A stretch of DNA of 10,716 nt, taken from positions 1 to 10,716 of the forward strand of contig CBDDUX010000088.1 of NCBI GenBank assembly GCA_965234725.1, read 5' to 3'. Each line of letters opens with the position of its first letter. The first letter of the stretch is position 1. A program made the translations under genes and the position numbers. The notes under the pieces were generated by a model. The model made no database searches. It saw nothing but the letters and a program-made list of their open reading frames with translations, and had not been told where the DNA came from. Of this stretch, positions 1 through 10,716 are shown one piece after another. Source of the DNA: Thermoplasmatota archaeon (GTDB taxonomy: Archaea; Thermoplasmatota; Penumbrarchaeia; Penumbrarchaeales; Penumbrarchaeaceae).

Positions 1-465
1 ACTAACAATAACGAGTTCTGCCCTGCCAATTGTCTTCGCCCCGAAGAAGTTTAAAACCACAAAAACCGAGATCAATATGGTTTCGGTTGCTGCCATAGAG
101 ATGAAGTTCACATTCAATCCCATAAATGGCAGAAAATACCCAGCGAAACCTTTGAGAAACAATGAGATGGAAACAATGTAACTCACAAGTATCAGGATAC
201 TCATTGTTCCTGTCCAGATATTATCCCCTATCCCCTTGATGATGAACTCTATAGGCCCTGAATTGGAAGTGATCTTCGAGCTCAACTTTGAGTAGGAATA
301 AGCGACCATTAACGCAAGCGAAGAGGAAATAAGGAAAGCGATAGGGAGGTTGGGACCAGCGATCTTAACTCCAACTCCGAAAACGGAGAAGATGCTGGCT
401 CCTATCATTGTTCCGACTCCGATCGAAACAGCTTCTATCAATCCGATCTTATTACCCTTCATCAT
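1..465 (-). CDS. APC-superfamily amino acid permease, ApcT/MJ0609-like; only the N-terminal 155 codons are present, the gene runs off the left edge
   Basis: Absent from the ORF track, so translated by hand from ATG at 465: MMKGNKIGLIEAVSIGVGTMIGASIFSVFGVGVKIAGPNLPIAFLISSSLALMVAYSYSKLSSKITSNSGPIEFIIKGIGDNIWTGTMSILILVSYIVSISLFLKGFAGYFLP...LNFFGAKTIGRAELVIVS, open to base 1. TM1 motif MIGASIFS and the segments AYSY, GDN and KGFAGYFLP match my recollection of Methanocaldococcus ApcT. Confidence 0.93.
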   Translation of the reverse strand, partial: MMKGNKIGLIEAVSIGVGTMIGASIFSVFGVGVKIAGPNLPIAFLISSSLALMVAYSYSKLSSKITSNSGPIEFIIKGIGDNIWTGTMSILILVSYIVSISLFLKGFAGYFLPFMGLNVNFISMAATETILISVFVVLNFFGAKTIGRAELVIVS

Positions 466-536
466 ATCCCTTTGAAAGACCAATGGACTTCTGACATGCT
501 ATTAATAATGATAAACTGGTTGAATGCATGAAATGA

Positions 537-1001
537 TCAATCCTGACAATGTCCGGTTCTATCCCTTATGAGAAATACCGGACAGCATGCGTGTCTGACC
601 ACTTTCTCCGCGGTTCCTCCTATCAGAAGATGAAGGAGTCCTCCTTTTCCATGAGTCCCCATGACGATCAGATCATAATCCTTTGAAGCTTCTATGATCT
701 CATTCGCAGGATTTCCTAAGATGATCCCGGATTTCGCATCTATTCCATTATTCATTGAAATTTTCTTATATTCCTCGACCATTTCTTCTGCACTTTTCTC
801 TAATTGTTGTTGGATCTGCTCCTGGGAGACCTCTATACCTTCCAATCCTGGCATCCCCCAACTTGCGGGGATATTCTCATTCACATGCAGAATGAACACA
901 TTGCTCCCGAACGTTTTTGCAAGGGACAATGCATTCTTGAGAGCTTTCTTTGACAGGTCAGACCCATCGATCGGTACCAATATTTTCTTGTATTCTTCCA
1001 T
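537..1001 (-). CDS. uspA: Universal stress protein (single USP domain, UspA/MJ0577-like)
   Basis: N-terminal YKKILVPIDGS, GNPANEII, DLIVMGTHGKGGLLHLLIGGTAEKVVRHACCPVFLIR (G-x2-G-x9-G nucleotide-binding loop). AGGAGG Shine-Dalgarno upstream. The symbol is family-level only. Confidence 0.95.
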   Translation of the reverse strand: MEEYKKILVPIDGSDLSKKALKNALSLAKTFGSNVFILHVNENIPASWGMPGLEGIEVSQEQIQQQLEKSAEEMVEEYKKISMNNGIDAKSGIILGNPANEIIEASKDYDLIVMGTHGKGGLLHLLIGGTAEKVVRHACCPVFLIRDRTGHCQD

Positions 1002-1010
1002 TTTCAGCTG

Positions 1011-1016
1011 CCTCCT
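1011..1016 (-). promoter_or_regulatory. Shine-Dalgarno site (AGGAGG) of the USP gene
   Basis: + strand cctcct at 1011-1016, 9 nt upstream of the ATG at 1001. Confidence 0.75.
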
Positions 1017-1278
1017 TGTTCTTTTAACTGCTTAACTTGATCTTTTTGGAATACCTATTTCGATATTGAAAATTCTTCCATTCAATGAGACCGTTTTCTC
1101 TTGAATTCAATTCTATGAAAGCCCTTATTAGGGACAATTTTTGTGAATTGTTACTTTTTTCCGGATCATTTGTGATGATCCCACCTTCTTCGCTCCTCGA
1201 AGGGCTGGGGGATCAGAGGGTTCTTCACAGGACCTTCCTAGTTCCTCAGTCTGGAAACCTCATAAGATTTTGCATTAG

Positions 1279-1300
1279 TACATGTTTTGATTAACATGTA
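1279..1300. repeat. Perfect inverted repeat TACATGTT-N6-AACATGTA, candidate operator
   Basis: Arms at 1279-1286 and 1293-1300; another TACATGT at 1341-1347. The regulatory role is inference. Confidence 0.45.
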
Positions 1301-1572
1301 AGTCAAATCTCAATATATTCGGGCTTCTTCTTGAAATATTTACATGTCACAAAAAAAAGCATTGGTGGCTCACATTTGTGTCAAACCTGTGGAAATTGCT
1401 GAGGCCATTGATATTGAATATGGATCATGATTTGACCATGTTTTGGGGTGGAGATATCATGGCTCGTCAAGAATGCTTTGTGGTATAGCCAGGCTATTTC
1501 TCAATGATATTATATGAGCGCTAGAGGAAAGTGATATTCGTGGTAATTACCCAAGGTCCTTTAAACTTTAAT

Positions 1573-2064
1573 TCAATCTGTTGTGAAATCGTCTGGAAGG
1601 TAGATCCAACCTGAACGATCACCTTTGTAAAGTATGCCTATCGTTGCACCTTCATATTCCTCTGTAAGACTGGTTATCACAATATTATCTGTCGGATCTG
1701 CAGTTTCGGGATTCCCAGAGAAATCATCATGCCACACTGAAACAATTCCAAATCTGGAGGGTTCATTTTCATATTCATAGGGTGTGGCACTTGGAATATC
1801 AATATAATCCCCAATTTTTACGGAAATAGTAATAAGAATCCATTTATAGTCCATGTCATAAGGATCGATATCATCGATCGTTATATGTGCATCCCAGACC
1901 GTAACATTGTCCTGGTCCCTTGATTCGACCTTTTCTATCATAAGTGTGAATCTTACCTTTACCCCGTCTTCCCTACCGGGTTCAGAGCAGCCTGCCATCA
2001 TTAGCATTGGAATGATCAGTGAAATGGGTATCAGGGCTTTGATAAAATTATTCTCGATCCTCAT
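1573..2064 (-). CDS. Predicted lipoprotein / surface protein of unknown function
   Basis: Hydrophobic leader ending in a lipobox-like MAG-C26 (ALIPISLIIPMLMMAGC). Acidic mature domain with beta-strand patterning. GGTGG SD-like element and TATA-like box upstream. Confidence 0.8.
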   Translation of the reverse strand: MRIENNFIKALIPISLIIPMLMMAGCSEPGREDGVKVRFTLMIEKVESRDQDNVTVWDAHITIDDIDPYDMDYKWILITISVKIGDYIDIPSATPYEYENEPSRFGIVSVWHDDFSGNPETADPTDNIVITSLTEEYEGATIGILYKGDRSGWIYLPDDFTTD

Positions 2065-2095
2065 AATAATCCCACCGATCCATGAGGATGGGTAG

Positions 2096-2113
2096 TATTA
2101 AAAATTTTTTTTT
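2096..2113 (-). promoter_or_regulatory. Archaeal-type BRE/TATA promoter candidate for the lipoprotein gene
   Basis: Minus strand reads AAAAAAAAA-TTTTTAATA, ending about 31 nt upstream of the ATG at 2064, typical spacing for a short-leader archaeal transcript. Confidence 0.5.
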
Positions 2114-2444
2114 AGGACCCGAAAACCATTTTTCCTCTGTTCTTTTCACTACTTCGAAGGGAATAATATGAATTGGGGTATCCACTTAGCTCCCAAAGAC
2201 ACATGAAATCTGCAATTACAAAGATATTTATATATCAATATATTTTAGATAATATCTGCCGTTATATGCCATTATATCATAAAACTTTTAGGAGTAAAGT
2301 GGATACCCCATTTAATATGAATGAAATCTATCACATTTTATTATCCAAATCTTGGTTATATCTGCCATCACGATCACCTCCAATATTAACCTGAAGCAAG
2401 GATCCATGCTTATGCTGAATATCGGATTCATCACGGTAATCGAT

Positions 2445-5400
2445 TCATTCTTCATCAAGCAATCCTTTCCTTGGTTTCACCATAATGATAATAATTACGG
2501 CTCCAAGGATCAATATGATTACAAGGACCAATACAATGACGAACAGAAGATACGGGAATCCATTTTCTTTATCATCATCCTTATCGTCATCATCATCATC
2601 TTGGTCCGCAACCTCGACAACGGTCACCACCATAGTATCTGTATCCCAAAGACCTGCATTACTGGTAACGTTCAGAGTGATAGTGTAATTCCCCGGTATT
2701 TCAAAGTGGTGTAAGGGGGATACCCCGTCAAGGATAACATCTTCGTATCCGTCATTGAATGTCCATGTGTAGGTCACGATCCCGATCTCATCCGTACTAC
2801 CGCTTCCGTCGAAAGTGACATTTGTTCCCTTTTCCACAGTCTGGTCCGGACCGGCGTTGGCTGTAGGTGCGGAAATGATCGAAACGGTTGTGATGGCCTC
2901 GGATAATTGATCTTTCTCTTCCCTATGACCTACATAATCGGTTGCTACCGAGTAGAAACCGTATGTGCTGTTCACGGTTCCATTGAATTCCGAGGATGTG
3001 AGGTTGGTTCCCTCCAGCCAGAGGGTCCATGGTTCTTCATTCTCCTTCAGATAGATGTCATATCCGGCAATCCCAGAACCTCCTTCATCGTCCTGACCAC
3101 TCCAGGAAACAGTAAAATTCTGGCCTTCATGTTCGGTCAAAGCATTCACCTGGCTTTCAGGTGGTCCCGCATCGATAGTGACCAGGGCCTCGAGGTCCGG
3201 AGAGGTTCCTTTTGACCTATCAAGAGGATCGATCTGATTGGTGTCTATCTCCATGCCTAGATTGAACTGTATGGTTGCAACGTTCCTGATCTCTGTCCCA
3301 CTAGGAAGGTCAGATCTCGGATCGATGTTGTACATGAAGTATCCCTGCCCCCTTCCAGTGTCATCTTCCGGTGGAAGGAATCCAATGTTCACCTCCGGTG
3401 GTAGTTGGGTGATCGGGTCTATGGAATCTATCATCACGAATACCTCACCTTTTGTTGTGTCGATCTCCCCAATGATGTGCAATTCGATCTCCATATCGTA
3501 ATCGTCGTCCTTGTAGCTGTATTCCATGACCTCATCAACATATGTTGTCCCCGGTTCCAGCGGTAATGCAAAATCCCCGAATCCAATTTCTGTGAACTCG
3601 AACGTGGACCAGTCGAGGTCCTCCGATAACGGATCCAATATAGTCACGATTTGAGCGGGAGCTGTTGCCTCTTCCATATTCTCGAATTCGACGATATAGG
3701 AAAGTTGTGTCCCTTCAGCCACATGGTTTCCTGGACCGATACCCATCAAGCATTCCTTGTGATTGGGATCCAGTGGGGTCAGCGTGTTCGCCGGCTCGAA
3801 GTCAAATAGTGAGGCGATAAACTTGATCCCTTTGTAGATCCCAACAGCAGCGATCACCACGGCTGCACCAATTAAAAGGGGAGCGGCGATAGGAGCCACT
3901 GCCGCGAGAGTACCAAGCGATAATAAGGTGCTAACCCCCGTGACTATATCCACTCCCGCTCCTACGAATTGGGCATCAGTTGAACTTATAAAATTGCTGG
4001 AGGCACCTTCAGCTAACGTTCCCCATGGGACGTAATTACTTGCCGCACTGGCGAAAAGACCTTCCGGGTCGACAAGGTTTGTTGGAGAATTGTGGACATA
4101 TCGATAGAGGTTGAGATCGTTGCCGCCGATCCCTAAGGGGTCCATGGAGGTGAAGCGTCCTGTTTGTGGATCGTATTGCCTTGCCCGCATGTGGACAAGA
4201 CCCGTCGTATCGGTCATCACACCTTTCTCTCCGACGAACCTGAAAGGATTGGGAACTGATCCCTGCTCTGAAATGATATCTCCGAAGGGCATATAGGAGT
4301 ATGAATTCACCGATGCTCCCGTGGAGTCTGTAAGTTCCTGCGTATTTCCCATCAGATCGAAATTGTAGAAATAGGATTCCCCGGTTCCTGTTTCCATACT
4401 AACAAGGTCTGAACCGTAGATGTACCTTGACATCATCGTGCCGTTCTCATCGTAAGCACCTACCACCTCTCCCATTCCCATCGGGTCAACCACAAGATAT
4501 GATGAATTGCCGTTTTCGGTGATGGAAACACGGTTTCCCAGTCCGTCGTAGGTGTATGACCAGATGTCCTCCCCTTTGGAAACACTGATCAGACGATTAT
4601 CATCATTGTAGGTATAAGTGGTTGTGCCATTTGGTCCTGCTTCCGATATAAGATTTCCATCAGAATCGTAGGTATAGCTCACATTTCCGACCATTATGTA
4701 TTGGTTGAGTTCGTTGGATTGATAGAATTCCTCTACCCCGTTCAATACGGTTCGGACCCGATTGCCCATGGAGTCATAATTATATTCAATGTCCTGAGCA
4801 GGGGCCTCGGGGTCCCTGCAAGGATCGAAAACTGCTTTGACGAGTTGATCCCTGTCATCGTAAGAATAGTGCCAGTTTCCTTCTCGGTTACTGGTGTTTT
4901 TTATCCTTCCACAGGCATCATAGGTGTATCTGAACCATGAAATGACCGTTTCGTCGGGTTTGAAATTCGCCAGTTTCGTGATCCTTCCGGCGGCATCATA
5001 CCCATAAGTGGTATACACTCCATTCTCCAAGGTTTTTGTGGACAATCTTCCCAGCGGATCATATTCATACTTGACAATGTCGATTCCGGTGGATGTCATC
5101 AATCCTTCAAGACGACCAGCGTGATCATAATCGTAGTTTATCCTGTTCCCCAGATGATCGATGCTTGCGCTTCTGCGACGAGCATTATCGTATGTGAACG
5201 ACAACCACTGCCCATTAGGATAGTCTATATGGGTCAGGAGATCGTTGGAGTTGTAGGTATAGTTCGTCACCCCTGTCGAATCCTCCATGGATATCAGGTT
5301 CCCTCTATCGTCATAATTGTAAACAATCTCCGAACCATCCGTATATCTCTTCGAGGTGATCCTCCCTTTGGAATCATGGGAGAAGCTGGTTGTGTTACCC

Positions 5401-8400
5401 CGCCTGTTCGTCAAGGTGATGAGGTTTCCCTTTTCATCATATGATCCGGTCTCTGCGCTTCCGTCAGGATGTATGATCCCGATCAAATTGCCATTATCGT
5501 CAAGGTCGTATCCCATACTGGACCCGTCAGGATAGATGATCCGTTCCATCAGATCGAGTTCCTGATCATATTTGACCTGATATTCATAACCTGCTCTGTC
5601 CTTCATTTCTATAATATTCCCTTTGAAATTGTCGTACTCTATCGATAATCCGGCCGGATCCGTGATCGTTTCTATCATTCCCAGTCCATCGTATATGACA
5701 CAGTAAGAATCACCAAGTGCATTATCGTATCTGATCACTCTTCCCTGATGGTCATGGAAGAACCGTTCTGTGTTTCCAAGAAGATCGGTTATCCTCACCA
5801 AGCCCTGACCATATACGAAGGTGTGCCTCTCCAGTTCTTCTTCACGGTAATGGGAACTGATAGCTCCGTGGCTGTTGTAGGTTATGTATATCCTGCTATC
5901 TCCCAGGGGTGTGATGCCAGTGAGAGCATGTTCCGATGGCGATCCTTCTGTTTTGTCATAGTAGTAGACTTCATTATATCCATCGAAGTATTCAACGGAT
6001 GTCAGATATCCGTCGTCATATGAGTAGGTGTTTGTCCTATCATAACTATCGGTAATTTGGTCTATCAATCCGTCCCCGTTGTAAGATATCTGTATGTATG
6101 ACCCGGATGAATGGACCAGTTTGCCCAGGGAACCATCGACATATTGACAGGTTATACTGTTCCCGTTAGTGTCCTCGATGTAACCAAGGGTCCCGTCGGA
6201 ATTGAAGAACAGTGTGTTCCCATATTTCTCCTGAAGTATGAAATTATCCAGCGGAGTCTTTTTCAGTTTTCCCCAATCTCCAGGTTGGGACATGTAGGCG
6301 TTATATGATCTGACATTTGGTTGGAAGATCCGTACATTTCCTGTGTTGTCCTTTATTTTAACAGTCCCGTCAACTTCCTTCTCTAGGGAATATTGCCAGT
6401 TGTGCATCCAACCCCGTCCCAGATCTCCCTCCTCAAATCGCCTCGAGATCGAGTTTGGATAGTATCGTTCTAAGGTAAGGTCCAGACCAGGGTCATCGAG
6501 TCCGATATCATTTCTGGAATACACGGATGAATATGGTGTCCAGCCATTGGCCTGTTGCAAAGTCAAAGACAGAATCTCATCGACATCCTCGATCCTTTGT
6601 CCAAACTGGTATAGATGTAATGCGTTATCATTCAAGGTTTGTATGAAATCTCCGTATGTGGGTCCGATCTCATTCTTGAAATTTTCCCAGATGACATTCC
6701 AAGCATCTTCACTAATATCTTCAGGGATCATTTTTTCCTTGGCCCCATCCCAATCCATTATATTGTCATCCTCTTCGGTGATAATATAAAGCTGCCATTC
6801 CAGATCCGATCCGAATGCGGGATAGGGCGGCTCCCAACCGGCATAATAGATCGGGATCCTCCTGGTCTCCCCCGCTTGAAGAATACCGGGTATCTCTCCC
6901 GAGGCCAGTATCATTAGTTCGTTTTGGAATCCTTCCGGTACAAGGTCTGCCGGGGTTTCCGGTATGGTGCCAGCCTTCATACCGGCTGTCCATATCCCAT
7001 ATTCCAACCGAGCTTCATCATGTGTGAGCATGCAACCCCGCCTATCATCCGGACCTGAAATGGCTGTCAAAAATAGAAGGGGGGCCCTCATAGAAATATC
7101 ACCCGTATTCGCATATTCCACATACACTATGGAATGCTCATGGTAACCCGTCCATGGTCCGGGGTCGATACTTGCTTCGAATTTTGCCTCTCCTTCTTCC
7201 AGGATCTCCAGGGAATCCTTCAGTTCTGAAGAACCATTTCCTGGACGGACCACACGGGTATCATAGATATCTACGGGAAGGAGGTTCCCCTTTACATAGG
7301 CAATTATCAGATTGGGAGTGTTTACATTGACCAGTGGTACTTCATAGTTTGTGCCATCCGATCCGACGAAGATAACCTGGAGGGGTTCTGCAAAACCAAT
7401 TCCCCTGAGAATCAGATCCACGGGGACACCGATTATATGTCTTGAGGGTGCCACATCTTCCAGAATCAGTTCCACGACATCGAATTTTATTGAAAAGCTG
7501 CCGGAATCGACCATGTCATCCCCATGAACCAGGACATACCATTTTCCGGAATAAGCTGATTGAACTGATAATTCCCCATTGTCGGAATGATGATCATGTT
7601 TGGACCTTGTGGGGAGGTCTCCGTGTCTTACCATCATCTCCAAGCCGTCAGGACCTTCCAGGGTCAGGTGGATGTTCTTGGAGGAGGGAAGTTTGATCAT
7701 GTAATACTGGTCTAACGTTCCGATTGGGTACTCACTGTTATGTTCGATCCCCTCCTTGAGTTCAGGAATTGCTATGTTGAAGGTCACCTCTTTCTCATTG
7801 TTCAGACGGTGTCTTTCCACAAAGGACCATTCATCGTTGGCAGACATTATCAGGTAATAGGGTCCCTCGACCAAGGGTGGAATGGTGATGTTCAGGAACC
7901 ATGCATAACCTCCGTTTTTTGATATATTCTTTGAAACGATCGTAGAATTCAACATCATATCCATTGAATCAAGATAAGGATCATTGGAGAGATAGATGGA
8001 ATCCTTCCAGGTCTCTCCGGTCACTGTTGCCTCTTCAGAATTGACAACGGTGTAGGTTATCGCCGCGGTTTCGTCGATTGCCAATGTTTCAGGGACGTTG
8101 ATACTGGTTACCCTCAGGTCCGGAAAAGATGGTGTACCATCGATGACATCGAAACTCATTGTATCCTTTTTCAGATATTCCTTACGGTTCAGGGTGAAGG
8201 AATATGAGATATCTTCAGTACCTGGAGAAGAGAATTGGATCAAACCCGGGTTCTTTGATGAGGAGGTCCTGTCGTCACCGAATGTCCAGAGATATCCTAT
8301 ATTCGGATCAGGTGAGGAGGATCCCCTGAATCTCAATGAGTCACCTTCCACCAGGGTGCCGATATGCTTTGGTGAAAGGATCCTTGCTCCTTGTGCATTC

Positions 8401-10100
8401 AGTAATGCCTGGAGATAGGGAAAATCCTCACCTTCGATAATCCCCCATACATTGCTGAAATCCCATGATACATAGGTTACCCTGGATCTCATCTCGATCG
8501 TGGTCTTTCCCTCACCGCCTTCTGATTCGGTCTGTCCGGAGGTATCAATGTTCCAGTAACAGTGTTCGAACGATCCCTCTTTTTCACCTAGGGATTGATT
8601 GACTCCTACAAAGCCTCCGATATCATTTTCCGTATCGCCGACTTCACCGATGGAATAGCAATTGGATGCCGTCCCCCCATTATTGGATCCTATGAATCCC
8701 CCGACCTCCGCTGATCCGATAACGTTGGATACGGAGTAACAATTCTTGACCGGACCGTAATTATATCCCGCAAACCCGCCGACAGCCACTTTTGCTCCAG
8801 TTACATTCCCGGATGAGAAACATCCTATGATATTAGAATCGGTTTGAGTACCCCATCCCCCATATCCCCCCACAAATCCTCCAACATGATTGGCCCCGTA
8901 AACATCTCCCGTCGAAAAGCAATTTGCAATGTCACCAGTGGAGTGCCCCAACAAGCCTCCCACACTATCCCCCATTCCGCTGACTTCACCCGTTGAGTGA
9001 CTGTTCGAAACGTTACAATAATTATCGCCAATCAGTCCTCCAACAAAACCTCCTCCGTAAACATCTCCCGTCGAATAGCAATTTGCAATGTCACCAGTGG
9101 AGACCCCCAACAGGCCTCCTACTCGACCTTCCATTCCACGAATATCACCGGTGGAGTGACAATTTAAAACGTTACCTTCATTCCACCCTATCAGTCCTCC
9201 AACATAATCCGTTCCGTATACACTTCCCGTTGCGTAGCAATCCGAGATGCTCGCTTCGTTATTCCGTCCTATCAAACCACCACCTGCAACGTCAGAGTTC
9301 ACTTCACAGGTGGAGTAGGAATTGTTGATGAATCCACCGCCATTTGCACCTATCAATCCACCTGTGTAAAAACTGCCTGTAACAATACCTGTCGAGGAGC
9401 AATCTTCAACTTTGCCATTATTTACCCCGATCAAACCCCCAATATTATCCAAAGTGCCAAGATCATTCAGATTCACATCCGTGTGGCAATTGATCACAGA
9501 TCCCTGATCATTGGCTCCTACAAGGCCGCCCACACCACCCACACCGGAAACGCTTCCCTGGAAAAAGCAATTCGAGATCAACCCCTCATTATATCCAACC
9601 AGGCCTCCAACCGTGTACCCAACCGTATTATTCCCCTCTATTTCCAATCCCATCAATTCAAGATCCATGACCCGCCCCTCGGATCCAATATATCCGAACA
9701 ATCCGCTAGATGGTGATATGATGGAGGAATTTTCAAGATCATAGATGTAAATTCCCGAAATGGTGTGGCCATTTCCGCCCAAGCTGCCCGTGAACGGATG
9801 CTCTGTCCAACCAGATATATCATAAAACTTCTCGCCGATGGGGATGAAACCCGCACCATCGTTCCATGTTTTCGTTTCCGATGCATCGATGTCGTTTCCA
9901 AGAATAAAATGAGCACTCAGGTTTTCATTCATCGCCTGCAGATCCCACACGTCTTCAATGACATAGGGATCATTCACGGTCCCTGACCCCCCACCAAAGT
10001 CCCCATCTATGCCATCGACCCCTATCTGATCTATCATCGGGAATGATGATAGGAGCATGATCCCTATTAGTAAACACGCGATTACGGCCTTGTATCTCAT
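2445..10100 (-). CDS. Giant (2551 aa) secreted, C-terminally membrane-anchored RHS/YD-repeat protein with GLUG, PKD, CARDB, PPC-like, Ig-like and FN3-like domains
   Basis: Uninterrupted 7.6-kb ORF with AGGTGA SD. Signal peptide MRYKAVIACLLIGIMLLSS; VGGLIG (GLUG) repeats; PDLRVTSI...ERHRLNN (CARDB); many YD repeats; RHS core PFRFVGE...RARQYDPQTGRFTSMDPLG...NLYRYVHNSPTNLVDPEGL; PTANAGPDQ (PKD); C-terminal TM followed by KPRK. Confidence 0.95.
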   Translation of the reverse strand: MRYKAVIACLLIGIMLLSSFPMIDQIGVDGIDGDFGGGSGTVNDPYVIEDVWDLQAMNENLSAHFILGNDIDASETKTWNDGAGFIPIGEKFYDISGWTEHPFTGSLGGNGHTISGIYIYDLENSSIISPSSGLFGYIGSEGRVMDLELMGLEIEGNNTVGYTVGGLVGYNEGLISNCFFQGSVSGVGGVGGLVGANDQGSVINCHTDVNLNDLGTLDNIGGLIGVNNGKVEDCSSTGIVTGSFYTGGLIGANGGGFINNSYSTCEVNSDVAGGGLIGRNNEASISDCYATGSVYGTDYVGGLIGWNEGNVLNCHSTGDIRGMEGRVGGLLGVSTGDIANCYSTGDVYGGGFVGGLIGDNYCNVSNSHSTGEVSGMGDSVGGLLGHSTGDIANCFSTGDVYGANHVGGFVGGYGGWGTQTDSNIIGCFSSGNVTGAKVAVGGFAGYNYGPVKNCYSVSNVIGSAEVGGFIGSNNGGTASNCYSIGEVGDTENDIGGFVGVNQSLGEKEGSFEHCYWNIDTSGQTESEGGEGKTTIEMRSRVTYVSWDFSNVWGIIEGEDFPYLQALLNAQGARILSPKHIGTLVEGDSLRFRGSSSPDPNIGYLWTFGDDRTSSSKNPGLIQFSSPGTEDISYSFTLNRKEYLKKDTMSFDVIDGTPSFPDLRVTSINVPETLAIDETAAITYTVVNSEEATVTGETWKDSIYLSNDPYLDSMDMMLNSTIVSKNISKNGGYAWFLNITIPPLVEGPYYLIMSANDEWSFVERHRLNNEKEVTFNIAIPELKEGIEHNSEYPIGTLDQYYMIKLPSSKNIHLTLEGPDGLEMMVRHGDLPTRSKHDHHSDNGELSVQSAYSGKWYVLVHGDDMVDSGSFSIKFDVVELILEDVAPSRHIIGVPVDLILRGIGFAEPLQVIFVGSDGTNYEVPLVNVNTPNLIIAYVKGNLLPVDIYDTRVVRPGNGSSELKDSLEILEEGEAKFEASIDPGPWTGYHEHSIVYVEYANTGDISMRAPLLFLTAISGPDDRRGCMLTHDEARLEYGIWTAGMKAGTIPETPADLVPEGFQNELMILASGEIPGILQAGETRRIPIYYAGWEPPYPAFGSDLEWQLYIITEEDDNIMDWDGAKEKMIPEDISEDAWNVIWENFKNEIGPTYGDFIQTLNDNALHLYQFGQRIEDVDEILSLTLQQANGWTPYSSVYSRNDIGLDDPGLDLTLERYYPNSISRRFEEGDLGRGWMHNWQYSLEKEVDGTVKIKDNTGNVRIFQPNVRSYNAYMSQPGDWGKLKKTPLDNFILQEKYGNTLFFNSDGTLGYIEDTNGNSITCQYVDGSLGKLVHSSGSYIQISYNGDGLIDQITDSYDRTNTYSYDDGYLTSVEYFDGYNEVYYYDKTEGSPSEHALTGITPLGDSRIYITYNSHGAISSHYREEELERHTFVYGQGLVRITDLLGNTERFFHDHQGRVIRYDNALGDSYCVIYDGLGMIETITDPAGLSIEYDNFKGNIIEMKDRAGYEYQVKYDQELDLMERIIYPDGSSMGYDLDDNGNLIGIIHPDGSAETGSYDEKGNLITLTNRRGNTTSFSHDSKGRITSKRYTDGSEIVYNYDDRGNLISMEDSTGVTNYTYNSNDLLTHIDYPNGQWLSFTYDNARRRSASIDHLGNRINYDYDHAGRLEGLMTSTGIDIVKYEYDPLGRLSTKTLENGVYTTYGYDAAGRITKLANFKPDETVISWFRYTYDACGRIKNTSNREGNWHYSYDDRDQLVKAVFDPCRDPEAPAQDIEYNYDSMGNRVRTVLNGVEEFYQSNELNQYIMVGNVSYTYDSDGNLISEAGPNGTTTYTYNDDNRLISVSKGEDIWSYTYDGLGNRVSITENGNSSYLVVDPMGMGEVVGAYDENGTMMSRYIYGSDLVSMETGTGESYFYNFDLMGNTQELTDSTGASVNSYSYMPFGDIISEQGSVPNPFRFVGEKGVMTDTTGLVHMRARQYDPQTGRFTSMDPLGIGGNDLNLYRYVHNSPTNLVDPEGLFASAASNYVPWGTLAEGASSNFISSTDAQFVGAGVDIVTGVSTLLSLGTLAAVAPIAAPLLIGAAVVIAAVGIYKGIKFIASLFDFEPANTLTPLDPNHKECLMGIGPGNHVAEGTQLSYIVEFENMEEATAPAQIVTILDPLSEDLDWSTFEFTEIGFGDFALPLEPGTTYVDEVMEYSYKDDDYDMEIELHIIGEIDTTKGEVFVMIDSIDPITQLPPEVNIGFLPPEDDTGRGQGYFMYNIDPRSDLPSGTEIRNVATIQFNLGMEIDTNQIDPLDRSKGTSPDLEALVTIDAGPPESQVNALTEHEGQNFTVSWSGQDDEGGSGIAGYDIYLKENEEPWTLWLEGTNLTSSEFNGTVNSTYGFYSVATDYVGHREEKDQLSEAITTVSIISAPTANAGPDQTVEKGTNVTFDGSGSTDEIGIVTYTWTFNDGYEDVILDGVSPLHHFEIPGNYTITLNVTSNAGLWDTDTMVVTVVEVADQDDDDDDKDDDKENGFPYLLFVIVLVLVIILILGAVIIIIMVKPRKGLLDEE
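2478..2606 (-). other. C-terminal poly-Asp linker and transmembrane anchor of the giant protein
   Basis: DQDDDDDDKDDDKE (2565-2606), then FPYLLFVIVLVLVIILILGAVIIIIMV (2478-2558), then KPRK, which fits the positive-inside rule. Confidence 0.9.
2619..3173 (-). other. FN3-like domain (~2883-3173) followed by a PKD domain (~2619-2870)
   Basis: FTVSWSGQDDEGGSGIAGYDIY...YGFYSVATDYVGHRE (FN3-like) and APTANAGPDQTV...VTFDGSGSTD...YTWTF...PGNYTITLNVT (PKD). Boundaries are approximate. Confidence 0.75.
3174..3770 (-). other. DPNxK / YxxxFEN domain (DUF7619-like Ig-type domain)
   Basis: DPNHK...LSYIVEFENMEEATAPAQIVTILDPLSEDLDWSTF...GFLPP...GQGYFMYNI...IRNVATIQF. The family name is from memory of the DPNDK/YTIRFxN motif and needs an HMM check. 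Confidence 0.6.
4056..6520 (-). other. RHS/YD shell: DUF6531-like start, YD repeats, and RHS repeat-associated core with aspartyl autoprotease motif
   Basis: LTLERYY...GDLGRGWMHNW at the start; repeated YDxxGRL/YDxxGNL units; core DPLG (D1987, nt 4140-4142) and DPEGL (D2011-L2015, nt 4056-4070). Confidence 0.92.
7195..8390 (-). other. Stalk of beta-sandwich domains: PKD-like (~8145-8390), CARDB (~7765-8123), PPC-like (~7476-7765), IPT/TIG-like (~7195-7470)
   Basis: YLWTFGDD; PDLRVTSINVP...YTVVN...WKDSIYLSND...GPYYLIMSAN...NNE; YYMI...MVRHGDLPT...GKWYVLVHG; LEDVAPS...LILRGIGF...YDTRVV. Boundaries are approximate. Confidence 0.65.
8412..9998 (-). repeat. GLUG-motif repeat beta-helix (N-terminal adhesin-like domain, residues ~35-563)
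   Basis: Cap GSGTVNDPYVI...LQAM...LGNDID; ~26-28-aa repeats VGG(L/F)(I/V)GxNxGxIxNCYSTGxV; terminal cap WDFSNVW...PYL. Confidence 0.9.
8896..9213. repeat. Tandem 159-bp (53-codon) duplication within the GLUG region
   Basis: 8896-8960 vs 9055-9119 match at 61 of 65 nt; atcagtcctccaaca at 9031-9045 recurs at 9190-9204 with the same 159-nt offset. Confidence 0.85.
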
Positions 10101-10106
10101 ATGCTC

Positions 10107-10112
10107 TCACCT
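10107..10112 (-). promoter_or_regulatory. Archaeal-type Shine-Dalgarno (AGGTGA) of the giant RHS gene
   Basis: + strand tcacct at 10107-10112, 6 nt upstream of the ATG at 10100. Confidence 0.75.
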
Positions 10113-10148
10113 TGTTGCGATTGATTCGGGAAGCCAATTCTATCCTGC

Positions 10149-10436
10149 TCAGTTCTTTCTTATTGATGCTATCATCAGAGCTGTAGTCACAATGGTGCCG
10201 ATCAATAATGATATCTCGAAACCGTGACTATCGTCTTTGTCACAAGCTTCTTTCTCTGCATGATCGGAATGATCATAAGTCGTCTCCAATACAAGTGATG
10301 GATCGGTTGGTTTTTCAGATCCCTGATCGACATTTTTCGGAGGTGTACTATCATTTCCAACTGCCAATGGAATTGATATCAAGTATAGAAACAGACCTGT
10401 TGCTACCAGCATGATTGGAGCTTTTTGACATTTCAT
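10149..10436 (-). CDS. Small secreted protein with C-terminal TM anchor (PGF-CTERM-like, HGFE variant)
   Basis: Signal peptide MKCQKAPIMLVATGLFLYLISIPLAVG, acidic low-complexity middle, then HGFE-ISLLIGTIVTTALMIASI-RKN. Co-oriented, 48 nt upstream of the RHS gene; GAAGGA just upstream of its ATG. Confidence 0.7.
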   Translation of the reverse strand: MKCQKAPIMLVATGLFLYLISIPLAVGNDSTPPKNVDQGSEKPTDPSLVLETTYDHSDHAEKEACDKDDSHGFEISLLIGTIVTTALMIASIRKN

Positions 10437-10476
10437 ATATATCCTTCAAAATTGGTGGTATAATTGGAATATCAAC

Positions 10477-10524
10477 CATAAAAATCTTTTGTTTTACTAA
10501 AAAACGGCTCATTTTATATAAAAA
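10477..10524 (-). promoter_or_regulatory. TATA-like promoter candidates upstream of the small ORF/RHS pair
   Basis: Minus strand CAAAAGA-TTTTTATG (TATA-like at 10477-10484, 40 nt before the ATG at 10436) and palindromic TTTTATATAAAA at 10512-10523. The region is AT-rich, so chance matches are possible. Confidence 0.4.
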
Positions 10525-10716
10525 GATAATTAATCACATCATGTGAAGGATAATAGAAGTGTGGATGTTTTTCCCTTTTTACTTTGAATATATTTCTGAA
10601 TAAGATCAGTGTTAGGCCAGAATGTTTGGTAAACCATGTCGAATACGATTAATTACCTTTCGGGTGCAATCCCATTTATTAGGTAATTTTTCATAGCATC
10701 CAGAATGATAGTACCA

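Follow-up and report, generated by a model that had tools for sequence, protein, structure and literature searches.

In the usual account, RHS and other polymorphic toxins consist of a delivery part, a shell and, at the very end, a toxin. The stretch of DNA analysed here (10,716 nucleotides, hereafter the window) raises the question of what a hydrophobic segment does that lies directly behind the self-cutting site of such a shell and is itself followed by a stalk and a membrane anchor. The only long ORF of the window, at 2445-10100 on the minus strand, encodes a 2551-aa RHS/YD-shell surface protein (P0001). The source of this giant surface protein is an uncultured marine-sediment archaeon; the small word shares of other read runs are uninformative on habitat. 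The original prediction placed a membrane-active cargo of 95 residues between the motifs DPEGL (aa 2011-2015) and DPNHK (aa 2111-2115); the letters that it quoted were exact and map to 3771-4055.

Architecture of the protein and of its cargo slot

The protein matched Glug, DUF6531, RHS_repeat, DUF7619 and PKD in Pfam and Rhs_assc_core in NCBIfam, and the YD/RHS repeats of the shell were detected by PF05593 (E 2.8e-43) and TIGR01643 (E 8.7e-31). Hydropathy is given below as Kyte-Doolittle values in a 19-residue window (KD19), for which the usual transmembrane threshold is 1.6. The features are, along the chain:

2445..10100, minus strand: gene of the 2551-aa RHS/YD-shell surface protein P0001 (ORF, Pfam, NCBIfam)
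10017..10100, minus strand: N-terminal signal or anchor sequence, aa 1-28 (KD19 1.6-2.45)
6324..6524, minus strand: DUF6531, aa 1193-1259 (Pfam 31.5 bits, cut-off 24.1)
4056..4295, minus strand: Rhs-associated core, aspartyl autoprotease plug, aa 1936-2015 (TIGR03696)
3771..4055, minus strand: cargo slot of 95 aa, aa 2016-2110, 9.4 kDa (translation; hypervariable among relatives)
3966..4055, minus strand: polar, small-residue lead of the cargo, aa 2016-2045 (sequence)
3831..3965, minus strand: predicted hydrophobic helical hairpin, aa 2046-2090 (KD19 up to 2.47; A4 pattern, jackhmmer, hhalign of A4 against A6)
3801..3842, minus strand: amphipathic stretch, aa 2087-2100, with K2090, K2093 and D2100 (hydrophobic moment 0.59)
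3771..3800, minus strand: slot end FEPANTLTPL, aa 2101-2110 (identical in P0121, near-identical in P0002)
3231..3770, minus strand: DUF7619 Ig-like (CLIPPER-related) domain with an insertion, aa 2111-2290 (Pfam 57.8 bits, cut-off 27)
3756-3758, 3633-3635 and 3282-3284, minus strand: predicted isopeptide triad K2115, D2156 and N2273 (family representative, conservation)
2619..2873, minus strand: PKD domain, part of the stalk, aa 2410-2494 (Pfam PKD_4, E 1.6e-24)
2448..2618, minus strand: acidic linker, C-terminal transmembrane helix (aa 2511-2543) and tail RKGLLDEE (KD19 up to 3.87)

Residues 1-28 probably serve as a Sec signal and, by analogy with the Rhs1 literature, DUF6531 would plug the shell on its N-terminal side. 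The sequence did not arise by misassembly, because the junction between DPEGL and the cargo is crossed, with at most one difference, by contigs of three other marine-sediment runs from two other studies (covering 3817-4148, 3905-4162 and 3938-4139), and because the same architecture occurs in independent assemblies. One contig, from run X3, diverges from the window exactly at 4055. The RNA run X12 matches the Rhs-core side only (4128-4508, 82-96% alike), leaving the cargo uncovered, and is uninformative on expression.

An autocleavage site was expected directly in front of the segment, and its motif indeed stands there intact. TIGR03696 is matched over positions 1-76 of 76 (E 1.3e-21; 84.8 bits), and the Rhs-associated core ends in a PxxxxDPxGL motif, PTNLVDPEGL (aa 2006-2015). 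Its catalytic set comprises R1974, D1987 (in DPLGI) and D2011 (in PTNLVDPEGL), all three invariant in alignments A1-A3 (84, 62 and 38 rows; A3 contains aa 1190-2300 and 37 relatives). The spacing of 13 and 24 residues equals that of the proven set R2103/D2116/D2140 in BiTLP and is also that of the two DPLGL motifs in Rhs1. The bipartite DPxG...DPxG motif with its conserved arginine is thus complete. By homology with Rhs1, Tse5 and BiTLP, the cut is predicted at L2015|F2016, with F2016 as the new N-terminus of a fragment of 536 aa (57.9 kDa), and we consider it likely that autocleavage occurs.

On its other side, the slot is bounded by DUF7619, so that it lies between an intact autoprotease motif and this domain. 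DUF7619 was matched in two stretches, corresponding to profile positions 1-58 and 81-130 (35.9 and 29.7 bits). Passages of PMC12617251 describe it as a predicted Lys-Asp-Asn isopeptide domain, with Lys657, Asp695 and Asn764 in the region 653-784 of the representative. Counted from the start of the domain, K2115 of DPNHK stands fifth, just like Lys657 in that region. DPNHK, initially read as a boundary motif of its own, is instead the first strand of DUF7619 and carries the predicted isopeptide lysine. We also considered DPNHK as a second cleavage site and dropped this idea, as the Pfam profile and DUF7619 proteins outside the RHS group both have it as the first strand of the domain. In alignments A1-A3, 90% or more of the rows share K2115 and D2156, and all share N2273; the triad roles of D2156 and N2273 are predicted from conservation and spacing. 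By its Pfam name DUF7619 was found in a single paper, PMC12617251, and the passages concerned draw no link to RHS proteins. The combination of acidic linker, transmembrane helix and tail that ends the chain recurs in P0002, P0003, P0005, P0007 and P0121; the membrane anchor is absent from most bacterial relatives.

Within the slot, the uncharged Gly/Ala-rich run of 38 residues (I2052-Y2089) and its central P-x3-P kink (P2070 and P2074) were found as described. The sequence pattern predicts a first helix at about D2051-A2069, a loop at P2070-P2074 and a second helix at about L2075-Y2089, both short (~19 and ~15 residues). KD19 reaches 2.47 in the segment against 1.45 elsewhere in the ectodomain. 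Among 2000 shuffles of the ectodomain, 154 contained an uncharged run of 38 and 17 reached a KD19 of 2.47; the length of the run alone is therefore not rare, whereas the hydrophobic peak is. This peak belongs to helix 2; helix 1 is marginally hydrophobic, and the C-terminal anchor attains ~3.9. The helical hydrophobic moment is highest (0.59) at aa 2087-2100 (GIYKGIKFIASLFD), which includes K2090 and K2093, and 8 of the 11 A4 rows have a basic residue at this place (alignment read by eye). D2100 and E2102 follow the two lysines, and the whole segment has a net charge of -3. The cationic amphipathic helix that had been announced is hence amphipathic, and only weakly cationic. We presume that FEPANTLTPL is an exit linker. 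No GxxxGxxxG zipper was found in aa 2046-2090, which contain ten small-xxx-small pairs and zero triples.

As stated beforehand, no nuclease, deaminase or ADP-ribosyltransferase motif, nor any other enzyme-toxin motif, was found in the segment. Searches of the segment against Pfam, NCBIfam and PHROG gave nothing at cut-off (PHROGs 0/11, NCBIfam noise only). A DUF4781 match (17.7 bits, cut-off 27.9) was dismissed as compositional. Kinship with halocin C8 was also considered, RHS-halocin C8 fusions being cited to Makarova 2019 within bioRxiv 10.64898/2026.07.27.741052, and was rejected: the segment has zero cysteines and does not resemble the Cys-rich halocin.

Replacement of the slot among relatives

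At E <=0.001 the sub-family counts 901 database proteins, and relatives gave 131 matched stretches in species-representative genomes of at least ten phyla and one archaeal family. It had been suggested that homologs be aligned to see whether the interval varies strongly between DPxGL and DPNxK, both conserved. This was borne out: DPxGL is conserved and DPN(x)K invariant, the flanks are conserved among archaea and many bacterial phyla, and the interval between them is hypervariable, being replaced by unrelated sequences. The variable region begins immediately behind DPxGL, as in classical polymorphic toxins. For 105 pairs of proteins with at least 70% identity over the downstream 200 aa, cargo identity falls as low as 11-19%. 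As an example, Chloroploca asiatica and Chloroploca sp. Khr17 share 0.74 identity upstream, 0.30 in the cargo and 0.95 downstream. The corresponding values for P0015 and P0028 are 0.82, 0.32 and 0.94, and these two cargos are alike only in their last 33 aa. Proline makes up 13.3% of the final 40 aa of the slot across the family, against 5.6% elsewhere, and this end is conserved through a cargo swap. The median slot length of the family is 131 aa, and the chain behind the slot, 441 residues here, ranges from 183 to 1684 residues in relatives. When the window was compared with L014-L016, dN was 0.57-0.64 in the cargo against 0.07-0.12 in the flanks, and the dN/dS of the cargo was 0.18-0.38; the cargo is therefore coding and constrained.

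The contents of the slot are diverse. KD19 is at least 1.6 in 37 of 104 slots, and soluble sequences occupy the slot in some homologous proteins. The slot of L079 contains a CNRHDICY motif and phospholipase A2 matches below cut-off (best 20.7 bits, against 29.4). A recognisable toxin domain was not found, none of 22 slots and none of 12 further slots reaching a Pfam cut-off.

A narrower kinship surrounds the hairpin itself. A jackhmmer search started from it recruited 10 of the 103 other slots, and hhalign aligned A4 with A6 at 93.1% (E 3.2e-7), compared with 0.2% and 0.1% for two other hydrophobic or Gly-rich slots. As judged from these profiles, the slots of the archaeal clade and of a bacterial sister clade hold one recognisable family of Gly/Ala-rich helical hairpins. 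This type is kept, not swapped, in seven of the eight archaeal-clade proteins, which would also fit a structural role. Against 1.84 billion representatives, phmmer with the segment retrieved two relatives only. Profile A4 matched only P0121 and P0019 among longer proteins and nothing among proteins of 36-209 aa. The hairpin was thus not found outside RHS-DUF7619 proteins, and an independent toxin context is therefore absent.

The PDB search with the protein gave 42 matches, all of which end by aa 2021, and no kinship of the cargo with solved proteins was found in the PDB, Tse5, BiTLP, SGS1 and colicins included. The 95 aa alone retrieved nothing at E <=10, the hairpin profile spurious matches only, and the search with the DUF7619 part nothing useful. 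In the ESM Atlas the best score of the segment was 0.87, with glycine-zipper and colicin-like clusters at 0.83-0.85, which we take as leads only; a longer piece retrieved DUF7619 clusters. A metagenome scan with the single protein yielded ordinary Rhs cores only.

Candidate roles of the slot

We propose that these 95 residues serve as the payload slot in an RHS/YD-shell protein that is anchored to the cell and damages the membrane of a neighbour, and we give the full scheme about even odds (roughly 0.5). After Sec export, the shell would fold round the slot and the chain would be cut at L2015|F2016. The 9.4-kDa hydrophobic hairpin would be concealed in the shell cavity, as are the hydrophobic pieces of Tse5, BiTLP and SGS1. 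At the end of the slot the chain would exit the shell, as in teneurins and SGS1, and would continue as a stalk of three parts, namely DUF7619 with a Lys-Asn staple, an undefined region and PKD, ending in the C-terminal membrane helix. On binding of another cell by the adhesin portion at the N-terminus (GLUG repeats among others), the shell would open or be pulled off, and the hairpin would partition into the membrane of the neighbour and cause damage by leak or depolarisation, the tether being kept. A cargo held within the shell with the chain exiting is probable. Passages of PMC10684867 and PMC13018210 report that Rhs/TLP cavities of 32,000-44,000 cubic angstrom hold ~15-16 kDa, to be compared with 9.4 kDa for the slot and 57.9 kDa for the C-terminal fragment. 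That membrane attack is the job of the cargo has at best an even chance. We infer that the cargo is membrane-active; a pore is a plausible form of this activity and a fusogen a speculative one. Against a toxin scheme, a covalent tether is odd for a toxin.

The alternative that survives best is structural. The segment may be a filler or retention knob that lines and seals the shell interior and, after cleavage, hooks the 2015-aa N-terminal fragment non-covalently onto the stalk, the protein being an adhesin and not a weapon. We hold this to be possible, if doubtful. Teneurins offer a model, as their linker of 126 aa closes gaps from within the shell and then passes out to the external domains (PMC5851990); an isopeptide stalk is typical of adhesins, according to passages of PMC12617251; and the hairpin type kept in seven of eight archaeal proteins, the cargo dN/dS below 1 and slots without a toxin family all point the same way, as does the immunity gene that was not found. 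A filler would however be expected to drift, yet wholesale replacement occurred between near-identical backbones. Furthermore, the protease motif lost in teneurins is invariant here, and one third of the slots are TM-like and one is phospholipase A2-like.

The search for a cargo-linked immunity gene covered bacterial loci on their downstream side only, with ORFs called mechanically, and found none. In Chloroploca the same downstream gene of 927-932 aa is kept despite different cargo, and a small TM ORF comes first downstream in 3 of 41 loci, one of the three being a frame-shifted anchor. No small two-helix ORF was seen adjoining the archaeal genes. A downstream lipoprotein-like ORF of 163 aa was considered as an immunity protein and rejected, being kept in one congener only. 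Cognate immunity genes are present for TLP and CDI ionophore toxins, as described in passages of PMC13018210 and PMC11630599.

Two further possibilities make use of the tether. The protein could be a tethered harpoon, triggered by contact or force: the YD shell, once cut, would act as a cap that can come off a membrane-inserting hairpin. As this hairpin would be joined covalently, via the stapled stalk, to the membrane of the producer, uncapping would plant one end of an unbroken polypeptide in the membrane of the neighbour. This is unlikely. If true, it would give archaea and bacteria a bridge from cell to cell that serves adhesion, kin recognition or membrane fusion, with the swappable slot determining what is planted. 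Quite unlikely as well is a tethered bridge or fusogen, an idea drawn from analogy, with the uncapped hairpin in the neighbour and the C-terminus in the producer, serving linkage, fusion or kin recognition. The topology would fit, with the cut before the hairpin, the anchor behind it and an isopeptide domain to carry load, and the absence of an immunity gene suits a non-toxic role. However, judged by its Pfam domains, the part behind the peptide has no heptad or helical region, and most bacterial relatives have no membrane anchor. The likeness to class I viral fusion proteins in the original prediction was not supported, since the Pfam domains behind the peptide, DUF7619 and PKD, are beta-sandwiches and not helical heptads.

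The hairpin could also be a transmembrane hairpin of the producer itself, both helices entering the archaeon's own membrane during export; the shell would therefore sit on the membrane, with the stalk looping between two anchors. The KD19 of helix 2 (2.47) exceeds the usual threshold of 1.6, and a two-helix hairpin would leave both flanks outside, as is required. We nonetheless find this reading improbable: helix 1 is marginally hydrophobic next to a true anchor at ~3.9, soluble sequences fill the same slot in homologous proteins, a stapled stalk anchored at both ends would have no obvious use, and in Tse5 and BiTLP the cavity encloses the residues just behind the cut, according to passages of PMC10684867 and PMC13018210. 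Finally, a meaningless low-complexity spacer, hydrophobic by chance, is hardly credible: an uncharged run of 38 does arise in 154 of 2000 shuffles, but a KD19 of 2.47 in only 17, the hairpin pattern is conserved across archaea and bacteria, and dN/dS is 0.18-0.38.

A whole sub-family breaks the end-toxin rule: its swappable payload comes after a self-cutting shell and ahead of a highly conserved stalk. Provided that the payload is membrane-active, the protein would offer a tethered, secretion-system-independent way to attack or touch the membrane of a neighbour and would join a short list of archaeal candidates for contact weapons. Otherwise it would be a prokaryotic instance of the teneurin-like in-and-out topology with a live protease, which bears on the origin of teneurins. 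In either case the slot is a natural cassette system that can be tested.

Comparison with known systems

Among the closest likenesses is BiTLP, the teneurin-like protein of Bacillus inaquosorum. Passages of PMC13018210 describe, as here, a surface YD shell with adhesin domains and a bipartite DPxG motif of identical R/D/D spacing, and Sec export, which is predicted here too. According to the same passages, its hydrophobic CTD of 92 aa directly follows the cut, lies against the inner face of the shell wall and makes E. coli permeable only if it is exported. In the PDB, the Rhs core matched best with 9pt5_A and 9ifo_A, which were taken as BiTLP from their chain lengths (2237 and 2144). In contrast to the protein studied here, with 441 residues of stalk and anchor beyond the slot, the BiTLP piece is described in these passages as a true C-terminus in a shell without an opening. 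They also place an immunity gene behind almost all TLPs, whereas none was found here. The BiTLP cargo has zero sequence similarity to the present one, and its shell plug is an FN-plug/NHL instead of DUF6531.

Tse5 (PA2684) of Pseudomonas aeruginosa provides a second case. In passages of PMC10684867 and PMC9637101, its shell is the chaperone of a pore toxin, an integral-membrane protein that enters bilayers spontaneously and whose activity requires cleavage at the core. As described there, Tse5 is delivered by a T6SS, has a PAAR domain and ends in a free C-terminal toxin of 149 aa, unlike the internal, tethered slot of our protein; the toxin has no homology with the segment. In the mosquito salivary Rhs/YD protein SGS1, passages of PMC9935623 place predicted TM helices behind the aspartyl-protease site, buried in the shell and reaching its opening, with the Tox-SGS domain drawn after them. 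From these passages SGS1 differs in being eukaryotic and soluble, with ~230 aa of helices and no membrane anchor, and its similarity to our protein is confined to the core.

Teneurins, which are adhesion proteins, are likewise membrane-anchored, with a post-core segment of similar size; their internal linker of ~126 residues stays inside the shell, seals its gaps and exits through a gap to the outside domains (PMC5851990). The teneurin protease motif is lost and the linker is a conserved structural element, as opposed to the intact motif and variable slot found here. The anchor is N-terminal in teneurins and C-terminal here, and the outside domains are ABD and Tox-GHH there and DUF7619 here. 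A Pfam search of the protein did not find NHL, of the teneurin FN-plug/NHL superfold; DUF6531 was found instead.

The stalk resembles CLIPPER/DUF11-type adhesin stalks, in which, according to passages of PMC12617251, the lysine is also the fifth residue of DUF7619; these passages name archaea for CLIPPER and CLIPPER_2 only. Unlike those stalks, our protein contains DUF7619 only once, interrupted by an insertion and placed immediately after a slot of toxin type. CDI ionophore toxins (CdiA-CT; PMC11630599) would share with the proposed cargo a hydrophobic helical nature, Sec export on a surface protein and high polymorphism, and are inserted into the membrane of the neighbour on contact. They are however released from CdiA, are always accompanied by the small two-helix immunity protein CdiI and have a carrier without a YD shell. 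In classical Rhs-CT, the toxin is the C-terminal end and is followed by an immunity gene; the first of these features is absent here and the second was not found.

The idea that a YD shell may shield a membrane-inserting piece thus has three published precedents that the original prediction left unnamed, Tse5, BiTLP and SGS1, in each of which, as here, a hydrophobic TM-like piece (~90-230 aa) directly follows the cut. Hydrophobic cargo of a YD shell is therefore already known; the novelty lies in the internal position of the cargo, ahead of a conserved stalk and a membrane anchor.

The giant RHS gene and its surroundings

The window is a complete contig of a 3.5 Mb assembly from an uncultured Thermoplasmatota archaeon. 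It contains a single giant gene (2445-10100, minus strand) encoding a 2551-aa protein, which accounts for both the only Rhs core and the only DUF7619 domain (PF24595) of this genome.

Features of the 2551-aa protein, in order
aa 1-28, minus strand: hydrophobic signal
between the signal and DUF6531, minus strand: GLUG repeats and more undefined extracellular sequence
aa 1193-1259, minus strand: DUF6531
between DUF6531 and the Rhs-associated core, minus strand: RHS/YD repeats
aa 1936-2015, minus strand: Rhs-associated core
aa 2016-2110 (window 3771-4055), minus strand: 95-residue cargo slot
aa 2111-2290, minus strand: DUF7619, as two profile stretches with an insertion between them
between DUF7619 and PKD, minus strand: undefined region
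aa 2410-2494, minus strand: PKD domain
C-terminal end, minus strand: acidic linker, strong transmembrane helix (aa 2511-2543) and tail RKGLLDEE

The closest database relatives carry the Thermoplasmatota label, and RHS-DUF7619 genes are scarce in the phylum (7/401 genomes; 5/23 within its own family).

A 95-aa ORF located 49 nt upstream (10149-10436, minus) is homologous to, but shorter than, secreted proteins of 251 and 259 aa with PGF-CTERM-like ends (PGFE...), found at the same site in loci L014 and L018 of relatives. About 165 central residues are gone and HGF stands in place of PGF; this ORF has no Pfam match, and no counterpart upstream in L017 and L019. Downstream, a 163-aa lipoprotein-like ORF (1573-2064, minus; ...MMAGCSEPG...), also devoid of Pfam match, has a homologue (52.5% identity) at the same position in one congener only (L011/L018). 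A gene for an ordinary universal stress protein (Usp; 537-1001, minus; E 3.3e-31) and the beginning of one for an amino-acid permease (1-483, minus) lie further downstream, with no visible connection to the RHS gene. At L018 (genome G190), the congener RHS ORF (P0004) stops without an anchor, and a 63-aa ORF 52 nt downstream (9910-10101 of L018, plus) encodes the acidic linker, the transmembrane helix and a ...SLYEE tail; a frameshift or faulty assembly has split off the anchor.

The two borders of the cargo slot

The core ends in PTNLVDPEGL, and an earlier motif, DPLGI, precedes the second Asp by 24 residues. Three family alignments (A1-A3; 84, 62 and 38 rows) show no variation at R1974, D1987 and D2011. 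With intervals of 13 and 24, these residues are spaced exactly like R2103, D2116 and D2140 in the Bacillus inaquosorum teneurin-like protein (BiTLP), which were demonstrated to act in cleavage after L2144 (PMC13018210); the two DPLGL motifs of Rhs1 correspond to the same spacing (PMC8636562). The core matched 42 solved chains, BiTLP being the top one (E 5.4e-15), followed by Rhs, TcC, Tse5 (2.1e-9), SGS and teneurins, and all of them stop by aa 2021. The left border of the slot is therefore predicted to be a live autoprotease.

On the right side, the DPNxK of the original prediction is indeed conserved, D-P-N being invariant in A1-A3, but it does not stand as a separate motif, since DPNHK corresponds to positions 1-5 of the DUF7619 profile. 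A survey of isopeptide bonds (PMC12617251 and its preprint) predicted a Lys657/Asp695/Asn764 triad in a DUF7619 domain spanning 653-784; its lysine is therefore the fifth residue of the domain, as is K2115. At least 90% of the rows of A1 and A2 retain K2115 and D2156, the lysine position falling under 90% in A3, and N2273, within RNVATIQF, is invariant in A1-A3. From these residues we infer a Lys-Asn staple, which would enable the first stalk domain to bear load. DUF7619 is also present in non-RHS Thermoplasmatota proteins, and above cut-off in 29/401 genomes. Full-length copies (E 1e-22 to 3e-34) are carried by proteins of ~1140-1580 aa in G042, G151, G198, G276, G363, G066 and other genomes, where the RHS-DUF7619 query (aa 1968-2300) found no match. 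In the survey passages covered, archaea are mentioned for CLIPPER and CLIPPER_2 only (PMC12617251).

A hypervariable slot and its hairpin family

Using aa 1930-2300 as a query, we retrieved 901 proteins at E <=0.001 (6525 candidates), and RHS repeats together with PF24595 were present in 120/120 matches listed. The slot could be delimited in 104/121 proteins (17 were missed by the pattern and left out of the counts), as well as in 53/80 genomic loci. Slot length ranges from 10 to 223 aa, with a median of 131 (104 proteins). The interval was expected to be hypervariable between conserved borders, and it is: in 105 protein pairs sharing at least 70% identity over the downstream 200 aa, cargo identity goes down to 11-19%.

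Identity of selected pairs upstream of, within and downstream of the cargo
P0050 vs P0081: upstream 0.64; cargo 0.17; downstream 0.92
P0015 vs P0028: upstream 0.82; cargo 0.32; downstream 0.94
Chloroploca asiatica vs Chloroploca sp. Khr17: upstream 0.74; cargo 0.30; downstream 0.95

The likeness between the P0015 and P0028 cargos is confined to their last 33 residues, so that the variable portion corresponds to the first ~100. The slot end is Pro-rich (13.3% vs 5.6% Pro) and is part of the conserved C-terminal module. Within the window's clade, the cargo evolves 5-8 times as fast as its flanks (dN 0.57-0.64 vs 0.07-0.12) and is still under purifying selection, with dN/dS ratios of 0.18-0.38 for the cargo, 0.10-0.18 upstream and 0.04-0.075 downstream. 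A 252-nt contig from sequencing run X3 matches 4055-4115 with 11 differences, whereas its next 187 nt are unlike the window, divergence starting exactly at the predicted cut site; it represents a related gene with another cargo, from the same kind of sediment. Candidatus Chloroploca mongolica harbours two RHS-DUF7619 copies (L024 and L025) about 10 kb apart on one contig, identical over the downstream 200 aa, 79% identical upstream and 62% in the cargo.

For the segment itself, sequence and coordinates are correct as originally described, and so are the uncharged run of 38 residues (I2052-Y2089) and the loop P2070-x3-P2074. Its hydrophobic peak (Kyte-Doolittle 19-residue mean, KD19) reaches 2.47, against a maximum of 1.45 in the remaining ectodomain, a value attained in only 17/2000 shuffles; the run length of 38 was attained in 154/2000. 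The helix described as cationic and amphipathic is amphipathic (moment 0.59) but hardly cationic: its only two lysines precede two acidic residues. The net charge of the segment is -3, and no GxxxGxxxG zipper was found in it. In three further marine-sediment runs, from two other studies, short contigs span the junction of core and cargo and differ from the window at one position at most, indicating that the junction is real.

A phmmer search with aa 2011-2125 against 1.84 billion representatives retrieved only P0121 (64% identity) and P0002 (47%). Iterative searching within the family slots recruited ten others, which comprise six archaeal slots (P0121, P0002-P0005, P0007) and four bacterial ones (P0010, P0012, P0018, P0019), with the common pattern GxGxDIxxG ... 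AP ... GxGLxxWGxY ... K/R. Profile comparison related eight more bacterial slots to this set (93.1%, E 3.2e-7), and found two other hydrophobic/Gly-rich slots, one from archaeal P0006, unrelated to it (0.2%, 0.1%). Midpoint-rooted trees, one for the upstream part and one for the downstream part, place the archaeal proteins and these bacterial hairpin carriers in one clade (35-36 rows, support 96-99), archaeal rows being monophyletic for 8/8 in the downstream tree and 7/8 in the upstream one. This placement, with the rarity of the gene in the phylum, can be read as a putative single transfer, presumably from bacteria, with the hairpin already present.

Across the family, 37/104 slots are TM-like (KD19 >=1.6), and an HExxH...EAY motif occurs in 3/135 distinct slots (shuffle mean 0.175). 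No slot attained the cut-off in a Pfam scan of 22 + 12 slots, and no nuclease, deaminase or ADP-ribosyltransferase appeared in any of them. The sole slot with a recognisable enzyme-toxin signature, L079 from a Pirellulaceae MAG, contains CNRHDICY and matches two families of phospholipase A2 below the cut-off (E 6.4e-4, 2.8e-3). One might suggest that a repertoire acting on the outside of the target would fit a surface-tethered carrier. A Cys in the first 12 slot residues and a conserved xC-x-[WAHY..]-[NSDE..] motif, 15-75 aa before DPNxK, occur together in 37/131 distinct slots (19.8 expected if independent), a possible sign that a disulfide closes the cargo loop close to the exit. In BiTLP, a disulfide links CTD and plug (PMC13018210). 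The slot of the window's protein is without Cys.

Proposed mechanism, alternatives and known systems

In Tse5 (PMC10684867) and BiTLP (PMC13018210), the residues behind the cut sit in the shell cavity, and cavities of 32,000-44,000 cubic angstrom accommodate ~15-16 kDa. The slot amounts to 9.4 kDa and the entire C-terminal fragment, ending in a membrane helix, to 57.9 kDa; the chain would therefore have to enter and exit the shell. Arguing from homology and size, the segment probably lies inside, with the chain leaving again. The hairpin would then be an enclosed cargo, its N-terminus freed by the cut and its C-terminus held by the stapled stalk and the anchor. It would be exposed when another cell engages the adhesin-bearing shell, and would partition into the membrane of that cell. 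Spontaneous partitioning into membranes is reported for Tse5-CT (PMC10684867), and partitioning upon export for the BiTLP CTD (PMC13018210). We give this mechanism as a whole about an even chance (roughly 0.5). The weightiest point against it is that no immunity gene tracks the cargo at the loci compared. Moreover, neither the segment nor the hairpin profile has homology to any pore former in the PDB, profile searches did not find the hairpin outside the RHS-DUF7619 architecture, the helices are short and the tether is covalent.

The main rival, a teneurin-like structural linker merely holding the cut fragments together, is rather unlikely, as the slot is replaced wholesale between near-identical backbones and the protease is invariant. 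That the hairpin sits in the producer's own membrane, or serves as a bridge or fusogen, seems improbable in either case.

Hydrophobic cargo inside YD shells is already known, and the core idea of an encapsulated membrane-active cargo is therefore of a known type. We found no published account of an internal swappable slot followed by DUF7619 and, in archaea, a membrane anchor, in a search thin on subscription journals and supplements. In literature mostly outside subscription journals, 'DUF7619' or 'PF24595' appeared only in the isopeptide survey (PMC12617251) and its preprint, and no paper combined Rhs, isopeptide and YD repeat. TLPs and CDI ionophores do have an immunity gene, whereas none linked to the cargo was found for this family. 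As to the path of the chain, it enters and leaves the shell via a 126-residue internal linker in teneurins (PMC5851990), and via buried predicted transmembrane helices reaching an opening in SGS1 (PMC9935623).

What the first reader, a model, noticed from the sequence alone, without database searches (positions are those of the whole stretch)
2445..10100. Membrane-tethered RHS protein with an internal cargo: adhesin tip, self-cleaving YD cocoon, and anchored C-terminal stalk
Seen: signal peptide, GLUG beta-helix, Ig-like stalk, about 820 aa of RHS/YD shell with both catalytic-type motifs (DPLG-x20-DPEGL), then 536 more residues ending in a TM helix plus KPRK. Established: in Rhs/WapA/TcC toxins the DPxG(L) core cleaves itself, the downstream toxin is the end of the protein and sits inside the shell, and in interbacterial Rhs systems an immunity gene usually follows directly. 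In teneurins the chain instead exits the YD shell, and the anchor is N-terminal. Inference: three folded domains and a TM cannot be encapsulated, so the chain must thread out of the shell. Cleavage after L2015 would give a 2015-aa adhesin+shell cap held non-covalently on a 536-aa type-I membrane stalk. This suggests a contact-triggered surface device in a probable archaeon rather than a released toxin. Bacterial CARDB-RHS-DPNDK proteins exist to my recollection, so the core may not be new, but I know of no functional description of this anchored form.
Basis: partly seen in the sequence, partly recalled or inferred. Interest (0 to 1): 0.88.

Follow-up and report, generated by a model that had tools for sequence, protein, structure and literature searches.

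The report
Anchored RHS capsule with threaded tail
A giant archaeal surface protein has a self-cleaving RHS protein capsule in the middle of its chain, followed by a stalk and a membrane anchor, and it belongs to a large, mostly bacterial family that appears not to have been described.

Summary
Window 2445-10100 (minus strand) is one intact 2551-aa ORF with this order of parts: signal peptide, GLUG beta-helix, Ig-like domains, an 823-aa RHS shell, a complete Rhs core (DPLG-x20-DPEGL), then 536 more residues ending in a TM helix.

- The 95 residues after the cleavage site are a Gly/Ala-rich, TM-like hydrophobic peptide.
- The "DPNxK" domain is DUF7619, a predicted isopeptide-locked stalk domain.

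The gene is not a mis-join. 107 of 120 listed homologues and 63 of 79 fetched genome loci show the same order: core, then a 47-201 aa hypervariable linker, then DUF7619-FN3, then a variable tail. The family is mostly bacterial, and the window's copy sits in a Thermoplasmatota clade.

Catalytic R/D/D are kept in 71-72 of 72 aligned members, so self-cleavage is likely. Linker size fits an Rhs cavity and the 58-kDa tail does not, so I infer a teneurin-like thread-out. Cleavage, linker enclosure and the exit site are not shown. AlphaFold2 gave pLDDT 24-36 for the linker, and the complex test never ran.

Verdict: a new variant of a known kind.

The parts
2445..10100 (-). Whole ORF, 2551 aa (279.0 kDa, pI 4.24), including the stop codon at 2445-2447
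   Evidence: GC is uniform along the gene at 0.46-0.48.
10020..10100 (-). N-terminal Sec-type signal peptide, about residues 1-27. The cleavage site was not predicted.
   Evidence: Hydrophobic window 1-28, Kyte-Doolittle maximum 2.45. Close relatives have similar N-termini.
8421..9983 (-). GLUG-motif beta-helix region, about residues 40-560. This is the variable tip of the protein.
   Evidence: Pfam Glug E 1.4e-34, 5 stretches. In relatives this position holds other adhesion-type domains such as Beta_helix, CARDB and dockerin.
7101..8420 (-). Ig-like section, residues 561-1000 (PKD-like, CARDB-like, PPC-like, IPT-like). The family-conserved block starts here.
   Evidence: Weak Pfam matches: PKD_4 E 0.0021, CARDB E 0.011, PPC E 0.02. 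The region is conserved in the family consensus.
6525..7100 (-). Conserved pre-shell region, residues 1001-1192, with no Pfam name
   Evidence: Family consensus motifs such as GYH..YVEY.NTG and LQPGES.RVPVYYAGW. 70% identical to P0002.
4296..6524 (-). RHS/YD-repeat shell, residues 1193-1935, with the DUF6531 N-terminal plug at 1193-1259
   Evidence: Pfam RHS_repeat E 2.8e-43 and DUF6531 E 2.3e-07. AlphaFold2 pLDDT is mostly 85-95 with all-beta hairpins. Foldseek best hits are T6SS Rhs cores at E 1.4e-54. PDB sequence hits are RhsP 8h8a at E 1.6e-50 and the BiTLP entry 9ifo at E 4.8e-39.
4056..4295 (-). Rhs-associated core (C-terminal plug and aspartyl autoprotease), residues 1936-2015. Key residues are R1974, D1987 (DPLG) and D2011 (DPEGL). 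The predicted scissile bond is L2015|F2016.
   Evidence: TIGR03696 E 1.3e-21, full profile length. Conservation across 72 aligned members: R1974 72/72, D1987 71/72, D2011 72/72, G2014 72/72.
3771..4055 (-). Post-core linker, residues 2016-2110 (9.4 kDa). It is Gly/Ala-rich and hydrophobic, with a TM-like stretch at 2050-2099. It is the proposed content of the capsule.
   Evidence: It is the least conserved segment: 37% identity against 79-85% in the flanks. It lies within the family size range of 52-201 aa. AlphaFold2 predicts helices with pLDDT 24-66.
3126..3770 (-). DUF7619 domain, residues 2111-2325. It is a predicted CnaA-like isopeptide domain with candidate triad K2115 / D2156 / N2273.
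   Evidence: Pfam E 1.6e-15. The triad is assigned by profile position, using PMC12617251. Conservation: 62/72, 68/72 and 70/72; the DPN motif is 72/72. AlphaFold2 pLDDT 87-98.
2874..3125 (-). FN3-like domain, residues 2326-2409. It is conserved together with DUF7619 as one module.
   Evidence: PDB sequence match to titin FN3 at E 1.8e-11. Family consensus WSG.DD.GGSGI..YD.YVS. pLDDT above 90.
2610..2873 (-). PKD domain, residues 2410-2497
   Evidence: Pfam PKD_4 E 1.6e-24. PDB sequence matches to collagenase and KIAA0319L PKD domains.
2553..2609 (-). Acidic spacer, residues 2498-2516 (the D/K-rich stretch DQDDDDDDKDDDKEN)
   Evidence: Read directly from the translation.
2448..2552 (-). C-terminal TM helix (about 2517-2542) followed by KPRKGLLDEE
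   Evidence: Kyte-Doolittle maximum 3.87. AlphaFold2 helix at 2516-2541 with pLDDT 77-91. The same TM + basic + ..EE ending occurs in L001, L002, L004 and L006. No known sorting-signal family matches.
10149..10436 (-). Upstream neighbour, 48 nt away: a small secreted protein of 95 aa with a PGF/Heimdall-CTERM-like tail. It is syntenic in L002 and L003. It may be co-transcribed; that is not shown.
   Evidence: The L003 homologue matches Heimdall-CTERM at 25.2 bits against a cut-off of 24.
1573..2064 (-). Downstream neighbour, 380 nt away: a lipoprotein-like ORF of 163 aa with no family match. It is a weak candidate for a partner or immunity protein.
   Evidence: No Pfam or NCBIfam match. A homologue occurs in only 1 of 79 loci (L003, 52.5% identity, E 6e-39).

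Best explanation
This is an intact gene for a Sec-exported, C-terminally membrane-anchored surface protein of a Thermoplasmatota archaeon. It belongs to a large, mostly bacterial family in which a complete RHS capsule sits in the middle of the chain rather than at its end.

Shown here:
- The domain order.
- The complete Rhs autoprotease core, with its Arg and two Asp kept in nearly all family members.
- A short, hypervariable linker of limited size after the core, followed by a highly conserved DUF7619-FN3 module.
- A lineage-specific C-terminal end.

Inferred:
1. The shell folds around the 95-aa Gly/Ala-rich hydrophobic linker (2016-2110).
2. The chain then leaves the shell, as it does in teneurins. 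It continues as a load-bearing stalk: DUF7619 (probably locked by a K2115-N2273 isopeptide bond), then FN3, PKD, an acidic spacer and the TM helix.
3. The core cuts L2015|F2016. The mature protein is then a 221-kDa cap (adhesin tip plus capsule) held non-covalently on a 58-kDa stalk, because the stalk's new N-terminal peptide stays plugged inside the capsule.
4. The joint is a separable latch. Pulling or ligand binding at the tip would uncap the stalk and expose a membrane-active peptide close to whatever the tip has bound.

I rate steps 1-3 as likely and step 4 as speculative.
For: The architecture is real and recurrent:
- 107 of 120 listed homologues show the same order.
- 99 of 104 pattern matches in GTDB species genomes encode relatives.
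- 63 of 79 loci show core, linker, then DUF7619 within a single ORF.

The catalytic set is kept: R1974 72/72, D1987 71/72, D2011 72/72.

The size argument:
- 203 non-identical linkers span 52-201 aa with a median of 133. The region after the start of DUF7619 varies from 316 to 1479 aa.
- Published cavities of about 32,000-35,000 A3 hold 15-16 kDa cargo (PMC10684867, passages).
- The teneurin internal linker inside the shell is about 126 aa (PMC5851990, passages).
- The enclosed BiTLP C-terminal domain is 92 aa, hydrophobic, has a predicted TM segment, and permeabilises membranes (PMC13018210, Results read).
- The tail here is 57.9 kDa and the linker is 9.4 kDa.

The linker is the fastest-evolving segment: 37% identity against 79-85% in the flanks, and 136 of 203 linkers are BLASTP singletons. 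Its hydrophobic Gly/Ala character is nevertheless kept in all close archaeal relatives.

On a crude insertion scale the linker scores +0.6 and the real C-terminal anchor scores -7.7. The scale values were recalled from memory.

The stalk:
- DUF7619 is listed as a predicted Lys/Asp/Asn isopeptide domain (PMC12617251).
- The triad is conserved at 62, 68 and 70 of 72.
- DUF7619-FN3 is modelled at pLDDT 87-98.
- Foldseek neighbours include isopeptide-bearing pilins and adhesins.

The shell is modelled at pLDDT 85-95 and matches Rhs cores at E 1e-54.
Against: - Nothing here shows cleavage.
- AlphaFold2 placed the linker and the last residues of the core with pLDDT 24-36. No coordinates or PAE were available, so I could not see whether the linker lies inside the shell or where the chain exits.
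- Four family members (P0152, P0170, P0179, P0226) keep the RHS repeats and the tail but lack a canonical core. Three of them keep a hydrophobic linker. A free N-terminus is therefore not always needed.
- 138 of 203 linkers have no TM-like window, so membrane activity cannot be the general role of the linker.
- No toxin domain is present.
- There is no conserved immunity gene.
- The linker has no relative outside its own family.
- A segment scoring 2.47 on the Kyte-Doolittle scale could act as a stop-transfer signal during Sec export.
- Bacterial teneurin-like shells were reported to have no opening (PMC13018210).
Confidence: 0.55

Rival explanations
1. A purely structural, teneurin-like adhesin. 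The RHS shell is a rigid scaffold, the linker is inert filler that seals the shell, the chain is functionally continuous whether or not it is cut, and there is no latch or effector role.
For: - Every domain after the core is of an adhesin or stalk type.
- The linkers are Gly/Ala/Pro-rich and of low complexity: G 12.8%, A 10.3%, P 9.4%.
- The teneurin linker is described as sealing gaps in the shell (PMC5851990).
- Four members lack the cleavage core.
- No immunity gene is conserved.
Against: - The Arg/Asp/Asp set is kept in 71-72 of 72 members. That is hard to explain if cleavage has no function. In teneurins, which are not cleaved, the site is only partly conserved (PMC5851990).
- The hydrophobic character of the linker is retained across the archaeal clade even though identity is only 23-37%.
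Confidence: 0.2
2. The hydrophobic stretch 2050-2099 is a helical hairpin in the producer's own membrane. The protein would then have three membrane segments. The capsule would sit directly on the membrane and would be shed by self-cleavage.
For: - Kyte-Doolittle maximum of 2.47 over about 50 residues.
- AlphaFold2 predicts two long helices at 2040-2063 and 2073-2099.
- A hairpin would keep DUF7619, FN3 and PKD outside the cell and KPRK inside.
Against: - On the crude insertion scale the best window scores +0.6 and the first half +3.5, against -7.7 for the true anchor. The scale values were recalled.
- The two Lys residues after the second helix would lie outside the cell, contrary to the usual positive-inside distribution.
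- Most family linkers are not hydrophobic (138 of 203), and most family members have no TM helix at all.
- A Sec-exported teneurin-like protein carries a comparable TM-like C-terminal domain inside its shell (PMC13018210).
Confidence: 0.1
3. A classical polymorphic toxin. The linker is a small membrane-depolarising toxin aimed at competitors, the downstream 163-aa lipoprotein is its immunity protein, and the tail only keeps the weapon on the cell surface.
For: - The hypervariable segment begins exactly at the DPxGL site.
- Tse5-CT and the BiTLP C-terminal domain are precedents.
- The linker is hydrophobic and Gly/Ala-rich.
- The lipoprotein-like ORF co-occurs in L003, whose linker is also hydrophobic.
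Against: - The peptide stays covalently tied to a 45-kDa stalk and to the producer's own membrane, so it cannot be released freely.
- The lipoprotein is absent from L002, L004 and L006, which have similar linkers. Overall it is found in 1 of 79 loci.
- No toxin family matches.
- Uncleavable variants keep the same kind of linker.
Confidence: 0.12
4. An artefact. A mis-assembly or a lost stop codon has fused an ordinary RHS toxin gene to an unrelated surface-protein gene.
For: The source is a metagenome-type contig of 10.7 kb, and a 536-aa extension after an Rhs core is unusual.
Against: - The same junction occurs in 107 of 120 listed homologues and in 63 of 79 loci from many phyla, including isolate genomes such as Syntrophorhabdus aromaticivorans UI and Stieleria sedimenti.
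- GC content is uniform across the junction.
- The closest relatives are 68-74% identical straight through the junction.
Confidence: 0.01

Closest known systems
Rhs polymorphic toxins with solved structures (RhsA 7q97, Rhs1/Tre23 7pq5, RhsP 8h8a, Tse5 8cp6, Tse15)
   Same: - A single-chain YD-repeat shell, a DUF6531-type N-terminal plug and an Rhs core with DPxG-x20-DPxGL plus Arg.
- A short, hypervariable, sometimes hydrophobic segment directly after the cleavage site.
   Different: - In those proteins the segment after the core is the end of the protein and is a 15-16 kDa toxin. Here it is followed by about 440 more residues of conserved stalk domains and a TM anchor.
- There is no PAAR, VgrG or T6SS context. 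Export is by a Sec signal peptide.
- There is no conserved immunity gene.
Bacterial teneurin-like proteins (BiTLP, PDB 9ifo/9pt5; PMC13018210)
   Same: - Sec-exported surface proteins with N-terminal adhesion domains, a YD shell and a retained DPxG-x20-DPxG autoprotease.
- The BiTLP C-terminal domain is 92 aa, hydrophobic, has a predicted TM segment and is fully enclosed. The linker here is 95 aa with the same character.
- The shells match by sequence at E 4.8e-39.
   Different: - Teneurin-like proteins are defined by FN-plug + NHL + YD shell. No NHL domain is found here.
- The C-terminal domains of teneurin-like proteins end the protein, and no opening in the shell was seen. Here the chain must continue to a 45-kDa ectodomain.
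- Teneurin-like proteins have an adjacent immunity gene. This locus does not.
Metazoan teneurins (for example 6fb3; PMC5851990)
   Same: - After the Rhs core, an internal linker of about 126 aa lies inside the shell, and the chain then threads out to folded domains outside it. This is the topology I infer here. The median linker length in the family is 133 aa.
- Teneurins are membrane-anchored adhesion proteins.
   Different: - Teneurins are anchored at the N-terminus (type II). They are not cleaved at the core, and the site is only partly conserved. The domains outside the shell are ABD and Tox-GHH.
- Here the anchor is C-terminal, the catalytic residues are nearly invariant, and the domains outside the shell are DUF7619, FN3 and PKD.
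- Thread-out is not shown here.
TcB-TcC cocoons of ABC toxins (4o9x, 4igl)
   Same: RHS shell and aspartyl autoprotease core. Foldseek E about 1e-30 and PDB sequence E about 1e-11 for the core.
   Different: The Tc cocoon is made of two proteins, encloses a hypervariable region of about 30 kDa, and docks on the TcA injector. None of these features is present here.
Isopeptide-stabilised stalks of fibrillar adhesins (CLIPPER/DUF11, CLIPPER_2, DUF7619; PMC12617251)
   Same: - DUF7619 matches above the Pfam cut-off (57.8 bits against 27).
- The Lys/Asp/Asn positions are conserved.
- It sits in a stalk next to FN3 and PKD domains and a C-terminal anchor. The paper describes this kind of context for such domains.
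   Different: - That paper reports DUF7619 in Gram-negative bacteria and does not list it among the families found in archaea.
- The term 'RHS' does not occur in its main text (0 occurrences).
- Here a single DUF7619 sits immediately after an RHS capsule rather than in a tandem array.

Membership tests
Rhs/YD-repeat capsule proteins (RHS superfamily) | YD/RHS repeats that form a closed beta-spiral shell | tested here: met
   Pfam RHS_repeat E 2.8e-43 and TIGR01643 E 8.7e-31. The AlphaFold2 shell has pLDDT 85-95. Foldseek top hits are Rhs cores at E 1.4e-54, although TM-scores are only 0.33-0.46. Closure of the shell could not be inspected because no coordinates were available.
Rhs/YD-repeat capsule proteins (RHS superfamily) | N-terminal plug domain (DUF6531 type) | tested here: met
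   Pfam DUF6531 at 1193-1259, E 2.3e-07, 31.5 bits against a cut-off of 24.1.
Rhs/YD-repeat capsule proteins (RHS superfamily) | Rhs-associated core with the two DPxG aspartates and the conserved Arg | tested here: met
   TIGR03696 E 1.3e-21 over the whole profile. D1987, D2011 and R1974 are present and conserved in 71, 72 and 72 of 72 members.
Rhs/YD-repeat capsule proteins (RHS superfamily) | Autoproteolysis after DPxGL | not testable with these tools
   This needs protein chemistry. I infer it only from the conservation of the motif.
Polymorphic Rhs/WapA/TcC toxin systems | [quoted passage not shown] | tested here: not met
   536 residues (57.9 kDa) follow the core. They consist of the linker, DUF7619, FN3, PKD and a TM helix. 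No toxin family matches.
Polymorphic Rhs/WapA/TcC toxin systems | A cognate immunity gene directly downstream | tested here: not met
   The next ORF lies 380 nt downstream and has no family match. It recurs in 1 of 79 related loci. L002, L004 and L006 have unrelated downstream neighbours.
Teneurin / bacterial teneurin-like superfold | FN-plug + NHL beta-propeller + YD shell (the definition used in PMC13018210) | tested here: not met
   There is no NHL match in Pfam, and the plug is DUF6531. The precomputed TEN_YD-shell (PF25023) label applies to the shell only.
Teneurin / bacterial teneurin-like superfold | An internal linker inside the shell, after which the chain threads out (metazoan teneurins) | tested here: inconclusive
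   Sizes are consistent with it. However, the linker was modelled at pLDDT 24-36 and no coordinates could be inspected.
DUF7619 (PF24595), CnaA-like predicted isopeptide domain | Match to the family profile above the curated cut-off | tested here: met
   57.8 bits against a cut-off of 27, E 1.6e-15, profile positions 1-58 aligned from residue 2111.
DUF7619 (PF24595), CnaA-like predicted isopeptide domain | Lys (first strand), catalytic Asp and Asn triad | tested here: met
   K2115 falls at profile position 5, as does Lys657 of the paper's example, whose domain starts at 653. K2115, D2156 and N2273 are conserved in 62, 68 and 70 of 72 members. I assigned the Asp and the Asn from conservation, not from a structure superposition.
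DUF7619 (PF24595), CnaA-like predicted isopeptide domain | An isopeptide bond is actually formed | not testable with these tools
   This needs mass spectrometry or a crystal structure. The model's side-chain distances could not be read.
Archaeosortase-type C-terminal sorting signals (PGF-CTERM and relatives) | Match to a CTERM sorting-domain model at the C-terminus | tested here: not met
   An NCBIfam scan of the last 61 residues gave only generic TM-like hits, all below their cut-offs. The upstream neighbour's L003 homologue does match Heimdall-CTERM, at 25.2 bits against 24.

The most novel reading that the evidence does not exclude
The mature protein is a caged membrane harpoon. Self-cleavage leaves a stalk with a TM helix in the producer's membrane and, at its other end, a Gly/Ala-rich hydrophobic peptide hidden inside the RHS capsule. 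When the adhesin tip binds a neighbouring cell and the cap is pulled or triggered off, the peptide is exposed within about one stalk length of the bound surface and inserts into that cell's membrane. That would bridge or perturb the two membranes.

The layout consists of a receptor-binding cap held non-covalently on a membrane-anchored subunit whose cleavage-generated N-terminus is a hydrophobic peptide. It resembles class I viral fusion glycoproteins. That comparison comes from my recollection, not from any tool call.

If true, RHS capsules would serve as reusable cages for tethered, contact-activated membrane-active peptides in archaea and bacteria. Thread-out from a YD shell would then be a prokaryotic invention that predates teneurins.
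Probability: 0.12. Interest if true: 0.9.

Novelty: new variant of a known kind. Interest (0 to 1): 0.62.

Why it matters
RHS capsules are understood as containers whose cargo is the end of the protein. The one known exception, the teneurin thread-out, has been treated as a metazoan feature. The 2026 cryo-EM study of bacterial teneurin-like proteins found no opening in the shell (PMC13018210).

The family described here has these properties:
- 2,235 representative clusters match the tail module at E <= 1e-30.
- 56 of 121 newly listed representatives have an RHS core directly upstream of that module.
- Members occur in at least ten phyla.
- The autoprotease is kept, yet 316-1479 residues of folded surface domains follow the start of DUF7619.

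If the chain really leaves the shell, thread-out exists widely in prokaryotes together with self-cleavage. That would give a two-piece surface protein joined only by a peptide plugged into a capsule. It would be a concrete, testable system for two open questions that the teneurin-like protein paper itself names: how RHS cargo is held and how it is released.

The finding also places a predicted isopeptide stalk domain (DUF7619) in archaea and next to RHS capsules. In the passages I read, the isopeptide survey reports neither.

Tried and rejected
1. Complex prediction, shell 1170-2015 against linker 2016-2159. The job was never accepted because the queue was full. There is no verdict, and retention of the tail by the cap stays untested.

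2. Locating the linker in the AlphaFold2 model. The tool returns no coordinates or PAE and nothing was written to /data. The linker pLDDT was 24-36 in any case.

3. Looking for the linker elsewhere.
- The search for homologous proteins on residues 2016-2110 found only the query itself at E <= 0.01, among 512 candidates.
- The PDB sequence search found nothing at E <= 10.
- The ESM Atlas gave only scores of 0.83-0.87, with glycine-zipper and colicin-like clusters among them. These are below the level the tool treats as evidence.

4. Split-gene forms. The short representatives that lack a core start inside linker-like sequence and have no signal peptide, so they look like fragments. I did not run a 'shorter' search with the search for homologous proteins.

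5. Mis-join hypothesis. Rejected.

6. The tail as cargo. Rejected on size.

7. A known archaeal sorting signal at the C-terminus. Not found.

8. tRNA and Rfam scans of the window. Nothing found.

9. Literature searches.
- 'DUF7619' gave one work.
- These searches gave no description of an RHS core followed by DUF7619 or by a membrane anchor: Rhs/isopeptide/YD repeat/adhesin; polymorphic toxin/archaea/RHS; Rhs/'outside the shell'/C-terminal; RHS/Thermoplasmat/adhesin, 0 papers; Rhs-associated core/transmembrane/anchored/archaeal.
- The passages shown from Zhang et al. 2012 did not describe it either.
- Subscription journals and supplements were not searched.

10. Alignment size limits. Searches exceeded size limits. 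I cut the alignment from 82 rows to 72, then 54, then 33 before folding. The model therefore rests on 33 rows.

Treat its values as rough.

Full report
**1. The observation**

Window 2445..10100 (minus strand) is a single 2551-aa ORF with an ATG start and no internal stop.
- Glug motifs, E 1.4e-34.
- DUF6531 plug at 1193-1259.
- RHS repeats, E 2.8e-43.
- A full-length Rhs-associated core at 1936-2015, TIGR03696 E 1.3e-21.
- DUF7619 from residue 2111.
- PKD at 2410-2494.

A motif scan finds DPLG at 1987, DPEGL at 2011-2015 and DPNHK at 2111. The protein ends 536 residues after L2015, in a very hydrophobic helix followed by KPRK.

Two things were missed.
- Residues 2050-2099, directly after the cleavage motif, form a TM-like Gly/Ala-rich stretch with a Kyte-Doolittle maximum of 2.47. 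74% of the 95-aa linker is G/A/S/T/V/I/L.
- The "DPNxK domain" is Pfam DUF7619. A 2025 survey lists it as a predicted CnaA-like intramolecular isopeptide domain with a Lys/Asp/Asn triad (PMC12617251, passages read).

**2. Not an artefact: a large family**

A search with residues 1930-2551 gave 583 hits at E <= 1e-3 among 7,999 scored candidates. Of the 120 listed, 107 (including the query) have an Rhs core, then a 73-190 aa gap, then DPNxK/DUF7619, then 316-1479 further residues. The other 13 matched only the PKD part or DUF7619.

A scan of one genome per GTDB species used a single conserved pattern from the family. It found 104 stretches, and 99 of them encode relatives. 79 loci were kept. 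In 63 of the 79, the longest ORF carries core, linker and DUF7619 in order. The other 16 were fragmentary or lacked one element.

Hosts include Planctomycetota, Verrucomicrobiota, Chloroflexota, Thermodesulfobacteriota, Hydrogenedentota, Lentisphaerota, Bacillota, Pseudomonadota, Thermoplasmatota and one Methanoregulaceae genome.

A search of 1.84 billion cluster representatives with residues 2016-2410 gave 10,604 hits at E <= 1e-3, 7,391 at E <= 1e-10 and 2,235 at E <= 1e-30. The matches mostly cover DUF7619+FN3 and not the linker. The 121 newly listed representatives break down as follows:
- 56 have an Rhs core just upstream.
- 48 are short and start inside linker-like sequence with no signal peptide, so they look like fragments.
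- 17 are long proteins without a detectable core.

GC content is uniform along the gene at 0.46-0.48, slightly above the neighbouring genes at 0.40-0.44.

**3. Host and context**

A quick maximum-likelihood tree of the DUF7619-FN3 module had 64 rows, all with a match of at least 250 residues. It places the window with five Thermoplasmatota loci (SH-aLRT 98). That clade is nested (97) among Verrucomicrobiota, Chloroflexota, Thermodesulfobacteriota and Hydrogenedentota. The tree is unrooted. The nearest relatives are L001 (74% identity) and L002 (70%).

- Upstream, 48 nt away, lies a small secreted protein with a PGF/Heimdall-CTERM-like tail. It is syntenic in L002 and L003.
- Downstream, 380 nt away, lies a 163-aa lipoprotein-like ORF with no family match. 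It recurs only in L003, that is in 1 of 79 loci.
- Further downstream are a universal stress protein gene and an amino-acid permease gene.

I see no conserved immunity-type gene.

**4. What is conserved and what is not**

In a 72-row family alignment:

| Residue or motif | Conserved in |
|---|---|
| R1974 | 72/72 |
| D1987 | 71/72 |
| D2011 | 72/72 |
| G2014 | 72/72 |
| L2015 | 53/72 |
| DPN 2111-2113 | 72/72 |
| K2115 | 62/72 |
| D2156 | 68/72 |
| N2273 | 70/72 |

Against the closest relative P0002, identity by region is core 79%, linker 37%, DUF7619 80%, FN3 68%. Against L001 the first three are 81%, 37% and 85%. The linker is therefore a fast-evolving island between the two best-conserved parts of the protein.

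Across 203 non-identical linkers:
- Length is 52-201 aa with a median of 133.
- Composition is G 12.8%, A 10.3%, P 9.4%.
- 136 are BLASTP singletons at E <= 1e-3.
- 65 have a Kyte-Doolittle window of at least 1.6, and 19 of at least 2.0.

The window's linker belongs to the largest similarity cluster (23 members). It can be aligned with those of the other Thermoplasmatota proteins, which all keep the Gly/Ala hydrophobic character.

C-terminal ends differ by lineage. Thermoplasmatota have a TM helix plus basic residues plus a final ..DEE/EEE. Some bacteria have PEP-CTERM-like or dockerin-like ends, and many have no anchor.

**5. Structure predictions**

Residues 1170-2340, with a 33-row alignment, gave mean pLDDT 78.9 and pTM 0.66.
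- The shell is confident, mostly 85-95.
- DUF7619 is at 68-91.
- Residues 2002-2108 (the end of the core and the whole linker) are at 24-36.

Foldseek against the PDB ranks T6SS Rhs cores first (E 1.4e-54, TM 0.33-0.46). Then come RhsA, Tse15, Tre23, RhsP, Tse5, BiTLP, the teneurins and TcB-TcC.

The tail alone (2016-2551, 43-row alignment) gave these values:
- pLDDT 87-98 for DUF7619+FN3.
- About 50 for PKD.
- 77-91 for the TM helix at 2516-2541.
- Low-confidence helices in the linker.

Its Foldseek neighbours are generic tandem Ig/FN3 proteins, among them isopeptide-bearing adhesins and pilins (BspA, AspA, PrgB, LrpA, EbpC, SpaD, GBS80, BcpA), at E 1e-5 to 1e-7 and low TM-scores.

The tools return no coordinates.

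**6. Mechanism**

Shown: the architecture, the conservation pattern and the sizes. The rest is inferred.

The tail cannot be cargo. It is 57.9 kDa. Rhs cavities of about 32,000-35,000 A3 hold 15-16 kDa (PMC10684867), and the C-terminal domains of teneurin-like proteins average about 15 kDa (PMC13018210).

The linker is the right size for a capsule's content. It is 9.4 kDa here and never exceeds 201 aa in the family. For comparison, the BiTLP C-terminal domain is 92 aa, hydrophobic and enclosed, and the teneurin internal linker is about 126 aa.

I therefore infer three things:
- The shell encloses the linker.
- The chain threads out, as in teneurins.
- The conserved DUF7619-FN3 module, probably locked by an isopeptide bond, forms the load-bearing stalk that leads to the anchor.

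Near-invariance of the catalytic Arg/Asp/Asp argues that most members cut themselves at DPxGL. That gives a 221-kDa cap held on a 58-kDa stalk by a plugged-in peptide.

On a crude insertion scale (values recalled from memory) the linker's best window scores +0.6 and the true anchor scores -7.7. That fits a marginally hydrophobic, potentially membrane-active peptide better than a permanent TM hairpin.

**7. Evidence that cuts the other way**

- Pfam scans covered 16 of the 17 long representatives without a core; P0155 was not scanned. They showed that P0152, P0170, P0179 and P0226 have RHS repeats, and three of them also have DUF6531. None of the four has a canonical core. P0152, P0170 and P0179 keep a Gly/Ala hydrophobic linker before DPNQK. 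A free N-terminus is therefore not always required.
- The other 12 scanned proteins are non-RHS giant surface proteins, so DUF7619/FN3 is also a general stalk module.
- Most family linkers are not hydrophobic.
- No toxin family, no immunity gene and no outside relative of the linker was found.
- Bacterial teneurin-like shells showed no opening.
- The complex prediction that might have tested retention never ran (see Tried and rejected).

**8. Comparison and novelty**

The protein meets every testable criterion for an RHS capsule protein. It fails the two criteria that define polymorphic Rhs toxins: the cargo is not the end of the protein, and there is no adjacent immunity gene. It also fails the definition of a teneurin-like protein because it has no NHL domain.

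It works most like a teneurin in inferred topology, combined with an Rhs toxin in its retained autoprotease. It is attached to a fibrillar-adhesin stalk.

Six literature searches found no description of an Rhs core followed by DUF7619 or by a membrane anchor, and neither did the passages read. The isopeptide survey's main text does not contain the term 'RHS', and it does not list DUF7619 among the archaeal families. The library lacks most subscription journals, and I read no supplements, so an earlier description cannot be excluded.

I rate the finding as a new variant of a known kind, with interest 0.62. The family and its architecture are solid and unexpected for RHS biology, but the mechanism that would make it remarkable is still inference.

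Noticed in passing
window 2448-2552 (-); L001 3-2714; L002 6641-14140; L004 2-1066 and 2174-9286; L006 3150-10013 and 10671-14714: Seven large Thermoplasmatota surface proteins end the same way: a TM helix, a short R/K cluster, and a final acidic ..DEE/EEE/KEE/MEE at the very C-terminus. Besides the RHS proteins, they include one unrelated neighbouring gene in each of L004 and L006. No NCBIfam sorting-signal model matches the window's copy. This may be a lineage-specific anchoring or sorting signature.
   Followed up: partly
window 10149-10436 (-); L002 5850-6605; L003 5813-6592: The upstream neighbour is a small secreted protein with a PGF/Heimdall-CTERM-like tail. It is syntenic in three loci. 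The window's copy is 95 aa against 251-259 aa elsewhere, and only the two ends align, so about 165 internal residues are missing.
   Followed up: partly
L068 (Methanoregulaceae) and L053 (Syntrophorhabdus aromaticivorans UI): The only methanogen copy groups with Syntrophorhabdus (SH-aLRT 93) and is far from the Thermoplasmatota clade. This suggests a second, separate arrival of the family in archaea, possibly between organisms that share a habitat. The tree is unrooted and was built in quick mode.
   Followed up: partly
P0001 residues 2111-2115 (window 3756-3770): The Asp-Pro-Asn at the start of DUF7619 is invariant (72/72), while the presumed isopeptide Lys two residues later is only 62/72, replaced by L, M or A in the rest. 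DPN therefore seems to have a role beyond positioning the Lys. It might mark the exit point from the shell or a structural cap. This is unexplained.
   Followed up: no
L003 6641-13924: The L003 homologue (P0005) ends inside its PKD domain with no acidic spacer or TM helix, unlike its relatives. This is probably a frameshift or truncation in that assembly.
   Followed up: no
L010, L012, L016, L018 (Verrucomicrobiota), C-termini of the main ORFs: Four verrucomicrobial members end in a shared motif..RFYRVR[IV][ED]. It may be a lineage-specific C-terminal signal.
   Followed up: no
window 1002-1572 and 2065-2444: Two AT-rich gaps (GC 0.377 and 0.332) contain no convincing ORF, no tRNA and no Rfam match. 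They are presumably promoter or terminator regions. Archaeal promoters were not scanned.
   Followed up: partly
P0001 residues about 640-1192 (window 6525-8183): The block before the shell (CARDB-like, PPC-like, IPT-like domains and an unnamed region with GYH..YVEY.NTG and LQPGES.RVPVYYAGW motifs) is conserved across the whole family together with the shell and the tail. The conserved unit is thus about 1,700 aa, and only the extreme N- and C-terminal parts vary.
   Followed up: partly
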